Shown in pieces: positions 1 to 64,000 of a stretch of DNA of 64,000 nt; the first letter of the stretch is position 1, and every line of letters starts with the position of its first letter. The notes below the pieces were generated by a model. It searched no databases. It saw only the letters and a program-made list of their open reading frames with translations, and was not told the DNA's origin. The translations under genes and the position numbers were made by a program. This stretch comes from a virus (Duplodnaviria > Caudoviricetes), in IMG/VR virus record IMGVR_UViG_3300013121_000019, positions 68,375 to 132,374 of that record. One strand, written 5' to 3'.

Positions 1-41
1 TCTGCTCGCTGACCATGCTGCGCATGTTACTGCAAGCACGC

Positions 42-59
42 GGTATAAGGACACTGAAG
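42..59 (+). promoter_or_regulatory. phage promoter motif GGTATAAG-N6-GAAG
   Basis: Copy of a motif recurring upstream of non-structural genes; followed by AAGGGAG RBS and ATG at 69. Confidence 0.7.
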
Positions 60-68
60 GGAGTCTAC

Positions 69-530
69 ATGACCAGTCGATCTAGCAGCATCGTGGAGTA
101 CGTGTCGTCGGAGCAGTTCATCTCCGATGGCATCCTTCGCAGGTCAGAAGCGGTGCTCGAGGTAGCGGTCGAGCAGTACAACCACGGCAACCGAGGCAGC
201 TTCGCGCTGCTGTGGCCAGGACGGGAGATCAAGTCCGACGACGGAGGATCGATCAACGACGTGCTGATCTTCCCGCGCCCCGGCGGTGTCGATCCTGTGA
301 GGTGGATCAAGGATCACCTGCGGGCTGCCATCAAGAGAACGGCAGCCTACGCATTTCTCGATGTACACCGTGGCGGAGATGGGATGACGGCCTTCTTCGA
401 GTCGCCGCACATCCGGCGCACGTGGGTCTACCGTGCGCGACGTGAGGGCGACGTGATGCTGCTCGGCAGCCCCGAAGTGGAGAACGGTTGTATGTACCAT
501 CTAATCAAGTTGCGAGGTCAGAATGGCTAG
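69..530 (+). CDS. hypothetical protein
   Basis: Within ORF 15..530; start moved to ATG 69 after AAGGGAG RBS. Confidence 0.7.
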   Translation: MTSRSSSIVEYVSSEQFISDGILRRSEAVLEVAVEQYNHGNRGSFALLWPGREIKSDDGGSINDVLIFPRPGGVDPVRWIKDHLRAAIKRTAAYAFLDVHRGGDGMTAFFESPHIRRTWVYRARREGDVMLLGSPEVENGCMYHLIKLRGQNG

Positions 531-1020
531 ACGCGGCGACGTGTTGATCCCTCTGCGTGGCTTCGACGCACTCGGCAGCGGGTGGTCCGTGGTGCACGTG
601 CAGGTCAAGACGATGCTGAACGACAAGCACATCCTCTGCGAGGCGATTCCTCGAGGGATGTACCCGCACCGTGAGCTGTGGCTGATGCACCACGAAGTGC
701 ACTACTTGGGCAACATGCTGATGCCACGCTACCCTATCTGGGAGCAGATGAAGCTGCCGACCATCGGATGGGATCCCGCACGAGCGCAGAAGCTAGAAGA
801 GTTGCCCGCCACGGTGTCCCGTCCGTACGGGGACGAGGAGGCGTTGTGCAGCTTCCTAGAGCAGTCGCCGATACCGTGGTGGGAGCCGATGCGCACGTCG
901 GACTTCGAGGCGATGCTGCGCCTCGTAGGGCTAGTGAAAACGAAGTTGACACGACCGCACCGACTACGATCTACTGACAATCGCCAAGCAGCGAGTCGGC
1001 GCGGCGACGGTGGGCAGTAG
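523..1020 (+). CDS. hypothetical protein
   Basis: 165-aa ORF with GAGG RBS, overlapping upstream stop, followed by terminator. Confidence 0.7.
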   Translation: MARRGDVLIPLRGFDALGSGWSVVHVQVKTMLNDKHILCEAIPRGMYPHRELWLMHHEVHYLGNMLMPRYPIWEQMKLPTIGWDPARAQKLEELPATVSRPYGDEEALCSFLEQSPIPWWEPMRTSDFEAMLRLVGLVKTKLTRPHRLRSTDNRQAASRRGDGGQ

Positions 1021-1028
1021 GTGGAGGG

Positions 1029-1062
1029 CAACGGCGGCAGGTAACTGCCGCCGTTGTTCTTT
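1029..1062 (+). terminator. intrinsic terminator between convergent genes
   Basis: 12-bp stem CAACGGCGGCAG / CTGCCGCCGTTG with GTAA loop, then TTCTTT. Confidence 0.8.
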
Positions 1063-1066
1063 CTAG

Positions 1067-2185
1067 CTACTGGATCGACCGCTGCACCAGCGCACCGGCC
1101 GCCCTCTCCAGATCGAGGCGTCGGTCATCGTCGTCGGTCTGTTTGGCGAACCAGCTCAGCAGGTTGCTTGCAGACCACGTCGAGTGCCCGTTGGGGATGA
1201 TCTCGGTCTGGTCATCTTGCGACGTCCAGATCTTCTCCGCCTGCTGCATCTCACTCTTCAGTAGCTGCTTGGCCAGACGCGGGCGCAGCTCCGTCCACGT
1301 GAGATTGTCCTCGCTGGCCTTCTTGACCATCTGGAGAAACGAGGTGATGCGCTTCTCCGAGAACAGGGCCCGCGTGACATCGACCAACGCAGACCTCGTG
1401 CCGGCCGTGTCGAGTGCGTAGGTCTTCTTAGAGAGCTCGATGTCATCCGGCAGCTTGGCGCCGAGATGGATCTTGCCGAGAGTCTCCTCGAGGGTCGCGA
1501 AGTTGGTGCACCAGAGCCGCTCGATGAACGGTCGAATGCCGGTCTTGCCGCGACCATACTCGGAGTCGTACAGCTCGATCCCGTAGATCAGCACCTCGTC
1601 GTCGGTGGGCCGCAGCACCTCCGGGTACGCCACCTTGATGACGTAGCGGACATCGGTGATGTTGACGGCGATCGGCTGAGCACCAAGGCGCTGTACGGCT
1701 TCCTCGATGAACGCCGTCAAGATCGCGCGGGTGTCGACCGGTCGGTACGTGTCGCTGAGGAAGCCGCGGACGCTTCCGTTGGTCACGCGCAGCAGCCGAC
1801 GCTGCTGCAGCTCGGCCATGTGCCAGTTGAGCTCACCGGCCGCGTGGTAGCCGAACGCCCCGCCCTTCTTCAGCAGGTTCTGGGCGTACTCGTTGAACCC
1901 GTTGATCCCGACGGTTGCGGCCATCTGGGCGAACGCGTTGCTGTGCACGCCATTGAGTCCGATCTTCGGAATCTCGACTTCTAGACCATCCTCTTTGCTG
2001 TACCTGAACTTGAGCTTCTCGGAGGACGTCAGGACATCGGTCGGCACCTCGTTCTGGATGCGGGTCAGGGCTGTCGAGATCAGCGACTTCCCCTTGTCGA
2101 TCTGCTGTTGGAACTTGTCCGCCGTACGCTGAACAGCATTCTTGGCGGCATCCTTGTAGTTCTGGTCGGAGTGGTGGATCAGCAT
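1067..2185 (-). CDS. DUF932-like phage/MGE protein
   Basis: VRGFLSDTYRPVD and GIELYDSEYGRG..PFIERLWCTN resemble DUF932 family motifs; start ATG 2185 after AGGAG. Confidence 0.65.
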   Translation of the reverse strand: MLIHHSDQNYKDAAKNAVQRTADKFQQQIDKGKSLISTALTRIQNEVPTDVLTSSEKLKFRYSKEDGLEVEIPKIGLNGVHSNAFAQMAATVGINGFNEYAQNLLKKGGAFGYHAAGELNWHMAELQQRRLLRVTNGSVRGFLSDTYRPVDTRAILTAFIEEAVQRLGAQPIAVNITDVRYVIKVAYPEVLRPTDDEVLIYGIELYDSEYGRGKTGIRPFIERLWCTNFATLEETLGKIHLGAKLPDDIELSKKTYALDTAGTRSALVDVTRALFSEKRITSFLQMVKKASEDNLTWTELRPRLAKQLLKSEMQQAEKIWTSQDDQTEIIPNGHSTWSASNLLSWFAKQTDDDDRRLDLERAAGALVQRSIQ

Positions 2186-2198
2186 GGTGGTGTCTCCT

Positions 2199-2236
2199 AA
2201 AAGAGAGAAGCCGGAGGCCACATGGCCCCCGGCTTC
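2199..2236 (-). terminator. hairpin with U-rich tail (terminator or processing site)
   Basis: GAAGCCGG..GGCCA-CA-TGGCC..CCGGCTTC stem followed on the minus strand by TCTCTTTT. Confidence 0.55.
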
Positions 2237-2263
2237 AGTTACGGCGAACGGCCAGCAGGACTG

Positions 2264-2881
2264 CTACTCGGCCTCGTCCTCTTCCGGCTCCTCGACCGGC
2301 GTCGGCGCCTTGCGGACACCGGACTGCAGACGACCGAGCGTCGTCTTGGCCTCCGGGACCGGCTTGGCCTCCTCGAAATCAGCGCACACAGCACGGTACG
2401 CATCGGCCATCTTGGACGACGCCTCCTCGAGCAGAGGCATCAGCACGTGGTCGATCACGCTGAGGTCGATGTCGGCGTGGCGGCTCTTCGCCTGGGTCAG
2501 CGTGTCGATGATGCCGGCCGCGCTCGTGGCGGCGTACGTGTGGAAGCTGTGGTCGAGGCTGTACCGCACGGCCGATGGGATCGCCTGCACCTGACCGCTG
2601 AACGGCAGCGGAAGCTGCTGGCTGACCTTGCTCGTCTTCTCTGCGGTCGGCTTGTCCGCGGCCGCCTTGGCGGTCGGCTTGTCCGCGGGCTTAGCCGGCT
2701 TCGGGTCCACGGCAGCGTCACCGGCCTCCTCACCGGGGCCCTCGAAGTGCTTGACGATCATCGCGTCGTACTTCGCCTTGGTCTTGTCGTCGAGACCAAG
2801 GCGACCGAGCGACTTGCGCGCGCCGCCGACGCCGTTGAACCCGTTGCCCTTGAGCTTCTTCTCGAACTCTTTCGCGTCCAT
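2264..2881 (-). CDS. hypothetical protein with Lys/Ala/Pro linker
   Basis: 205-aa ORF in operon orientation with GAGG upstream. Confidence 0.7.
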   Translation of the reverse strand: MDAKEFEKKLKGNGFNGVGGARKSLGRLGLDDKTKAKYDAMIVKHFEGPGEEAGDAAVDPKPAKPADKPTAKAAADKPTAEKTSKVSQQLPLPFSGQVQAIPSAVRYSLDHSFHTYAATSAAGIIDTLTQAKSRHADIDLSVIDHVLMPLLEEASSKMADAYRAVCADFEEAKPVPEAKTTLGRLQSGVRKAPTPVEEPEEDEAE

Positions 2882-2896
2882 TCTTTTTCTTCCTCT

Positions 2897-3862
2897 CTAG
2901 GCGATGCCTAGCTCCTTCACGAGCTTCTTCTCGGAGATCTCTCCGACGATGTACTTGAGAACCAGGTAGGTGGTCTGAACCCTGATGTTCTTGCGGGTGC
3001 GGGCGTCGAACCCCTCACCCTCGGGATCGAACAGCTTGTAGAGCCGCTTGACGTCTCGGATGCCGGGACGCACCACCTTGCCGGTTGCGCGGGCAGCCTC
3101 CTTCTTGGTGGTCTTCTTGGGCTTCGGCCCCTTCGACTTGGCCTCCGCTTCGGCCTCCTGACGTGTGATGCCGGGGCTGACGGCCTCGAGCTCCGCCATC
3201 GACTTGACCTCGGCGATGACGGGCTCGCTCAGCATCTTCTCCAGCGCCGGGAGCTGCTTGGACGGTGCCTCGTGGCAGATCCCCCACGCGATGCTGAACG
3301 ACACTCGGTTCAGCTCGACGGCGGCACGAAGCTCCGGAACGGCAATTCGGCCAACCATCGCGTGTTGGTTGACCCAGTCGACGGGCTTGCCGGTCTTCTC
3401 GGCGATCTGCTGCGCGGTGAACCCCTTGTCCTGTAGGCGCACGATCGTGTCACACACGTCGAGCACCGGCAGCTGATGACGCAGGTCCAGGTTGCCGACG
3501 AAGTTGTCGAACTGCAGCGACGGCACGTCCTTGAGGTCGCGCACCACGCAGTTGAGCATGAACGAGGGGCTGATCGACATCGCGGCCGCGCGACGACGGA
3601 ATCCCTCGATGATGTAGTAGCGGGTCCAGCGAGCTTCGCCGTTCAGGCCCTTGAGGGGCTGCGCCCCGCCGGGCAGCTTCTTCGAGACCACGATCAGCGG
3701 CTCGACCTGACCGGACTTGAGCGACTTGGCCAGCTCTTCGATGCCCTTGAGCTGGCTTCGGCTGTTCTTGAACTCGTCGGACGGTAGGTCCTCGAGCCAG
3801 CCGGCCGGCAGCTGCTGCACGGTGGCACGAGAAACCTTGACGGTATCGATGTTGGTGGACAT
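2897..3862 (-). CDS. ParB/Srx-family protein with HTH
   Basis: GIEELAKSL..QVEPLIV..YIIEGFRRRAAA ParB N-terminal motif; FTAQQIAEKTGKPVDWV HTH; AAGGAG RBS. Confidence 0.8.
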   Translation of the reverse strand: MSTNIDTVKVSRATVQQLPAGWLEDLPSDEFKNSRSQLKGIEELAKSLKSGQVEPLIVVSKKLPGGAQPLKGLNGEARWTRYYIIEGFRRRAAAMSISPSFMLNCVVRDLKDVPSLQFDNFVGNLDLRHQLPVLDVCDTIVRLQDKGFTAQQIAEKTGKPVDWVNQHAMVGRIAVPELRAAVELNRVSFSIAWGICHEAPSKQLPALEKMLSEPVIAEVKSMAELEAVSPGITRQEAEAEAKSKGPKPKKTTKKEAARATGKVVRPGIRDVKRLYKLFDPEGEGFDARTRKNIRVQTTYLVLKYIVGEISEKKLVKELGIA

Positions 3863-3956
3863 GGGGTGGTTCTCCTTGATCCGGTGGAGGATCTAGTTGT
3901 TCATGCCGCAAATCTTCTAAAGATGGAAGAGAAGATCGACAGCATGACGATGTTTG

Positions 3957-4496
3957 TCAGGTCGGCATGCCGGTCTCGGGGTACTTGACCCAGTCGCGCT
4001 TACCGACCTCGTTCCAGGTGTCCTGCGCGATCTCCTGTAGCGACCAGCCACGAGACGCACAGAAGTCTGCCAGTGCCTCGAACATGTGGACCAAGTGGCA
4101 GCGAACTGTTATGGGGTCGGCACCGTTTGCTACAGCGTCTAGCGCCGTCGCGGCGAATAGCGCGATCTTTGACAACGGTGTTGTGTATACACTTTGGCGC
4201 GAACTCTGTAGATCGTAGAAGGAGCTACAACGAAGCGCGAAACCTAGCTCGATGTCCAGTAGCGAGGCGGTACCGAGCCCGTAGATCACGAGGTCACCGA
4301 TGGCGTCCTTGGCCTTCGCATCGTGCTGTTCCGGTGTGCCTCGGATGCCCTGTTCCTTCTTGAGCATGGCATGGCACAGCTCACCGGATTCCTCCACGAG
4401 CCCCATCAGATGATGCCGCAAGCCGTTGGGCTTGTTGCCGAAGTTGTACGTGCACCAGCTGTTGTGCTGGCTCTGCAAATCGGTAATGCTGATCAT
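3957..4496 (-). CDS. MazG-like (all-alpha) NTP pyrophosphohydrolase
   Basis: LMGLVEESGEL..KDAIGDLVIY ExxE..D motif; adjacent to dCMP deaminase. Confidence 0.75.
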   Translation of the reverse strand: MISITDLQSQHNSWCTYNFGNKPNGLRHHLMGLVEESGELCHAMLKKEQGIRGTPEQHDAKAKDAIGDLVIYGLGTASLLDIELGFALRCSSFYDLQSSRQSVYTTPLSKIALFAATALDAVANGADPITVRCHLVHMFEALADFCASRGWSLQEIAQDTWNEVGKRDWVKYPETGMPT

Positions 4497-4498
4497 CG

Positions 4499-5056
4499 CT
4501 ACCTCAGTTCGCTGGGGCCAACACCATGCCCGGCCGGCGCCGGATCATCGTGCAGCACTTGAGTTTGGTCAATTGCACGAGAGCCGAGGATGCGATCTGC
4601 GTCCTCCTCGGTGTAGACGATCACGGGACCAGAAGATGTTTGCGCGATCAGCTGAACGCGCGCATCGTGGGCCGCCTGGATGATGCGAGTGTCGCGGTAG
4701 AACTCCTCGAACACAACCGTCGTGATGCCGGCGTTGACGATGAGTTTGAAGCACGGCCAACACGGGCTGGCTGTACAGTAGATCGTACTGTTCCGCGTTG
4801 CATGGCCATTGCGGGCAGCTTGCGCGATCGCGTTGACCTCCGCATGGACGGTGCGGACGCAGTGTCCGTTCTCCATCATGCAGCCAACCCCTTGGTCGTC
4901 ACAGTGCGCTGTTCCGGGAAGGCTACCGTTGTAACCGGTCGAAATGATGGTTCTGTCGATGACGATCACGGCTCCGACCTTCTTGCGAAGGCAGGTAGCG
5001 CGTGTCGACACCGTGGAAGCCATCGACAAGAAGTAATCGTGCCAGCTAGCTCTCAT
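4499..5056 (-). CDS. dCMP deaminase (ComEB/DCTD family)
   Basis: WHDYFL..RATC..VGAVIV..STGYNG, HAEVNAI and PCWPC zinc motifs. Confidence 0.92.
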   Translation of the reverse strand: MRASWHDYFLSMASTVSTRATCLRKKVGAVIVIDRTIISTGYNGSLPGTAHCDDQGVGCMMENGHCVRTVHAEVNAIAQAARNGHATRNSTIYCTASPCWPCFKLIVNAGITTVVFEEFYRDTRIIQAAHDARVQLIAQTSSGPVIVYTEEDADRILGSRAIDQTQVLHDDPAPAGHGVGPSELR

Positions 5057-6105
5057 GCTGCTCCTGGACGTGTCAACGCCTGCAGGCGCTGAACGGTGTG
5101 ATGGTCGAACAGGCCGTTGATGGTCATGCGCTGCTGAGACTGGAACGTCATGATCGCGTCGGTGGTCTTACGGCCAACAACGCCGTCTGCACCCGCTGGC
5201 CCGAGGTCGAAGCCCAGCACCAACAGCATCTCCTGAAGCCGCACGATGGATGGCGTGTGCGCGGGGACGCGTAGCTCTGCGGCGAAGTCAGGAAGGTCCA
5301 CGCCGTAGCAGCGTTCCAACACCGGACGGATCTTGTTGTAGCGATCCGGGTAGATGGCGATTCCCGAATGGAATGTGAGCCTACGTAGCACGTCCACAAG
5401 GAAGCCGGGCTCAGTGGGCTGATAGCCGGTGGCCATCAGCGAGCGTTGCGCGATCGTCGGATTGTTGGCTGCGAAGCTGACGTAGGCGGCACGTGCCGCC
5501 TGCAGCTCCGGCGTCTCGCTGAGCTCATCGCTGAACAGCATCTTCTTGGCTGCTGGCATCACGAAGCCCATCAGATGATCGACGGTGAACAGCTTCTGCG
5601 CCGCAAGTGCCCGCGGATGTTGCAGATCGGTAGCGATGGCGGCGGCCCACTGTCTGGCGGTCTGCCGCTGCACGCTGTCCCAGGCGTCCGTGCGACCGGA
5701 AGAGCCCCCAAGGAATAGCTGCTGCTGCTCCTTGATGGTATCGACGACGAGTTCACCCAGACGAAATCTCCACTTGTCGCTGTCGACCAGCTCGAAGGTG
5801 CACCCATTGCGCCGGCACTCCGCCTTGAACCTGTCCATGGGTGCCCCGGCTTTGCGACACGCTCCGAGCAGCTGGCTGGCCATGAACTGCCCTGCCTCGG
5901 CGAACTGGATCAGTCCGATCGACAGGATCATGCGATCGTACATGTTGATCGCGTCGTACCGTCCGCCCTCGGTTGCCGTGACGACCGCCAGGATCTTCTC
6001 ATCCTCGGTCGGATCATCCGGTAGCTCGAACGAAATGGTGCCGGAGTACCACGGCCCGGAGAACTCACGGTAGCTACCCCACCTGATGTTGACTGAGTCG
6101 GTCAT
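5053..6105 (-). CDS. lysozyme-like peptidoglycan hydrolase with C-terminal PG-binding domain
   Basis: TEGGRYDAINMYD..SIGLIQF lysozyme-like segment; LQEML..GADGVVGRKTTDAIMTFQ PG_binding_1 signature; ATGA overlap gives start 6105. Confidence 0.7.
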   Translation of the reverse strand: MTDSVNIRWGSYREFSGPWYSGTISFELPDDPTEDEKILAVVTATEGGRYDAINMYDRMILSIGLIQFAEAGQFMASQLLGACRKAGAPMDRFKAECRRNGCTFELVDSDKWRFRLGELVVDTIKEQQQLFLGGSSGRTDAWDSVQRQTARQWAAAIATDLQHPRALAAQKLFTVDHLMGFVMPAAKKMLFSDELSETPELQAARAAYVSFAANNPTIAQRSLMATGYQPTEPGFLVDVLRRLTFHSGIAIYPDRYNKIRPVLERCYGVDLPDFAAELRVPAHTPSIVRLQEMLLVLGFDLGPAGADGVVGRKTTDAIMTFQSQQRMTINGLFDHHTVQRLQALTRPGAA

Positions 6106-6602
6106 CGGTTGCCTGCCCTCTGTGAACGCGCTCGAAGCCGTTCGATGTCCTCTTTCGATAGTTCCTTGTACCGGTTCCACGATGAAGTCGACGCCGGATC
6201 CGTGATGCTCTTGTTTGCGAGCAGCGTCTTACGAAGCTCGCGGTACCAAGCCTCCCCGACGTTGCTCGGTACCTCCCTGGTCTCCATCGCCCAACGGGCC
6301 ATCGGACCATCAGGCCACAAGCCGATCGTGACCGCATTGAAGTAGAGCTCAGCCTGCTCGCCAACGTTGTGGCAGAAGTTGACCTCACGGCGACTGAGGG
6401 TCGCACAGCCTACCACTGCGTTGTCGATGACGAACCACAGCTTGTCGCCGGGCTTGGCTCCCTCGTACTCATCTTCGCTGGCTGGTACGAACAGATCCGT
6501 TTCCGTCGTCTCTACACCTAGCTTGTAGCAGTACAGCCAACGACCCGCCGGACCGTCCGGCGAACGCCCGTCACTGCGAAGTGAGTACGCCCAGTGCTTC
6601 AT
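6102..6602 (-). CDS. hypothetical protein
   Basis: ATGA-coupled start 6602 with GGAGG RBS. Confidence 0.7.
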   Translation of the reverse strand: MKHWAYSLRSDGRSPDGPAGRWLYCYKLGVETTETDLFVPASEDEYEGAKPGDKLWFVIDNAVVGCATLSRREVNFCHNVGEQAELYFNAVTIGLWPDGPMARWAMETREVPSNVGEAWYRELRKTLLANKSITDPASTSSWNRYKELSKEDIERLRARSQRAGNR

Positions 6603-7120
6603 GCGTCCTCCGTAGGGCCCGCTTGGCAACAGCCCTGACTTTGCGTTGTCGTCGATTCTTCGTCTTTGACCACGCGTGCCTCTGAGACCTGGACATCAGC
6701 ATGGTGTCCTTCCAGTGCTGGCAGCGCATGCCGTGCCTGGTCTTTTCTGAACGACTCATCGGGGCTCTCGAGTGCAAGGGTTGTAGCTCTGTCGAGCAAC
6801 CGCTTCAGTAGCGGTTGCAGTTCATTCTGGCTCCGCGCCGACATGACTTCGTTGATCTCGTCGACGGGCCATCTCTCTGGAAACGTGACCTGCACCAGGT
6901 GCATGGTTGGTGCGCCTTGTGCACGCCACTGTGCACGGCGTTCCCTCATCGTCTCGTCTACGACTTCTTTGACACCGTGCGCAACCATGCTGAAGGTGCC
7001 GCTGTCAAAGACAATAGAGACCTGGGTGCCCGTGCCCAGTACGTGGGCATGGGCGCCTGTGAGGCCCCAGAGCACGTAAAGTCCTCCTTGTTGCAGCTCG
7101 TACTTGCAGCTGACGATCAT
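6599..7120 (-). CDS. hypothetical protein
   Basis: ATGA-coupled start at 7120. Confidence 0.6.
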   Translation of the reverse strand: MIVSCKYELQQGGLYVLWGLTGAHAHVLGTGTQVSIVFDSGTFSMVAHGVKEVVDETMRERRAQWRAQGAPTMHLVQVTFPERWPVDEINEVMSARSQNELQPLLKRLLDRATTLALESPDESFRKDQARHALPALEGHHADVQVSEARVVKDEESTTTQSQGCCQAGPTEDA

Positions 7121-7287
7121 GGTACCCGCACATGCCCGTTGCATCGACGAAGATGCCGCTCCGTTCGCCATACGCGAAAACGAAGCACCGTGCGTCGAAG
7201 CGCGTGCAGTACCGCCACCAGCGCATCGTACCCGTGCGCGACGACAACCTGCATGGCCTGTAGCTCATCTGCGCAGAAGTGGATCAT
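7117..7287 (-). CDS. small hypothetical protein (56 aa)
   Basis: ATGA overlaps at both ends; GGAG upstream. Confidence 0.5.
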   Translation of the reverse strand: MIHFCADELQAMQVVVAHGYDALVAVLHALRRTVLRFRVWRTERHLRRCNGHVRVP

Positions 7288-7745
7288 CGAAAGAACTCCA
7301 TGTAGAGGTTGACAGGATGAACCTGCAGCCCGAGAAGGTTTCCCTGGTAGTACGAGAACGTCACAGTGGCGGGCGTGCCTGGAGCCATGCCGAAGCCGTT
7401 GCACCAGGCCCTGTACGGGTCGTGGTTCAGCTCGGGATCGAACTTCGGCCTCCACATGACGGTGAACTCACACGTCAAGACATCCTTACCACGAGTCAGG
7501 TGCAGTACGAAGGCTTGACGATGCGAGTGGCGCTGCACGGACAGTTTTGTGTCCGAAGCCCCTGACCAGTTACCAAGCAGCGTCTCGGTCGATGTTGTTG
7601 CCGGTACCGCGGAGCTGCCGATCATCGGCACACGGCAGGTCGGCGCAGGCGGTGCCGACGTCACTGAGCTAGGTCGCCGCAACTGGTAGAAGACGGCGCA
7701 ACCCGCAATGAACGCAGAGATCCAGATACTACTGCGTACTTTCAC
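7284..7745 (-). CDS. secreted or membrane-anchored hypothetical protein
   Basis: GTG start after AGGAGG; N-terminal hydrophobic segment followed by Pro/Ser/Thr linker. Confidence 0.7.
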   Translation of the reverse strand: MKVRSSIWISAFIAGCAVFYQLRRPSSVTSAPPAPTCRVPMIGSSAVPATTSTETLLGNWSGASDTKLSVQRHSHRQAFVLHLTRGKDVLTCEFTVMWRPKFDPELNHDPYRAWCNGFGMAPGTPATVTFSYYQGNLLGLQVHPVNLYMEFFR

Positions 7746-7778
7746 GTTCCCTCCTATGCTGAGAGTTCAGCTGGTTGT

Positions 7779-7796
7779 CTTCGGACTGCTTATACC
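7779..7796 (-). promoter_or_regulatory. phage promoter motif GGTATAAG-N6-GAAG
   Basis: Exact motif copy upstream of ORF 7745. Confidence 0.7.
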
Positions 7797-7809
7797 GTGA
7801 TTAGTAGCT

Positions 7810-8227
7810 AAATGGCATCCGCCCCCTTTCGGGGGCGGGTACCTATCACGTTGAACGTGCAGATAAGCGTAAGCTACCAGTGAAGGTTGGAAGCAGGACC
7901 TCGAGACCTGTGACCAAGTAAACTGCCCTCGGCCGGGTGGAGACTGCGGTGTGGAGCACACTGCTCCGCATCGTAGTGGGCATCCGGTAACCCTTCGCGT
8001 AACGACTCCTGGGATGGGAGTCGTAACTGTTGCGTACGTTCGGCGGGCACTTAACCGACGCGATCAACAGCTTAGTTGAAGCAACGAACCACAGACAGAA
8101 ACCGAAACTACCTCCTTTGCTGGCGCATCGACGTCATTGTCATGCGCACGCTACACGCCCTACCGCAGGTTCCCTTGCGCTACTGTGGGCGGAGTAGAAG
8201 ACGAGGATGGTCGGCAACACCCTCTTC
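7810..8227 (-). ncRNA. candidate large structured non-coding RNA (~420 nt)
   Basis: No convincing CDS; begins at the promoter motif; near-continuous stems; ends in CCGCCCCC-GAAA-GGGGGCGG hairpin. Confidence 0.6.
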
Positions 8228-8241
8228 TTGATTCTTATACC
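8224..8241 (-). promoter_or_regulatory. phage promoter motif GGTATAAG-N6-GAAG
   Basis: Exact motif copy upstream of the structured non-coding region. Confidence 0.7.
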
Positions 8242-8252
8242 TTGATTGTCCG

Positions 8253-8705
8253 CTACTTGGACAATTCAAGGTTCGTCATGTACTCGGCGATCGGGACCTT
8301 CTGATCTGGCACCGTGATGATGGCCTCTTGACTGAAGTAGTCGAACTCGTACGAGGCATCGTCACCAGCCTTCTCCACTTCTCTGCGGATCCGCCTCGAG
8401 CCGGCGTCGGTTACGTTGATCGTGAGACCGTGGCCAACGCGCACAGCTACACGAAACCGCTTCACCTCGCGGCGTGTAACGACAACGATCTCCTCAGGAT
8501 TAGTGATGGTCCGATGGGGCTTGTCGGCGGCACGCCACGTCGGCTTGGTCGCGGGCTCTCCATCCTCGCGTTTGGCTGGTGTGGACCACGAGAGCTCTGG
8601 ATGTGACAGATCGATGGACTTCCAGACCGCTACGCCGCCACGGTAGCCGAGCCAGTCCCACATACGCTCTGCATCTTCTGGACGGCACTCGTGTAGCTCA
8701 ACCAC
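8253..8705 (-). CDS. hypothetical protein
   Basis: 150-aa ORF coupled to upstream gene. Confidence 0.7.
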   Translation of the reverse strand: MVELHECRPEDAERMWDWLGYRGGVAVWKSIDLSHPELSWSTPAKREDGEPATKPTWRAADKPHRTITNPEEIVVVTRREVKRFRVAVRVGHGLTINVTDAGSRRIRREVEKAGDDASYEFDYFSQEAIITVPDQKVPIAEYMTNLELSK

Positions 8706-9450
8706 CTTCTTTGTCCTTCTTCGGCACCGTGATCGGATAGCTGGCGTGTGCTTCGAGTACCTTATGCAACGGTGGATCCTGCCTGGGCTTCTGCAGGAAG
8801 TCCCACAGTTGGTGCGGCCTCTCTTCGGGTACCTTCAGTGAGTGCACCTTGACGGAGTCCCGCAGTGACGGCTCCACTGCAAGAGCCTGTTGAGCCGTCT
8901 CTGAAAACTGCAATTGGTTTAGCCGATCTACGGATGCAACCATGGCCTCCTGCGACTTCAACGCAGCGGGCATCGCAGCGTTACGGCTCTTGATGACGGT
9001 AACCGTCTTGCTGACCCAGTCACACGTAGTGAACCAATCGGCAGAAGTAGCCGTCACCACCACGGCCCCACCACCGAAAGCGTCGAGCAGCGGCGTGCTG
9101 CACGTGGTGGCCCACTCGACCGCGAAGATACCATCGGGCTTGAACTTGCGAAAGAAGCCCTGGACGATCGTCACCAGATTGTTGAGATCGGCCTGGTCTT
9201 CGCAGTACACCCATAGGTGCTGACGATCGTCCTCGATCAACCATTCGAAGCCAGGCCATCCAAACTCCGTGACGAAGTCGTCTTCGAGCTGCAGGCCGAG
9301 CTCGCGCATCAGGTGGACGAAGACCGTCGGGTCCTCATCCTCGTCGCGGTCAGCCAGCACCTGCGCGAGCCAATCGGCCTGACGGCTGAACTCGTCGGGG
9401 TCTTCCGCCATCGGCAGCGCGGCCGACCAGTGGTCGTACGAATCACTCAT
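8698..9450 (-). CDS. hypothetical protein (MGE-type)
   Basis: 250-aa ORF with GGAG RBS; EWATTCSTPLLDAFGGGA motif reminiscent of uncharacterised plasmid/ICE proteins. Confidence 0.7.
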   Translation of the reverse strand: MSDSYDHWSAALPMAEDPDEFSRQADWLAQVLADRDEDEDPTVFVHLMRELGLQLEDDFVTEFGWPGFEWLIEDDRQHLWVYCEDQADLNNLVTIVQGFFRKFKPDGIFAVEWATTCSTPLLDAFGGGAVVVTATSADWFTTCDWVSKTVTVIKSRNAAMPAALKSQEAMVASVDRLNQLQFSETAQQALAVEPSLRDSVKVHSLKVPEERPHQLWDFLQKPRQDPPLHKVLEAHASYPITVPKKDKEGG

Positions 9451-9661
9451 CTTCGTTCTCCTCCAGCCCGTCGCGCAGCTCGATCACCGGAAGATCCGGC
9501 TTGCTGTTGAACAGAACGGCGCAGCTATCGCCAATGAGCGAAGTCAGATGTGCCAGGTCGTCGACCTCGACCGTCCACCCCTGTAGCTCCTTGTCGAACA
9601 CGGCCGCAGGGTGTGGCTGCTCCATGAAGTTGAAGAATCGGTGGTAGATCTGGAACTTCAC
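9443..9661 (-). CDS. hypothetical protein
   Basis: 72-aa ORF with GTGA overlap. Confidence 0.65.
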   Translation of the reverse strand: MKFQIYHRFFNFMEQPHPAAVFDKELQGWTVEVDDLAHLTSLIGDSCAVLFNSKPDLPVIELRDGLEENEDE

Positions 9662-10134
9662 AGGGACTTCCTTAGAGTGGCCAGCTCATCGGCCATCTTG
9701 CGAAGTTGCTGCTCCAGCGCGTCGAGCCTGGCGATCTGCTCCTTGGTCGTCAGCCGGTCGGCGGCAGGCTTCTTCAGCGAAAGCTCCAGCTGTGCCGTCG
9801 GGAGCTTGATACGTCGGATCTCCGGGCACCGGTCGATCGCCTCGGCGCGGGCCGCGTCCCTTGCCTTCTTCTGGCCGCTCGGCAGCATCTCCCTGTAGAC
9901 CTGCACGATATTTTCTGCGGATTGCTTGCTGACGAGCTTGTTGCGCTTCAGCAGCACGTAGTCCGCCTTGACGCTACGTCCCTTCTTGTCGCCCTCTTCG
10001 TAGAAGAGGTTGTGCAGGATCACGTCGCCGTTGAGTCTAGTCGACTTCACCACACCAATGATGAGGTCACCATTCTTGTTGCCATCGACCTTGACGGCCC
10101 AGTACTGTCCTTTGCGAATCGGGGATACCGGCAT
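9658..10134 (-). CDS. hypothetical protein with C-terminal coiled coil
   Basis: 158-aa basic ORF in operon. Confidence 0.7.
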   Translation of the reverse strand: MPVSPIRKGQYWAVKVDGNKNGDLIIGVVKSTRLNGDVILHNLFYEEGDKKGRSVKADYVLLKRNKLVSKQSAENIVQVYREMLPSGQKKARDAARAEAIDRCPEIRRIKLPTAQLELSLKKPAADRLTTKEQIARLDALEQQLRKMADELATLRKSL

Positions 10135-10137
10135 AGC

Positions 10138-10551
10138 TCACACCCTCTTCTTCGGAACCGTGAAGTCCCACTTGTCACCGTTGGGAGCGCGCACCACCAT
10201 GATGCCGTTCTCCTCGCCGTCGTCGACGATCGCGAAGTCGTACTTCAGAAGCGCGATCCGCACGATTGCGCCAACATCGTGCGGTGTGCTCATGACCTTG
10301 TCGATCGTGGCGTTGACGGCACGAACCTGCTGGGTGTACCAGAGCATGCACAGACCGTGCGCTTTCTCGAAGTCCGGCCACTCCACTCCAGAGGCGAACG
10401 ACTTGACGTCTTCGGACGCCGCGTGCTGAAGAAGCGACAGCGCGTTGACGAGGTTGGCCATGATGTCGTCGCGTTCCGCGTACTCGTCGGATGCCGCACT
10501 CAGTAGCGCCACGATCTTGGGAATGAGAGTTCCTCGGTCATCTTCGCTCAT
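10138..10551 (-). CDS. hypothetical protein
   Basis: Start MSEDDRG at 10551 after AGGAG. Confidence 0.65.
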   Translation of the reverse strand: MSEDDRGTLIPKIVALLSAASDEYAERDDIMANLVNALSLLQHAASEDVKSFASGVEWPDFEKAHGLCMLWYTQQVRAVNATIDKVMSTPHDVGAIVRIALLKYDFAIVDDGEENGIMVVRAPNGDKWDFTVPKKRV

Positions 10552-10933
10552 CGATGTACTCCTGCGCCAGTTTGAGAATCTCTTTGATGTCGTGCTCGTA
10601 GACCGATCCAGTTGGTGCGTGGGGCTTCCACGAAACAACCTCGCGATACCGGCCTGGTCGCTGCTCGAGGATCTGGACTGGATCGAATCCGAACTGCTCG
10701 CCCGTAACATCGAGCACCCAACCATCGAGCTCAACCCAGCAGTGCCAGTCGCGGCTATCTAGCATGCCGGCCAGCAACTCTGACTTGTGCCCATGCCGCT
10801 CCAGCAAGGTGTGCAGCGCCTCGGATGCGACCCCACAGGCTCCGCAAAGGTTGGGCTGCACGTAGGGAAAGAACAGGTTCTGATCATTGAGCGCCCGCAC
10901 CGAACGGTACAGGCACTCAACGATCAGACGCAC
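10538..10933 (-). CDS. transglutaminase/papain-fold Cys-His-Asp protein
   Basis: GACGVASEAL, WHCWVE and VLDVTGEQF give a C-H-D triad; likely GTG start at 10933. Confidence 0.6.
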   Translation of the reverse strand: MRLIVECLYRSVRALNDQNLFFPYVQPNLCGACGVASEALHTLLERHGHKSELLAGMLDSRDWHCWVELDGWVLDVTGEQFGFDPVQILEQRPGRYREVVSWKPHAPTGSVYEHDIKEILKLAQEYIDERR

Positions 10934-10937
10934 ATCC

Positions 10938-11648
10938 TCAGGTAGAGGGCTCACCCTGGATGACCTCGACTTCAGCCTCGCAGGTGATGGTCGACGTGCC
11001 GGTACGATCGAACAGCACAGTCGGCAAGTCGCGCGGATCGACGTGTATGATGGTCCCCGTGTCGCCGGACTTGGCGTGGATGTAGCGCTTGTCCGGAAAC
11101 ACGGCAGCCTCGTCGGGCCTGTAGTCGAACCCGCCCTCGGTGATGGTGCACTTTGCGCGCACACGGGCACCGACCACCAGACCCGCTGCCAGCAGCGACT
11201 CGCTGACGTGGGGGTACCGCTTGACCATCTCCTTGTAGCAGGGCGAGCCCGCCGCACGCAGCGCACGAAGCATCGTCTTGAGGTCCGACAGGATGACGGC
11301 CTCGATGTCCTCGCCGGTGGCGATCATCCCGTCGTAGGCCAGAGCCCAACATCCGTCGGACCCACCGCCGTAGAACACCAGGTAGCTGCCGGGCTCCACC
11401 GACTCGGCGATCGCGGACATAACGTTGTCGATGTCGGCGGAGTAGTTGCTGGCACTGAGGCTGATGTCGATGACGTTGCCGTTTTTGTCCACCGTGCACT
11501 CGAGTCCGAAGTTCGACAGCGCCTGACCGAACTCGTCATCCTCGTGTACGAAGCTGCTGATCTCGGCGATCGCCTTGACGGCCTTCGGAATGTTCTCCTT
11601 CTTGAGTAGGAACATTCCGTGATTGGTGTTGTAGGTCCAGTCGCTCAT
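10938..11648 (-). CDS. hypothetical protein (two-domain)
   Basis: AAGGAG RBS; 236 aa. Confidence 0.7.
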   Translation of the reverse strand: MSDWTYNTNHGMFLLKKENIPKAVKAIAEISSFVHEDDEFGQALSNFGLECTVDKNGNVIDISLSASNYSADIDNVMSAIAESVEPGSYLVFYGGGSDGCWALAYDGMIATGEDIEAVILSDLKTMLRALRAAGSPCYKEMVKRYPHVSESLLAAGLVVGARVRAKCTITEGGFDYRPDEAAVFPDKRYIHAKSGDTGTIIHVDPRDLPTVLFDRTGTSTITCEAEVEVIQGEPST

Positions 11649-11650
11649 CA

Positions 11651-12427
11651 CTACTCCTTATCGAGGCCCGCCATGTAGTCGAACCATCGGTTGTACAGCT
11701 TCTGTAGCTGCTTGCTAGCCCGGGCGATGGGATCCTTGAGTGCCTCCTCATCGGCAGCTGACTGAAACTCGATGGTGAACCCGGATGCGTCCATCCACAG
11801 GGTCAGCACGCGCTGATCGAGCGTCATCAGCTGCTGGTACGTCGTTTGAAAGCAGTCCTGGCTGTACGCGCCATGATTACACACATGAAGGTCCAGGAAT
11901 TTGTCCTTCTGAATAAGCTTGACGTACAGCTCACTGAAAAGACAATCGAACACTTCGCTGAATACGTCGCGCACGAACCCGTTGAGATCCACGACGTACC
12001 AACGCCAGTACGGGCTACCGAGCCAATCCGGTAGCTTGACGATCGTCAGACCGGCATCGGCTACCTCTTTGAGCACCGACTCGTTGTCGATCTCGCGCTC
12101 GGTGCGGGAGTCGTCAACCATCTCGACGTCACAGGCGCACCCATCATCATACAGCAGATGGATCTGCTGGAATGCGGCCACATCGCGAACTACGTCATCG
12201 CATGTATCGCCATGTACGGCGAAGACCTCCCAGTCACGAATGAACTTGCCGTCGGCGAGAGCAGACGGAAGAGCCTCGGGATTGACCCGCGCCTTGGGCC
12301 TGCGGATCTCGAACGGTGGCAACTGTTCACGTAGACGCGCAGAGAGAGGTGTGTGGCCGACTTCGTCTACGGTCAGTGCATGCAGCAAGATGCCGATTTC
12401 GTCTGCACCCAGGTCAACCAGCATCAT
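11651..12427 (-). CDS. hypothetical protein
   Basis: 258-aa ORF in operon. Confidence 0.7.
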   Translation of the reverse strand: MMLVDLGADEIGILLHALTVDEVGHTPLSARLREQLPPFEIRRPKARVNPEALPSALADGKFIRDWEVFAVHGDTCDDVVRDVAAFQQIHLLYDDGCACDVEMVDDSRTEREIDNESVLKEVADAGLTIVKLPDWLGSPYWRWYVVDLNGFVRDVFSEVFDCLFSELYVKLIQKDKFLDLHVCNHGAYSQDCFQTTYQQLMTLDQRVLTLWMDASGFTIEFQSAADEEALKDPIARASKQLQKLYNRWFDYMAGLDKE

Positions 12428-13052
12428 TCCCCTCTTCCGCGGGCTGGCGCTCGAGCCAGTCTTCGCAGATGCGGGCCAGCAGGTAGCCGGTGGTCTTGGG
12501 GTCGTCGCTGCGCCGACCGGCCAGCCGGTCGATGGCTGACTTGATCACGAGGTAGTCGGACTTGGTGCAGCGGGAAGAGAAGCTGCGGTAGCCCTCATGC
12601 GGAAGACCATGCACAGCGCGGTCGACCGCATCGGTCAGGTCGCAGCACGACAGCGTACGGCCACGATTCAACCATGCCGTGACGGTGCGCTGATTGGAGC
12701 CGGGCCCGAGAACACGGATCAGCTGGATCATCTTGGTGATCGGTAGCAGCTGATCCATAGTCCACATGCCGTTCAGTTGAACCCCGAACAGGCGGTAGAC
12801 CTTGATGTAGCTGCGTGACGTCGTGATGTGCAGCCCGAGCTCGTGCTCCGCCCACTGGGCCGCGCTGGTGTAGCCCCAGGACTCGACCACCAAGGTATCG
12901 ACGTCTTCGCCGTCGACCTGCAGGACGACGAAGTCCGTATCGGCGTGGTACAGGCAGCGCGCCAGCTCGAACTGATGGGCAGCGGTCTTACGGGACAACG
13001 ACACGGCTTCAGCGCGGAGCTTCGCGGATGCAGCGGTAGTGATGGTGGGCAT
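12414..13052 (-). CDS. hypothetical protein, possible HTH
   Basis: GGAGG RBS; first gene after promoter motif; WAEHELGLHITTSRSYIKVY is HTH-like. Confidence 0.7.
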   Translation of the reverse strand: MPTITTAASAKLRAEAVSLSRKTAAHQFELARCLYHADTDFVVLQVDGEDVDTLVVESWGYTSAAQWAEHELGLHITTSRSYIKVYRLFGVQLNGMWTMDQLLPITKMIQLIRVLGPGSNQRTVTAWLNRGRTLSCCDLTDAVDRAVHGLPHEGYRSFSSRCTKSDYLVIKSAIDRLAGRRSDDPKTTGYLLARICEDWLERQPAEEGNDAG

Positions 13053-13100
13053 TGTGCCTCCAAAGATGTGGATGTCGGCAGGACGCAGAAGAGGCGTCCC

Positions 13101-13118
13101 TTACGCTGTTGTTATGCC
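13101..13118 (-). promoter_or_regulatory. phage promoter motif variant GGCATAAC-N6-GTAA
   Basis: Heads the leftward operon; followed by a GGACGC..GCGTCC 5' hairpin. Confidence 0.6.
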
Positions 13119-13150
13119 GCGTTTTTGCTACCATCTGCGCAGGAGGATTC

Positions 13151-13432
13151 ATGAACAAGTTGGTACTGCTGCTAGCTCTCACGACGTGCGGACCGACACC
13201 GCCGCCGAATGTGCCGCCGGATCCCGCAGACCCTGCTGCACGCCAGGCCAACTGCGCGGCCGCGCAGAAACGGCTCAACGAGCTTGGGTGCCGTGAGCGG
13301 GCAACACCCGCTGGCAAGCCCTACGAGCGCTTCTGCATCGAGCAGATCAACAAGGGCAACACGATGAACGCTGCCTGCGTGGCAACGATCAAAGACTGCG
13401 ACGAGATCAACACCTGTACGGGGTCGCGATGA
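13151..13432 (+). CDS. small Cys-rich lipoprotein-like protein
   Basis: AGGAGG RBS; MNKLVLLLALTTC signal/lipobox-like, Pro linker, six further Cys. Confidence 0.7.
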   Translation: MNKLVLLLALTTCGPTPPPNVPPDPADPAARQANCAAAQKRLNELGCRERATPAGKPYERFCIEQINKGNTMNAACVATIKDCDEINTCTGSR

Positions 13433-14238
13433 TGCACGAAGTCAATATGGGGTACAGGCTCGATGGACTTCTGGTATCCCCGGAGCATCCGTCGGACACC
13501 ACCTTCCAGAAGTACGCAGCCGCGTTCAGCGTCGTGTCGGCGTACGAGCCTGGCATGACGAACGAGGTGCGGCTGCTGGAGTACACCCCGATCTCCGTCC
13601 AGGGCAACCTACCGTTCTGTGTAGCCAACGCTGGCTGCGACGCGATCGAGACGGTGCTGGGCCACAACGACTACCAGGTCGTGCAGCTAAGCCGGAACTT
13701 CAGCCACTACAACGCGCGCCTCGAAGACGGCACTGCTGACCAACTTGTCGGTACCTACATTCGAAGCTTCTTCAAGGGCGTGGAGAAGTTCGGCGTGTGC
13801 CCGGAAGACACGTGGCCCTACGAGGAACGCACAGCTCTACTGCACCCGTCGGTGGAGGCGTACCAGCAGGCGGACTGCAACCTCGACGTCAGGGCATACC
13901 GGATCGAGGACGGCATCAGCAGCGACAGCATCGAGCACAAGACGCTGGTGGCACTTCACTCAGGTCTACCGATGATCATCGGGATCGACGTCGGACAGGC
14001 GTTCCTCGAGTACGGATCGAGTCAAGAGTTCACGTTCGATCCGCCGGAGGTCTCGAGAGGGCGACATGCGGTGGTGGTGACCGGCTACGACCCGAAGCGA
14101 CAGCGAGCCCTCTTGCGCAACTCCTGGGGCCGTCTATGGGGGTTCGGAGGCTACTGCTGGATCTCCTTGGCGTACCTGACGGCGGCGAAGGATCGATGGG
14201 TCGTCACTTCTTCTGGACGGGTGGTCGGCCGTGAGTGA
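13429..14238 (+). CDS. papain-family (C1) cysteine protease
   Basis: QGNLPFCVANA (Q/C), HAVVVTGYD (H), RNSWG..WG..GY (N). Confidence 0.9.
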   Translation: MMHEVNMGYRLDGLLVSPEHPSDTTFQKYAAAFSVVSAYEPGMTNEVRLLEYTPISVQGNLPFCVANAGCDAIETVLGHNDYQVVQLSRNFSHYNARLEDGTADQLVGTYIRSFFKGVEKFGVCPEDTWPYEERTALLHPSVEAYQQADCNLDVRAYRIEDGISSDSIEHKTLVALHSGLPMIIGIDVGQAFLEYGSSQEFTFDPPEVSRGRHAVVVTGYDPKRQRALLRNSWGRLWGFGGYCWISLAYLTAAKDRWVVTSSGRVVGRE

Positions 14239-14839
14239 CCGCGACATCGACATGCTGCTGGAGATCGCGCACCAGCAGGTGGGTCATTCCGCGGACCCGG
14301 CGGACCCGTCCTCGAGGGACCACTTCCTCAACCTGATCGGGTACGGAGAGCCGAAGTACAAGCAGGACGCCATGGCGAGCTCCATGTCGACCTGTGGTCT
14401 TGTGGCTGCCGGCATCCTGTGGATGTGGGGCATCCGAAGTCGCAGGATCTCACCCCCGTACCGGTCGACCACGGCGATCAGCCGGATGTACGCCCTGGGC
14501 GCCGACAGCAACGCTCTTCGATGGCCGAAGGTTCTGAACGGGGAGATCGTCGAGTGGCCCGAGGGCGGAGACATCCTGCTGATCGGGGACAACGGTCTCG
14601 GGGGCAGTGAGCACATGTACATGTCGATGGAGGTGAAGCCAGAACAGGGCGAGATCATCTCTGTCGACGGTGGGCAGAAGAACGTACGGGGTCACCAGGC
14701 GGTCCACCGACGGCATCGTCGGTGGAGCGTCCGGGATGGCCGGGTGATCGACCAGGTGTTCCGTAACGACACCACCGGAAGCACCACCCTTGGTTCGCCA
14801 CGCGTCGTGCAGTGGTGGATCAAACCCCTTCTTCTGTAG
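14231..14839 (+). CDS. putative CHAP/NlpC-P60-like Cys-His hydrolase
   Basis: STCGLVAAG, GGDILLIG, SEHMYM and SVDGG follow the CHAP-like layout. Confidence 0.45.
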   Translation: MSDRDIDMLLEIAHQQVGHSADPADPSSRDHFLNLIGYGEPKYKQDAMASSMSTCGLVAAGILWMWGIRSRRISPPYRSTTAISRMYALGADSNALRWPKVLNGEIVEWPEGGDILLIGDNGLGGSEHMYMSMEVKPEQGEIISVDGGQKNVRGHQAVHRRHRRWSVRDGRVIDQVFRNDTTGSTTLGSPRVVQWWIKPLLL

Positions 14840-14878
14840 GGATTGGTGTTGGTTTTGTAGTTTCAGAGAAGTTCATAC

Positions 14879-14962
14879 GTAGTCGTCGAGGAGGTAGAGA
14901 AAAAAAGTATGAGAGAGCGAGAGAGCCTGCCGTAGTTTTTTCCGACCCTCCTCGACGACTAC
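14879..14962. repeat. perfect 16-bp inverted repeat around an A-tract/T-tract spacer
   Basis: GTAGTCGTCGAGGAGG (14879-14894) / CCTCCTCGACGACTAC (14947-14962). Confidence 0.85.
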
Positions 14963-14968
14963 AAACCC

Positions 14969-15526
14969 ATGCTGATCGATCTACGACTCGACCCCGATCT
15001 ACGCGATGAGATCAAGCGAATCCGATATGCGGTACGCCGATCTTGTCGAATGAGACAGCTACCCCCTCCGTCGACATCGACCATCGTCAAGGCGATCATC
15101 AAGTCCTACCTTCGCTCGATCGGAGACCTCCACAGTGCACCGAAGAACCCCAGACCCGTCCGACACGACCGTTGGGTCCGTGCTGTCGTCGCTCTTTCAG
15201 GAGTGGCAGGAGGCAAAGAGTACCTCCAGCAGCTTGGGCTCGGTGACCTTCCCGAGCTTCATCGAGTTGCTGAATACCGAGAGCATCACGCCGAGCGAGA
15301 CCAGGTCAGGCAACTTCGCCGAGCTCTTGGGCGAGGATCCTGCTGTCCTGTGGATGGACTTCTCCGAACATCCGGAATGCTACGACCAGGTCGCCGAGGC
15401 GCTGTTGCGAAGGCTCATGGAAGGAGCAACGTCCGTTGCACAGCTGACCGAGGAGGAACGCCGTGTACTCGACCGTGCCACGATCGAGCTGGCGATCCGT
15501 CGCAACAACCCACCGCCGACCCCTAG
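14969..15526 (+). CDS. possible small DNA-binding protein (only N-terminal ~65 aa look real)
   Basis: STSTIVKAIIKSYL is RHH-like; remainder overlaps 15135..15635. Confidence 0.35.
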   Translation: MLIDLRLDPDLRDEIKRIRYAVRRSCRMRQLPPPSTSTIVKAIIKSYLRSIGDLHSAPKNPRPVRHDRWVRAVVALSGVAGGKEYLQQLGLGDLPELHRVAEYREHHAERDQVRQLRRALGRGSCCPVDGLLRTSGMLRPGRRGAVAKAHGRSNVRCTADRGGTPCTRPCHDRAGDPSQQPTADP

Positions 15527-15635
15527 GGTGGTGCGACGACCGGTCCCTATGGGAACTGCCCCCAAGGTGTCGTCGGTACCGAAACCGACAAGACCGCCGG
15601 CTTCCGTGCCGGCTGATCGTTGGTGGGAGCAGTAG
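15135..15635 (+). CDS. hypothetical protein with Pro-rich tail
   Basis: GTG start after GGAG; helical core. Confidence 0.6.
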   Translation: MHRRTPDPSDTTVGSVLSSLFQEWQEAKSTSSSLGSVTFPSFIELLNTESITPSETRSGNFAELLGEDPAVLWMDFSEHPECYDQVAEALLRRLMEGATSVAQLTEEERRVLDRATIELAIRRNNPPPTPRVVRRPVPMGTAPKVSSVPKPTRPPASVPADRWWEQ

Positions 15636-15637
15636 GC

Positions 15638-16504
15638 TCAGCATTCAGGCAGCGGTCTCGGCACCCCGCGCTTTCGCATGTACTCACTGCATGCGCCGCA
15701 TTGGCCTCTCCTCAGGACCTTGCGGGGTCTTCCACAGTGTGCGCAAGGAATTGGCGGCTTAGGTGCCCATCCAGCAGCCTTGCGCGCCTCCCATCTGACT
15801 GACGCAGCTTTGGCTTGCTTGGATTTTGTCGCCGCGGTGCGCGTGTACGACTGTTGACCTCTTTTGGCGGCAGATATCTTAGCACGCACCTCTGGGCCGA
15901 ATATTCGGCCTTTGTTCACACTTGGCCGCCCCTTTCGGCTCTTGCTCATCGCTGCTCGGTGTGCTGCGGATTTGGCTTTGCCGGTCAGTGCTTTCGATAT
16001 CTTGGCCTTTGTCTCAGCTGTTGCTTTACGACCAGTGTTTGCGACAGAGATTTTTTGTGAGGTCTCTTTGCTGATACGCCGACCAAGCGCCGCGGCAGAC
16101 TGCCTAGTCTTTGTCTCTTCGGAGTGTCTGAACCCCTTCTTGCCGGGTCGTCCCTTACGCGCAACTGACACACGTTTTCGTTGATCAGCTGTCCAACGAA
16201 AACCTGCGTTACTAGCCGATACAACTCTGAGGTTGTAAACACCCTCGTTAGCACGCGCAGCTACGACATACCCATTTTCACACTCAGCGAGCTCCTGGTT
16301 GCTTGCCTCCAAAGAGGCCAGAACCTCAAACACAAAGAAGTCAGACCCGTACTTGTCCCATGCGCGTTGTAGATGGCTGTTGTCGTGGTTGCCCGCACGT
16401 AAGTGCCGCCAGTGCGTCTTGCGCCGCGCGTCGACGTTTCGCGTGCTTCCGATGTACACGCGACCAGATTCAACGTTCCTTATCCTGTAGACGTGACCGA
16501 GCAT
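15638..16504 (-). CDS. GIY-YIG homing endonuclease with NUMOD3-like repeats
   Basis: VYRIRN..VYIGST..R..H motif, E..YN; repeated HSEETK/ETKAKIS modules. Confidence 0.9.
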   Translation of the reverse strand: MLGHVYRIRNVESGRVYIGSTRNVDARRKTHWRHLRAGNHDNSHLQRAWDKYGSDFFVFEVLASLEASNQELAECENGYVVAARANEGVYNLRVVSASNAGFRWTADQRKRVSVARKGRPGKKGFRHSEETKTRQSAAALGRRISKETSQKISVANTGRKATAETKAKISKALTGKAKSAAHRAAMSKSRKGRPSVNKGRIFGPEVRAKISAAKRGQQSYTRTAATKSKQAKAASVRWEARKAAGWAPKPPIPCAHCGRPRKVLRRGQCGACSEYMRKRGVPRPLPEC

Positions 16505-17024
16505 GCTTTCGCCTTCGAGCCTCCGCGCTCGTTTTAGCGCGATGGCATGGAAGGCACAGCGTTTGAAAGTTCGAAAGCGGCGCTAGCCCGCCGCCCTCGC
16601 AGACCGGCTGGATGTGGTCGGCCTCCCAGAGCGAGAGCCTGGCCATGTCGCTCTGTCGGAACCCGTGGTCCTCGAGGAGCTCCAATCGTGCCTGAAGGTC
16701 ACCACCGCGGAGCCGACTGGCGACCTTCTGGAGCTCCAGGCAGTCGAGCCCGCAGAGCCGGCAGACCCCTTGGTCACGGACCCGTACGTGGCGCCTGGCG
16801 TACTCCGGTCGGGACCGCAAGAGGAACTCGTGGACGCAGCCGGTCCCGGGCACCACGATGGCCCCCCGGCGGAACACGGCCGCCTTGCCCGAGCAGAACG
16901 TCTGGCGGCCCCTGGGGACCTCCTTGGAGCACCAACGGCAGAGGCGGCGCCCATTGGCCCCACGGTCGACCTTCTGTGGTCCCTGGGCCCGCGCCGCCTC
17001 GCCGATGGTCCTGAACCGGCTCAC
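16470..17024 (-). CDS. HNH endonuclease
   Basis: RDQGVCRLCG..WEADHIQPVCEGGG..NFQTLCLPCH. Confidence 0.85.
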   Translation of the reverse strand: MSRFRTIGEAARAQGPQKVDRGANGRRLCRWCSKEVPRGRQTFCSGKAAVFRRGAIVVPGTGCVHEFLLRSRPEYARRHVRVRDQGVCRLCGLDCLELQKVASRLRGGDLQARLELLEDHGFRQSDMARLSLWEADHIQPVCEGGGLAPLSNFQTLCLPCHRAKTSAEARRRKHARSRLQDKER

Positions 17025-17038
17025 CCGGTTGTTCTACC

Positions 17039-18640
17039 TCAGTAGGGAACGGCCGCCATCCCGGAACCGTAGAACGCCGGCCCACCGTGGCCGCCACCGA
17101 AGCCGGCCGCGGCGCCGCCGATGATCCGGCCGGTCATCTCCATGCCCTTGCCGGTCACGTAGCCTCCGGCCAGCAGAACGAGCAGTGCGGCGGCAGCGCC
17201 CGGCGACAGCCCCAAGGTATCCTGCAGAAGACTCGTCTTCTGTTCCGGAGTCTTGGTCTGGTCATTGGCGATGTTCTTCACAGCCTCCTGATGCTGTGCA
17301 GGGATGTTCTTCAGGGCCTGTGCCTGCCCCATCGCCTTTGCGTTGGCCTGTTGCTCCGCGCTGGCCACCGGGATGTTCCCGAGAGCTGCAGCTTGCTGAA
17401 CAGCCGGATTCAGCTGACCGGCCGACGGTTGTGCTGTCGAAGCCGGGGCCAGGACGCCGGACGGCGGACCACTGACTGTCGTGGCAGGACCGGACGAAGG
17501 CGGCGCCCCGACCTGGCCCACAGGACCAGCAGCGCCGGCCGCCGGCGTCACCTGACCCGGCTTGCTGGCCGGTGCCGCTTGACCGACACGCCCGGTTTGA
17601 TTCTGCTGCGGTTGACCAGGAACGTACGGCTTGTTCCCAGGATCTAGAGGACCGGCTGCCATCGGCTTGGGTTGCGCACCGCCCATGAAGCGCTGAACAG
17701 TGGCGTCATCCACTGGGCGAACTTGACCGACAGGCACAGCAGTGGGAGCCAGCTGGCCAGGGTCGTTGATCGTCGGTGCTACCGGCTTCGGCGACTGAGC
17801 AGGGTACTCATCGCGTGCCGGAGCGAGATGGCCTGCCGCAGGGCGAAGGTCTGGCTGTTGGCCCATGATGGGCGCGCGCTGCAGTGCAGGATCGCCGACA
17901 GTCGACGGAACCGCGGACGTCGGAGCACGGCTCACCGGATCCCTGACCGACCTGGGATCCCACGACGGAGCCGGAGCACCATACGAGCTGGCCGGTGCAG
18001 GGCTTCGACTCGAGGCTGCTGTGGAAGGCGCACTAGCCGGCGCATTCACCACTTTGCCGATAACGCTGGCCTCACCGGACATCGGCGGCTTCGAGGAGTT
18101 GGCGCGCTGTACCTCGCCCAACGAGATGTACTTCTCGACATCGATGCCGTTGTTGCGCGCATGCTGAAACGCACGGGCACGGTCACGTGCCGCCGGCATC
18201 GCCATCGAGTCGGGGTTCATGTACGGGCTCTGCCGTGCCAGCGTCGGGGCCCCGGAACCAGAGCTCGGCTCGCGCACCGAGACCGACGGCGCCGCACGCT
18301 GAACCGCGCCAGGAGATGCCGGGGACTGAATGGTCTTCGGGCCCGCTACCGACCCAGCTGGCTTCGACGGAATCAGCTCGCTCGAGTTGACCGGCGCGTA
18401 GGAGTCGGGGCGCGCCGTTGCGTGTGCGTCCGACGCGACCGTCAGTCCACCGCGGTTGGTCACAGGACGAACCGATGCCGAGACCGGACCAGAACCAGGC
18501 TGCACACCGCGGAAGGTGTTGATCGCCAGAGGCTGGGCAGCGCTGACCATCGTGGTGGCCCTGGCGATCTTCATCAGGGCACCGCGCATCATCTCGCGCT
18601 CGTTACCGTACTCGGTCATCAACTGCTGGCTGGTCTGCAT
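17039..18640 (-). CDS. Pro/Ala/Gln-rich putative virion cargo protein
   Basis: N-terminal ALMKIA, long low-complexity body, C-terminal hydrophobic Gly-rich segment. Confidence 0.7.
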   Translation of the reverse strand: MQTSQQLMTEYGNEREMMRGALMKIARATTMVSAAQPLAINTFRGVQPGSGPVSASVRPVTNRGGLTVASDAHATARPDSYAPVNSSELIPSKPAGSVAGPKTIQSPASPGAVQRAAPSVSVREPSSGSGAPTLARQSPYMNPDSMAMPAARDRARAFQHARNNGIDVEKYISLGEVQRANSSKPPMSGEASVIGKVVNAPASAPSTAASSRSPAPASSYGAPAPSWDPRSVRDPVSRAPTSAVPSTVGDPALQRAPIMGQQPDLRPAAGHLAPARDEYPAQSPKPVAPTINDPGQLAPTAVPVGQVRPVDDATVQRFMGGAQPKPMAAGPLDPGNKPYVPGQPQQNQTGRVGQAAPASKPGQVTPAAGAAGPVGQVGAPPSSGPATTVSGPPSGVLAPASTAQPSAGQLNPAVQQAAALGNIPVASAEQQANAKAMGQAQALKNIPAQHQEAVKNIANDQTKTPEQKTSLLQDTLGLSPGAAAALLVLLAGGYVTGKGMEMTGRIIGGAAAGFGGGHGGPAFYGSGMAAVPY

Positions 18641-18676
18641 TTCGACATCCTACCGATCTGTCGGTTCCGGGGGAAG

Positions 18677-19219
18677 CTAGGGGGTCTTGATGATCGGCTT
18701 CTTGGCCTTCAGCTTCGTGGGGCAGTTGTCCTGGGTGCACCCCTCCACTTCGCCGACGAACTTGTCCAAGGTGGTTTCGATGTTCTCCACCTTGGTCTTC
18801 GTGACCGTGAGGCTCTTGTCGATGCTCGAGTGAGAGTCGTGGACGGCCCCGATGATGCGGGCCGCGATCGCATCGGTGGACCGGCGAAGCTCCAACAGCA
18901 CCTCGCCATGCCGCTGCGAGTTGTCCGTCTTGAGCTCCCCATGGCGGGTTGCTGCCGCGACCTCGTTGGCACTCAACGTGTCGTTCAACTTGCCGAGTAC
19001 CTCGGCCAGCTTGTCGTTGGATGTCGACATGGCGTTGGCCAGCTTGTCGTTGGACAGCGCCCAACGGCTGATCGCCTTCCATGCAAGGACTGCCGCAGCG
19101 ACCAGTGTCAAGCATACGACGACGGATAGTAGTCCGAGCGCGCCTTTGGTTTCGATCAACGAGATCGACTTGTCGATCGTAGCGTCCGCGTCAGGACCAA
19201 TGAGTGCCAGCAGTGTCAT
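18677..19219 (-). CDS. single-TM membrane protein with coiled coil (holin/chaperone-like)
   Basis: GALGLLSVVVCLTLVAAAVLAW TM helix then heptad repeats. Confidence 0.6.
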   Translation of the reverse strand: MTLLALIGPDADATIDKSISLIETKGALGLLSVVVCLTLVAAAVLAWKAISRWALSNDKLANAMSTSNDKLAEVLGKLNDTLSANEVAAATRHGELKTDNSQRHGEVLLELRRSTDAIAARIIGAVHDSHSSIDKSLTVTKTKVENIETTLDKFVGEVEGCTQDNCPTKLKAKKPIIKTP

Positions 19220-19722
19220 GTTCGCTCCGCATAGTCAGCCGTGAGAGGTTGTCCAAGCGTCGGTGCGGCTACCCCGACGAGAGTGACGGTGTCGTAGCCC
19301 TGATCGGCGATCGACTCAGACAGCAGATACTGCGAAGCACTGTCGAGACGGATGCCGTTCAGGTAGATGGCGATCGTTACGCCACCCTCGTTGATGAACT
19401 TCTGCGGCGTCGTGAACGTCATGTTGACGCCGTTCTTGGTACCAAGCAGCGCTACACCGATGCGCTGCTTGGAGGCCCCTGTCGCGTCTAGGTACTGCTT
19501 GAGGTTCAGGTAGATCTCGCTGCCTACCGCGATGGCGATCGTCTTGGCGATCGTCTCATCGATCTCCGGCTTCTTCGAGGTGCCGCCGATCAGCACCTGA
19601 CCGTCCGACTCCTTGATGGTCTCGACCATCAGGACCGATGGGGCGTTGTCGTCGAAAGCCTTCCGCAGTCCTTGCAGAAGGCTCTCTTGGATTGCTGATT
19701 CGGACAGTGCAGGTGTAGTCAT
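19216..19722 (-). CDS. putative structural protein
   Basis: C-terminal GTKNGVNMTFTT..IYLNGIRL..DY beta-sandwich typical of tail-associated proteins. Confidence 0.55.
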   Translation of the reverse strand: MTTPALSESAIQESLLQGLRKAFDDNAPSVLMVETIKESDGQVLIGGTSKKPEIDETIAKTIAIAVGSEIYLNLKQYLDATGASKQRIGVALLGTKNGVNMTFTTPQKFINEGGVTIAIYLNGIRLDSASQYLLSESIADQGYDTVTLVGVAAPTLGQPLTADYAERT

Positions 19723-19724
19723 CT

Positions 19725-22700
19725 TTACTTGATCACGTGCTGCTTGGTCTTGACCTCTTCCACGGTTTTGCCACGGAGCAGATCGCGTAGTTGCTCGTCC
19801 GTGAAGTTCGAACGAGTCCGGGCGCCAGATCTCTGAACCTCATACCTCGGGTCCACATGGTGTGCCCGGTACAGCTTGCCGGATCCAACGGCTACCAGGG
19901 CGGCTGCCGGCAAACCGCTTAGTGCAGCTGCGGGTGACCTCGTTGCGATGGCCGGTAGCGCGGTCATGAGGCCACCGCCAATTAGACCGCTCATTGCGAT
20001 GCGTGCCTTGCTGAAGCGCTTGGCGCCGTCTGTGTTGGCTTCTGGTCGCTTGGCTCGCTCGTAGAATGCACGAAGCCCATCGACGAACTTCTTCTCATCC
20101 ACAGGATCGAGAGCAGCATCGGTGCCATCGCGCTCTAGCTCTCCGCCGAAGCGCTCCCAGTACTTGTTGAACAGGTCCTTCTCGCGGATGTTCTGCTGGT
20201 CGCCGACAATACTGCGGAGCTCGTCAGGTACCTTGCTGACCGGTGCGAACGCTACGTCCATCAGACCCTGTCCGGCGTGGGGCCCAAACACAGCTCCGAG
20301 CACCGGTGTGTACAGGGCTCCGATGTTCGGAATGCCGTGCGTGATGCCGCTGGTGACCGCGCCAAGACCAGCACCACCCGCGGCACCTCCGAGGATTGAC
20401 CCAATTCGTCGGCGAATCCCATACCCGGGATCTTCCTCACGCTGACGCTTGCTCTTGGGTTGCTCGATCGGCAACAGCGCACCGTACAGTGCACCGATGG
20501 CGGCTCCGCCCATTGCCCTTTGAACGCTACCGGTCTTGACGGTGCTGTGCAGGGCCTTGTTCAGTTGTTCCTTGCTGTGCGCCACCCCGTAGACCCACTG
20601 ATCGGGGCTCTTGTCCTTGTGGAACGGGTTGTAGAACACCGGCGCCGACGGATCCTGTAGCCGGTGCAGGATCGCGCTGGGGCTGATGTTGTCCCAGATA
20701 CCAGCGGCGATCTCGCTGAGCCGCTCCTTGCTGGTCGACGGCAGCACCGACACGTAGCGGCGCACCACCACGTTGCGGTCCTCCGGCGCACGATGGCTGA
20801 GACCGCCAGCACGGATGCCCCGTGCTTCCGCCTGGTTGATCCGCTCCGGATTGAAGTGGCCGTCGAGCATTGCCATCATCGTGGTGTTCGGCAGGTCAAG
20901 ACCCTCAGACCCAGCTGCCGAGATCACGATCACCTTCTTCTTGCCGGCTCGGAAGTCCTGCACACCTTGTTGACGGGCGCCCTCGGTGACGCCCTCATTG
21001 CCCTTGCCGATGAACACCGCGTGGTCGATTCCACGTTGTTTCAGACCGGCCTGCAATACGTCAACACCTCCGTGGATGAGGTTCGTGTGGATCACGACCT
21101 GCCCGTCAGACGTCTCACCAAGGTGCTCCTCTACGTCATCGAGAAGTCGCTTGATCTTGGGAGTCTCGATGGCGGAGCGCTCGACCGACACGTTCTTGTC
21201 GATCGTATGGACGGAGTTCGACAGTTGCCGCATCCGGATGATCTTGCTGAACAGGTCGTTGACCTCAGCTCCGTTGAGCGAGCTCGAGTTCAGCCGGTAC
21301 TTCAGTGCGGTGATCGGATCGAGCTTCTTGACGATGAACTTGTAGAGCGCCGCCTGATGCGGAGACATCTCAACCGATACGGTCTCGACGACCTTCTTCG
21401 GCTGGTTCTTCTGCACGTCCTCTGGCGCCACGTAGTGGATGTACGGGGCGATCAGACTGCGTAGTACCTGCGGGTTGTGCAGAACCTTGTTGCCCTGATC
21501 GTCCATCTTGACGAAGCGGCTCTCGAATGCCGACTTCGAGCCCAGCACGTGTTTGCCGTCGGTCATCGCATCGACCAGCGGTACGAGGTCCGCAGGGGTG
21601 TTGCTGACGATCGAGCCGGTCATGCCGATGAAGTTGCGGTGATGAGGTCGTGCCTGCTTGATGGCTTCTGTCGTCAGCACGCCCTCATTCTTCGCCTTGT
21701 GGAGCTCGTCGTAGATGACGGTGTCGGCTCCGGCAGCCCGTACGTACTGGATTGGGTCCTTGCGGAACATGTCGTACGAGACGACGTGGTACCGGGCATG
21801 CGGATCCGGCCGCTCGAGAGATACATGCGTTCCAGCCGCAACCTCTTGGCTGTTGCCGAACACGGCGCCCTTGGCGGCCGTGAACTTCTGAATCCCGTTC
21901 TCCAGGTAGTTCGCACGTAGGCTCGCCGGGGTAACGACGAGGGCCCGGTCTGCCAGACCGAGCCCACGTAGACGCTCAAACCCAGCGATGCTGGTGATGG
22001 TGTTGTGCAGCAGTAGACCGCCTACGCCGGCGACATAGTTCTTCTCGTCGTACTCGTCGCTGTCCACTTCAAGGTCGTAAACGAAACCGCCACGAGCTGA
22101 CTCGTCGACTAGCGTCACCAGCTCGTACCGTACCGCCGGATCCAGCAGGGCCTGTAGCTTGCGTACGCACTCAGTCAGCAGGGCCCGCGACTCCTTGAGG
22201 CATTGCAACGTTCTGGCGCTGTAGCTGCCGGCTGTACCACGTAGCTTGGCCGCTGCCTGCTCGTAGCGCTGTACACCGTCTGGCGACGACAAGAACTTCA
22301 AACGATTGATCAGCTGCCAGCAGCTGTCGGTCGACAACGTCTGCAGATCGCTCTTTCGCGTTAGCTGTAGTGTCTCCCAGGTGAAACCAGCGTCGGTCAG
22401 CTGGTCCAAGATATGCCGAACCGGAATACCGAAGTTTGGGTTACGGGTGCGGCTTGCCACAAGCGCCAACGCACGCTGCTTGTAGTCGGTAGCGAAACCA
22501 ACCTGCAGAAACGCTTCCGCATCCTCGCCACTGAATGACAGACGCCAGTAAGTGCGTCGGATGCGCGTGCCATTCGTGGCCATGCCGGTCTTAGAGTGTA
22601 GCGACGCTCGAACACCGAAGCGTAGCAACGCGTACTGGATCTGGATGGCCAACTCAGGCGATTTGGTGGTCAACTCGACCGATCCCTCGCCGACCGATCC

Positions 22701-23600
22701 CTCGGCATCGAACACGATCCGCAGCGCATCGCGCAGCTGTCGGTTAGACAACTGAAGGAACCAAGCGGGGAATGCCTTGGCGGACGATAGCCTGCCCCAT
22801 GTGTATCCAAGGCTCTCCAGTAGCCGACGATACTCAACAGAAGAGAAGCGCAAGTACGGCGTCTTCATCACGCCTTTGCGGCTCATCTTTGCAGGGCACA
22901 CACTGCCGGTCGTACCGCGCGGCACAACGCGATGAAGACGTTCTTTCAGATCATGAAGCAACGGCAGATTATCCTGCGTGATGCAGCAGCTACCATTGTT
23001 TGGTTGCTCATGCCCCTCGGTGATCTGCCACGACATCAGTGCCAGAATGTCGTCGTCTACCTCGTACGGGTCGATCGGCTCTTCGATTGATCGTGGGACT
23101 ACGGCGAAGTCGCCTTCTTGCACGTAGCCAGCCGCAACCCACACAGCAGCGCCGCCGCGTACGATAGGCAGCGGGTGCTGACGCGTAATGTCGACCATTC
23201 CACCGCGCAGCGTCCCGATGCCGATGGTGGTCTCGGAAGACCGTAGACGCTGTCGGTATAGAGTGCGTACCGGTGTCCACCGGAACGCGCCATCTCGGTA
23301 GGACAGCACCTGCAGACCGTCAGCTGGTAGCGTCAGCTCGTCCTCCGGCCCTTCACGGCGCGTACCGAACAGCGTTTCGATCGCCAGCAGACCTCGGTTA
23401 GTCAGCACCGGCGTGCCACCGCGGACGCATTTCCCAGACCCAACAGGATGCGCAAGCAGCAACTGCCCGCCCTGACGGACGAGCTTGTTGATGGCCTCCT
23501 CCTGATGCTGGTGGAGTTGGACCGACGGCTTCAGACCCGATTGCTCGTTGGCGATCTTGTCGAGCTCGTCGACGAAGCTGGCCAATGTTACGGAGTTCAT
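19725..23600 (-). CDS. SNF2-family helicase/ATPase with intein
   Basis: HPVGSGK|T, IYDELH, GMTGS, AGSEGLDL, QAEARGIR; start MNSVTL at 23600 after GAGGTGAGG. Confidence 0.88.
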   Translation of the reverse strand: MNSVTLASFVDELDKIANEQSGLKPSVQLHQHQEEAINKLVRQGGQLLLAHPVGSGKCVRGGTPVLTNRGLLAIETLFGTRREGPEDELTLPADGLQVLSYRDGAFRWTPVRTLYRQRLRSSETTIGIGTLRGGMVDITRQHPLPIVRGGAAVWVAAGYVQEGDFAVVPRSIEEPIDPYEVDDDILALMSWQITEGHEQPNNGSCCITQDNLPLLHDLKERLHRVVPRGTTGSVCPAKMSRKGVMKTPYLRFSSVEYRRLLESLGYTWGRLSSAKAFPAWFLQLSNRQLRDALRIVFDAEGSVGEGSVELTTKSPELAIQIQYALLRFGVRASLHSKTGMATNGTRIRRTYWRLSFSGEDAEAFLQVGFATDYKQRALALVASRTRNPNFGIPVRHILDQLTDAGFTWETLQLTRKSDLQTLSTDSCWQLINRLKFLSSPDGVQRYEQAAAKLRGTAGSYSARTLQCLKESRALLTECVRKLQALLDPAVRYELVTLVDESARGGFVYDLEVDSDEYDEKNYVAGVGGLLLHNTITSIAGFERLRGLGLADRALVVTPASLRANYLENGIQKFTAAKGAVFGNSQEVAAGTHVSLERPDPHARYHVVSYDMFRKDPIQYVRAAGADTVIYDELHKAKNEGVLTTEAIKQARPHHRNFIGMTGSIVSNTPADLVPLVDAMTDGKHVLGSKSAFESRFVKMDDQGNKVLHNPQVLRSLIAPYIHYVAPEDVQKNQPKKVVETVSVEMSPHQAALYKFIVKKLDPITALKYRLNSSSLNGAEVNDLFSKIIRMRQLSNSVHTIDKNVSVERSAIETPKIKRLLDDVEEHLGETSDGQVVIHTNLIHGGVDVLQAGLKQRGIDHAVFIGKGNEGVTEGARQQGVQDFRAGKKKVIVISAAGSEGLDLPNTTMMAMLDGHFNPERINQAEARGIRAGGLSHRAPEDRNVVVRRYVSVLPSTSKERLSEIAAGIWDNISPSAILHRLQDPSAPVFYNPFHKDKSPDQWVYGVAHSKEQLNKALHSTVKTGSVQRAMGGAAIGALYGALLPIEQPKSKRQREEDPGYGIRRRIGSILGGAAGGAGLGAVTSGITHGIPNIGALYTPVLGAVFGPHAGQGLMDVAFAPVSKVPDELRSIVGDQQNIREKDLFNKYWERFGGELERDGTDAALDPVDEKKFVDGLRAFYERAKRPEANTDGAKRFSKARIAMSGLIGGGLMTALPAIATRSPAAALSGLPAAALVAVGSGKLYRAHHVDPRYEVQRSGARTRSNFTDEQLRDLLRGKTVEEVKTKQHVIK
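22002..23429 (-). mobile_element. intein (476 aa) with LAGLIDADG endonuclease in SNF2 Walker A
   Basis: GSGK|CVRGGT ... FVYDLEV..NYVAG..LLHN|T; WQITEGH and VFDAEGSV blocks. Confidence 0.92.
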
Positions 23601-23620
23601 CCTCACCTCACTGGCCTGCT

Positions 23621-23652
23621 GGGGCCGCCACCACTTTACCAATGGCGGCCCC
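23621..23652. promoter_or_regulatory. GC hairpin between tail tube and SNF2 genes
   Basis: GGGGCCGCCA-N12-TGGCGGCCCC. Confidence 0.5.
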
Positions 23653-23670
23653 TCGTGTCACTTCAGCGTG

Positions 23671-24414
23671 TCACTTCGGAGACGGCGCGTTGGTGCCTCC
23701 AGCATTGCCGGCCGCCTTCGAGATCACCGTCAGTGCCGACACGTTGACCGGCACGGCACGCTCGAACTGCAGCGCAACCGACTCCTGGACCAGCACCCCC
23801 TGCGCGTCCGTCGCCCACGTGTGGTTCGGCACGTAGCACGCCTCGAGAACCAGCGCACCCAGCGTGTCGAGGTTGTTGTCGCGCATGTAGACCAGAAGGC
23901 CCACGGGCTGACTGAAGAGATCGCTCGCGAGGTTCAGGTAGATGTTCTCGTACCCCGGCGGGACGATGACGTCGTGCGGGTTGGCCATCGTGGCGCTGCC
24001 CTGGTTGGGGAACAGCGCCGGCACCATCGTCGGCGGCACCAGGTCCTGGTAGTACGCGTACATCATCCGGAGCATCGACGGCCCGTGGTAGTAGATGCGG
24101 CTCATGCCGACCTGACCGACCGTGCGGCCCGCGATGAAGTAGCTTCGATCGGACCCGATCTCGAAGATCCGACTGAACTGCCGATTCTGGCTCAGGCTGA
24201 AGTTCTGCACGATGCCGAGCGGCATCCACATCTGGTTCGCCTGCTGCCCGTTCTTGATGGCGCCCTCGACCGCCGCAATGCCACCGATCTGGGCGACACG
24301 CGGCGGACCTGCGGCGATCATCGTGAAGCCGGCGTTCGCGAATGCGCCGTCGACCATCCCGCCCTGTACGTAGTTCTGGTACGGGGCCCAATCACTGAAC
24401 TGTCCACCAGCCAT
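23671..24414 (-). CDS. tail tube protein
   Basis: Downstream of sheath; GIVQNFSLSQNRQFSRIFEIGS..GQVGMSR..ESVALQFE tube-like beta pattern. Confidence 0.75.
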   Translation of the reverse strand: MAGGQFSDWAPYQNYVQGGMVDGAFANAGFTMIAAGPPRVAQIGGIAAVEGAIKNGQQANQMWMPLGIVQNFSLSQNRQFSRIFEIGSDRSYFIAGRTVGQVGMSRIYYHGPSMLRMMYAYYQDLVPPTMVPALFPNQGSATMANPHDVIVPPGYENIYLNLASDLFSQPVGLLVYMRDNNLDTLGALVLEACYVPNHTWATDAQGVLVQESVALQFERAVPVNVSALTVISKAAGNAGGTNAPSPK

Positions 24415-24429
24415 CGGCTTCTCCTGTCT

Positions 24430-25203
24430 TCAGAGACGTTGAACTAGACGACCGTACGCTTCAGGGTCGTTGTGACGAAGAGCCGCTAGCGCCTCCATGA
24501 CGGTCTCCTCGGTGTGCTCGTGAGCTGGCGGATGGTCCCGCTGCGTCAAGAGAGTCAAATTCGAAGGGTCGTTGTTTCGTCGGTTGCCGTCAATGTGATG
24601 AACGACCTCGTGCGGCTGTAGGGGTCGACCGAGCTTCTGCGCCACCACAAGCCGGTGCTCGAGCACACGCCCCTGACGAGTCGGACCCGTGTAGTCGGCC
24701 GGCGGTCTCACGAGCACGTAGCCGGCGCCATCGTAGATCGGCCCATCCTTAGGGGTACGCCCGCGGTTGATCAACGGGCGCAGCTGTCGACCGTTCTCGT
24801 CGATGATTCCGGCCTCTCGCTGCTGCGCATGTTTGGAGCACATGAACCGCGAGACAGGACGACCAGTGCAGCCCTTGACGATGCAGGGTTCGCACTGGTA
24901 CTTCGATACGCGCTCAATCTTGGCCTCGAGAGCTCCTGATTTTCGTGCTCGTTGGTAGTGGTACATGCACAGGCCCCTAGCCTTGGGCCGCCGTGTGCAC
25001 CCTTTGAGTCCACACTGCGCGTCATCGCCGTAGGAAACAACGCGCAGCGGGTCTCGCAGCTCAGTGCCGTCATCGGCGCGAATGCCTGCGCAAAGCTGGG
25101 CATAGTGCGTGTTGCACATCCCCTTTGCGACAGTCACCGTTGCGCATCCGACCACTTTGCAGATCTCCTTCGTAGCCTTCTTGGGCCTACCAGTCCTGGG
25201 CAT
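24430..25203 (-). CDS. HNH homing endonuclease with three N-terminal Cys/His fingers
   Basis: VLEHRLV..LGRPL..EVVHHIDGNRRNNDPSNL; free-standing between sheath and tube. Confidence 0.88.
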   Translation of the reverse strand: MPRTGRPKKATKEICKVVGCATVTVAKGMCNTHYAQLCAGIRADDGTELRDPLRVVSYGDDAQCGLKGCTRRPKARGLCMYHYQRARKSGALEAKIERVSKYQCEPCIVKGCTGRPVSRFMCSKHAQQREAGIIDENGRQLRPLINRGRTPKDGPIYDGAGYVLVRPPADYTGPTRQGRVLEHRLVVAQKLGRPLQPHEVVHHIDGNRRNNDPSNLTLLTQRDHPPAHEHTEETVMEALAALRHNDPEAYGRLVQRL

Positions 25204-25223
25204 GAGTCACCTCCGGTGAGGGA

Positions 25224-25231
25224 CTTATACC
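25224..25231 (-). promoter_or_regulatory. GGTATAAG promoter core upstream of HNH gene
   Basis: Core motif copy, followed by GGAGG and ATG 25203. Confidence 0.55.
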
Positions 25232-25242
25232 ACAAGCTAGTT

Positions 25243-28200
25243 TCAAATGACCAAAGTGTGTCGGACGTAATTGCAGGGGAACGGAACATCGAGGGTGCTG
25301 TCGAGCAGCACCGCATCGGGCTCCGCTTCATCCTGCACGATGTTGTTGAGGCTCGCGCCGATCAGCACGCCAGCGTCCGTGAGGAACGTGAACAGGCCCT
25401 GGGTGACCTGACCGAGCGTGTCGAGGAAGCCCTGGTTGATGTTGTAGCGACCGATGAAGTTCTTGAGGCCACGCCGAACGAACTTCGCCGTGAAGTCGAC
25501 CACCTTGGTGATCGAGTCCGTGCGGGCCTCGACCGACGTCATGTTGGTCGTCAGCGCCATGCGGGTCGTGATGGCCGCGCCAGGCGAGTCCTGGACGAGG
25601 ATCCACACACCGCCGGCCGCGATGATGTTGAGCTGCTTCTCCGTGAAGTAGCCGTTCGAACCGATGACCCGGGTGTAGCCGGTCAGCGGGAAGTTCGTGA
25701 ACGACAGCTGCGGAGGCTGCTGCGAGATCGCGCCCACGAGGCCGGCGTTCATGTAGAAGCCCTCGATGACCTGCTCGACGCCATCGATGATCGCTGCCGT
25801 CTTGTCCGGCATCGTCATCCACACACGGCGGTTGCCGTAGGACTGGCCGATCTGCTGGTACGTCACGGCCATGTTGAGCTTGTCGGGATCGCCGTTCGTC
25901 AGCGTCAGGGCGGCGCCACGAATGCGGATCGCGAAGGTCTCATCGATCAGTGGATCCGTGAGTGTGTCGGTCGTGAAGAACTCGTCGTCGTTCTCACCCG
26001 TGGTGAACGTGTTGCGCAGCGTGATGATCGGGCCATCGATGGACTCGATCGAGTACGCGTTGTCGTCGCTCGCCAGGTCGAGGAACAGCTGGTCCTCGAC
26101 CGGGATCGTCGTCGTCGGATCGAGGCCAGCCGCCAGCACGAGCGCAGCGAGGTTCTGGATGCCGGTGTCGAACTCCAGCAGGCTCGGGTTGTTCGTCAGG
26201 TTGCCCTGCGCACCAGAGGCCACCAGCGTGTCGACGCGACGCACCGGCTGCTTCTGGTTCACCAGCACGATGCGCTCGAGCTTGTTGGTCGGCTCCGAGA
26301 GCGTCGTGACGTGCGTCCCGAAGACCTGGTGGACCACCGGGTTGTGCGTCAGCGGAGCGATGCCGTAGACGTCGAACTGCTCGAGGAACTCCGCAGCACG
26401 CGTGAAGCCCGCGACGGTGCCGAACGGCTCATCCGCAGAGATCTCATCGACGCCGATCGCGTTGATCGAAACGCCGGGAGCGTTCTGAAGTGCGAAGAAC
26501 ACGCCCAGCGGCATCGGGTTCTGCGTGTTGATGGGCGCGCAGATGTTGCCGAGCTGCGTCGTGTCGTCGAAGCTCAGCAGGGCAGCGTTCTTCGCACGCG
26601 CCGTCAGGTCGAGGCGAACCGCGTGGTACGCCAGGTAGATGCTGGCCTTGTTGGATGCCGGGGGGTTGCCGGTCGTGTCGCGAAGCAGGTCGTGCTTGAT
26701 CGTCACGGTGCCGGTGGCGCTCACCCGGAGGTTCGGGAGCGGACGACCAGCCGCCGGGGGATCCTTGAGGTTCCGGGCGATGATGTAGAAGCGGCTGCCG
26801 GTGAACGTCAGCGGTAGCTGGCGGCTCAGCCGCACGTAGTTCGTGACGCCACCGGGCGCGACCTTGTTGATCAGGCCGTACGAGACACCATCGATGAACA
26901 GCTCATCACCCGCCTGTACCGGGTGCGGGCTACCGACGGTCGTCCCAACCGTCAGCCCCAGCAACGTCAGGGCTGTGCCGCCGAGGATCTTGATCTTGCC
27001 GTCGTAGCCTTCGGCCTGCGACGTCAGCCGCAGGTAGTTGGTGTTGACGAGATCCGCCACGATACCGTCACCGTCGTCCATCACGGCGTTGATGGCATCC
27101 ACGACCGCATCACCATCCGCGACCGCGGGGAACACGATCGTCTGCGGCTGACGACCGTCGCTGATGATCAGGGTCGTGTCCTCGAGGTCCGTGAGCGTCT
27201 GGCTGACCGACAGATCACCAGAACCTTCGACGACCGCAGCCGTAGCCGCTGCCGTCAGGTTCTCGTTCGAGAGCAGCACCACCGGCGTCACGGCGTCGCC
27301 GTTGCCATCATCGACGGCCTGCACCGAGTAGGTGCCGGAAGCCGACAGGTTGCCGCCCGTGAAGCCCAGCGTGGCGGCCTTGGTACCGCCCGTGAGCGTC
27401 ACGATGGCCGTCGGGCCGGTGTTGTCCGCGAGCGTCGAGATCGCGAGCTTGCCGCCGCTCAAGCTGGCGAGAGCCTTGGCCGCGAAACCAGTGAACGCCT
27501 GCACCTGGCTGACGACCTCATTGGCCGTCGTCGGGTAGCTGAACACCCCGTTGATGGTCGTGTTGACCCCACCCTTGGTGATGCGGATCGTCAGCGTGCC
27601 GTTCGAGAGATCACCGTTGACACCGCGCGTGGTGCCGGTCGTGATGCCGAGGTCCGTCACCGTCAGGGTGCCGTTGGCGATCGTGATGTACGGCGTGTTG
27701 CCCGGCTGCGGATTCGTCAGCACCAGGTAGCCGTTGTCGTCGATCGACGCGAACGGCTGGTCGAACCCGGAGAGACCAGCCGTGTTGTTGATGTCCTCAA
27801 TCAACTCCGTCTCATCAGCGATGTTGGCCCGGAACGTGACGGTCCGGACGGTCGTGCTGTTGAGCTGGACCGTGAACGTCAGGCCGGAGATGTCGTTGGC
27901 CTCGCCATCGAACAGACCGGCGCCACCGCCGGCACGGATGTCGACGTTGCCCGTCACGGTTCCGTAGGTCGCGTACACCAGCCCGCTCAAGAGCGAGCTC
28001 TTGAGGGTTGCGATGGCCGGAGAACCGCCACCACGCAGGTACGTCTCGGTGCGCTTGACCTCCTGCACCGAAGCACCGCTGCCCAGGTAGAGGAACGCGC
28101 GGATCGTGTCGAGCTCGACCGCGAGCTCCGCGATGTTGGCGCGCGGATCGGGGAAGTTCTTCTCCGAGATGGCCGTTCGGTACTGCTGGTAGGTCGACTG

Positions 28201-28710
28201 ACCGGTTACGTGCTTGCCGGCGTTCAGACCGAGCAGACCGAAGATCGTCGGGCTGCTGGACGACTTGACCTCGAGCGACTGGAAGTCGCCAGTACCTCGC
28301 GTACGGATGCGGGCGCGAGGCGTCTCCTCGTCGACCACTTCCGCGATCGCATCGTGATTGCCGTCGCTGACGAGCTGACGGTTGATCTGGCTGACGAGCT
28401 GTGCAGCCGTCAGACCCGTTCCAACGAACGTCACGATGGTGTCGGGGGCGTTGTTGACCGAGAAGTCCAGATGCAGACCATCGACGTTGTAGGTCTCGGG
28501 GTCGAGGAGTAGAACGGCCGGCAGAGACACCAGCGCGTCGGTGTTGAGCGTGTTGCTGCCGCTGGCCGACGGGACCAGGACATCGACGATCTGCTTGGCG
28601 ACGCCAACGACGCAACCCTTGAGGGTCGGCGTGACGATCGTCGGCGAGACCGACCGGAACACCTGGATGACTTCTACTCCAGGACGCGGAAGCTCTGCGG
28701 GGCTGCTCAT
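25243..28710 (-). CDS. contractile tail sheath protein with inserted repeat domains
   Basis: N-terminal PRPGVEVIQ; C-terminal ..SITKVVDFTAK..FIGRYNI..PFPCNYV; 1155 aa, upstream of tube. Confidence 0.85.
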   Translation of the reverse strand: MSSPAELPRPGVEVIQVFRSVSPTIVTPTLKGCVVGVAKQIVDVLVPSASGSNTLNTDALVSLPAVLLLDPETYNVDGLHLDFSVNNAPDTIVTFVGTGLTAAQLVSQINRQLVSDGNHDAIAEVVDEETPRARIRTRGTGDFQSLEVKSSSSPTIFGLLGLNAGKHVTGQSTYQQYRTAISEKNFPDPRANIAELAVELDTIRAFLYLGSGASVQEVKRTETYLRGGGSPAIATLKSSLLSGLVYATYGTVTGNVDIRAGGGAGLFDGEANDISGLTFTVQLNSTTVRTVTFRANIADETELIEDINNTAGLSGFDQPFASIDDNGYLVLTNPQPGNTPYITIANGTLTVTDLGITTGTTRGVNGDLSNGTLTIRITKGGVNTTINGVFSYPTTANEVVSQVQAFTGFAAKALASLSGGKLAISTLADNTGPTAIVTLTGGTKAATLGFTGGNLSASGTYSVQAVDDGNGDAVTPVVLLSNENLTAAATAAVVEGSGDLSVSQTLTDLEDTTLIISDGRQPQTIVFPAVADGDAVVDAINAVMDDGDGIVADLVNTNYLRLTSQAEGYDGKIKILGGTALTLLGLTVGTTVGSPHPVQAGDELFIDGVSYGLINKVAPGGVTNYVRLSRQLPLTFTGSRFYIIARNLKDPPAAGRPLPNLRVSATGTVTIKHDLLRDTTGNPPASNKASIYLAYHAVRLDLTARAKNAALLSFDDTTQLGNICAPINTQNPMPLGVFFALQNAPGVSINAIGVDEISADEPFGTVAGFTRAAEFLEQFDVYGIAPLTHNPVVHQVFGTHVTTLSEPTNKLERIVLVNQKQPVRRVDTLVASGAQGNLTNNPSLLEFDTGIQNLAALVLAAGLDPTTTIPVEDQLFLDLASDDNAYSIESIDGPIITLRNTFTTGENDDEFFTTDTLTDPLIDETFAIRIRGAALTLTNGDPDKLNMAVTYQQIGQSYGNRRVWMTMPDKTAAIIDGVEQVIEGFYMNAGLVGAISQQPPQLSFTNFPLTGYTRVIGSNGYFTEKQLNIIAAGGVWILVQDSPGAAITTRMALTTNMTSVEARTDSITKVVDFTAKFVRRGLKNFIGRYNINQGFLDTLGQVTQGLFTFLTDAGVLIGASLNNIVQDEAEPDAVLLDSTLDVPFPCNYVRHTLVI

Positions 28711-28732
28711 TCTCGATCTCCTTCAGGTTTCT

Positions 28733-29641
28733 TCAGATCTTCACAGTCGCGCCTGGGACGCTGTTTCCCGAGGATTCTCCCACGCACGTTGTTGCTGTGG
28801 GAAGGACACGTCCGTTGAGAGAAGGCGGTCGAATACCCGGTCTATTGGACGATCCAGCACGAATCACCACTTGCTGCGTGGGGTCTAGTGGATGCGGAAC
28901 TGCCGCACTACAGCTGCCAGTCATCAACGAATCGCCCACATGGCTGCTGATGTGCACAGCCGGATCCGCACCCTGCTGGTATGGGAATCCAGGAGTACGT
29001 CGACGGTTGGTCAGTCCGTTGACCGACATCCCCATCCCGCTGACAACCTTCGACGCCAGCGGCGAGATCTTGTCGGTACGCTGGAACTGAAATGGAGATG
29101 TCACGGTGCAGCAGTACCACTCACGGGCATTATCGTTCGCCACGAGTGAGCCAGCCTGGGTCACGGGGCTGATCCCCATGTTGCGGCCGATCTCGAAGAA
29201 GCCTTGACGGATCAACACGTCGCGCAGGGCCCACAGGTGCTCGAACACGACCCATGCGACGTACTCGGCCTCGAGATCAACCGTGGAGCAACAGTTGATC
29301 GCCATGATGCCTGGCAGCAGGATCGACTTCTTCTTGGCTCCGGTCTCGAAGTTGAAGCTCTGCATGTCGTCGTAGCCAAGATGGCTAGACTGCACGTGGC
29401 TCCTGTTGAACGAGATGGCGGGGCGCTTGCCTACCACCACGGAGTCGATCGGGTTGTCGTCGGAGATGAATATCTCGCCGGTGTTGCCGGGCTCCCAATG
29501 GAGCATCCCGGGCTCCGAGTACCAGAACAGTAGCTGGACGAAGCGAACGTAGACCGACCGCAGATGCTGCAGCGGGTTGTACTTCCAGGAGCTATCGGGA
29601 AAGCCGTCCTGGGGTTCGGTTGTTCTTGAGTTCGTAGGCAC
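28733..29641 (-). CDS. putative tail terminator/completion protein
   Basis: Position just upstream of sheath; RPAISFNR..INCCS..EAEYVAWVV pattern. Confidence 0.55.
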   Translation of the reverse strand: MPTNSRTTEPQDGFPDSSWKYNPLQHLRSVYVRFVQLLFWYSEPGMLHWEPGNTGEIFISDDNPIDSVVVGKRPAISFNRSHVQSSHLGYDDMQSFNFETGAKKKSILLPGIMAINCCSTVDLEAEYVAWVVFEHLWALRDVLIRQGFFEIGRNMGISPVTQAGSLVANDNAREWYCCTVTSPFQFQRTDKISPLASKVVSGMGMSVNGLTNRRRTPGFPYQQGADPAVHISSHVGDSLMTGSCSAAVPHPLDPTQQVVIRAGSSNRPGIRPPSLNGRVLPTATTCVGESSGNSVPGATVKI

Positions 29642-29990
29642 GGCGCATCTCCTCGTCAGACACCTCTTGGCGCTTGCCAGCCAGGTAGCCTGCTCCCCAC
29701 GCTAGCGCGGGACCAACGAACATCGGAAGCTGGCCCAGCGGCATGTGCGGATCGACAGCCAGTGCGGCAGCCCTGCCTCCCATGTAGCCGAGCCCGATGC
29801 CGAGCCCGCTGATCGCGGCCATCTGGATGGCCCGACGGTACGGGTGAGGGGCCTCGGCTTTGGGCGGTTGCGTGTTCACCACAGCGGCCATCTTCTGCAG
29901 ATTACCGCGCAGAAGATTGCGACTGTGCGCGGCCTTCACCAGTGCATCCGCGTGCTCAGGCAGGTACTCGTAGATCGACGGCAGCGTCAT
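29592..29990 (-). CDS. small K-x-A motif protein with Gly-rich TM segments
   Basis: LVKAA, LQKMAA; ISGLGIGLGYMGG and VGPALAWGAGYLAG. Confidence 0.7.
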   Translation of the reverse strand: MTLPSIYEYLPEHADALVKAAHSRNLLRGNLQKMAAVVNTQPPKAEAPHPYRRAIQMAAISGLGIGLGYMGGRAAALAVDPHMPLGQLPMFVGPALAWGAGYLAGKRQEVSDEEMRRAYELKNNRTPGRLSR

Positions 29991-30874
29991 CGAGGATTCC
30001 TGTAGTTGGCGAAGATGTTCTGCAGGTGCAGCTTCTCGAACGACTCGAGGTTCGTGGAGTGCGCGTAGTTGCCAGCCGGGCTTGCCCAGAGATTCCGCAG
30101 TGACTCGTCCATGTTGAGCGGAATCGAGTACTCGACATCTGACTTCGGGATCTCGTGAAGCTCGAGCTCCTGGTGCAGGATGGCCCTACCCTTCTCGGTG
30201 GCCGACACCTTGACCACTCGCCACCGACGGTTCTCGAACTCCACCAGCACGTCGTCCGGCTTGAGGGAGGGGAAGTACCCGCAGCGGGCCGTCGTGTTGG
30301 CCTGGCTGGTGACGGCCAGCGACGATGTCTGCTTGGTCTTCGCAGAAGGATCGATCTGCACCCAGACTTCGATCGGACGCCAGTACCCCCGGATGAACCC
30401 GGTCTGATAGCAGAGCCTGCAGCCAGACCGGGTGATCTTGTTGAGCGTCGTCGACCAACAGCTGCAACGAGGGCCGAACGTCCGGATCGGCAGCACCCAG
30501 CACCGACGGCCCACGAACTCCGCCATCAACAGTTGAATGTGACGGCGGATTTCGAGGGCCATGATGTCAGGATCGGCCTCGTGGGCGACGGGGCCGAAAA
30601 GCGTCTGCTCGTTCGAACGTTTGTCGGTGAGGCGCAGCTGGTAGTAGAGCTGACGCCACTGGTATCCAGCCGGCAGACGGTTGTCGACGAAGAGGTACTG
30701 ATCCTCGAAAGGAGGGGCGAGCGGTTCGAAAGGACCCAGTGGTGACTCGCTCCGCATCATCTGGAACGTGTAGTCGAGGACGTCGCCATGGCCTTCGACG
30801 CGCCAAGAGATCTCGTTGAAGTCGATATCGAGCGACCTCACCCGCAGATCTAGGATGTCGATCGAGCGTGCCAT
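29987..30874 (-). CDS. putative neck/head-closure protein
   Basis: Ig-like N-terminus; RCSCW..GCRLCYQTGFIRGY Zn motif; PSLKPDDVLVE..RWRV. Confidence 0.55.
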   Translation of the reverse strand: MARSIDILDLRVRSLDIDFNEISWRVEGHGDVLDYTFQMMRSESPLGPFEPLAPPFEDQYLFVDNRLPAGYQWRQLYYQLRLTDKRSNEQTLFGPVAHEADPDIMALEIRRHIQLLMAEFVGRRCWVLPIRTFGPRCSCWSTTLNKITRSGCRLCYQTGFIRGYWRPIEVWVQIDPSAKTKQTSSLAVTSQANTTARCGYFPSLKPDDVLVEFENRRWRVVKVSATEKGRAILHQELELHEIPKSDVEYSIPLNMDESLRNLWASPAGNYAHSTNLESFEKLHLQNIFANYRNPR

Positions 30875-32991
30875 CACGACGCTGCACTGGCTGCCTCGGC
30901 GGCCGGCTTCTCCTTGGACTCGAGCAGCTTCTTGATGCTGCTCCAGCCGTGCTCTGCGTCGCCCGAGAGCGACTCCATCGGGCTGTGGTGGGCCATCGCC
31001 TTGGCGGCCGCAGATGCACCGAGACCGAGTGCGCCACCGGCGGTAGCTCCGCGACCGACGGCCTCGATGATGCCCTCTTCTTGGCCGGTCATCGGATCAC
31101 GTTCACGGTTCATGGCCCGCCAGAGACCACCAGCCGCGGCACCAGCCGCACCGGCCGCCGCGTGCGGATGATGCTTGGCGAACTCACGAACCATGTTCAT
31201 GTCGAGCGCCAGCTTCTGAGGCGGCGTTGTGGCGATCTGGTTGGCCGACGGAACAGCCGGCGTAGCGGGTGTTGCTGCAGGTTGCTGGGCGCCCTGGCCC
31301 ATGTTGCCGACAGCGGTTGTGGCCGCTCCAGCGGCGAACGCCTTCACCCGCTCACCCTTGGGGGCCTGGAACGCGTTGATCGCCCCACCCAATGCGGCCT
31401 GCTGAACCTTCGGGTTCCTCATCAGACCCGATGCTGCCGCCAGCAGGTTTGCCTGCTTGGGCATCTTGGTCATGATGCGGCCCGCGGCAGCAGCCATTTT
31501 GTCGAGCATCTGCCGTTCTGTGGACATGCGGAAGTCGTTGCGAGCCAGCTCCCTGCCCATCTGGTCGGCGAAGTCATCGATGGAGGCGGTCTTCGTGTAG
31601 CTGCGCACGAAGTTTTGCGGGTACTGAGTAAACCTGCTGTTGGACATCTCTGCTGCCGGACCAGCGCCAAGTCGAAACTTGTTGTCCATGTTGGCGTTGA
31701 TCGCCAATGCCGTGGAGTCCTGTGAATCGACCGGTCGCGGACCGCCGATAGCTTGCGCCGACCTGCCGAAGAGCTTGTTGTCCACACCCGCCGCAAACGA
31801 CGGGACAGTGCCCCGGCCGCGTGTCGCCGGCACAGACGCATCTCGCATCGTCGATCGAACCCTACGCAGCACCTCATTGGAGCCCGCACTGGTGCTGGCG
31901 ATCCCAGAGATGGCCGAACGGTCCGCCGGACGCAGCCTGCTGACCACGTCCCTCGAAGTGATGTTGCCGGCGGCGATCTGGCGCTGCCACGCGGTGCTGG
32001 CCATCTTGTCGAGCATCTGCCGTTCTGTGGACATGCGGAAGTCGTTGCGAGCCAGCTCCCTGCCCATCTGGTCGGCGAAGTCATCGATGGATGCAACCTT
32101 CCGCGGCGGTCCCTGCGTGAACCTGACGTTGGGGCGGTCCGCATCCTGGACTGGCGGAACGTAGCCACCATAACCGGCCAGTCTCCGGTCCATGTTCTGA
32201 TTGATCCGTAGGGCAGTAGCGTCTTGCGGATCCCTGGGCGCCACGGACGATGGTTGTCTTGCCACGTTCGCCCACCTACCACCAGCCACGGCACCGCTAG
32301 TGGGCTGGGTGAACGCAGCGAACGACTTACGCGAGATGGGGTTCCCCACTGTAGAACCCCACACCGGTACACGCGTAGAGGCCATGCTGCCGCGCACAGC
32401 ACGTGTTACTTCCGGCGCACTTCTTGACTTGAAGTTTATCCAGTCGGTAAGGCCACCATGCCCAGATACGCGGTCAACCACCTCTTTGGACGTGATGTTG
32501 CCGGCGGCGATCTGGCGCTGCCACGCGGTGCTGGCCATCTTGCCGGCGCCCACCGCCCCCATCTCCGGCTGATCCGCGGCCGGCTGGGTGGTGGCGGCCT
32601 GACCTGCGGCCGCAGCCTCCGGGGTCGCGGCTTCACCACCGGCTTCCTGCTGGACCCGCTGGAGATCCAGCATCTTCTTCTTCAAGCGGATCTGCTCGAT
32701 GCGCTGCCAGTAATCCGCCATCGGAGGCGGCTGCTGCATGTCGTGCTGGTTCTTCTCCATCTCGAGCGCGATCTCTTCGTTCTCGAGCGCGATGGCCGAC
32801 TGCAGCAGCGGGGTACCGGTGAACCGCTCGAGCCAGCTCTCACCACGGTCCTCCGCGACCTTCATCAGATCGCCGGACGCTAGCTTCCGCAGTGCCTCCG
32901 CCGGGAGCCCTCGCATCTGCTCGGCGAGCTTCTGTTGACGCTCCTGAGCAGCGTGCTTCTCGACTTCCATCTGTAGGAATAGATCGATCAT
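30874..32991 (-). CDS. K-x-A-rich putative internal head protein with tandem duplication
   Basis: 705 aa; about ten K-x-A sites; duplicated module; C-terminal Gly zippers. Confidence 0.75.
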   Translation of the reverse strand: MIDLFLQMEVEKHAAQERQQKLAEQMRGLPAEALRKLASGDLMKVAEDRGESWLERFTGTPLLQSAIALENEEIALEMEKNQHDMQQPPPMADYWQRIEQIRLKKKMLDLQRVQQEAGGEAATPEAAAAGQAATTQPAADQPEMGAVGAGKMASTAWQRQIAAGNITSKEVVDRVSGHGGLTDWINFKSRSAPEVTRAVRGSMASTRVPVWGSTVGNPISRKSFAAFTQPTSGAVAGGRWANVARQPSSVAPRDPQDATALRINQNMDRRLAGYGGYVPPVQDADRPNVRFTQGPPRKVASIDDFADQMGRELARNDFRMSTERQMLDKMASTAWQRQIAAGNITSRDVVSRLRPADRSAISGIASTSAGSNEVLRRVRSTMRDASVPATRGRGTVPSFAAGVDNKLFGRSAQAIGGPRPVDSQDSTALAINANMDNKFRLGAGPAAEMSNSRFTQYPQNFVRSYTKTASIDDFADQMGRELARNDFRMSTERQMLDKMAAAAGRIMTKMPKQANLLAAASGLMRNPKVQQAALGGAINAFQAPKGERVKAFAAGAATTAVGNMGQGAQQPAATPATPAVPSANQIATTPPQKLALDMNMVREFAKHHPHAAAGAAGAAAGGLWRAMNRERDPMTGQEEGIIEAVGRGATAGGALGLGASAAAKAMAHHSPMESLSGDAEHGWSSIKKLLESKEKPAAEAASAAS
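31493..32542. repeat. intragenic direct repeats (92 bp x2 and 51 bp x2)
   Basis: 31493-31584 vs 32000-32091 (1 mismatch); 31958-32008 vs 32492-32542 (identical). Confidence 0.9.
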
Positions 32992-32992
32992 C

Positions 32993-35050
32993 TCAGTGAC
33001 TCCCGCCGTGGATGTTGCGAAGGTTCTGATACAGCTCGGTCGACTGCTCGCCGATGCGCTTGACTCGATCGTGGATCTCCGGACCCACCATCATGCCGGT
33101 CGTGAACCCACCGATTGCGCCCGAGATGGCGGAGCCGGTCGGATGATCAACAGCTACCTGACGGAACGCCATGCGGGCCTTCGCCTGTGCGAGCTCCATG
33201 GCGGTTCCGAACGTGCCCTCGGTGTCGTGGTGTTGCTGCGCCTCGGCGAGCCGCTGCTTGGCAGGCTCGACGCCGCCGATCGAACTGGCCATCGACGCAC
33301 CAGCGCCGAGGGCAGCACCGGCGGCACCGTACGGTAGCCGGGCCATCAGCTTCTGGCCGACCTGCTCCCAGTACGGGTTGGCCTGCTTGATCCGGTGGGC
33401 CGCCTGCTTGATCGTCACGGTCGTGCCGCCCTGTCCGTGCGGCTTCTTGTCGCCCTGGCCAGGGGCCGGCTGAGGACCGGGGGGCTGTTGCCCAGCCGGC
33501 CCCTGGGGGGCGTCTTGCGCGGCCGGCTGACCCTGGGGGGCCTGCTGCGGTTGCTGACCTTGCTGCGGGTCGCCCTGGGCCGGCTGGAGCTGGCCCGGGG
33601 CCTGGGCACCCATCGCCCCGGGAGCCGCCTGCCCGAGGGCAGCCTGGCCGGGCGGGGGCGCGTTGGCGTTGGCCGCCTGAAGCTGCTGCTCGATGCCGGC
33701 GGCCGGGTCCTGGGCCGCCAGGTCCATCAGGGCCTGCCGGTGCTGCTGGAGGGCGATCCGCATGTTGGCCGCCAGCTGCGTCGACTGCAGGGCCTGCTGC
33801 TGGGCGTTCATGCTGGCCATCGTGGCTTGGCTGGCCGCCTGGTTTGCCATCTGGGCGGTCAGCTGCATCTGCTGGATCTGCTGATCCGACATCTGCTGCT
33901 GCTGCTGGGCCTGCTCGAGCTGCTGTTGCTGCATCTGCGCCTGCTGCGTGAGCTGCTCGGACTTCTGGCGGAAGAACTGCGTCTCGTTCTGCAGCTGCTG
34001 AACAGTGCCCTGCTGCTCCTGCTGGAACAGCGCCCCCATGTCGGGGTTCTCGGGATCGATCGGCGCCTCCGGGGCAGCACCGGTGGCCATGATGTCGTCG
34101 GCGCGCTTGCGGATCAGCATCGACGCCGTCTTGACCGACACGTGCATCTGCTCGCGTGTCTGCACCGGACCGTTCAGCAGCTGTGCCAGCTTCTTCGGGT
34201 CGTTGGAGCGGTGGTTCGTGACGATCCGGTCTCCCTGCCCGTAGTGCTCGAACGACATCGCGGTCTTCTGCTGACCAGGAGCCGACGGAGAAGGCTGCCC
34301 GTTCGGCAGCATCTTGGGCTTCGGCGTCTGCAGAGTCTGGAACACGGCGCGCGAGCGCTGGCTCATCGGCCCGTTGGCAGGATCGTGCGAGACGCCGGGC
34401 GTCGTGATGAAGCTGGGGTGCATCGCGCGCTTCATCGCCGACAGCTTCTGCTGGACCGTGATGGTCGACGGCTGCGTGGCCTGGACAGACGGCATCATCT
34501 GGATGAGCTCGTCCAGGTGATGCTGCTCGTCCTGCATGTACTGCTCGACCGTGAAGCGGGTCGGGTCACTCTCCTCGAGCATCCCGTGGAGCTGGCGCCA
34601 GTCGTCGATCCCTTCCTTCTCGATGTTGATCATCGTCTGAATGATCTCGTGCGGATCACTCGACGGAGGCGGTGCCGGGATGTCGGGCAGGTTCAGCGGA
34701 CCACCGAGCACCGACATGCGGCGCATGATGAACTCCGCGTGGTCGGTCTCCTGGTCCGCGTGGTCGTCGAACTGCTCGGAGATCGCGAAGTGGCTCAGGT
34801 CCTTGAGGGCCTCCGCGTAGGCCCGGTAGGCGTAGATCGAGCGGAACTCGCCCTGAACGATCTTGGCCATCAGGTTCAGCACGTCCTGAGGTACCTGCCC
34901 GCCGGGTGCCGCCGGGTCCTGCAGCATCGCCGGGGTCTGCTGGGCGGCAGGCGCACCGGGGACCGGCACAGCCTCGGCGTGCTTCAGACGGTAGAAGAAG
35001 CTTGCGGCCTCCTCGAGCGGAATCTCCACAGCCAGAAGTCGTTCGAACAT
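32993..35050 (-). CDS. bacterioferritin-like domain fused to Gln-rich K-x-A protein
   Basis: GEFRSIYAY..QETDHAEFIMRRMSVLGGP..IEKEGI..DEQHHLDEL di-iron four-helix pattern. Confidence 0.8.
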   Translation of the reverse strand: MFERLLAVEIPLEEAASFFYRLKHAEAVPVPGAPAAQQTPAMLQDPAAPGGQVPQDVLNLMAKIVQGEFRSIYAYRAYAEALKDLSHFAISEQFDDHADQETDHAEFIMRRMSVLGGPLNLPDIPAPPPSSDPHEIIQTMINIEKEGIDDWRQLHGMLEESDPTRFTVEQYMQDEQHHLDELIQMMPSVQATQPSTITVQQKLSAMKRAMHPSFITTPGVSHDPANGPMSQRSRAVFQTLQTPKPKMLPNGQPSPSAPGQQKTAMSFEHYGQGDRIVTNHRSNDPKKLAQLLNGPVQTREQMHVSVKTASMLIRKRADDIMATGAAPEAPIDPENPDMGALFQQEQQGTVQQLQNETQFFRQKSEQLTQQAQMQQQQLEQAQQQQQMSDQQIQQMQLTAQMANQAASQATMASMNAQQQALQSTQLAANMRIALQQHRQALMDLAAQDPAAGIEQQLQAANANAPPPGQAALGQAAPGAMGAQAPGQLQPAQGDPQQGQQPQQAPQGQPAAQDAPQGPAGQQPPGPQPAPGQGDKKPHGQGGTTVTIKQAAHRIKQANPYWEQVGQKLMARLPYGAAGAALGAGASMASSIGGVEPAKQRLAEAQQHHDTEGTFGTAMELAQAKARMAFRQVAVDHPTGSAISGAIGGFTTGMMVGPEIHDRVKRIGEQSTELYQNLRNIHGGSH

Positions 35051-35059
35051 GCTCGTCTC

Positions 35060-35839
35060 CTACTCGTCGATGACCAGGACCACGGTGTTGTCGATCGTGC
35101 TCGACATGAACTCCAGCGTAGGGCTAGAGCCCCCCGACTTGGAAATGACGGTACCGGAAGCTGCACCGCTGAAACCAAGCAGTGCGTTGGCCTCGTTGGT
35201 TGCAGCGCCCGTCGTTGTCCCTGTCGCCAGACCCAGCAGAGCGGCAGCGTTGCCGCCAACGACCTGCACGGTCTTCGAGTCGCCGACATCAGTGGTCGCG
35301 ATCGACAGGTAGGTGGATCCATAGAGGCTCGCCACGCCCGTGGGGTCGATCACGGCGTTGATCTGGTCCAGCACGTCCTGACGGTTGGTCGGTGCGGCGA
35401 ACGTGACGCCCTTGGCCACGCCGTTGATCTTCAGGTTCAGTACCTTGCCGTCCAGCGTGCCGCCGGCGCCGAACACGAGCTCGTTGACGTCGACGGTTCC
35501 GATCCGCACGGCTGCTCCGCCAGCGCTGGGAGCCAACATCTTCGTGGCGCTTGTCGGAGTCCGCTTGATGAAGCCGATACGCCCACCGAACGACGTCACC
35601 TTCAGGGTGGGCTCAGCAGCCTCGATCTGGCTCTTGATGTCGGTGTACAGCAGGTAGCTGCCGTCCCGGGTCGTCGTCGCGACCGCTACGAACGTGTGGC
35701 TGAACGGCGGCTCTTCGAACGACACCGTCTTTCCGACCAGCGGCAGGCCCACATTGCCCTTGATCGGGCTGCCGAGGATGCCACCGCGCAGAAAGTGAGT
35801 AGCCTCCTCGAGACCAGTGATCTTGATCGTCTTCAGCAT
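35060..35839 (-). CDS. virion structural protein sharing the sheath insertion repeat
   Basis: LNLKING..VTFAAP..VLDQINAVI..YLSIAT..AALLGLATG matches the sheath repeats. Confidence 0.7.
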   Translation of the reverse strand: MLKTIKITGLEEATHFLRGGILGSPIKGNVGLPLVGKTVSFEEPPFSHTFVAVATTTRDGSYLLYTDIKSQIEAAEPTLKVTSFGGRIGFIKRTPTSATKMLAPSAGGAAVRIGTVDVNELVFGAGGTLDGKVLNLKINGVAKGVTFAAPTNRQDVLDQINAVIDPTGVASLYGSTYLSIATTDVGDSKTVQVVGGNAAALLGLATGTTTGAATNEANALLGFSGAASGTVISKSGGSSPTLEFMSSTIDNTVVLVIDE

Positions 35840-35868
35840 GTCGTTGTCCTACGGGTAGAAGAAGCCGC

Positions 35869-36369
35869 TCAGAGGCCGATGTAGGTCGCGTTGGTTGCCC
35901 AGTATTCCGAGTGAACGCCAGTGTCGGAGCCGCCGATCATTGCGGAGATGTTGAGAGCGATCTTGACCCGCTGCTTCATCTGCTCTGTCTTGTTGGCGAA
36001 CAGCTTGATGAAGTTCATCAGCAACGGTGTCTTGTCGTTGGTACCGAGGTTGAGCCCGCCGTCCGAGTAGTTGACGTGGTTGCGCGTCTGCAGCATCGCC
36101 ACCGACTCGATGAGGTTGACCACCGCCATCCGTCGCAGGAGCGCAGCCTGGTGCAGCGACAGAAGGTCTTCTACGGAGTAGCTGGTGATTGGCGGTGTGC
36201 CGTTGAAGTCCTCCACCGCGTCCAGGATGGCCCAGGCGATCTGCCGGTCACTCGACTCTTCTCCACGCAGTAGCCTGTTGAGCTCTGCGAAGTCGCGCGT
36301 GTAGTAGCGGATCTCCTGAACCAGCATTCGAAACGGCTGGCTGGTGCCCGGCAATCCATCGAGGCTCAT
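35869..36369 (-). CDS. putative head-tail connector/neck protein
   Basis: AGGAGG RBS; helical protein with YSDGGLNL motif; downstream of capsid. Confidence 0.55.
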   Translation of the reverse strand: MSLDGLPGTSQPFRMLVQEIRYYTRDFAELNRLLRGEESSDRQIAWAILDAVEDFNGTPPITSYSVEDLLSLHQAALLRRMAVVNLIESVAMLQTRNHVNYSDGGLNLGTNDKTPLLMNFIKLFANKTEQMKQRVKIALNISAMIGGSDTGVHSEYWATNATYIGL

Positions 36370-36641
36370 CGCGTCCTCCTTCTTGTTGGAAGTGGCTGCT
36401 CGTTCTCCAGCGCAACCCTCTGCACGCTTGCCCGCTTGGCCACGACGTACGCATGGGGTGGGCGTTCCACCGCGAGAGCACCGCACTGCACCAGCGGCGC
36501 CATCGCGGCCACGTTCGGGCTGGCTACGTCCATCGATGCGCCGGGCTCGAGCACCACGCCGCCGATGGAGAACGTGTGGTTCACGAGGTGACGTTCCTCG
36601 AGAGCCGCCGTAGCAACATCCGTGAGATTCCAGATGATCAT
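36366..36641 (-). CDS. hypothetical structural protein
   Basis: ATGA coupled on both sides. Confidence 0.65.
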   Translation of the reverse strand: MIIWNLTDVATAALEERHLVNHTFSIGGVVLEPGASMDVASPNVAAMAPLVQCGALAVERPPHAYVVAKRASVQRVALENEQPLPTRRRTR

Positions 36642-37183
36642 CGACGGTTCTTCTTGGACTTCTTGCCGAAGTTGATCGGATCGTGGGGGAAGCGCTGCAC
36701 TAGCGCGTCGGGGATGTCGGTACCGATCGGGGCGGACGGGCCGTCAGGAAGCGCAGGTGCCGGCGGCACATCGTCCAGGGCTGCCTGCGCCGCCTCATCC
36801 GACAGCTCCAGCGGGATGCCCTCGACGAACTGCGGCATCGGGATGCCGATGGGTGTGTCGTTGGCCAGTGTATCGATCCGCTCCTTCGGCGGGGGCTGAT
36901 GCGGCAACGTCGGTGTCGCCGTGAAGGTCGTCAAGTCGACGAGACCGCCATCCATCGTGCGGATCTCGAGGGATCCGTTGGCCACGAGAGCCCTGTACTG
37001 CTCGATGTGCTGCTCGAGCTGGTGCCGGTAGACGACACGCGGGCGCGCGCGCAGAACACGGTCGCCAGTAGGGGTACGCGTTCGTGTGTTGTGTCGCGGA
37101 TTCAGTCGACGCTGCCCGCGGTTGTGCCTGCCGTGCGTGGTGTTGTGGATGAGGTACTTGGTGCTTTCGGTGGCCGAGTTCAT
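36638..37183 (-). CDS. hypothetical protein
   Basis: AGGAG RBS before ATG 37183. Confidence 0.65.
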   Translation of the reverse strand: MNSATESTKYLIHNTTHGRHNRGQRRLNPRHNTRTRTPTGDRVLRARPRVVYRHQLEQHIEQYRALVANGSLEIRTMDGGLVDLTTFTATPTLPHQPPPKERIDTLANDTPIGIPMPQFVEGIPLELSDEAAQAALDDVPPAPALPDGPSAPIGTDIPDALVQRFPHDPINFGKKSKKNRR

Positions 37184-37262
37184 GATCGTCTCCTGAAACG
37201 CATGGGGCGCCGGCGCCGTATGGCACCAGCGCCCCAATGCTGCCACCGCTAGAGGCTGGGCT

Positions 37263-38390
37263 CTAGTAGGTGCTGACGTCCGGGAACTTGAGACCCGAAT
37301 CGACGCGGTTGTTGACCGCACCGAGCTGATCCTCCGGCTTCGGAATCACCTGGTCGATGAGGCCGTCGGCGTCGAGCGAGGAAGCGTCACCCGAGTAGAG
37401 CTCGAGCTTGCGGGCTGCTGCGACGTTGACGATCGCCAGCCCGACGTCCTTCCACGCCTGGAACATGATCAGATTGGCGATCTTGTCGATGTAGAACTTC
37501 ACATCGTTCAAGATGTAGGACTTGGCGAAGAACTGCGGCGCCGTGAACGCGTACACGTTGCCAGGGCGCAGGATGTCGGTCTTGATCGTCCGGATGAACG
37601 GACGACCAAGCAGCGTCTGGTACTTGTAGCCCTCGACGGTTGTCTCCGACTGGATCTTCGAGCCGAAGTCCTCGACGGTCCAGCTGAGGATGTCGTCGAA
37701 GTCCGACTCCGTGAAGAGCAGGCGCTCGCACCGCAGGCGGTTGCCGTCGAGCAGCTTGAAAAGCTGCGTGAGGTCCGGACGCTGCATCGGGAACGGGTTG
37801 GCCGACGGAGCGCCCAGCGAGGCACGCGCCATCTCACCCTTGATGACCGAGAACTCGATCGGGCCGCCCGCCTGGAGCGACGTGTTGTTGAGGGCTGTGG
37901 CCGCGCCGTTGGCCTCCTCCTGGAGCGCCTGAACCGCAGCCTCGACGTGCAGAAGGGCCTCACGGTCCTTGATCTCCTGCATGTCCTTCACCGAGTTGTC
38001 CTCGATGATCTTCGTGATCGGCATGTCGCCGTACGCCTGGAGCTCCTGCTCGTGCTTCTCGAACTTCTGGCTCGAGATCGTGAAGAAGCCGACCGGCATG
38101 CGGGGCGCCCGGATCATGTTGACTTCCGGCTGCCCACGGAAGTCGAGGGTCATCGCGCGGCTCTGCGGCTCGAGCGACACGATCTTGACGAGCGTGTCGG
38201 TCTCGGTCGAGACCTGGCAGTCGTTGCGCGTCACGCGCTCCGGCGGGACGAGCTTGTCGAAGAAGCTGACCTCACGAAGACGATCGCGGATCCAGCTTCC
38301 ACCGTACTCGTTCAGCTTGTCACGCCCCTCCTGGGTCGCGACCTTTTGCTGAAACATCTCGTTCATCAGCTGTGCCTGGGACATGTCCAT
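37263..38390 (-). CDS. major capsid protein (HK97 fold, probable)
   Basis: 375 aa, strong codon bias, AGGAG RBS, downstream of protease/scaffold/decoration genes; IRDRLRE..LVPP..IEDNSVKDMQEIKD pattern. Confidence 0.75.
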   Translation of the reverse strand: MDMSQAQLMNEMFQQKVATQEGRDKLNEYGGSWIRDRLREVSFFDKLVPPERVTRNDCQVSTETDTLVKIVSLEPQSRAMTLDFRGQPEVNMIRAPRMPVGFFTISSQKFEKHEQELQAYGDMPITKIIEDNSVKDMQEIKDREALLHVEAAVQALQEEANGAATALNNTSLQAGGPIEFSVIKGEMARASLGAPSANPFPMQRPDLTQLFKLLDGNRLRCERLLFTESDFDDILSWTVEDFGSKIQSETTVEGYKYQTLLGRPFIRTIKTDILRPGNVYAFTAPQFFAKSYILNDVKFYIDKIANLIMFQAWKDVGLAIVNVAAARKLELYSGDASSLDADGLIDQVIPKPEDQLGAVNNRVDSGLKFPDVSTY

Positions 38391-38417
38391 GACGTTCTCC
38401 TTGCTCCTTGTCGCCGA

Positions 38418-38924
38418 CTACTTCGTCCAGGCGTACTTGAAGCGCAGCTTCTGGCCGTTCTTCGAGGGCTTCTTGGTGACGATGCCGACGACGGGCTCCG
38501 TCGACGCGGTCTTGACGAGACCGGAGAACTTCCGACCGCCGAACGAGATGACCGCGACCGAGAGCGTGTCACCGTAGTTGAAGCCACCCGCGCCGTTGAG
38601 ATCCGAGTCGAAGATCCGGGTGTTGGCCTCGTACTCGCCCATGTAGAAGACCGCAGCCTTCTTGATCGACTGGACGTCGTAGCGGCCGCGCTCGACGTGC
38701 AGGGGGTAGCTGCGGATCGTTGCGGCAGTGCCTGCCGCCTGGCTGATGTCCACAGCGCGGAGCATCTTGCCGTCGTCGTTGATCACGACCCACTCGCCAT
38801 CGACGTACACGGCCGCGTTCAGCGGCTCGAGCAGCGTCTTGTCGACCGGTGTGAACGAACGCCGCTGCACGAGCTCGACCGGCGAGATCGGCTCGAAGTT
38901 GACCTTGAACAGCGTCGAAGCCAT
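38418..38924 (-). CDS. putative capsid decoration/cement protein
   Basis: Small beta-rich gene directly upstream of MCP; VVGIVTK C-terminal motif. Confidence 0.55.
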   Translation of the reverse strand: MASTLFKVNFEPISPVELVQRRSFTPVDKTLLEPLNAAVYVDGEWVVINDDGKMLRAVDISQAAGTAATIRSYPLHVERGRYDVQSIKKAAVFYMGEYEANTRIFDSDLNGAGGFNYGDTLSVAVISFGGRKFSGLVKTASTEPVVGIVTKKPSKNGQKLRFKYAWTK

Positions 38925-38966
38925 TGCTTTCTCTCCTTGTGACGAAGCCGTTGTTCGACGGCTGAA

Positions 38967-39323
38967 CTAGATCCGACCCAGTAGGAGCTGCTCGAATGCC
39001 GAACCACCGGCACCCTCACTGCTCGTTTTGTCTTCGAGGGAACCGAGCTTCTGGAACATGCCCGGGAAGTTGTGGAAGGCGTCTTCCACGCGTTGAAGTT
39101 GCCCCTCTTCGGCAACCTTCTGTAGTTCGTCCTGCAGGACATCGAGCGACTTGTCGGTCATGCCGCGCTCGTGGATCTGGCTGGCGAGCTTCATGACCTT
39201 CTCACGCTGCTGGTACTGCGCGACCTTCTGCTCGAGCTCTTCGATCTGACCGAGCTGTCGTAGGAGAGCTGCGGACGCCTCCTTCAGTACCTGCGCGGCC
39301 TTCTCCTGGCTGATCTTGTGCAT
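38967..39323 (-). CDS. putative scaffold-like coiled-coil protein
   Basis: 118 aa, helical, several K-x-A sites. Confidence 0.6.
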   Translation of the reverse strand: MHKISQEKAAQVLKEASAALLRQLGQIEELEQKVAQYQQREKVMKLASQIHERGMTDKSLDVLQDELQKVAEEGQLQRVEDAFHNFPGMFQKLGSLEDKTSSEGAGGSAFEQLLLGRI

Positions 39324-39332
39324 GCCCTCTCC

Positions 39333-40232
39333 TCACGCCCTGACCGGCCGCATCTGTGCGGTCGGGGGCATCTGACGGTTGATCGCGGCGATCAGACTGG
39401 CGCGCTTCTCACGCATCTCCGGAGACGCATCGCTGCGAGCGCCATCCTCGGCGATCTTCATCAGCAGCGCACGACCCGCCGCGACCTTGACGTCGCTGGC
39501 GAGCTTCGCGCCGGCTGCGATCGTGCTGTCGAACGCGTGGCTGAGCGTCGAGTCGTGCACGCCAGACATCGCGGGCTCCGTGAGGTAGCGCGCGAGCTCC
39601 GCCTTCTGGGGTGCCAGAGCCTGGTCCTTCTTGTAGTTGATCGCCGCCTCATTGGACCCGATGAGTCCGCTGTTGCCGCCGAAGCCACCGATCGACTGCG
39701 CCGAGTCCATGCCGGTCGGTGCGCCGAGGTTGGGCCGGCTGGAGAGGTTGCCATCTTCGCCGTGGGCAGCCGCGTCATCACCGGCCGTCTTCAGACCGAG
39801 CCGCGCCATGTTGCGCTGCGCGAGCTTCATCGGGCTGACGCTCTGCTCCATGTTGTCCGCCAGAAGCGTGGGGCTCGCCGAGCCCGTGGCGCTCTGCAGG
39901 CCAGGGTTCTGCGGCTGGTGCACCGCCCGACCCATCGAGGTCGGGTAGGGCGCGACGTTCTGCGTGGGCTCCACCTCGAGTGCACCAGGGCCCGTACCGG
40001 GAGCAGGCATCTCCGCCACCTTGTCGAGGTTGTCGGAGAGGAACAGCAGTGCGTCACTGAGGCCGCCGATGTACTTCGCCTCGGCTGTCTTGTCGGAGCA
40101 GTCGCCCTTGCACGACTCCTTGCCGCACTTGCTGCACTTCTTCTTGTCGTCCTTGCTGGCCTCTTCGGCGAGCTTGGCCTGGCTGACACCCGCCAGCGCA
40201 GTCTTCACGAGATCCTGCAGTGTCGTCCTCAT
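39333..40232 (-). CDS. K-x-A-rich head/core protein
   Basis: About ten K-x-A sites; CxxC-x3-C-x3-C cluster. Confidence 0.7.
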   Translation of the reverse strand: MRTTLQDLVKTALAGVSQAKLAEEASKDDKKKCSKCGKESCKGDCSDKTAEAKYIGGLSDALLFLSDNLDKVAEMPAPGTGPGALEVEPTQNVAPYPTSMGRAVHQPQNPGLQSATGSASPTLLADNMEQSVSPMKLAQRNMARLGLKTAGDDAAAHGEDGNLSSRPNLGAPTGMDSAQSIGGFGGNSGLIGSNEAAINYKKDQALAPQKAELARYLTEPAMSGVHDSTLSHAFDSTIAAGAKLASDVKVAAGRALLMKIAEDGARSDASPEMREKRASLIAAINRQMPPTAQMRPVRA

Positions 40233-40241
40233 CTTCAGCTC

Positions 40242-40517
40242 CTAGACGGTGTTCCCGAGCGGCATCGCCGACGGGTTTCCGAACGGGTTGGTGGCCGGGG
40301 CCGGCGTTCCAGTGTTGACCTTCGTGGGCCCCACCGAGGCCGGCGGCATCGGCCCTTTCGCCGTGCCCTTCATCGCCGCCGGTGCCGTCTGCGTGACGAT
40401 CGAGGTCGGAACAGGTGCAGACGATGCTGTCTCGGCGACACCCGAACCGACCGCATCTGCCGCGATCTTGTTGAGCTCGTCGTAGAACGCTCCGAACATC
40501 GTCTGCACCCGGTCCAT
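40242..40517 (-). CDS. small protein with FYDELNKIA leader
   Basis: 91 aa; leader shared with the SNF2 N-terminus. Confidence 0.65.
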   Translation of the reverse strand: MDRVQTMFGAFYDELNKIAADAVGSGVAETASSAPVPTSIVTQTAPAAMKGTAKGPMPPASVGPTKVNTGTPAPATNPFGNPSAMPLGNTV

Positions 40518-40519
40518 CG

Positions 40520-41545
40520 TCAGAAGTTCCAGGTCACCGGGTAGCCAGCGCCCTCGAGGAGCTCGAGCGAGCGGATCTCGACGGCCGTCTGAACGTCACT
40601 GGCAGCGGCCATCTTGGTGTTGCTTGTGTCGTACTCGGTGAGAAGCGTGAAGAGGCGCTGACCGGCCTCATCGAGATCGTAGCCAGCCTCCGCCACCTTG
40701 CTGAGAGCCGACTCGATGGCGAACTGATCGATCGCCGATGCCTCCTTGGTCGCCTGATGCCGGTGGTGCGCGTACGCAGCACCGCCACCCGCGGCTAGGA
40801 GACCGGCGACACCTGCGCCAGTACGGTACGGATGACGGCCCATCGCGGCACCTGCGGCGCGTCCGTGCTCCGCGATGGAGTGCACGACCTTAGCCGCGGT
40901 GTCCTTGATGTCCTTGCCTGCGTCACGAACCTTGACGCCCGCGGTACCGACACGATCGCCGAGTCGCTTGTACGAGTCGTGCTTCTTGCCGATCTGCGTG
41001 GGATCGAGGTGCGTGTGCGTACCACCGTCGTGCAGCGACTGCACGTGCGCTCGGTTCTCCTGCTCGCCCCTCTGACGGAGGCGCTCGAGACGTTCCTGCC
41101 GCATGCGCTGCTGCTCTGCGGGGCCCGGAACCACGGGCTCCTCTGCCTGGAACGGCTTCGGATGCTTGCGCGCGTACGGTGCGCGAGCGGCCGCCTTGAT
41201 GCTGTAGAACTCCTCCGAAGCCTGCTTGGCCAGGCTGTCCTGGGCGCTGTTCTGCTCCGTGATCAGACGAAGCTCCTGAGCGTACGCGTGGGCCATCTTG
41301 CGGCCGCAGTAGTCCGCGTGCTCCTCGGCGCGCTTCTCGGCCTCGGTGGGGCCCTGGGGCTGGGCCGCCTGGCCGCCACCGCCCATCACGTCGTTGTAGA
41401 GCTCGTCGATCTGCTCGTCCGAGAACTGGGTCAGGTCGACACCGGCCTCGGCGGCGAGCTTTGCGAAGAACTCCTGGTTGGCAGCCTTCTCGAGATCCTC
41501 CTGCGAGACGTTCGTACCGTACTGCTGCGCGAGATACTCGTTCAT
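40520..41545 (-). CDS. K-x-A-rich head/core protein with Gly-rich TM segment
   Basis: 341 aa; GAGG RBS. Confidence 0.7.
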   Translation of the reverse strand: MNEYLAQQYGTNVSQEDLEKAANQEFFAKLAAEAGVDLTQFSDEQIDELYNDVMGGGGQAAQPQGPTEAEKRAEEHADYCGRKMAHAYAQELRLITEQNSAQDSLAKQASEEFYSIKAAARAPYARKHPKPFQAEEPVVPGPAEQQRMRQERLERLRQRGEQENRAHVQSLHDGGTHTHLDPTQIGKKHDSYKRLGDRVGTAGVKVRDAGKDIKDTAAKVVHSIAEHGRAAGAAMGRHPYRTGAGVAGLLAAGGGAAYAHHRHQATKEASAIDQFAIESALSKVAEAGYDLDEAGQRLFTLLTEYDTSNTKMAAASDVQTAVEIRSLELLEGAGYPVTWNF

Positions 41546-41620
41546 GGTGATGATCCTCGATGTCTTCTGGTGGTCTCGTGGTCCCTGAGGGGAGTCCCCT
41601 CTCCACGTCGGGCGTTGGCC

Positions 41621-43201
41621 CTAGTTGATGTGGTCCCAGTAGGACTCGATCAGGTAACTGACCGAGAGAGGGGTGAAGATGTCGACGTCGCTGGCGAGCT
41701 TGAGCAAGTCCCCATTGAGGTTTGTCTCTGCTGCTTGGGCGACGAGGTTCATCAATCCTTCCCGGTATCCGTTGTACGCAGCGCTCATCTTACGCAGTTC
41801 GTTGGAACCAAGGGAAGAGGAGGTGCTGTTTCGGCGGGACGGGTTGAGGACGATGATGGTGATGCGCTTCTCGATGTGGGGCCCGAAAGCGGAACGCTCC
41901 TCGATCATCGGAGATAGAAGTTGCGCCAGTAGCGGGCTGAAATGCCCGAGCGACATCGGCATCGGAATTGACTCCGATGTGCGCCCAAACACCTCACGCC
42001 GATGGTCTAGCCGATCTGCCAGATCGCGTCGACCAGTTCCGATCAGCATCAGCCGCTGGAACTCGCGGGGCTTCAGCACCATCCCGAGGCCGGCGGTGGT
42101 CGACAACGCCTTCTCAGGACCGCTGTGGGCCAGACGGTCGATCAGCTCATCCGGGATGTCCCGTTCGGACCCGGTGAGCCGCTGAACCGCCTGTGGTGCC
42201 CACTGGGGCGGCGTGTGCTTCTTGATCTCACCGGCTTTGATCTTGGCCTGCTTGACCGGCGCGGCGGTCTTCACCTGGTCTTCCTCCACGTACCCCATCT
42301 GTTCAGCGCGTTCAGCAGAACCGAACGTGTAGAGGCGCGTCCCCTCGTAGGCGATCTTCAGCATCGTCTTGGCTGTGCGATCGGCCCCGATGAACACGAA
42401 CGAGATATCGAAGAACGCCGGGTAGGTGTTGACGACGCCGATCTTCCGGCCATCTGGCAACACATGGTTCATCCGCCGAAGAGTGTCTTCGCAGTACTCT
42501 CGGCGGGTAATCGCCAAACCAGGGATCCCGGTGCCGTTGCGCTTCTTCAGCTCCTTGTGGAACTCGAGAACCGCCTCACCGGGATACTTGTGGCGGCGAC
42601 TGTCGAAGGTGTTGACGGCCTTCCAGTAGAGAGGCCAATCGGTGTGGATCGAGCACAGATCGAATGGCACCTTTGCGCCCATCGACGTATCTGGAAATTC
42701 ACCATTGTGAATCTTGTCCCAGACGCTCACTCCGCCGAACTCGACGCACTTCTGTCGATCGATGCGGACGACGAGCTCCACTCGGTGCATCCGCGGGTTC
42801 CACGCGGCTAGCTCGACCTCACCGAAGGCTCTCGACGGATCCTTGTTGACGTGGTGCGCGTACGGGTGCGCTCGGTAGAACGTCGGGTACCCGTACGGCC
42901 AACTCTCTGCGCGGGTACGGTCGTAGACCGGTACGCCGCGCCAGTCCGCCGGTACATGCAGCAGAGCATCTTCGGGCCAGATGTCTCCGTTGACGTTCTG
43001 GCCCCAGTACTCGCTCGACCCCATGGCGGAGACCAGCACGTACTGACTGCCCTCGCGCGGTCGCAACTGGTCGATGTAGCGGGTCACCTCATCCAGCAGG
43101 TGCGGAGCCGCGGTCTTCTCGAACACCGCGTCGGAACGGGTGAACAGCGGGAAGACCGTCGGCTGCTCCGGCAGGTTCGGCAGTAGTGCGACCTTCAGCA
43201 T
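41621..43201 (-). CDS. prohead maturation protease (clan SH, HK97/herpes-like)
   Basis: NVNGDIW, YAHHVNKD (His), DTSMGAKV (Ser), FFDISFVFIGAD. Confidence 0.75.
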   Translation of the reverse strand: MLKVALLPNLPEQPTVFPLFTRSDAVFEKTAAPHLLDEVTRYIDQLRPREGSQYVLVSAMGSSEYWGQNVNGDIWPEDALLHVPADWRGVPVYDRTRAESWPYGYPTFYRAHPYAHHVNKDPSRAFGEVELAAWNPRMHRVELVVRIDRQKCVEFGGVSVWDKIHNGEFPDTSMGAKVPFDLCSIHTDWPLYWKAVNTFDSRRHKYPGEAVLEFHKELKKRNGTGIPGLAITRREYCEDTLRRMNHVLPDGRKIGVVNTYPAFFDISFVFIGADRTAKTMLKIAYEGTRLYTFGSAERAEQMGYVEEDQVKTAAPVKQAKIKAGEIKKHTPPQWAPQAVQRLTGSERDIPDELIDRLAHSGPEKALSTTAGLGMVLKPREFQRLMLIGTGRRDLADRLDHRREVFGRTSESIPMPMSLGHFSPLLAQLLSPMIEERSAFGPHIEKRITIIVLNPSRRNSTSSSLGSNELRKMSAAYNGYREGLMNLVAQAAETNLNGDLLKLASDVDIFTPLSVSYLIESYWDHIN

Positions 43202-43204
43202 GAC

Positions 43205-44125
43205 TTACGGATTCGGCTCGTTGCGCAGGTAGTGCTTGAGGTATTCGAGAGCCTCCATGTCGCGGCGTTTGATGCCCTGAAGGTGCTCGCCTTGCAGCCT
43301 GTTGGCGACGCCTTCGCCGCGCGCAAAGTCGTGCTGAGCTGACATTTGGCGCATGTCGAGCTTATGCTTGATGCCCATGGCACGATCGCGCATCTTTTGA
43401 ACTGCCTGATCGTACGGCAACTTGCCGGCGCCCTGCGCGACTGCCTTGTCGTGGGTATGCAGAAGATCAGTCCACCGCACGTCGTCCGCCTGCTGTCCAC
43501 GTGCTTGTTCTGCCGACAGAGCGCGCGCATGCGTGAGGTTGCCAAGTCCCTGACCCTCAGCGCGCGCTCTCGCTACTGCGAACTCGTGATTTGTGGCGCC
43601 ATCCCGCTCCACATCACGCCTCATTGTCATGATGGCGTGTTGATGAGCGAGATCCTTCTGCATGAGCTTCTGCGGATCCTTGAACTGCAGACCCGTCACG
43701 GCAGAGCGGTTGAACGTCTCTCCGATTGCGTTCGGCAGGTTCCCGCTGGCGCTCAGAGCTGCGCCCACGGTGTTGGCGGCACCCTGGGGATTCGTGATGA
43801 GCGTCTTGACGTATGAGCTCGCCACCATCGGGTCGCTGGAGAACGGCTTGTTGAACGTCCGAAGAGTCGTGAACGCCTGGTTGACCAACTTCGGATTCTC
43901 CTTGGCCTGCTGCGCCAGATCTTGATCGAACGCCAGCATGCGACGGAAGTCGCGAGTCTTGGTGGCCGCATCGTAGATCTTATGAGCGGCCACGCCGATA
44001 CCGGCCACAGCCGCACCAGCGGCCCCCAGCATGGCCGATCCGGCGAGCTGCTCCGGTAGCGCCTGCCAGGCCGCCCCGGTGGCCTTGTGCATGTTCTGGA
44101 AGAAGGACGGCGTCTCGGTGGTCAT
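43205..44125 (-). CDS. putative head protein with Gly-rich hydrophobic helix
   Basis: AMLGAAGAAVAGIGVAA; located in head operon. Confidence 0.7.
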   Translation of the reverse strand: MTTETPSFFQNMHKATGAAWQALPEQLAGSAMLGAAGAAVAGIGVAAHKIYDAATKTRDFRRMLAFDQDLAQQAKENPKLVNQAFTTLRTFNKPFSSDPMVASSYVKTLITNPQGAANTVGAALSASGNLPNAIGETFNRSAVTGLQFKDPQKLMQKDLAHQHAIMTMRRDVERDGATNHEFAVARARAEGQGLGNLTHARALSAEQARGQQADDVRWTDLLHTHDKAVAQGAGKLPYDQAVQKMRDRAMGIKHKLDMRQMSAQHDFARGEGVANRLQGEHLQGIKRRDMEALEYLKHYLRNEPNP

Positions 44126-44481
44126 CAGACTGCCCCCTGCTCTACCGCCTGGCGGTACTGGTCGTAGTCACCGACTTGCTTGGCCGCGACGAGCTCACGC
44201 ATCTGACGTCGAGCTTGGCTGAACGGCACGTAGGTTGCGGCGCTTCGTAGCTTGCCCTTGTTGCGGTCGTACGCCTCTTGGATCTTGTCCTTTGCGTACA
44301 GCGCCGCTGCCACTCCCAGGACTCCCTTGACGAGCGGCTTACGATGCTTGACCGCTGTCATGAACGCATTGTCGGCGTGCTCCGCTGCTCGTTGCGCCTT
44401 CTCGGCCAGCTCAGCCGTCTTCATCATTGCGGCTGCAGCGCGTAGCACCATCAGCTGTTCCGCATGTCGAGCGAAGTCCAT
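44125..44481 (-). CDS. small K-x-A protein
   Basis: MMKTAE; GVLGVAAALY. Confidence 0.7.
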   Translation of the reverse strand: MDFARHAEQLMVLRAAAAMMKTAELAEKAQRAAEHADNAFMTAVKHRKPLVKGVLGVAAALYAKDKIQEAYDRNKGKLRSAATYVPFSQARRQMRELVAAKQVGDYDQYRQAVEQGAV

Positions 44482-45368
44482 CAGACGTTCTCCTGCAGGA
44501 ACCTACGAAGCTGGGACTCCTGCTGTGTAGTGACTTGAAGGGCCGCGCGAAGCTCTGCCAGTTTGTTCAGCGTGGACTCGTACGCGGCGAACGACTGCAC
44601 CAACGGGTGCTGCATGTTGACGAGGCCAACCGATGCCGTCTTCTGAAGCGAGTCCTCGATGTCCTCTACCGACTGGAACACGCCCTCACGTTGTAGTCTC
44701 TGCGCCGTGTACGCGAACGCGGTCTTGACCGAGGCGTCATGCGGGTTGAGTTGCGAGATGGCGGCCACCACCTGCCCGAGGGTGGTGCCGTCCATAGCGG
44801 CCTGTTTGACCTCGCTGTAGAACTCGCTGAGTCGACTGTCCCGTAGCAGCTCTACGTGCCCAGCCTGTGCCGACAGGCTATCGGCGGCCCCACTGATGTT
44901 CGTCAGGAGGTGCATCGCGTCTGCAGTGGCTTCTTTGACGGACTTCTTCTCCTCCGATGTCGGAAACAACATCCTGGCGAACGCCTCGGATGTGACCGAC
45001 GCAGTCTTGGTGCCCGGCGGCATTGCGTAGTCGTTGAGACCCGCCTCCACGGTTCTACGACCGTTCTGCTTGGCGATTTTCTTCATCACCGTGTGGGGGT
45101 CGGCGGGGCCACCTGGAAACTCGATGACCTTGTGCGCCGATCCCTCCTTGCGGAAGGCCGCATGGTAGGCCGCGAGGTTTGTCTGCTCGACGACCCGTAG
45201 GATCTGCTCTCTCGAGAGATTCGCTTCCTTGATGACGGCCAGCACCGCGGTCGTGAGATCACGGTGCTGTCCGTGCTCCCAGTTGGCCGCGGCTTGCTTG
45301 CCCATCAGCTCGAGTTGCTCGCCCGAAATGGCACCGGTACTGCCCTGGAGGCCGCGAAGAATGTCCAC
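44481..45368 (-). CDS. K-x-A-rich head protein
   Basis: GTG start after AGGAG; about nine K-x-A sites. Confidence 0.7.
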   Translation of the reverse strand: MDILRGLQGSTGAISGEQLELMGKQAAANWEHGQHRDLTTAVLAVIKEANLSREQILRVVEQTNLAAYHAAFRKEGSAHKVIEFPGGPADPHTVMKKIAKQNGRRTVEAGLNDYAMPPGTKTASVTSEAFARMLFPTSEEKKSVKEATADAMHLLTNISGAADSLSAQAGHVELLRDSRLSEFYSEVKQAAMDGTTLGQVVAAISQLNPHDASVKTAFAYTAQRLQREGVFQSVEDIEDSLQKTASVGLVNMQHPLVQSFAAYESTLNKLAELRAALQVTTQQESQLRRFLQENV

Positions 45369-45415
45369 GGATCTACGTTCTCCTCGCATCAAGAGGTACC
45401 ATGGTGTCGATAAGA

Positions 45416-46123
45416 ATGGGAAGGTCAAGTTCCAACGATTACGAGACGCTACAGGCCGCTTCCGCGCTAACCGGTGCGTCGACGCAAACGATCAAGTACT
45501 GGGTGAAAAGTGGCCTGGTGCGCAAACGCAAGGGCGGCGTTGACCGACGGCACCTGTACTCGGTCGAAGATCTCCTCGCGTTGATGGCCCAAAAGCACAA
45601 ACGACGCGTCGACCCGGTGACCGCAGCCGCCACGGCAGAGCGCGCGCTGTTGGTAGCTGAACGTGCCGATCGGCATCTTCGTGAGCTGTTGTCCGTGCTT
45701 GGGCTTGACGGCGCGGTGTTGGACGTATCCGAAGACGCAATTCGCGAATTGTACAGTCAGGCGGACCGCCTAGCCGAGAGTGACATTCGCTACGTGACGT
45801 CCATCGAGATGCTCGAGTGGGCCAAACGACTACTGAAGATGAACTCGCAGTACCTGAGGCTGGTTGAGCAGGCAACCGGTGACCCAAAACCGTGGAAACC
45901 TTTTCTTCGCCTCGTGGAGCGCCTGCTGGTGGAGTCGGAGGGCAACCTTATGCGCGAGTTTGACGCGCCAATGACGGCTGCGTTGGGCTACCTGGACTTT
46001 GCTCGTCGGGTACTGCTCGGGTCGATTGCAGAGATCCGTGGTGGCGCTGCCGAGCAGCCCGTAGGTCAGCGAACTAGAGATCATGCTGTGGATGAGCTGA
46101 TCTCGCTGATCTACCTGGTGTAG
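45416..46123 (+). CDS. MerR-type HTH DNA-binding protein
   Basis: TLQAASALTGASTQTIKYWVKSGLV..RRHLYSVEDL. Confidence 0.75.
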   Translation: MGRSSSNDYETLQAASALTGASTQTIKYWVKSGLVRKRKGGVDRRHLYSVEDLLALMAQKHKRRVDPVTAAATAERALLVAERADRHLRELLSVLGLDGAVLDVSEDAIRELYSQADRLAESDIRYVTSIEMLEWAKRLLKMNSQYLRLVEQATGDPKPWKPFLRLVERLLVESEGNLMREFDAPMTAALGYLDFARRVLLGSIAEIRGGAAEQPVGQRTRDHAVDELISLIYLV

Positions 46124-46165
46124 CCACCTGGGTGTCCCAAAAGTGCCAAATTGGCCACTCACCCT

Positions 46166-46183
46166 GGCATAAGAATAGTGAAG
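46166..46183 (+). promoter_or_regulatory. phage promoter motif GGCATAAG-N6-GAAG
   Basis: Exact motif followed by a GAAGAACG..CGTTCTTC 5' hairpin. Confidence 0.7.
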
Positions 46184-46248
46184 GGAAGAACGACCCACCG
46201 ACGTCGGGGCCGTTCTTCTCCCCACCACCCTTTCACCAGGAGATCACC

Positions 46249-46827
46249 ATGGCAACGCACGAGCTCGACATCAACAACACCCTCGCCAAGCGCCTCAACC
46301 TCGCCGGCAAGACCAAGGAGGAGCAGGAGAAGCTCATCATCGAGGCGCTCGAGGCGCAGGCCAGCCGCGCCGCGGCCGCGCCCGCCGCCACGACGCCGGA
46401 CCCCCAGATCGCCACGGTCCTCGCGGCGATGGCACAGCAGCAGGCCGCGGCCGACCGCCGCGCCGAGCAGGCGCAGGAGCGGTTCGAGGCCGCGATGACG
46501 GCGATGACCGCCGGCCGCACGCAGCCGCAGGGGCCCGGCATCGTCGCGTCGGTCGGCAACTTCACCCGCGACGTCGCGATGGAGGCGGCCCACGAGAACT
46601 GGCGGAGCACGCCCTACGACACCCCGGTCGGCGACTGGGCCCGCCCAGTGACGATCCACGCGGTCGCGTCGGGAGCACAGATCGCTCTCGCCACGGCCGT
46701 CGCGGTCGGCACCGTCGTCGCCGTGAACGCCGCGACCCGCGCCTACACCGGCAAGGGGCTCCTCGGCCACATGGGGATCGGGTCCGAGGCCGGCAGCATG
46801 ACGGTCGCCGCGACCGTCACCGAGTAG
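46249..46827 (+). CDS. Ala-rich membrane-associated hypothetical protein
   Basis: AGGAG RBS; very high GC; C-terminal hydrophobic helix. Confidence 0.75.
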   Translation: MATHELDINNTLAKRLNLAGKTKEEQEKLIIEALEAQASRAAAAPAATTPDPQIATVLAAMAQQQAAADRRAEQAQERFEAAMTAMTAGRTQPQGPGIVASVGNFTRDVAMEAAHENWRSTPYDTPVGDWARPVTIHAVASGAQIALATAVAVGTVVAVNAATRAYTGKGLLGHMGIGSEAGSMTVAATVTE

Positions 46828-46877
46828 GCCCAGCACGGGCCGCTCGGGAGTCGGCCCCTGTGGCGGCCCGGGTGACG

Positions 46878-46913
46878 GAGAACTGCAGCGCGAAAGCGTA
46901 GCGGTTCTCTTTC
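46878..46913 (+). terminator. intrinsic terminator
   Basis: GAGAACTGC..CGC-GAAA-GCG..GCGGTTCTC then TTTC. Confidence 0.6.
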
Positions 46914-46924
46914 ACTAGCTACTG

Positions 46925-49864
46925 CTACCCCTGACTGACGTCTGTCCAAGACTGCGCCCATCGCGGTCCGATCCCGGCTAGCTCTTTCTTTGGCACCAGG
47001 ATGTCGGGCCTGGGGATCTCCAGCTGACTCGCCAGGAAGCAGTACAACACAGAGTGAAACGTATCGTCGGTCTTTCCCGGTGTGGTGTCGTACTGCATCA
47101 TCCGGAGAGTAGTGTTGTACTCAGCGTGGTTGTTGCACATGTCCTGCGCATACGGATCGTTCCATTCCTCGAAGCGTGGAAACTCGAACTGATGCCGCTT
47201 GATCGCATTGAACACGTCTGACATCACCTCGGTGCGGTGTACCTTGAAGCGCCCGAGCTTCGAGTCCCACTCGAGCTTCTTCTTGGTACGGCCCATATAC
47301 TGGTACTTGCGAACGCGAGTTGGACCGAACTTTCGGATCAGCACATCATTGCGGTCGTAGCCGCCGCCGTAGTCTGTGCCGATGAAGTGTACGTTGTACT
47401 GCTTGATCATCTGCATCAGCAGCTGCAGCTGAACTTTCGGCTCGAGCTCCTGGCCGGTGAAGCGATGCGCGTAGAAGATACGAAAACGGTTTCGTACGTA
47501 GGTGCCGAGCGTAACGACCGTGTAGGTATTCTCGCCCGTGTTGCCCTGGTAGGCGATGCGGCCGTTGCGCTCCGTCACGATGTAGCCGCTGGGCACTGCG
47601 CAGCAGTACACCTTGCCGCTGTACGGGACGTGCTCGACGTTCTTGTTGGGCGCGTTGAAGCAATGATCCCGACCTTCGGACCAGCTCGCTCGCCAGCGTG
47701 TCTTACGGTTGCCAGCAGCCTCCGCATGCAGCGACACAATGCACCGCATGCCCAAACGGATGCACAACTCTTGAAAGTCCTCACACAGAGCGCGTGACGT
47801 CGAGAAGTACGATCCGCCGGTGCAGCCCTCGCGTGGATCTCGCGATCCGTCACCGTCCACTAGCGCTTCGAACAGGATGCGGAGCTGTCGTTTGCTTAGC
47901 GCCAGAAACTCACGAGGAATCCGCTTAGCGTCACCGTGCATCCCGATGTTGTCGGCATACCAGCGCCAGTACTGCTTGCCGCAGATGGTCCAGTTGAGAT
48001 CGCTGGTCTCTTCATTCGGGAACTCGCTGAATGGGATGCCGAGTCGGCCCATGCATGCCTTCATCGCCAAAGCCTTCTCGTGGTTGGCGCTAGCGCGCTG
48101 CGACATCTTGATACAGTACGGTTTCTGGTCGTCTCCGCGCAGGCATACTCCGCCCTCGGAAATGAAGTACCCAAGAAGCTCCAGCCAGTCATCCATGCGC
48201 AGTTCTCGTGCGGCCGACCCAGCGTAGCCAGCGCTGCGCGCCACGCCTGGCAACATGAACGTCTCTCGTTCTTCGCCATCCCAACCCACATAGCCCACAA
48301 ACTTTGCAGCGCCTCCGCGCGCGGCGGTCTTGCCGGCTGACTCAGTCAGCCAAGCGCTGCTTTGACGGGTACCGGTACGCATTCGGTGGGTGTCGGTCAC
48401 CATCAGGTCGTACCCGTCGGTCTTGAAGTGCAGCAGCGGCTTGTCCCAGTCGCGTACAGTTAGGACTTTTGGCTCCACGAACGTCATCTTGCGCGTGTCA
48501 GGATCCCACTGGGCCACACGCTCCTTGCCGGTCAACTCGCGGAAATAGCGAAAGCCGTCCTCGGTGAGGATCCGCGTCTCCTCATCGTGGCAGCCCCAAT
48601 CCACGCCCATGAAGATTGGGTGGCTGTAGCTGAGCTTGCGATACTTATCGAGCTCGCTCGGATGCATCGACACCCGCGGGTTGCACTCGTTCTTGACCTG
48701 CCCGATGTTGAGCGGACGAGTTCCAGAGTCGTACGACAGCCCGAGAATCTCGTTGTAGAACTGAGCTCGCGGGTAGCTGCGGTAGTTGTAGAGAATCTCG
48801 CTCCACGGCTTCCACGGAACCATCAACTGAGGAATCCGGTACCCCTTGAACTGCGTTGCAGCCGGATCCCATTTGGTCTGGAACGCCCACTGGGCGTCCT
48901 TGTGCATCGGATCGATGAGGTTGCCGCAGCGCTCGCACGATAGGCCCTTCAGACCGATGTTCTTCTCGCCGAGAATGTTCCAGAAGCGGCCTGTGCCTGA
49001 TTTGCTACCGCAGCGGTCGCACGGCACCACCCACTCGCCCTGCGTGGAGTGCTGAGACCACCATGTCTCGATGGTGTTGTCCGTGGACTTCGGAGTACCG
49101 GCGTAGACGAAGCTGCGCCAGCGATCAGGAGCGTGGCCCGTGCACTGCTCGATGACCGGAATATTGCGCTCTAGGATGTCCTGGATCTCATCGATCAGTA
49201 GCTTGTACGCCGGGATGCCGCGGGTACGGTCTGCGTTCAGGTATGCGTTGCGGAGTTCGATCGAGGAGCCGTTGATGAAGCTTTTACGGAATACGTTCTG
49301 GCTGAGATCGTAGTTCGTGAAGCTTTTGAGAACCGACGATGTCTCGATCGGATCCTTGAGACGATCGTTGGAGAAAGTCTTGGTCTGTGTGGATGATGGG
49401 CTGACGTAGAGGGTCTTATGCCCGGCCACCAAGCACGAGTAGCTGAGCGCGATGTTGCCCAGCATGGTGGACTTCTCCACCTGACGAGCCGTCTTCAGAA
49501 GGATCTTCTTCGACGTCTCCGACGGGGAGTCATCGTAGATGTCCTTGATGTGTCGACGTCCCTCGAACGAGAACGGGACCAGGCCCATCTCGCCCATGAT
49601 CCGGAACGAGAACGTCACGAAGTCCGATAGGCTGACCTCGAGGGGCCCGCCGTCATCCACCGTGTCGTTGGTCGTGACAGAATCCGACCAAGAGTCGTTG
49701 GCCGGCAGCCAGATGTCGTCTACCGAGCGTCTGAACTTCGAGCGGTCATCCCCAGCTGTGGCCGCCCGAAGCTCCTCATCGGTCATCTCGAGCGGAAACA
49801 GGTCTTCCTCAGTGAGCTCTACCGGTCTCTCGTCTCGATAACAGTACGGAATCGGGCACGCCAT
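46925..49864 (-). CDS. terL: terminase large subunit (lambda GpA-like) with intein
   Basis: LKTARQVEKST Walker A, LLIDEIQD Walker B, AGTPK, CxxC pairs, FMGVDWG nuclease motif, TDDTFHS. Confidence 0.88.
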   Translation of the reverse strand: MACPIPYCYRDERPVELTEEDLFPLEMTDEELRAATAGDDRSKFRRSVDDIWLPANDSWSDSVTTNDTVDDGGPLEVSLSDFVTFSFRIMGEMGLVPFSFEGRRHIKDIYDDSPSETSKKILLKTARQVEKSTMLGNIALSYSCLVAGHKTLYVSPSSTQTKTFSNDRLKDPIETSSVLKSFTNYDLSQNVFRKSFINGSSIELRNAYLNADRTRGIPAYKLLIDEIQDILERNIPVIEQCTGHAPDRWRSFVYAGTPKSTDNTIETWWSQHSTQGEWVVPCDRCGSKSGTGRFWNILGEKNIGLKGLSCERCGNLIDPMHKDAQWAFQTKWDPAATQFKGYRIPQLMVPWKPWSEILYNYRSYPRAQFYNEILGLSYDSGTRPLNIGQVKNECNPRVSMHPSELDKYRKLSYSHPIFMGVDWGCHDEETRILTEDGFRYFRELTGKERVAQWDPDTRKMTFVEPKVLTVRDWDKPLLHFKTDGYDLMVTDTHRMRTGTRQSSAWLTESAGKTAARGGAAKFVGYVGWDGEERETFMLPGVARSAGYAGSAARELRMDDWLELLGYFISEGGVCLRGDDQKPYCIKMSQRASANHEKALAMKACMGRLGIPFSEFPNEETSDLNWTICGKQYWRWYADNIGMHGDAKRIPREFLALSKRQLRILFEALVDGDGSRDPREGCTGGSYFSTSRALCEDFQELCIRLGMRCIVSLHAEAAGNRKTRWRASWSEGRDHCFNAPNKNVEHVPYSGKVYCCAVPSGYIVTERNGRIAYQGNTGENTYTVVTLGTYVRNRFRIFYAHRFTGQELEPKVQLQLLMQMIKQYNVHFIGTDYGGGYDRNDVLIRKFGPTRVRKYQYMGRTKKKLEWDSKLGRFKVHRTEVMSDVFNAIKRHQFEFPRFEEWNDPYAQDMCNNHAEYNTTLRMMQYDTTPGKTDDTFHSVLYCFLASQLEIPRPDILVPKKELAGIGPRWAQSWTDVSQG
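47540..48592 (-). mobile_element. intein (351 aa) with LAGLIDADG endonuclease in TerL nuclease domain
   Basis: GVDWG|CHDEETRILT ... YSGKVYCCAVP..RNGRIAYQGN|T; LLGYFISEG and EALVDGDGS blocks. Confidence 0.92.
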
Positions 49865-49882
49865 GGTAGCGTAACGGTACTG

Positions 49883-50149
49883 ATGTCAGACCAGCACGGC
49901 AACCTACACGAGAACATCGAGCGGCTGTGGCGCTTGCTACGTGAAGCCGGTGCGGGGCTCACGGAGGACGCGATGCACGTGCAGACCGAGGATGGGGACC
50001 GCTTCGTGCTGCGTACTGTGGACCGCAGATCAACGGACGACCGCCTTGTGCTGGCGGTCATCCGCGACTACTGCCGAGAGGTGGGGCTGGAGGTGTCGGA
50101 GCTAAAGAGAAGGAACGACTACTACACGTTCGTCGTACGCAGTGCTTGA
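49883..50149 (+). CDS. small hypothetical protein
   Basis: 88-aa ORF filling the gap, divergent from terL. Confidence 0.5.
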   Translation: MSDQHGNLHENIERLWRLLREAGAGLTEDAMHVQTEDGDRFVLRTVDRRSTDDRLVLAVIRDYCREVGLEVSELKRRNDYYTFVVRSA

Positions 50150-50673
50150 TCCGCGGGCGTCAGTAGCTTGTCGAGCTCGCGAAACAGACGGTCCAGCATG
50201 GCCAGCGGGTCCACGGAATGTACGTACCCGCGCGCGTTGAAGAAGTAGCTGAGGCAGGGCTTCGTCGGGCTTCCCCAGGAAGGCACGACCCCGACCACCA
50301 TCTCGGCCGACATTCGACGCGTGTCGCGAAACACCTTCTCGCCAGCTGCCTTCAGCGCAGCTGGAAACTGCTCTAGCCAGTACACCTCGAGCTTATGGCG
50401 TAGTGCCCGGCCTTCGTCGGTCTCCATGTTGACGTCGACCGTGTGGATGTACTGAAACTCGTCAGGCAGGAAGAAGTGCGCCACCAGGTCGTTTTCCGTA
50501 TTGCGGAACTCGGCCTCGAAGGTCGTGTACAGATCGCAGCGCTCGAACTCGACCGGGTCAGCGGCGTGATCGCCGTCAATCTGACTCGTCGCCTCCCTCC
50601 ACTTCCCCCTCTCCTGCTCCGACGGGATCGTCTCCAAGATCTTCATCGTCTTCTTCGGCGTCGTCGATTGCAT
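50122..50673 (-). CDS. hypothetical protein
   Basis: AGGAGG RBS before ATG 50673. Confidence 0.6.
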   Translation of the reverse strand: MQSTTPKKTMKILETIPSEQERGKWREATSQIDGDHAADPVEFERCDLYTTFEAEFRNTENDLVAHFFLPDEFQYIHTVDVNMETDEGRALRHKLEVYWLEQFPAALKAAGEKVFRDTRRMSAEMVVGVVPSWGSPTKPCLSYFFNARGYVHSVDPLAMLDRLFRELDKLLTPADQALRTTNV

Positions 50674-51595
50674 CGTCAGCGTCCTCCTGGTTGGCCGACA
50701 TGAGTTCAGCCGTGTGGTTGCCCTCGCTGACCATGTCGATGGTTGGAATTGCGCGCCCGGTACCACGTAGAACAACCTGACCTAGCTGTCGACGTAGATC
50801 CTGCGTCGGCATCGCCATGGAGGACAGCAAGTCCTGCAGGTTCTTTGCTGTGGTGGAGTACTCCACCGCCTGCTTGGAGCTCATCATCCCACCAAGTGCG
50901 GCTGCCTCCCATGCGCGCATCGAGCTCAGCGTTGCAGCCGACTGTAGGATCTTGACGTGATCAAGCCTCGATGGCATGTGGCCCATCTTCATGCGCGTGA
51001 TGATCGCCGAGATAGGTGAGCTCGGCAGCGACGCGGCGATGCGCCGTGGGTCTTGGTATCCGGCTTTCTTTCGAATGTTGGCTTCGAACCGTGGCGCTAG
51101 GTCGTCTTCCATCAGCCCGGCTTCGTCGCGCATCTGTAGCAGCACCCGTACGTCGGTGGAATCGAGTAGCGCAAGATTCCAGAAGAAGTGCCTGTACACC
51201 TCAACGACGTTTGCGGTTGCCTCTACTCCGTACTGCCGGCGCAGGTCCATCGCAATCGCCGAGTCTGGAGCTCCAACGATCAGCAACGTCTCGATCGTCT
51301 CCTTGATCCGAGGACGACCTAGCACCTCCCAGGCCACCTTCATCGGTTCGTCGGGAAAGTAGAGCCGTGCGATGCGCGCTTGCTGCAGGAACTTCTGAGA
51401 CGGCTGATGCCGCCGGTCCTTCGGGTAGAAGGGAACCGGCGGCATCATCGCAGCCCGCAGCTTGTCGACGTAGGCATCCCGTAGGTAGTCGAGACCTCGG
51501 TCTTCCAGTACCTCGCGAACGTTCTCGTTGGTGAACCCGTCGGGGTGGCTGACGAGGAACTTGATGTAGTACTCGGCGGGAGACCTTCTGATCAT
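50576..51595 (-). CDS. hypothetical protein with acidic tail (possible terminase small subunit/HTH)
   Basis: 339 aa, helical, two genes upstream of terL. Confidence 0.6.
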   Translation of the reverse strand: MIRRSPAEYYIKFLVSHPDGFTNENVREVLEDRGLDYLRDAYVDKLRAAMMPPVPFYPKDRRHQPSQKFLQQARIARLYFPDEPMKVAWEVLGRPRIKETIETLLIVGAPDSAIAMDLRRQYGVEATANVVEVYRHFFWNLALLDSTDVRVLLQMRDEAGLMEDDLAPRFEANIRKKAGYQDPRRIAASLPSSPISAIITRMKMGHMPSRLDHVKILQSAATLSSMRAWEAAALGGMMSSKQAVEYSTTAKNLQDLLSSMAMPTQDLRRQLGQVVLRGTGRAIPTIDMVSEGNHTAELMSANQEDADDAIDDAEEDDEDLGDDPVGAGEGEVEGGDESD

Positions 51596-51605
51596 CGCCG
51601 GCGCA

Positions 51606-53645
51606 TCATAGCGCGACAGCGAACGGGTTGTCGGTCTTCTTGACCGATGCGGTCTTCTGCAGCATCAGTACCTTCAGGCCCTCGAGTACCGTCTCGGTGG
51701 ACCGCACGGCCTTCTCCAGCGCCTGAACCGGGATGTCGCGCATCCCAAGACGTGCTGCCATCAGGAGCTCGCACATACGCTTCTGGGCGAACTCGATCGA
51801 CGGCATGTACGAGGTGAACGCCAGCGTGTTCTCCGGGTTGATGAAGCTGAGGCTCAGCACGGTGTCGACAGCCGTCGGGTCCGGGATGACCGACGCCTCC
51901 TTGACGAGATCCTGCCGTAGGTTCGGGACGCCATGGAGCTCCTGTGCCGCCTTACGCAGCGACGCCAGCTTGGCACCCTCGAGGGTCTCGATCGTCCTCA
52001 GGCCCGACAGCGCCACCGGACGGATGCCCTTGGCGGCCTCTGCGAGCTTCTGGCGGGCGTAGCCGGGGTCCGCACCAGCTCCGACCAGTAGGAACATCGC
52101 CTGACGGGCGTTGCAGTCTCGGTCACTGTGGCTGAGCTTCTCGACGACGGGACCGCTGATCTGGAAGCCGTCAGGGCCGCTGCTACGAATGATGGCCGAC
52201 GACAGCATCCGTTGAGCCGAAGCCTGCTTGGTGTAGTCCTCCGGTGTGCTGGCCAGCACGACGTTCTTGGTGTTGTCGAGCGGCATCCAGAAGAAACGCG
52301 CCGGCACCAGCAGCGAGCGCCCACTGAGGACCGGCTTGTCCGTCGTCGGCGTCACGACCACCTGAACCGGACGACCGTCGAACGTTGTGGCCTGTAGGTG
52401 ACCGCCCTCCCCGGTAGAGACAGCGACCTCGATCTTCATCGGCAGCAGTGCCTGCACACGCCCGTTCGGAAGTCGCTCCCAGAAGCACCCGTAGCCACGA
52501 GGACGCCCAGAACGGTTCATGCCGGGGGTGTCGCTGACCTTGACACCGACGATCTCACCCTGAAGTGCCGTCTGGCTACCGTTGGTGAACAGCGTGATCG
52601 GCAGCGAGTGCCCATCGAGATCGATGAGGTTCGGGAAGCAGTGCCCGACGAGCAGCTCTCCCTCGGTGGTCTTGACCTCGTACATGCCGAAGTCCTTGAT
52701 GAACTCCGGGCGGTCTGCCTCCGGGTCATCCGACGCCACTGCGGTTGTAGTGCCGACCGTTGCGGATCCGTTGATGTCGGCCTCGAGGGCCAGCTTGACA
52801 CCCACCAAGCGCACGAGCTCGCCACGATCGACCGTCGTGACCTCCGGGGCCCATGCCAGGTGGCTCGCTGTCTTGACGGTGTAGCCCGCGCCGGGCTGGT
52901 GTTCGACCTGAACCACCGACGGGACCACCATGTCGAGTGCCGCCGCAGCTAGCTTCGACACATCCTGAGGCTCGTAGGATGCCAGACGAGCCAGCGACTC
53001 GTGCGTCGACGCGTTGAGCGAGTACTGCACGTGCAGATTGCGATCGCTGGCGACCTTGTCCGTGAACTGCTCCCAGTCGGACCGGTTGATCGTCGGAAGG
53101 ATCATCGGAAGGATGCTGGCGTACTTGCCCATCGCGCTGGCATCCATGACCATCGCGTTCAGGTTGCCGGACATACCAGCCATCTGACGGTTAGGCGGCC
53201 ACATCTGCCCGAAGATTGCCTGATCGTTGTTCTGCGGCACCGCCAGAGCATCGAACGTGTTGGGCCTGAACAGCGCGCGGCGCAGTCGCTCCTCGGTGAG
53301 CGGCTGGAAGTCGCCCTTCGGGCCGAGCATCAGGTCCAGTGGAAGAAGCTTCCTGTTCTTCACCACGAACGGGACGCGCACCATGTTGACGCCCATGGCG
53401 GTCAGCTGCGGCTGGTCATCCGCCGGCACACTGGTCTGGTTCGAGACCTCGAAGTGCCCGATTGCGTAGCCCTGTTCTGCCTGAACACGGTCCATCACGC
53501 AGTGCGGATCGAAATCCGCTACGTACGGGATCTGCTTGAACAGCTCCTGAGTGATCTCCTGCGGCCAGTTGTTGGGGTCCTCCGAGAGGGGCGTCTCGGC
53601 GGCGACCTTCTCGAACGTCAGGCTCGGTGTTTCGAACAGGTTCAT
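51606..53645 (-). CDS. large K-x-A-rich virion head protein
   Basis: 679 aa; about twelve K-x-A sites. Confidence 0.7.
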   Translation of the reverse strand: MNLFETPSLTFEKVAAETPLSEDPNNWPQEITQELFKQIPYVADFDPHCVMDRVQAEQGYAIGHFEVSNQTSVPADDQPQLTAMGVNMVRVPFVVKNRKLLPLDLMLGPKGDFQPLTEERLRRALFRPNTFDALAVPQNNDQAIFGQMWPPNRQMAGMSGNLNAMVMDASAMGKYASILPMILPTINRSDWEQFTDKVASDRNLHVQYSLNASTHESLARLASYEPQDVSKLAAAALDMVVPSVVQVEHQPGAGYTVKTASHLAWAPEVTTVDRGELVRLVGVKLALEADINGSATVGTTTAVASDDPEADRPEFIKDFGMYEVKTTEGELLVGHCFPNLIDLDGHSLPITLFTNGSQTALQGEIVGVKVSDTPGMNRSGRPRGYGCFWERLPNGRVQALLPMKIEVAVSTGEGGHLQATTFDGRPVQVVVTPTTDKPVLSGRSLLVPARFFWMPLDNTKNVVLASTPEDYTKQASAQRMLSSAIIRSSGPDGFQISGPVVEKLSHSDRDCNARQAMFLLVGAGADPGYARQKLAEAAKGIRPVALSGLRTIETLEGAKLASLRKAAQELHGVPNLRQDLVKEASVIPDPTAVDTVLSLSFINPENTLAFTSYMPSIEFAQKRMCELLMAARLGMRDIPVQALEKAVRSTETVLEGLKVLMLQKTASVKKTDNPFAVAL

Positions 53646-53689
53646 GATGGCGAGGCTACCACAGTGGGTTTGAGGTCAGAATGGCTGGG

Positions 53690-55000
53690 CTACTTCGAGA
53701 TCTTGACGGTTGTCGACAGGATGCCGGCTAGCGCGCCAGCCTGCACAGGGGGAGAGGACATGACGTGCGTGTGGGTTGCCAGCCAGGCTAGGAGCTGGAT
53801 GCCCATCGGTAGCGGCTCTACCGGCACCCCATCGGTCTTCTGCATCGTGATTCCACCAAGCGCGCGCATGTCGATGGATCCCAGCAGCGTCGTCAAGGCA
53901 ATGTTGCCAATCAACGTCTTGATGTCGATGTCGCCTTTCAGCGCGCGTACGACGATGTCACGAATGAGCGTTTCGATCGTAATGCCGCCAGCGGGTCCGA
54001 TAGATCGGAGAATGAGCGACTTAGTTGGTGAGATCAACACCTCACCGGAGAAGTCGATCTTCATATCGCCAGCGCCCTTCATCAGCGCATTGCCAGCGTC
54101 ATCGAATGTCTGACGAAACTGGATCGGTTGCTTGTTGTAGTCGCCGGTGTTGGCGTCGAAGCCACCTGGAGCGATCACGAAGTCGTACACGATGTTGCCA
54201 CTGATGGACCCTTCGGCGGCTGGTTCTTTGCCGAAAGCGTTGCCGTGGGTCACGCGGATATCAGCGTACTTGTCGTCAGCCCACACACGGTACACTTCCA
54301 TGTGTCTCGTGGGCGACTTCGCCGCGTCGTCCGGGGTGATGTCCTGCAGCCCCCATTGGATGGTGCCGCCGGTGTTGCGGTGCGCGTAGTTGCCGGAGAT
54401 GTCTTCGATGAAGTTTCCGATGGGCAGGAAGATCCGCTGGGCGATCTCCGATGCACCGATCTGTACGACCCCGCCCCTGTGCAGGATGAGGAAGTTGTCG
54501 TCGCGCGTACGCATCACGATGTCGCCCATGAGCGCGTCCGGTCGGCCGCCATAGAATGACGCATCGGTGGACCTGCCGGTGCTCGAGCGCGACACAGTGC
54601 CGGTCGGAGCATCACCGCCAACGATCGCGCTAGGGTCAGCCTTCTTGACCCCATCGGGGCCCGTCACCACTACGTCGTCGACGGAGCCCTGCACGCCGCC
54701 ATCCGATGCCACCACTTCCATCGGCATGACGAAGCACATGACGAATGGCGCCGTGGTGTCGCTCGGGATCATCACTTTGCACACAGCGCCAACGTCGGGC
54801 ATGCAGTACACGCCCTCGCCGTTGTTGAAGTGCACGTAGGGAGACCCAACCTGGATGTCGTTCAGCGTCTTCTGGTCGAAGGAGCTGGCTACGTCCACGG
54901 TCCAGTTCTTCATGTTGACGTCGACAACCCGGCCCTCGAGGCAGAGGGCCGGGTCCGTGCCGGCGTCACTGGTCATCGTGTTGCGGAAAGACTTCGGCAT
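53690..55000 (-). CDS. baseplate central spike (GpV/gp138-like)
   Basis: N-terminal OB-fold (EGRVVDVN..GVYCMPDVGAVC), beta-helix repeats, C-terminal ATHTH metal-binding tip. Confidence 0.75.
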   Translation of the reverse strand: MPKSFRNTMTSDAGTDPALCLEGRVVDVNMKNWTVDVASSFDQKTLNDIQVGSPYVHFNNGEGVYCMPDVGAVCKVMIPSDTTAPFVMCFVMPMEVVASDGGVQGSVDDVVVTGPDGVKKADPSAIVGGDAPTGTVSRSSTGRSTDASFYGGRPDALMGDIVMRTRDDNFLILHRGGVVQIGASEIAQRIFLPIGNFIEDISGNYAHRNTGGTIQWGLQDITPDDAAKSPTRHMEVYRVWADDKYADIRVTHGNAFGKEPAAEGSISGNIVYDFVIAPGGFDANTGDYNKQPIQFRQTFDDAGNALMKGAGDMKIDFSGEVLISPTKSLILRSIGPAGGITIETLIRDIVVRALKGDIDIKTLIGNIALTTLLGSIDMRALGGITMQKTDGVPVEPLPMGIQLLAWLATHTHVMSSPPVQAGALAGILSTTVKISK

Positions 55001-55001
55001 G

Positions 55002-58000
55002 TCAGTAGTGGTGCGTCGGAACGTCCTTGAGGTGGCTGTACTGCGGCTTCTTGGAGTCGGTCGACGTGAGGCCAAACTCTACCGCGTAGGCGGAGCCCGG
55101 CACAGGGTGTGTGCCGTGGATGCTCGAAGAGCCGTGAGTTGCGGCCGCGTCGAGGATGGTCGCCGAGATGTGGTTGTGCTGCAGCTTCGCCATCCAGTCT
55201 TCTTGCACCGACAGCGGGAGCATGCTGACGCCCTGAAGCGTCGGCTCGTGCTGGATGGGGCGCTTGCCCTTCAGCTGTGTGGCGTTGATGTGGTTGACGA
55301 CGCTGGTCGGGTGGAACTCCCCACGTAGGATCGTCGGGTGGTCACCCGGGTTGGTGACCTTCGTGAGGTTGCCCATCGCCTTCACGACGATCTCCGATTG
55401 CAGACGGCGCACCCCCTCGTCCTTGAACAGCTGATGGAGCTCGTTCGCCAGGTGCCCCTGGACGACGTCCATGCGGCCCGTTGCCTCCAGCAGCGCGTGC
55501 GGGTTCATGACGGTGCGACTAGGGTCACCCAGCGGCTGCCCCGCCGTGACTTTCATGCCGACCTTCGGCGGTTCCCACCCTTCAACTGGGGCACCGGGCA
55601 GCGGGTGGTGCAGCAGGTTACCTGCGTGGTCACGCCCAACGTGGTGTGGCTTCCCGTCGACGTGGATGGTGGCGCCTGTGCGGTCAACAGAGATGTTGTC
55701 GATCGTGCCACTACGCATGGCCAGTGGTGTTGCGTCCGGCAACGTCTTCGGCAGGTTGGTGAGCTGCTCGAGCTTCGTCAGACCGCCGACCAGCGTGCCG
55801 CCTCCACCAGCTGCACCACCCGTGTGGAACACGCGCATCGACAGCTGCACCGCTCGCTCCCCTAGCGTCTGCGCGGCCACCACACCGGCGTTGGTACCGA
55901 TCGGGGTCAGGCCACCGGAGGTGGTCAGGCCAAGGCACTTCTGGCAGAAGCCATGTGAGTGCTCGCACTTCAACGGACTGCGCACGACCAACGTGGCGTC
56001 CTTCTTGGCTGCGCGAATGCGGTCTACCAGCGATGGAGTCAGAACCGTTCCGGCAGGGATCTCCAGACCGTTCGCCTTGAAGGGCTGTGCCAGGAAGCGG
56101 TCATGAACGTCCGTCGTGTTGCGCCCGTGCTTGTCCACGACCGGCAGCGCGATGCCCTTGTCGGTGCCGCAGTCGGGCTCCGCCACGACCATGTGCATCG
56201 ACGAGTTCATCATGAGTTTCGTCAGGTAGCCGGGACGCTGCACCTCCTGCACCTTCATCACCGTTCCACGGCGCGCTCCGTACATCTGCGTCCAGTACCC
56301 GCCAAGATCTAGGCCCTCCGAGTAGTTCTTTGTGACCGGGATCGGGATGTCGCGACCCAGCGAATCCTGGAACGTCATCGGCGCCAAGACCAGCTGCTTG
56401 TACTGTGTCCACCCGGGCTTGTCGCCGGAGGTGGCCATCAGCGTGAGGTTCGACGGGTTCGAGTCCATGTGGCTCTTGTGCAGCTTCTTCATCTCAGCGT
56501 CGGCTGCCTTCCAGACCTCCACGGCGCGTCGCTCTTTTTCTGGCTCGCGCAGCGACGACTTGTTGATGGCATCGACCTTAGCCTGCGCCGCCATGACGAC
56601 GGTCGCGCGGGTCTTGTTGTCGGGAGTGAAGTCAGAAAGGCTCAGCGTGTGCGCCCCAATAGGCACGTCTTTTCCGATGAGTGTCTGCGGAATCACCCCG
56701 AATGCCGCGCCGTTCCCCAGATCCTTCAGCTTGTTTGCCACCGTGCCGAAGTCAGGCGCGTGATCTCGCGCCAACGTCGTCATGACGTGCGACAACTTGT
56801 CGGACGTCAGTACGTTGTCCATCGAGCCAAGCAGGTACGGGCGCATCGCGGTCGGAAGCGTGTTGGCCACCAGGACTCTGCCGGGCGTCGTTTCCGTTCC
56901 ACCAACCTTCACGACGTCGGAGTACTTCAGTTGCCCGTTCTTGAACGCCTCCGTCACAGCGTCGTGGGAAGAGAACGTATGGGAGGTCTTCTGCCCAGGG
57001 ATCGTCAGCCGGTAGACGCCCAGCAACGACTCCTTGGTCGGTTGGTACATGACTTTGCCCGTCGCCTCATTGAAGAGGTTTGCCGACGGCATCATCTTCT
57101 TGGCCTCCTGCACCGCATCGTGCGCGATCGGCACGTAGAGGCTCACCATGTCTCCGTCAAAGTCTGCGTTGTAGGACCCGCAGATCAACGGATGCACCTG
57201 GATCGCGGTGCCGTTCACGATGCGCGGCTTGAACCCCTGGACGTTGTACTTGTGCAGCGCTGGGTCGCGCTTCATCAGCACGGGGCGCTCTGCGATCACT
57301 TCGTTCAACGCGTGATTCACGAGCTCGCCGTTCTTGGCCAAGTGCTCCTGCGCCACGATCGGCGCCATGCCGGTGTTGACCAGCTTGTTGACGATGAACG
57401 GCCTGAAGAGCTTGACCGCGACGTCACGCGGGATACCCACTTCATCGAGACCTAGTGCCGGCTCAGGAACGATGACGGAGCGTGCCGTCAGGTCCTGTCG
57501 ACGGCTCATCAGGGTCTTCTGGAAGAAGCCCTTCTTCGGTTGGATGCCCTGGATCGTGTGCAACAGTCCCTTCTGATCTGCGCGATCGTACGGAATGCCA
57601 ACCCCCATCAGGGCCTTGACGCCGTCGTACAACGACTTCCGAAGATCGACACGAAACTGCGGCGGTGCCTTCAGCTTCAGGCCGGGTTTCGCTAGCTGCT
57701 CGTTCAGCATCGCGAACTGCACGTAGAGCCCGTTGATGTCGTCGTAGCGGATGTCGCCAGACGGCAACACCGTGACAGGGCGCATGGCGGGCGGTAGTAC
57801 CGGTAGATGGTGCAGCACGTACGCGTCTGCTGCTCCGATCTTCAGCTGGTCTAGCGCGCGCAGGTACTTTGCTCGCTTCAGGAAGTCGTTGATCTTGGCA
57901 GACTTGTTGGACGAGGCAGACAGAAGGGCCAACGTCTTCTTGAGCTCAGCCTGAACATCGATCTTCTTCAGGGCCGCCTCGATGGCCGTGCCGCCGGTCA

Positions 58001-61000
58001 GGCCCTGGTGTGGCTCGACCACGTGCCCGGCTGCCGACAGCCCCTTGGTGCCGGCCACGATAGCGTCGAACTCGTTGCCCTTGAGGTGCAGCAACGAGCA
58101 GATCGGCTCCTCGAACGTCGGGTTAGGTAGCGGCTCCGCCAGCGCGATGTGGCTCCATTTGGTTCCACCGAACCCGCCGGTCAGCTTCTCATCGAACAGA
58201 CCGCCCTTGAGCTCCTTGACGTCCTTCGCACGTACCACCTTGATCGGGTCGGGAATGGCGCCGGCCGACAAGCGCAGGATCTGTTGATCCGTAAGAGGGG
58301 ACAGAACGAAGTTGTGCCCCTTCTTCTCCATGTTGATGCCGGCACCGCGCAAGTACGACTCGAACTTCTTGAAGGCGAACGTCGGCTGCGGTGTCGGTAG
58401 CGGCGTACCTCGCTGGATGGCGCCCCATACCTCGGCGTGCTGGGACACGTGCCCGCCCTTGACGTTCACGTCCTCCGTTGGCGTACCCTCGGACTTCCAC
58501 GTGTTCATCTCGCGGATGTTGGCCTTGGCGCCATGTGCGAGGAGCGCGTAGTAGCCGAGGCTGCCGATCGACTGCCCGCCCTGGTGCCCGCCACCAACAG
58601 GCTGCATGTTCGAATCGTAGTGTTCCTTGGCTGGCTGACCCGGCAGCCCCATTCCGGACCGCACCGATACCTTCTTCTCGACCTGATGCACGAGCTTGTG
58701 GAGGTACTGGTGCCCAACAAGTACCTCCCCAAGAGGCAGCTTCGTCAGCGGATCGATCAGCTTCTCCGTGTCCTTGATGCCGTGTGCGGCCAGATCCGAC
58801 TTGATCTTGTCGAGGTAGTTCACCCCAGGATCGAAGTTGCGAACCGCGTACGGCTTGCCCATCTTCAAGGCGATCTTCGAGGCGGCGGTCTCGAACAGCT
58901 GCGCAGGGTTCATACGTCCCGGCACGCCAAACGGGTTCAGCAACACGTCGACAGGCTTACCGTGCTCGTCGTGTGGCATCTCGTGGTCTGGAATGATGCG
59001 CGTGACGACGCCCTTGTTGGCGGAGCGACCAGCGATCTTGTCGCCGACCTGCATGGACTCCGCAGTGCGCACGTGCACGACGATGTCCTTGCCCTTACGG
59101 TGCGTAGCGATCACCTCGCCGGGATGCTCGGAGTCCCACGCTACGGAGGCGTTGGAGTGATGGGCGGCGAGGCTCTTGTGGATATGCGCCAGCGATGTCT
59201 TGTCTTGCACAGCCAGAGGGCGCAGTGCCACAACCAGAGGGTCTCCAGGCTTCACGATTGTCCCAACGTGGACAACACCGTCGTCACCGATCGTGCTGAG
59301 CTGCTCCTTCGTGTAGACGCCGGGGTGATGAATGTTGAACTTTCGCTTGTCCAAGATCACCGTGTCGTCTGTGCGAAGGCTGGGCTTGTACAGGTGGTTC
59401 GACGTGAACTTCTTTGCAGCCGACTCGCTGATGACAACACCGTCCTCGAAGTTCAGTCCCTTGTAGGGGATGTACGCGACGCGCATGTTGGTGCCGAGCG
59501 CCATGACGCCGTTCTTGGAGAAGTTGGTGTCGGCGATGGTCTGCTTGCTCTTGACGGTGTCTCCAGCCTTTACCAGCGGGATAGACGTGATCATCGCCCG
59601 GGGGTCATTCAGCGGGTAGTGGTCGTACAGTGGCACGTCATGCGCCGTGCCGTCCTTGTCCTTGATGATGATGCTGTCCCGGCGTACCTGGTGAACCGTA
59701 CCGTCGACAGGAGACTGGTGCGACGCTACGTTCCCAAGTACTTCCTCGAACGTGGTGTTGCCGACGCCGGTCTTCACCTGCACAAGCGGCGGCTCGCGGT
59801 GGACCAGCGAGATGGCCTGCTCCATGTGCCTGCCGGCCATCGACGCGCGAGGGCCAGACACCGAAGGCAGCATCGGGATCAAGTTCGACCCGATGTCCCA
59901 CAGCTGTGTGGCCTGCGGAAGCACGTAGTCGGCCTCGCTGATCGGCTTCTTCGAGATATGGTTGCCGACACCCATCGTGCTGACCGACGGGTACAGCGCC
60001 TTCGGTGTCCCGTCGGGTTTCCAAGAGACCTGATCAGGAAGAACCACGTTCGACTGCAAGAACGTTGCCGGGTTGATCCACTCGAGCTTCTTGGTCTTGG
60101 TGTTGTACGCTCGAAGCTGAGCCTCGGATCCGTTCTTGCGCACGCCGAGCGGTAGCCGCAGCGTGATGCCGGTCTTCTCGCCCTCCGGCGTGTGCAGCGG
60201 GTCGATGAATCCGAAGTGGCTCTGGTTGATGAGCTTGGAGCTCTCCATCACCTTGTGCGCCGACTGGATGCCACCGGGCCCCATGACGGTCGTCTGCATG
60301 GAGCTGGCTACCATCTCAAGCGGGTTGATCTGGTCAGGCACCCGGGCGAGAGACGAGCGGAACATCGCGCGTACGGGCTCGTTGAAGAACTCCGTCTTGA
60401 ACGCCTCACGCACGTTGGTGGCGCTATCGATGGTTCGCTGCACCTTAGTGCGGATGCGCGGAATTGCCTGACGAATGTGATCTGCAGCGAACTCACCAGC
60501 CGACCGCAGCGACTTGAAGATCAGGCTGTCGCGGTCATCTTCCGGTTGCCCGTCATGTACGGACAGCAGCCGCTTGGTGGCGGCCGTCATCGCTTCGCCA
60601 GAAGCAAACTCAAACGGGCGCCCGAGCGTCAGCTTGGTCATATCTGGACGAAGCTTCGAGTTGAACAGCAGCGTCCGTAGGTGCTCGACCGCGGCCTCGT
60701 GCGACGGCGGTGCCTCTCCGACTTCCGACTTGTAGAACTTCATCAGCACGCCGGCGGCCCCGCGTACATCCTTGTTGGCTTCCAGGATGTCCTTGCCCCA
60801 CGCGCGCTCGAGTTCCGGATCCGTCATCCCCGCGGCGTGCAGGATCGGGTAAAGCGGCAGATTGCTCTTACCCCAGTTGAACACGAACTGCTTCTTGTCC
60901 GGGTGAAACACGATGTCGAAAGAGCCACGACCAGCCAGGTTGAATCGGCTTTCGAGCTCACCGTTCTGACGTCGACGCGTGTACACGCCCGGGTTCAGCT

Positions 61001-61346
61001 GCCACTGGTTCTCCAGCTGGTACTCCTGCCCACCAACGATGTAGCTGTACCTTCCGCGCGTCATCTTCGGAAGATCCACAAGCTTGACCTTGCGACGGTC
61101 CAACACCTTTCCGGTGGCGTTGTCTCGCAGCGTCACACGGCCGAAGACAGGAACTCCCCAGGTATCCCCGGAGATCTTGGCCTGGTGCTGCGCTTTGATG
61201 TCGTCGGCCTTCGGAACGTGGCCGAACTCCACATCCTCGAGGTGCAGCGACTGCTTGGCACCAGTCAGAGGGAAGTGCTTCTTGATCTCGTCAACGGTCT
61301 GATCGCGCAGAACGTTGAAGCCTTCTTCGGGATTGACGTATGTCAT
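55002..61346 (-). CDS. rpoBC: DNA-directed RNA polymerase, fused beta-beta' single polypeptide
   Basis: Beta motifs GFIDPLHTPEG, GLNFEDG, GDKIAGRSANKGV, LNPFGVPGRMN, GGQSIG; beta' motifs RSVIVP, KRDPALH, YNADFDGD, GARRG, GYLTK, DCGT, VRSPLKC, AAQTLGERAVQLSMRVFHTGG. Confidence 0.95.
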   Translation of the reverse strand: MTYVNPEEGFNVLRDQTVDEIKKHFPLTGAKQSLHLEDVEFGHVPKADDIKAQHQAKISGDTWGVPVFGRVTLRDNATGKVLDRRKVKLVDLPKMTRGRYSYIVGGQEYQLENQWQLNPGVYTRRRQNGELESRFNLAGRGSFDIVFHPDKKQFVFNWGKSNLPLYPILHAAGMTDPELERAWGKDILEANKDVRGAAGVLMKFYKSEVGEAPPSHEAAVEHLRTLLFNSKLRPDMTKLTLGRPFEFASGEAMTAATKRLLSVHDGQPEDDRDSLIFKSLRSAGEFAADHIRQAIPRIRTKVQRTIDSATNVREAFKTEFFNEPVRAMFRSSLARVPDQINPLEMVASSMQTTVMGPGGIQSAHKVMESSKLINQSHFGFIDPLHTPEGEKTGITLRLPLGVRKNGSEAQLRAYNTKTKKLEWINPATFLQSNVVLPDQVSWKPDGTPKALYPSVSTMGVGNHISKKPISEADYVLPQATQLWDIGSNLIPMLPSVSGPRASMAGRHMEQAISLVHREPPLVQVKTGVGNTTFEEVLGNVASHQSPVDGTVHQVRRDSIIIKDKDGTAHDVPLYDHYPLNDPRAMITSIPLVKAGDTVKSKQTIADTNFSKNGVMALGTNMRVAYIPYKGLNFEDGVVISESAAKKFTSNHLYKPSLRTDDTVILDKRKFNIHHPGVYTKEQLSTIGDDGVVHVGTIVKPGDPLVVALRPLAVQDKTSLAHIHKSLAAHHSNASVAWDSEHPGEVIATHRKGKDIVVHVRTAESMQVGDKIAGRSANKGVVTRIIPDHEMPHDEHGKPVDVLLNPFGVPGRMNPAQLFETAASKIALKMGKPYAVRNFDPGVNYLDKIKSDLAAHGIKDTEKLIDPLTKLPLGEVLVGHQYLHKLVHQVEKKVSVRSGMGLPGQPAKEHYDSNMQPVGGGHQGGQSIGSLGYYALLAHGAKANIREMNTWKSEGTPTEDVNVKGGHVSQHAEVWGAIQRGTPLPTPQPTFAFKKFESYLRGAGINMEKKGHNFVLSPLTDQQILRLSAGAIPDPIKVVRAKDVKELKGGLFDEKLTGGFGGTKWSHIALAEPLPNPTFEEPICSLLHLKGNEFDAIVAGTKGLSAAGHVVEPHQGLTGGTAIEAALKKIDVQAELKKTLALLSASSNKSAKINDFLKRAKYLRALDQLKIGAADAYVLHHLPVLPPAMRPVTVLPSGDIRYDDINGLYVQFAMLNEQLAKPGLKLKAPPQFRVDLRKSLYDGVKALMGVGIPYDRADQKGLLHTIQGIQPKKGFFQKTLMSRRQDLTARSVIVPEPALGLDEVGIPRDVAVKLFRPFIVNKLVNTGMAPIVAQEHLAKNGELVNHALNEVIAERPVLMKRDPALHKYNVQGFKPRIVNGTAIQVHPLICGSYNADFDGDMVSLYVPIAHDAVQEAKKMMPSANLFNEATGKVMYQPTKESLLGVYRLTIPGQKTSHTFSSHDAVTEAFKNGQLKYSDVVKVGGTETTPGRVLVANTLPTAMRPYLLGSMDNVLTSDKLSHVMTTLARDHAPDFGTVANKLKDLGNGAAFGVIPQTLIGKDVPIGAHTLSLSDFTPDNKTRATVVMAAQAKVDAINKSSLREPEKERRAVEVWKAADAEMKKLHKSHMDSNPSNLTLMATSGDKPGWTQYKQLVLAPMTFQDSLGRDIPIPVTKNYSEGLDLGGYWTQMYGARRGTVMKVQEVQRPGYLTKLMMNSSMHMVVAEPDCGTDKGIALPVVDKHGRNTTDVHDRFLAQPFKANGLEIPAGTVLTPSLVDRIRAAKKDATLVVRSPLKCEHSHGFCQKCLGLTTSGGLTPIGTNAGVVAAQTLGERAVQLSMRVFHTGGAAGGGGTLVGGLTKLEQLTNLPKTLPDATPLAMRSGTIDNISVDRTGATIHVDGKPHHVGRDHAGNLLHHPLPGAPVEGWEPPKVGMKVTAGQPLGDPSRTVMNPHALLEATGRMDVVQGHLANELHQLFKDEGVRRLQSEIVVKAMGNLTKVTNPGDHPTILRGEFHPTSVVNHINATQLKGKRPIQHEPTLQGVSMLPLSVQEDWMAKLQHNHISATILDAAATHGSSSIHGTHPVPGSAYAVEFGLTSTDSKKPQYSHLKDVPTHHY

Positions 61347-61444
61347 GTTCTCCGGTCCTTGAGGCGGGCCGCCTCTCCGGCGCGCGATGCGCGCAATGAG
61401 CGTAAACCGTCGGCATACGGTGACGCAAGGATCGCGCTAGCGGC

Positions 61445-61462
61445 GGCATAACAGCATTGAGA
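61445..61462 (+). promoter_or_regulatory. phage promoter motif variant GGCATAAC-N6-GAGA
   Basis: Heads the rightward operon, divergent from RNAP. Confidence 0.6.
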
Positions 61463-61497
61463 GCAACCGATCAACACGGTTGCGGGAGAACGAGTGC

Positions 61498-61662
61498 ATG
61501 TCGATGACTGAGCCTGGGGAAAGTGTATTCGAGAGTCTTCTCTCTGGGCTGGTCGAGGGTATCCCTGATCCAGTGGACGCAGTGCCGTTCGACGAGCTCG
61601 ACGACGGCGCTGGCTGGGCGGACGACTCCGCCAGCTACGACAGCAGTACCGACAGCGAGTAG
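61498..61662 (+). CDS. small very acidic protein
   Basis: GGAG RBS; Asp/Glu/Ser-rich, no Lys or Arg. Confidence 0.5.
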   Translation: MSMTEPGESVFESLLSGLVEGIPDPVDAVPFDELDDGAGWADDSASYDSSTDSE

Positions 61663-61744
61663 CCGCCGATGTGGTGGCTGTTTCTATTGGCCCTCGCTGA
61701 GGGCTTCCTCTACGGATGCCGCGATACGGTAGTGAGGCGACAGC

Positions 61745-62341
61745 GTGATCATCAATCCTTACCGCGAGCCCCTCCAGACGTACCCAGACAGTAACCTGCT
61801 GGTAGACGACTTCGGGCTGACCAACGTTGAGATAGACGATACCGTCGACACCTCACGAGTGTGGACAGTCCAAGGTGTCTACCGGCCCCATCCGGGCCGT
61901 GTGCTGGGCGGACTACGCATTCGGCTCACGGACCCGGATGGGTTCGTTTCATTCGTCAATCAACGGGACCTCGAGGTGCTGCTTGGCCTCGCTGAACCCG
62001 GCACGCTCTGCAGGTGGTCTGGTCGCGAGTACCCAAGGCCAGGCACGCCCAACTGGTACGGTGTCTGCTGCGACGAGTACGACCTACAGGACGACCTGTA
62101 CATGCGCGAGTTGGAGCTCAGATTCGACTTCAAGGATCAGCGTTTCTGCTTGCCGCAAGGTGTGGAGTGCTCTCGGCGAGTGCATCTGGAGCACGGCAAA
62201 GATGTGTTCGAGCGCTTTTGGCTGCTGGGCGACGTTGGACCGGACGGAGTATCGCCGGACATGCACCGTAGCCGCGTTTCTCTTCGGTGGGTTCGCCTAG
62301 AGCGCACAACACTGGAAAAGGTTGGTGGCCAATGGCTGTAG
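61745..62341 (+). CDS. hypothetical protein
   Basis: GTG start after GAGG. Confidence 0.7.
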   Translation: MIINPYREPLQTYPDSNLLVDDFGLTNVEIDDTVDTSRVWTVQGVYRPHPGRVLGGLRIRLTDPDGFVSFVNQRDLEVLLGLAEPGTLCRWSGREYPRPGTPNWYGVCCDEYDLQDDLYMRELELRFDFKDQRFCLPQGVECSRRVHLEHGKDVFERFWLLGDVGPDGVSPDMHRSRVSLRWVRLERTTLEKVGGQWL

Positions 62342-62979
62342 TGCGGTATCCGGGGTTCGGTAGACGTGCGCCGCCGGAAGTGCGGCTTTCGGGGGAGCAC
62401 TGCTACCAGTGCGGTGAAGAGTTCGTCTACGGTGAGTTCGTTACGCTCGTACAAGGCGTGTGGCTGGAGCACGACGCGGAAAGTAACGAACTGGCCATGC
62501 CGCCGATCATCAGTGAAGTTGGCGAGCCGCTTTATGAGCCGAGGCTATTCCACGAAGGGTGCTTCGATTCCACGCTAGCGCACATGCGCGCAGCGGCCGC
62601 TGATGTCCTGCCGATCCGAACAACGGACTCGTGGAGGGACTGCACCTGCTGCACCAATTCGGTACTGCTGGGGGAGAAGTGCGCTCTGGTCGAGATCGGT
62701 CGACTAGAGGCACGTGGCGGTAATCTGCACGCATTCGAGGGTAAGCGAGACGCTGGCATCATCTGCATGATCTGTGTGAACCGGCTAGCCGACGATTTCG
62801 AAGCCAGCGATGCCGGTACTGAGATCTGGGATGAGATGGCGCAAGACCAAGAATGCAGCAGCTGCACCGACGACATGTGCTGGCGTGACCCTGGCTGTGA
62901 CTGCCCTTGTCATGATGAAGACGAGGAAGACGACAACGAAGAAGAGGATGAGGAGGATACGGATGCCGCTTATCGATGA
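62332..62979 (+). CDS. Cys-rich zinc-finger-like protein with acidic tail
   Basis: CxxC, HxxC, CxxC, CxxC pairs and a C-terminal Cys cluster. Confidence 0.7.
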   Translation: MAVVRYPGFGRRAPPEVRLSGEHCYQCGEEFVYGEFVTLVQGVWLEHDAESNELAMPPIISEVGEPLYEPRLFHEGCFDSTLAHMRAAAADVLPIRTTDSWRDCTCCTNSVLLGEKCALVEIGRLEARGGNLHAFEGKRDAGIICMICVNRLADDFEASDAGTEIWDEMAQDQECSSCTDDMCWRDPGCDCPCHDEDEEDDNEEEDEEDTDAAYR

Positions 62980-63145
62980 GCTCAAACTGAGTAAGACCAA
63001 CAGGCTGATCCTCGAGGAGTGGGTTCGTACGAACGACTGGGGTGTCGTGAAGAAGAACCTGAACGTGACCGACGCGGAGATCAACAGCGCCAAGCGCGTC
63101 GCAGTCGCGAAGGCCGCGCGGGCACAGTCGGAGAGGGCACGATGA
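62963..63145 (+). CDS. small hypothetical protein
   Basis: AGGAGG RBS; ATGA overlap with next gene. Confidence 0.6.
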   Translation: MPLIDELKLSKTNRLILEEWVRTNDWGVVKKNLNVTDAEINSAKRVAVAKAARAQSERAR

Positions 63146-63558
63146 CCACGTACGATGAGTGGATGGCGTCCAAGTGGAGTAAAGTCGTCTGGGTGACGAG
63201 CTGCTCCGTTAGCCTAAACGACCTGCGGAGGCACGTCAGCATGAACAACCTGGTGCTGGACCACTACACGGAGCTACGCGGAGATGTGCCGTCCGGCATC
63301 CAAGCCGAGCTCGCAGACTCGATCGTCGACAGGATGGTCAACGTGATGAGCCACACGGTGGTGGTGACGCTCATGGAGCTCCCGCTGCTGCGGCTACTGC
63401 GACAGGTGCGGGAGGGACACATCGGCGGCCGGCAGGTCGACGTCATCGTGCTGTCCAAGGATCTGACACCGCACACCCTGCGGGTCGACAACACCGGAGA
63501 GTTCGTGGACGTGTGGCCCGAGGGCTTCTTCGAGGAACGCGCCAAGGAGCTGTTCTGA
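63142..63558 (+). CDS. stand-alone DUF3696-like/ABC-ATPase C-terminal fragment
   Basis: IQAELAD..LLRLLRQVREG..LRVDNTGEFVDVWPEGFFEERAKELF. Confidence 0.7.
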   Translation: MTTYDEWMASKWSKVVWVTSCSVSLNDLRRHVSMNNLVLDHYTELRGDVPSGIQAELADSIVDRMVNVMSHTVVVTLMELPLLRLLRQVREGHIGGRQVDVIVLSKDLTPHTLRVDNTGEFVDVWPEGFFEERAKELF

Positions 63559-64000
63559 TGTGGTCCTGGTCGCATACCGCGGAGGCGTACGAGAACCTTC
63601 AGCTGCGGATTGCAGACCAGGATAGGAAGTGGCTCGAGGTGGTTTGGGGCGAATGGAAAGCCTCCACCTCGGGTCATTTTCTACCTACTGCGCCTAGCCA
63701 TGACTTCGATGAGCGTCGATACCTGCGGGCCAACGCGGCTGCCAAGCAGCTGTCGACCGAAGAACTGGTCTCCCGCATCTACGCGCTGGCCGAGCGTCAG
63801 TCTCTGTGCACCAACGGCGGGTGGGAGGCTATGTGCTGCCCGTACCACTGCGGTGTCCACACGTTGGCGTTCTCTGCGCCGCGATACGTGGTCGTGTGGG
63901 ACAACGGACACGCATCCGGTCGACTGCCCGACGTACACCACGCACACGCCGACGCTGTCGACTATGGTGAAAGTTGGTTGATCGACATGATCGCGGCAGA
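63558..64000 (+). CDS. hypothetical protein, runs off window end (not in ORF track)
   Basis: ATG overlaps upstream TGA; open frame MWSWSHTAEAYENL... to end of window. Confidence 0.65.
   Translation, partial: MWSWSHTAEAYENLQLRIADQDRKWLEVVWGEWKASTSGHFLPTAPSHDFDERRYLRANAAAKQLSTEELVSRIYALAERQSLCTNGGWEAMCCPYHCGVHTLAFSAPRYVVVWDNGHASGRLPDVHHAHADAVDYGESWLIDMIAA

Follow-up and report, generated by a model that had tools for sequence, protein, structure and literature searches.

The window, by which we mean the whole 64,000-nt stretch of DNA from an uncultured phage that was analysed, is the final 64 kb of a 132,374-bp IMG/VR record with a CheckV completeness of 72%. A gene for a protein of 138 amino acids (P0001) ends 442 bp from the contig end. 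The original prediction had placed the gene at 63142-63558, and the open reading frame lies at these coordinates. The gene is present as a single copy in the phage record, where it matches the profile of its family with an E value of 8e-44. At its 5' end the ATG shares bases with the TGA of a small upstream ORF (ATGA, 63142-63145), and at its 3' end the ATG of the following ORF begins within its stop codon (TGATG); these overlaps, read directly from the sequence, represent the tight translational coupling that is typical for a phage operon. The features of the locus are as follows.

63130..63137, plus strand: GGAGAGGG, a Shine-Dalgarno-like site read from the sequence, 4-8 nt 5' of the ATG.
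63142..63558, plus strand: the mini-NsnB-like gene, with its ATG at 63142 and the stop codon TGA at 63556-63558, encoding 138 aa.
63142..63180, plus strand: N-terminal extension, residues 1-13, common only to this protein and its closest homologue (P0002); pLDDT 71.
63181..63249, plus strand: family-specific strand-loop-helix, residues 14-36 (strand 15-20 and helix 25-34 by AlphaFold2), with a conserved I/V-x-x-T-S.
63250..63279, plus strand: Walker-B-equivalent strand LVLDHYTELR, residues 37-46, from column statistics and alignments.
63286..63327, plus strand: VPSGIQAELADSIV, residues 49-62, the counterpart of the LHPxLQAELADxFI helix that follows Walker B, with the D-loop region.
63364..63378, plus strand: H-loop equivalent VTLME, residues 75-79, from alignments and column statistics.
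63379..63417, plus strand: conserved helix LPLLRLLRQVREG, residues 80-92, from alignment A1, AlphaFold2 and column statistics.
63436..63555, plus strand: beta-hairpin and DUF3696 tail, residues 99-138, from Pfam DUF3696, PADLOC PDC-M55A and column statistics.

The gene lies among small orphan genes that run on the plus strand from 61480 to the contig end. None of its neighbours in this run belongs to a Pfam or PHROGs family, and no known anti-defence genes are found beside it in the window; the large terminase subunit is encoded at 46925-49864. We found no sigma-70-like promoter between 61200 and 64000 of the window. A different motif, GGYATAAS-N6-GAAG, occurs in four exact copies, at 42-59 (+), 7779-7796 (-), 8224-8241 (-) and 46166-46183 (+), and is over-represented in the window when up to two mismatches are allowed (18 matches compared to 7.3 expected; none of 100 shuffles reached 18). 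Upstream of the gene cluster only variants with two mismatches are present (61412 and 61445), and about 7 such variants are expected by chance. The early expression that the original prediction had supposed for the gene is a conjecture.

Three other genes in this part of the window deserve mention in their own right. Divergent from the cluster, a single ORF on the minus strand (55002-61346) encodes a 2114-aa fused beta-beta' RNA polymerase of the multisubunit type, identified by matches to Rpb2_6 (1.8e-55) and Rpb1_2 (3.4e-30) and by the presence of NADFDGD. Within the cluster, 61480-61662 (+) encodes an orphan, strongly acidic protein of 60 aa, and 62287-62979 (+) an orphan, Cys-rich protein of 230 aa that ends in a long Asp/Glu run, neither with a Pfam or PHROGs family; judged by composition alone, these two products recall DNA-mimic or zinc-binding accessory proteins.

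The 138-aa protein has no family match in PHROGs or NCBIfam, and a sequence search of the PDB returned only a chance-level match, to RpfC (E 0.18). The original prediction had likened it to the tail of AAA_21/AAA_15-DUF3696 ATPases and had suggested hmmscan as a check. The Pfam DUF3696 model (PF12476) does match residues 110-137 on profile positions 24-49 of 52 with an E value of 0.0042, but the score of 17.7 bits does not reach the gathering cut-off of 22 bits, and the homology of the tail is established by profile-profile comparison instead. The likeness itself is well supported by other searches. The PADLOC model PDC-M55A matches residues 53-136 on profile positions 320-405 of 421 (E 2.6e-7), and phmmer, run exhaustively against 1.84 billion representatives, yielded 581 matches at E ≤1e-3, most of which are the extreme C-termini of AAA_15/AAA_21+DUF3696 proteins of 450-900 aa; the best PADLOC models for these full-length relatives are NsnB (Menshen), PDC-M55A and HEC-03B. 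Similarly, the protein matches only positions 409-497 of the 499 in a profile of full-length ATPases, and hhalign of 20 short proteins like it against 35 full-length ATPases gave a probability of 99.8% (E 4e-29) from the Walker B strand to the C-terminus. These comparisons indicate homology of residues ∼40-138 to this same stretch of NsnB/PDC-M55A-type ATPases. The three motif correspondences that had been pointed out beforehand were all recovered: VPSGIQAELADSIV aligns with LHPxLQAELADxFI, VVVTLMELPLLRLLRQVREG with hIETHSEHLxLRLxRRIREG, and GEFVDVWPEGFFEERAKELF with the DUF3696 tail.

The homologous part has lost the catalytic residues and retained the tail. We defined the positions conserved in at least 85% of the full-length set and compared 35 full-length with 20 short proteins. 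In the 35 full-length ATPases, Walker B E-Q-P-E, H-x-H-P and H-loop E-T-H-S are conserved at 91-100%. In the 20 short proteins, the residues of E-Q-P-E are kept in 15%, 15%, 45% and 5%, those of H-x-H-P in 20%, 0% and 25%, and those of E-T-H-S in 0%, 25%, 0% and 15%, respectively. By contrast, E79, L83, R84, R90, G119, F121, W125, P126, G128, F129, F130 and E136 are kept in 85-100% of the short proteins. The 138-aa protein itself follows this pattern. No Walker A motif, GxxxxGK[ST], occurs anywhere in its 138 residues, while the full-length relatives have G-x-N-S-x-G-K-S. With respect to E-Q-P-E, the first Glu is kept (E44), Gln and Pro are replaced, and the catalytic Glu falls in a gap; in the VPSGIQAELADSIV helix Q54 is retained and the histidines of H-x-H-P are gone; and in VTLME, compared to E-T-H-S-E, the switch His has become L77, such that T-H-S reads T-L-M. 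The next residue, E79, is invariant in both the short family and the full-length ATPases, and L83, R84 and R90 are kept in 90-100% of both. The tail has the form G-x-F-x-D-x-W-P-x-G-F-F (G119, F121, D123, W125, P126, G128, F129 and F130), with residues that are conserved at 75-100% in the short family versus 97-100% in the full-length proteins.

Thus, the catalytic loss that had been claimed (Walker A absent, Walker B and D-loop degenerate, H-loop His lost) is apparent both in the alignments and in the column statistics. Since the catalytic positions have collapsed and Walker A is absent while the tail is kept, the protein is, judging by its residues, almost certainly not an ATPase; with Walker A, the catalytic Walker B Glu, the signature-bearing insert and the H-loop His all lost, neither ATP hydrolysis nor a normal ATP-sandwich dimer would be expected. 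The conservation pattern indicates that selection acts on the short family to retain a module made up of the helix, the hairpin and the tail.

AlphaFold2 with the family alignment predicts a compact alpha/beta domain (pLDDT 89, pTM 0.81), in which the order of elements is strand 15-20, helix 25-34, strand 41-45, helix 51-68, strand 72-76 and helix 80-90, followed in the C-terminal part by a hairpin (99-115) and a helix (129-137). The protein thus keeps a minimal three-strand alpha/beta core, the helix that follows the H-loop, the beta-hairpin and the DUF3696 tail. Foldseek of the model against the PDB gave no match at E ≤1e-3. In a wide VIA search against 48,161 PDB representatives, nearly all matches were ABC-type nucleotide-binding domains; the best was GajA (8u7i_A, Z 8.2), the matching chain in PDB 8u7i being GajA and not Gad1, followed by ABC transporters, Rad50, SMC, MutS and UvrA (Z 6.4-8.0). 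These Z values are at the grey level of the tool and count, therefore, only jointly with the sequence homology. A Foldseek search of BFVD matched the model to small, uncharacterised proteins encoded by cultured jumbo phages (E 4e-6 to 7e-4, TM 0.5-0.76, identity 9-18%), including A0A172JI18 of Bacillus phage AR9, B2ZYK5 of Ralstonia phage phiRSL1 and K4FB66 of Cronobacter phage GAP32. We rejected the AR9 protein as a relative, because the short-family profile finds no match in the AR9 genome; without such a relative at the sequence level, the BFVD fold matches may reflect only a common alpha/beta arrangement.

The N-terminal part of the protein is the one without a clear counterpart. Its first strand superposes near the P-loop strand of ABC proteins in the wide search, and in the structural alignment residues 14-36 sit spatially at the P-loop strand and helix, without GxxxxGK[ST]. 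In comparisons with full-length proteins and with the phage mini-ATPases described below, the N-terminus has no confident sequence alignment to the Walker A strand or to the signature region. The N-termini MITLIFGFTGVGKS, MITLIVGKNGKEEK and MITFVTSMTCS resemble a series, which is suggestive only as to the origin of the N-terminal strand-helix. Most members of the short family begin at the equivalent of residue 14 (MIHYVTS... in alignment A1). The description of the protein as a C-terminal fragment is therefore right with respect to its homology to the ATPase C-terminus, but not with respect to its architecture, since it has an N-terminal strand-helix unit of its own and folds as a complete small domain.

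The protein belongs to a family of similarly short proteins. Proteins of 124-150 aa align to it end to end with 29-43% identity (phmmer; 29-42% with the 19 other members of alignment A1), and a profile search of 5.8 billion proteins yielded ∼30 clusters, all of them metagenomic, unnamed and without precomputed Pfam domains. E79, L83, G119, G128, F130 and L137 are invariant in alignment A1. Like the rest of the family, the 138-aa protein is 125-150 aa in length and has an N-terminal hydrophobic strand with T-S, E79/L83/R84/R90, a GEFxDxWPxGFF tail and no ATPase motifs. In a tree of the last 100 residues (103 columns; finer order weak), 28 short proteins, this one included, fall on one side of a 99/92 branch. 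Synonymous divergence is extreme: among six members dS is saturated or undefined, such that the apparent omega of 0.2-0.7 carries no information. All frames are nonetheless open and length is constant, although dS is saturated.

The contexts in which short-family genes occur are uniform in kind. We inspected nine, namely the window and the loci of P0002, P0003, P0005, P0008, P0011, P0058, P0007 and P0158; in all nine, tiny orphan ORFs follow one another on the same strand in long arrays. The contigs are phage-like, measure 55-503 kb and carry phage markers here and there (Lar, UvrD, SNF2, integrase, HNH, Kyano_Gp96 and T4_Y16D). A conserved two-gene module was considered and rejected, as the six loci compared have only the short gene in common. 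The family is rare and was not found in 50,697 GenBank phage records by megablast or tblastn with three members (P0001, P0007 and P0158) as queries. A scan of 185,579 species genomes with alignment A3 returned 11 relatives, all of the full-length type with an intact ETHS H-loop; 8 of these are whole or nearly whole with Walker A, and 3 are shorter or cut ORFs. As far as sampled, the short family is limited to phages.

A second group of phage proteins, of ∼180-220 aa (P0010, P0020, P0174 and L002), lies between the short family and the full-length ATPases in appearance. These mini-ATPases have the C-terminal half and the tail in common with the short family, occur in a similar phage context and align with it by hhalign (99.9%); unlike the short family, they retain a Walker A strand, which may be intact or degenerate in part, and in most cases an ETHSE H-loop. 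Across five proteins (P0010, P0020, P0174, P0015 and P0080), Walker A decays in graded steps. An IMG/VR contig of 195,108 bp with terminal repeats and a CheckV completeness of 100% (L002) encodes at 5713-6279 a mini ABC ATPase of 188 aa with an intact Walker A (GFTGVGKS), ETHSE and the DUF3696 tail, without the long insert. Nothing else in this complete 195-kb phage matches the full-length profile, and the phage has no full-length ATPase. The mini-ATPases look like evolutionary intermediates; in the tree of 103 columns they group with the full-length proteins and not with the short clade. Full-length DUF3696 ATPases with partners also occur on viral contigs in IMG/VR (L003 and L008).

The bacterial relatives place this ATPase type in anti-phage defence. 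The closest bacterial ATPases are from Planctomycetota, Myxococcota, Sphingomonas, Verrucomicrobiota and Bryobacteraceae. Directly downstream of every one, overlapping it or a few bases away, lies a gene for a homologous orphan protein of 300-350 aa, and the pairs adjoin Type I or Type III restriction(-modification) genes, a DruH-like gene or PDC-S08, that is, they lie in defence islands. The C-terminal domain of the partner protein has a confidently predicted fold (pLDDT 83-94), the top matches of which all belong to the phospholipase D superfamily (Z 7-10: PLD, MITD1 2ymb, NucT 6ehi, SauUSI, BfiI and Zucchini); its features include an H-x-R motif and, following a strand, an Asp that is invariant. 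On the basis of the modelled fold, the partner fits the PB-PLD1 effector domain of NsnC (PMC12065111). Two-gene modules of an ATPase and a PLD-fold partner were seen at L021 (1652-10504), L019, L020, L024, L026, L029, L003 and L008, without a DUF262 gene in the flanks that were scanned; in L021 the pair is flanked by HsdM-HsdS on one side and the DruH-like gene on the other.

Indeed, the earlier statement that DUF3696 ATPases are subunits of anti-phage systems is substantiated by these neighbourhoods and by the NsnB, PDC-M55A and HEC-03B scores of the relatives. The accompanying label of sensor subunits needs correction, since in the Menshen study NsnB is interpreted as the transducer, the sensor being NsnA (DUF262) (PMC12065111). 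In the same study, AlphaFold3 models of 25 Menshen systems place the N-terminal adaptor of NsnC between two DUF3696 tails of NsnB, and NsnB is predicted to form GajA-like tetramers via two interfaces (PMC12065111).

Compared to these systems, the 138-aa protein is similar in one part and different in all others. It shares with NsnB, PDC-M55A and HEC-03B the homology from the Walker B strand to the C-terminus, the same invariant residues in helix and tail, and an ABC-like core. It differs from NsnB in length (138 versus 450-900 aa), in the lack of Walker A, signature-bearing insert, catalytic Glu and H-loop His, and in being encoded by a phage and not in a defence island. Neither next to its gene nor in the rest of the 72%-complete record is there an NsnA, NsnC or PLD partner gene. 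That record contains no full-length ATPase, AAA_15, PLD partner or DUF262, and no remnant of an N-terminal ATPase part in any frame; the genes of a Menshen operon, a DUF262/ParB-like NsnA and an NsnC effector, are absent next to the short gene, where all neighbours are orphans. The ATPases of the bacterial two-gene modules (L019-L029) are the closest full-length relatives of its tail, identical at up to 88% of the last 26 residues, but they are complete, have intact motifs and a PLD-fold partner, and lie among restriction genes. Because all defining features of the NsnB type fail except the tail, we name the protein a member of a derived mini-family and not an NsnB; on the residue-level evidence it represents a miniaturised, catalytically inactive relative of Menshen-type NsnB.

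What such a protein does is suggested by the combination of a tail that is kept, an enzyme that is lost and a gene that stands alone in phage accessory arrays, of which mimicry is the simplest reading. We tentatively favour the view that the protein is a candidate anti-defence mimic of Menshen-type NsnB, a view in which we infer what the protein binds (effector or ATPase), that it inhibits defence, and when it is expressed. The protein would be made during infection, and its DUF3696 tail would bind the N-terminal adaptor domain of a host NsnC-like effector, such as a PB-PLD1 nuclease; in a less probable variant it would dock onto the host ATPase itself. Either kind of docking would break the link between effector and ATPase switch, and defence would fail to fire. 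A dominant-negative or decoy role is plausible because the published AlphaFold3 models put DUF3696 tails on the effector (PMC12065111), whereas docking to an ATPase oligomer is less likely because the motifs that form the dimer are those that have been lost. The contact between DUF3696 and effector is itself an AlphaFold3 prediction with two tails on an ATPase dimer, a clamp that a mini-protein acting as a monomer may be unable to form. The rarity of the family, its absence from the GenBank phage records and the lack of a known anti-defence gene beside the gene in the window also weigh against this reading. The likeliest kind of target would be the two-gene modules of an NsnB-like ATPase and a PB-PLD1-type effector.

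A functional analogy for this role is provided by Gad1, a phage protein that neutralises an OLD/ABC-type ATPase defence complex (Gabija GajAB). Gad1 has no relationship to its target in sequence or fold, and it acts by encasing the complex. The 138-aa protein differs from Gad1 in that it is derived from the target family itself.

Alternatively, the mini-domain and its tail could have been co-opted for an accessory role in the phage apart from host defence, as an adaptor or regulatory subunit in a phage or host process, for example for a phage nuclease or replication factor; the resemblance to NsnB would then be a matter of ancestry only. We consider this less likely than mimicry, but it is the main alternative. 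The mini-ATPases with intact Walker A and H-loop (188-217 aa), one of them in the complete 195-kb phage that lacks a full-length ATPase, leave room for a function intrinsic to phages from which the dead forms were derived; the BFVD matches in AR9, phiRSL1 and GAP32 hint that the fold belongs to a wider phage family, and all neighbours of the gene in the window are orphans. On the other hand, the residues that were kept are exactly those that are invariant in the tail of the defence ATPases, which is most simply explained by binding of the same kind of partner; moreover, no conserved phage neighbour or partner accompanies the short gene, and AR9 has no sequence relative.

The protein might instead be used in conflict on the side of the phage, by recruiting or releasing an effector nuclease of the host or of a prophage (for degradation of host DNA or exclusion of competitors), or it might be a regulatory subunit left over from an exclusion system that the phage carries, with the effector in the missing 28% of the genome. 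The incompleteness of the record, the position of the gene 442 bp from the contig end and the existence of full-length ATPases with partners on viral contigs (L003 and L008) are consistent with such a use. We regard it as improbable, since the eight other contexts, inspected for up to 10 kb on each side, contain no ATPase or PLD partner and no conserved neighbour, the complete phage with the mini-ATPase has no full-length ATPase, and without ATPase motifs the protein cannot serve as the usual switch.

A further alternative is a poison subunit, a variant of the decoy in which the protein docks, through what remains of its core surface, on a host NsnB-like ATPase and blocks tetramer assembly or ATP-driven switching, without binding the effector. 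The retained ABC-like core, with its matches to GajA 8u7i_A (Z 8.2) and to ABC, Rad50 and SMC proteins, would suit this role, as would the two interfaces of the predicted GajA-like tetramer of NsnB. Nevertheless, the elements of the ATP-sandwich interface (Walker A, signature motif and D-loop histidines) are lost or degenerate, and conservation is concentrated in the tail and not in the core; we consider this variant quite improbable.

Finally, that the gene is a functionless, decaying pseudogene fragment of a captured defence ATPase, as the missing catalytic motifs and the single-sequence Pfam score under the gathering cut-off might suggest, is very improbable: neutral decay, which the original prediction had named among the outcomes that would contradict it, is at odds with a conserved family of ∼30 constant-length clusters whose frames are open at saturated dS, with invariant positions, a family-specific N-terminal motif, a confident fold, translational coupling and a Shine-Dalgarno site, and with the lack of any N-terminal ATPase remnant in the phage record.

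The preferred reading, anti-defence mimicry of NsnB, would have consequences beyond this phage. In the literature searched, neither a phage DUF3696 protein nor an inhibitor of Menshen or of relatives of the DUF3696 ATPases is described. It may be, although we hold this broader claim with slightly more reserve, that the family represents the first phage anti-defence proteins to have arisen by capture and shrinkage of the defence system's own ATPase: a tail-only, dominant-negative titrator of the effector, the first anti-Menshen protein, and one old clade distributed across diverse large phages. The coupling of NsnB to its effector is known so far only from structure predictions; if the 138-aa protein binds the effector, this would be experimental confirmation of the DUF3696 tail as an effector-docking module. 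The protein also offers a compact probe of ∼125 aa for the coupling of ATPase and effector in the OLD/ABC class of defence systems (Gabija, Septu, PARIS and Menshen). If the proposed mechanism is true, self-derived dominant-negative mimicry would join the known strategies by which phages counter host defence.
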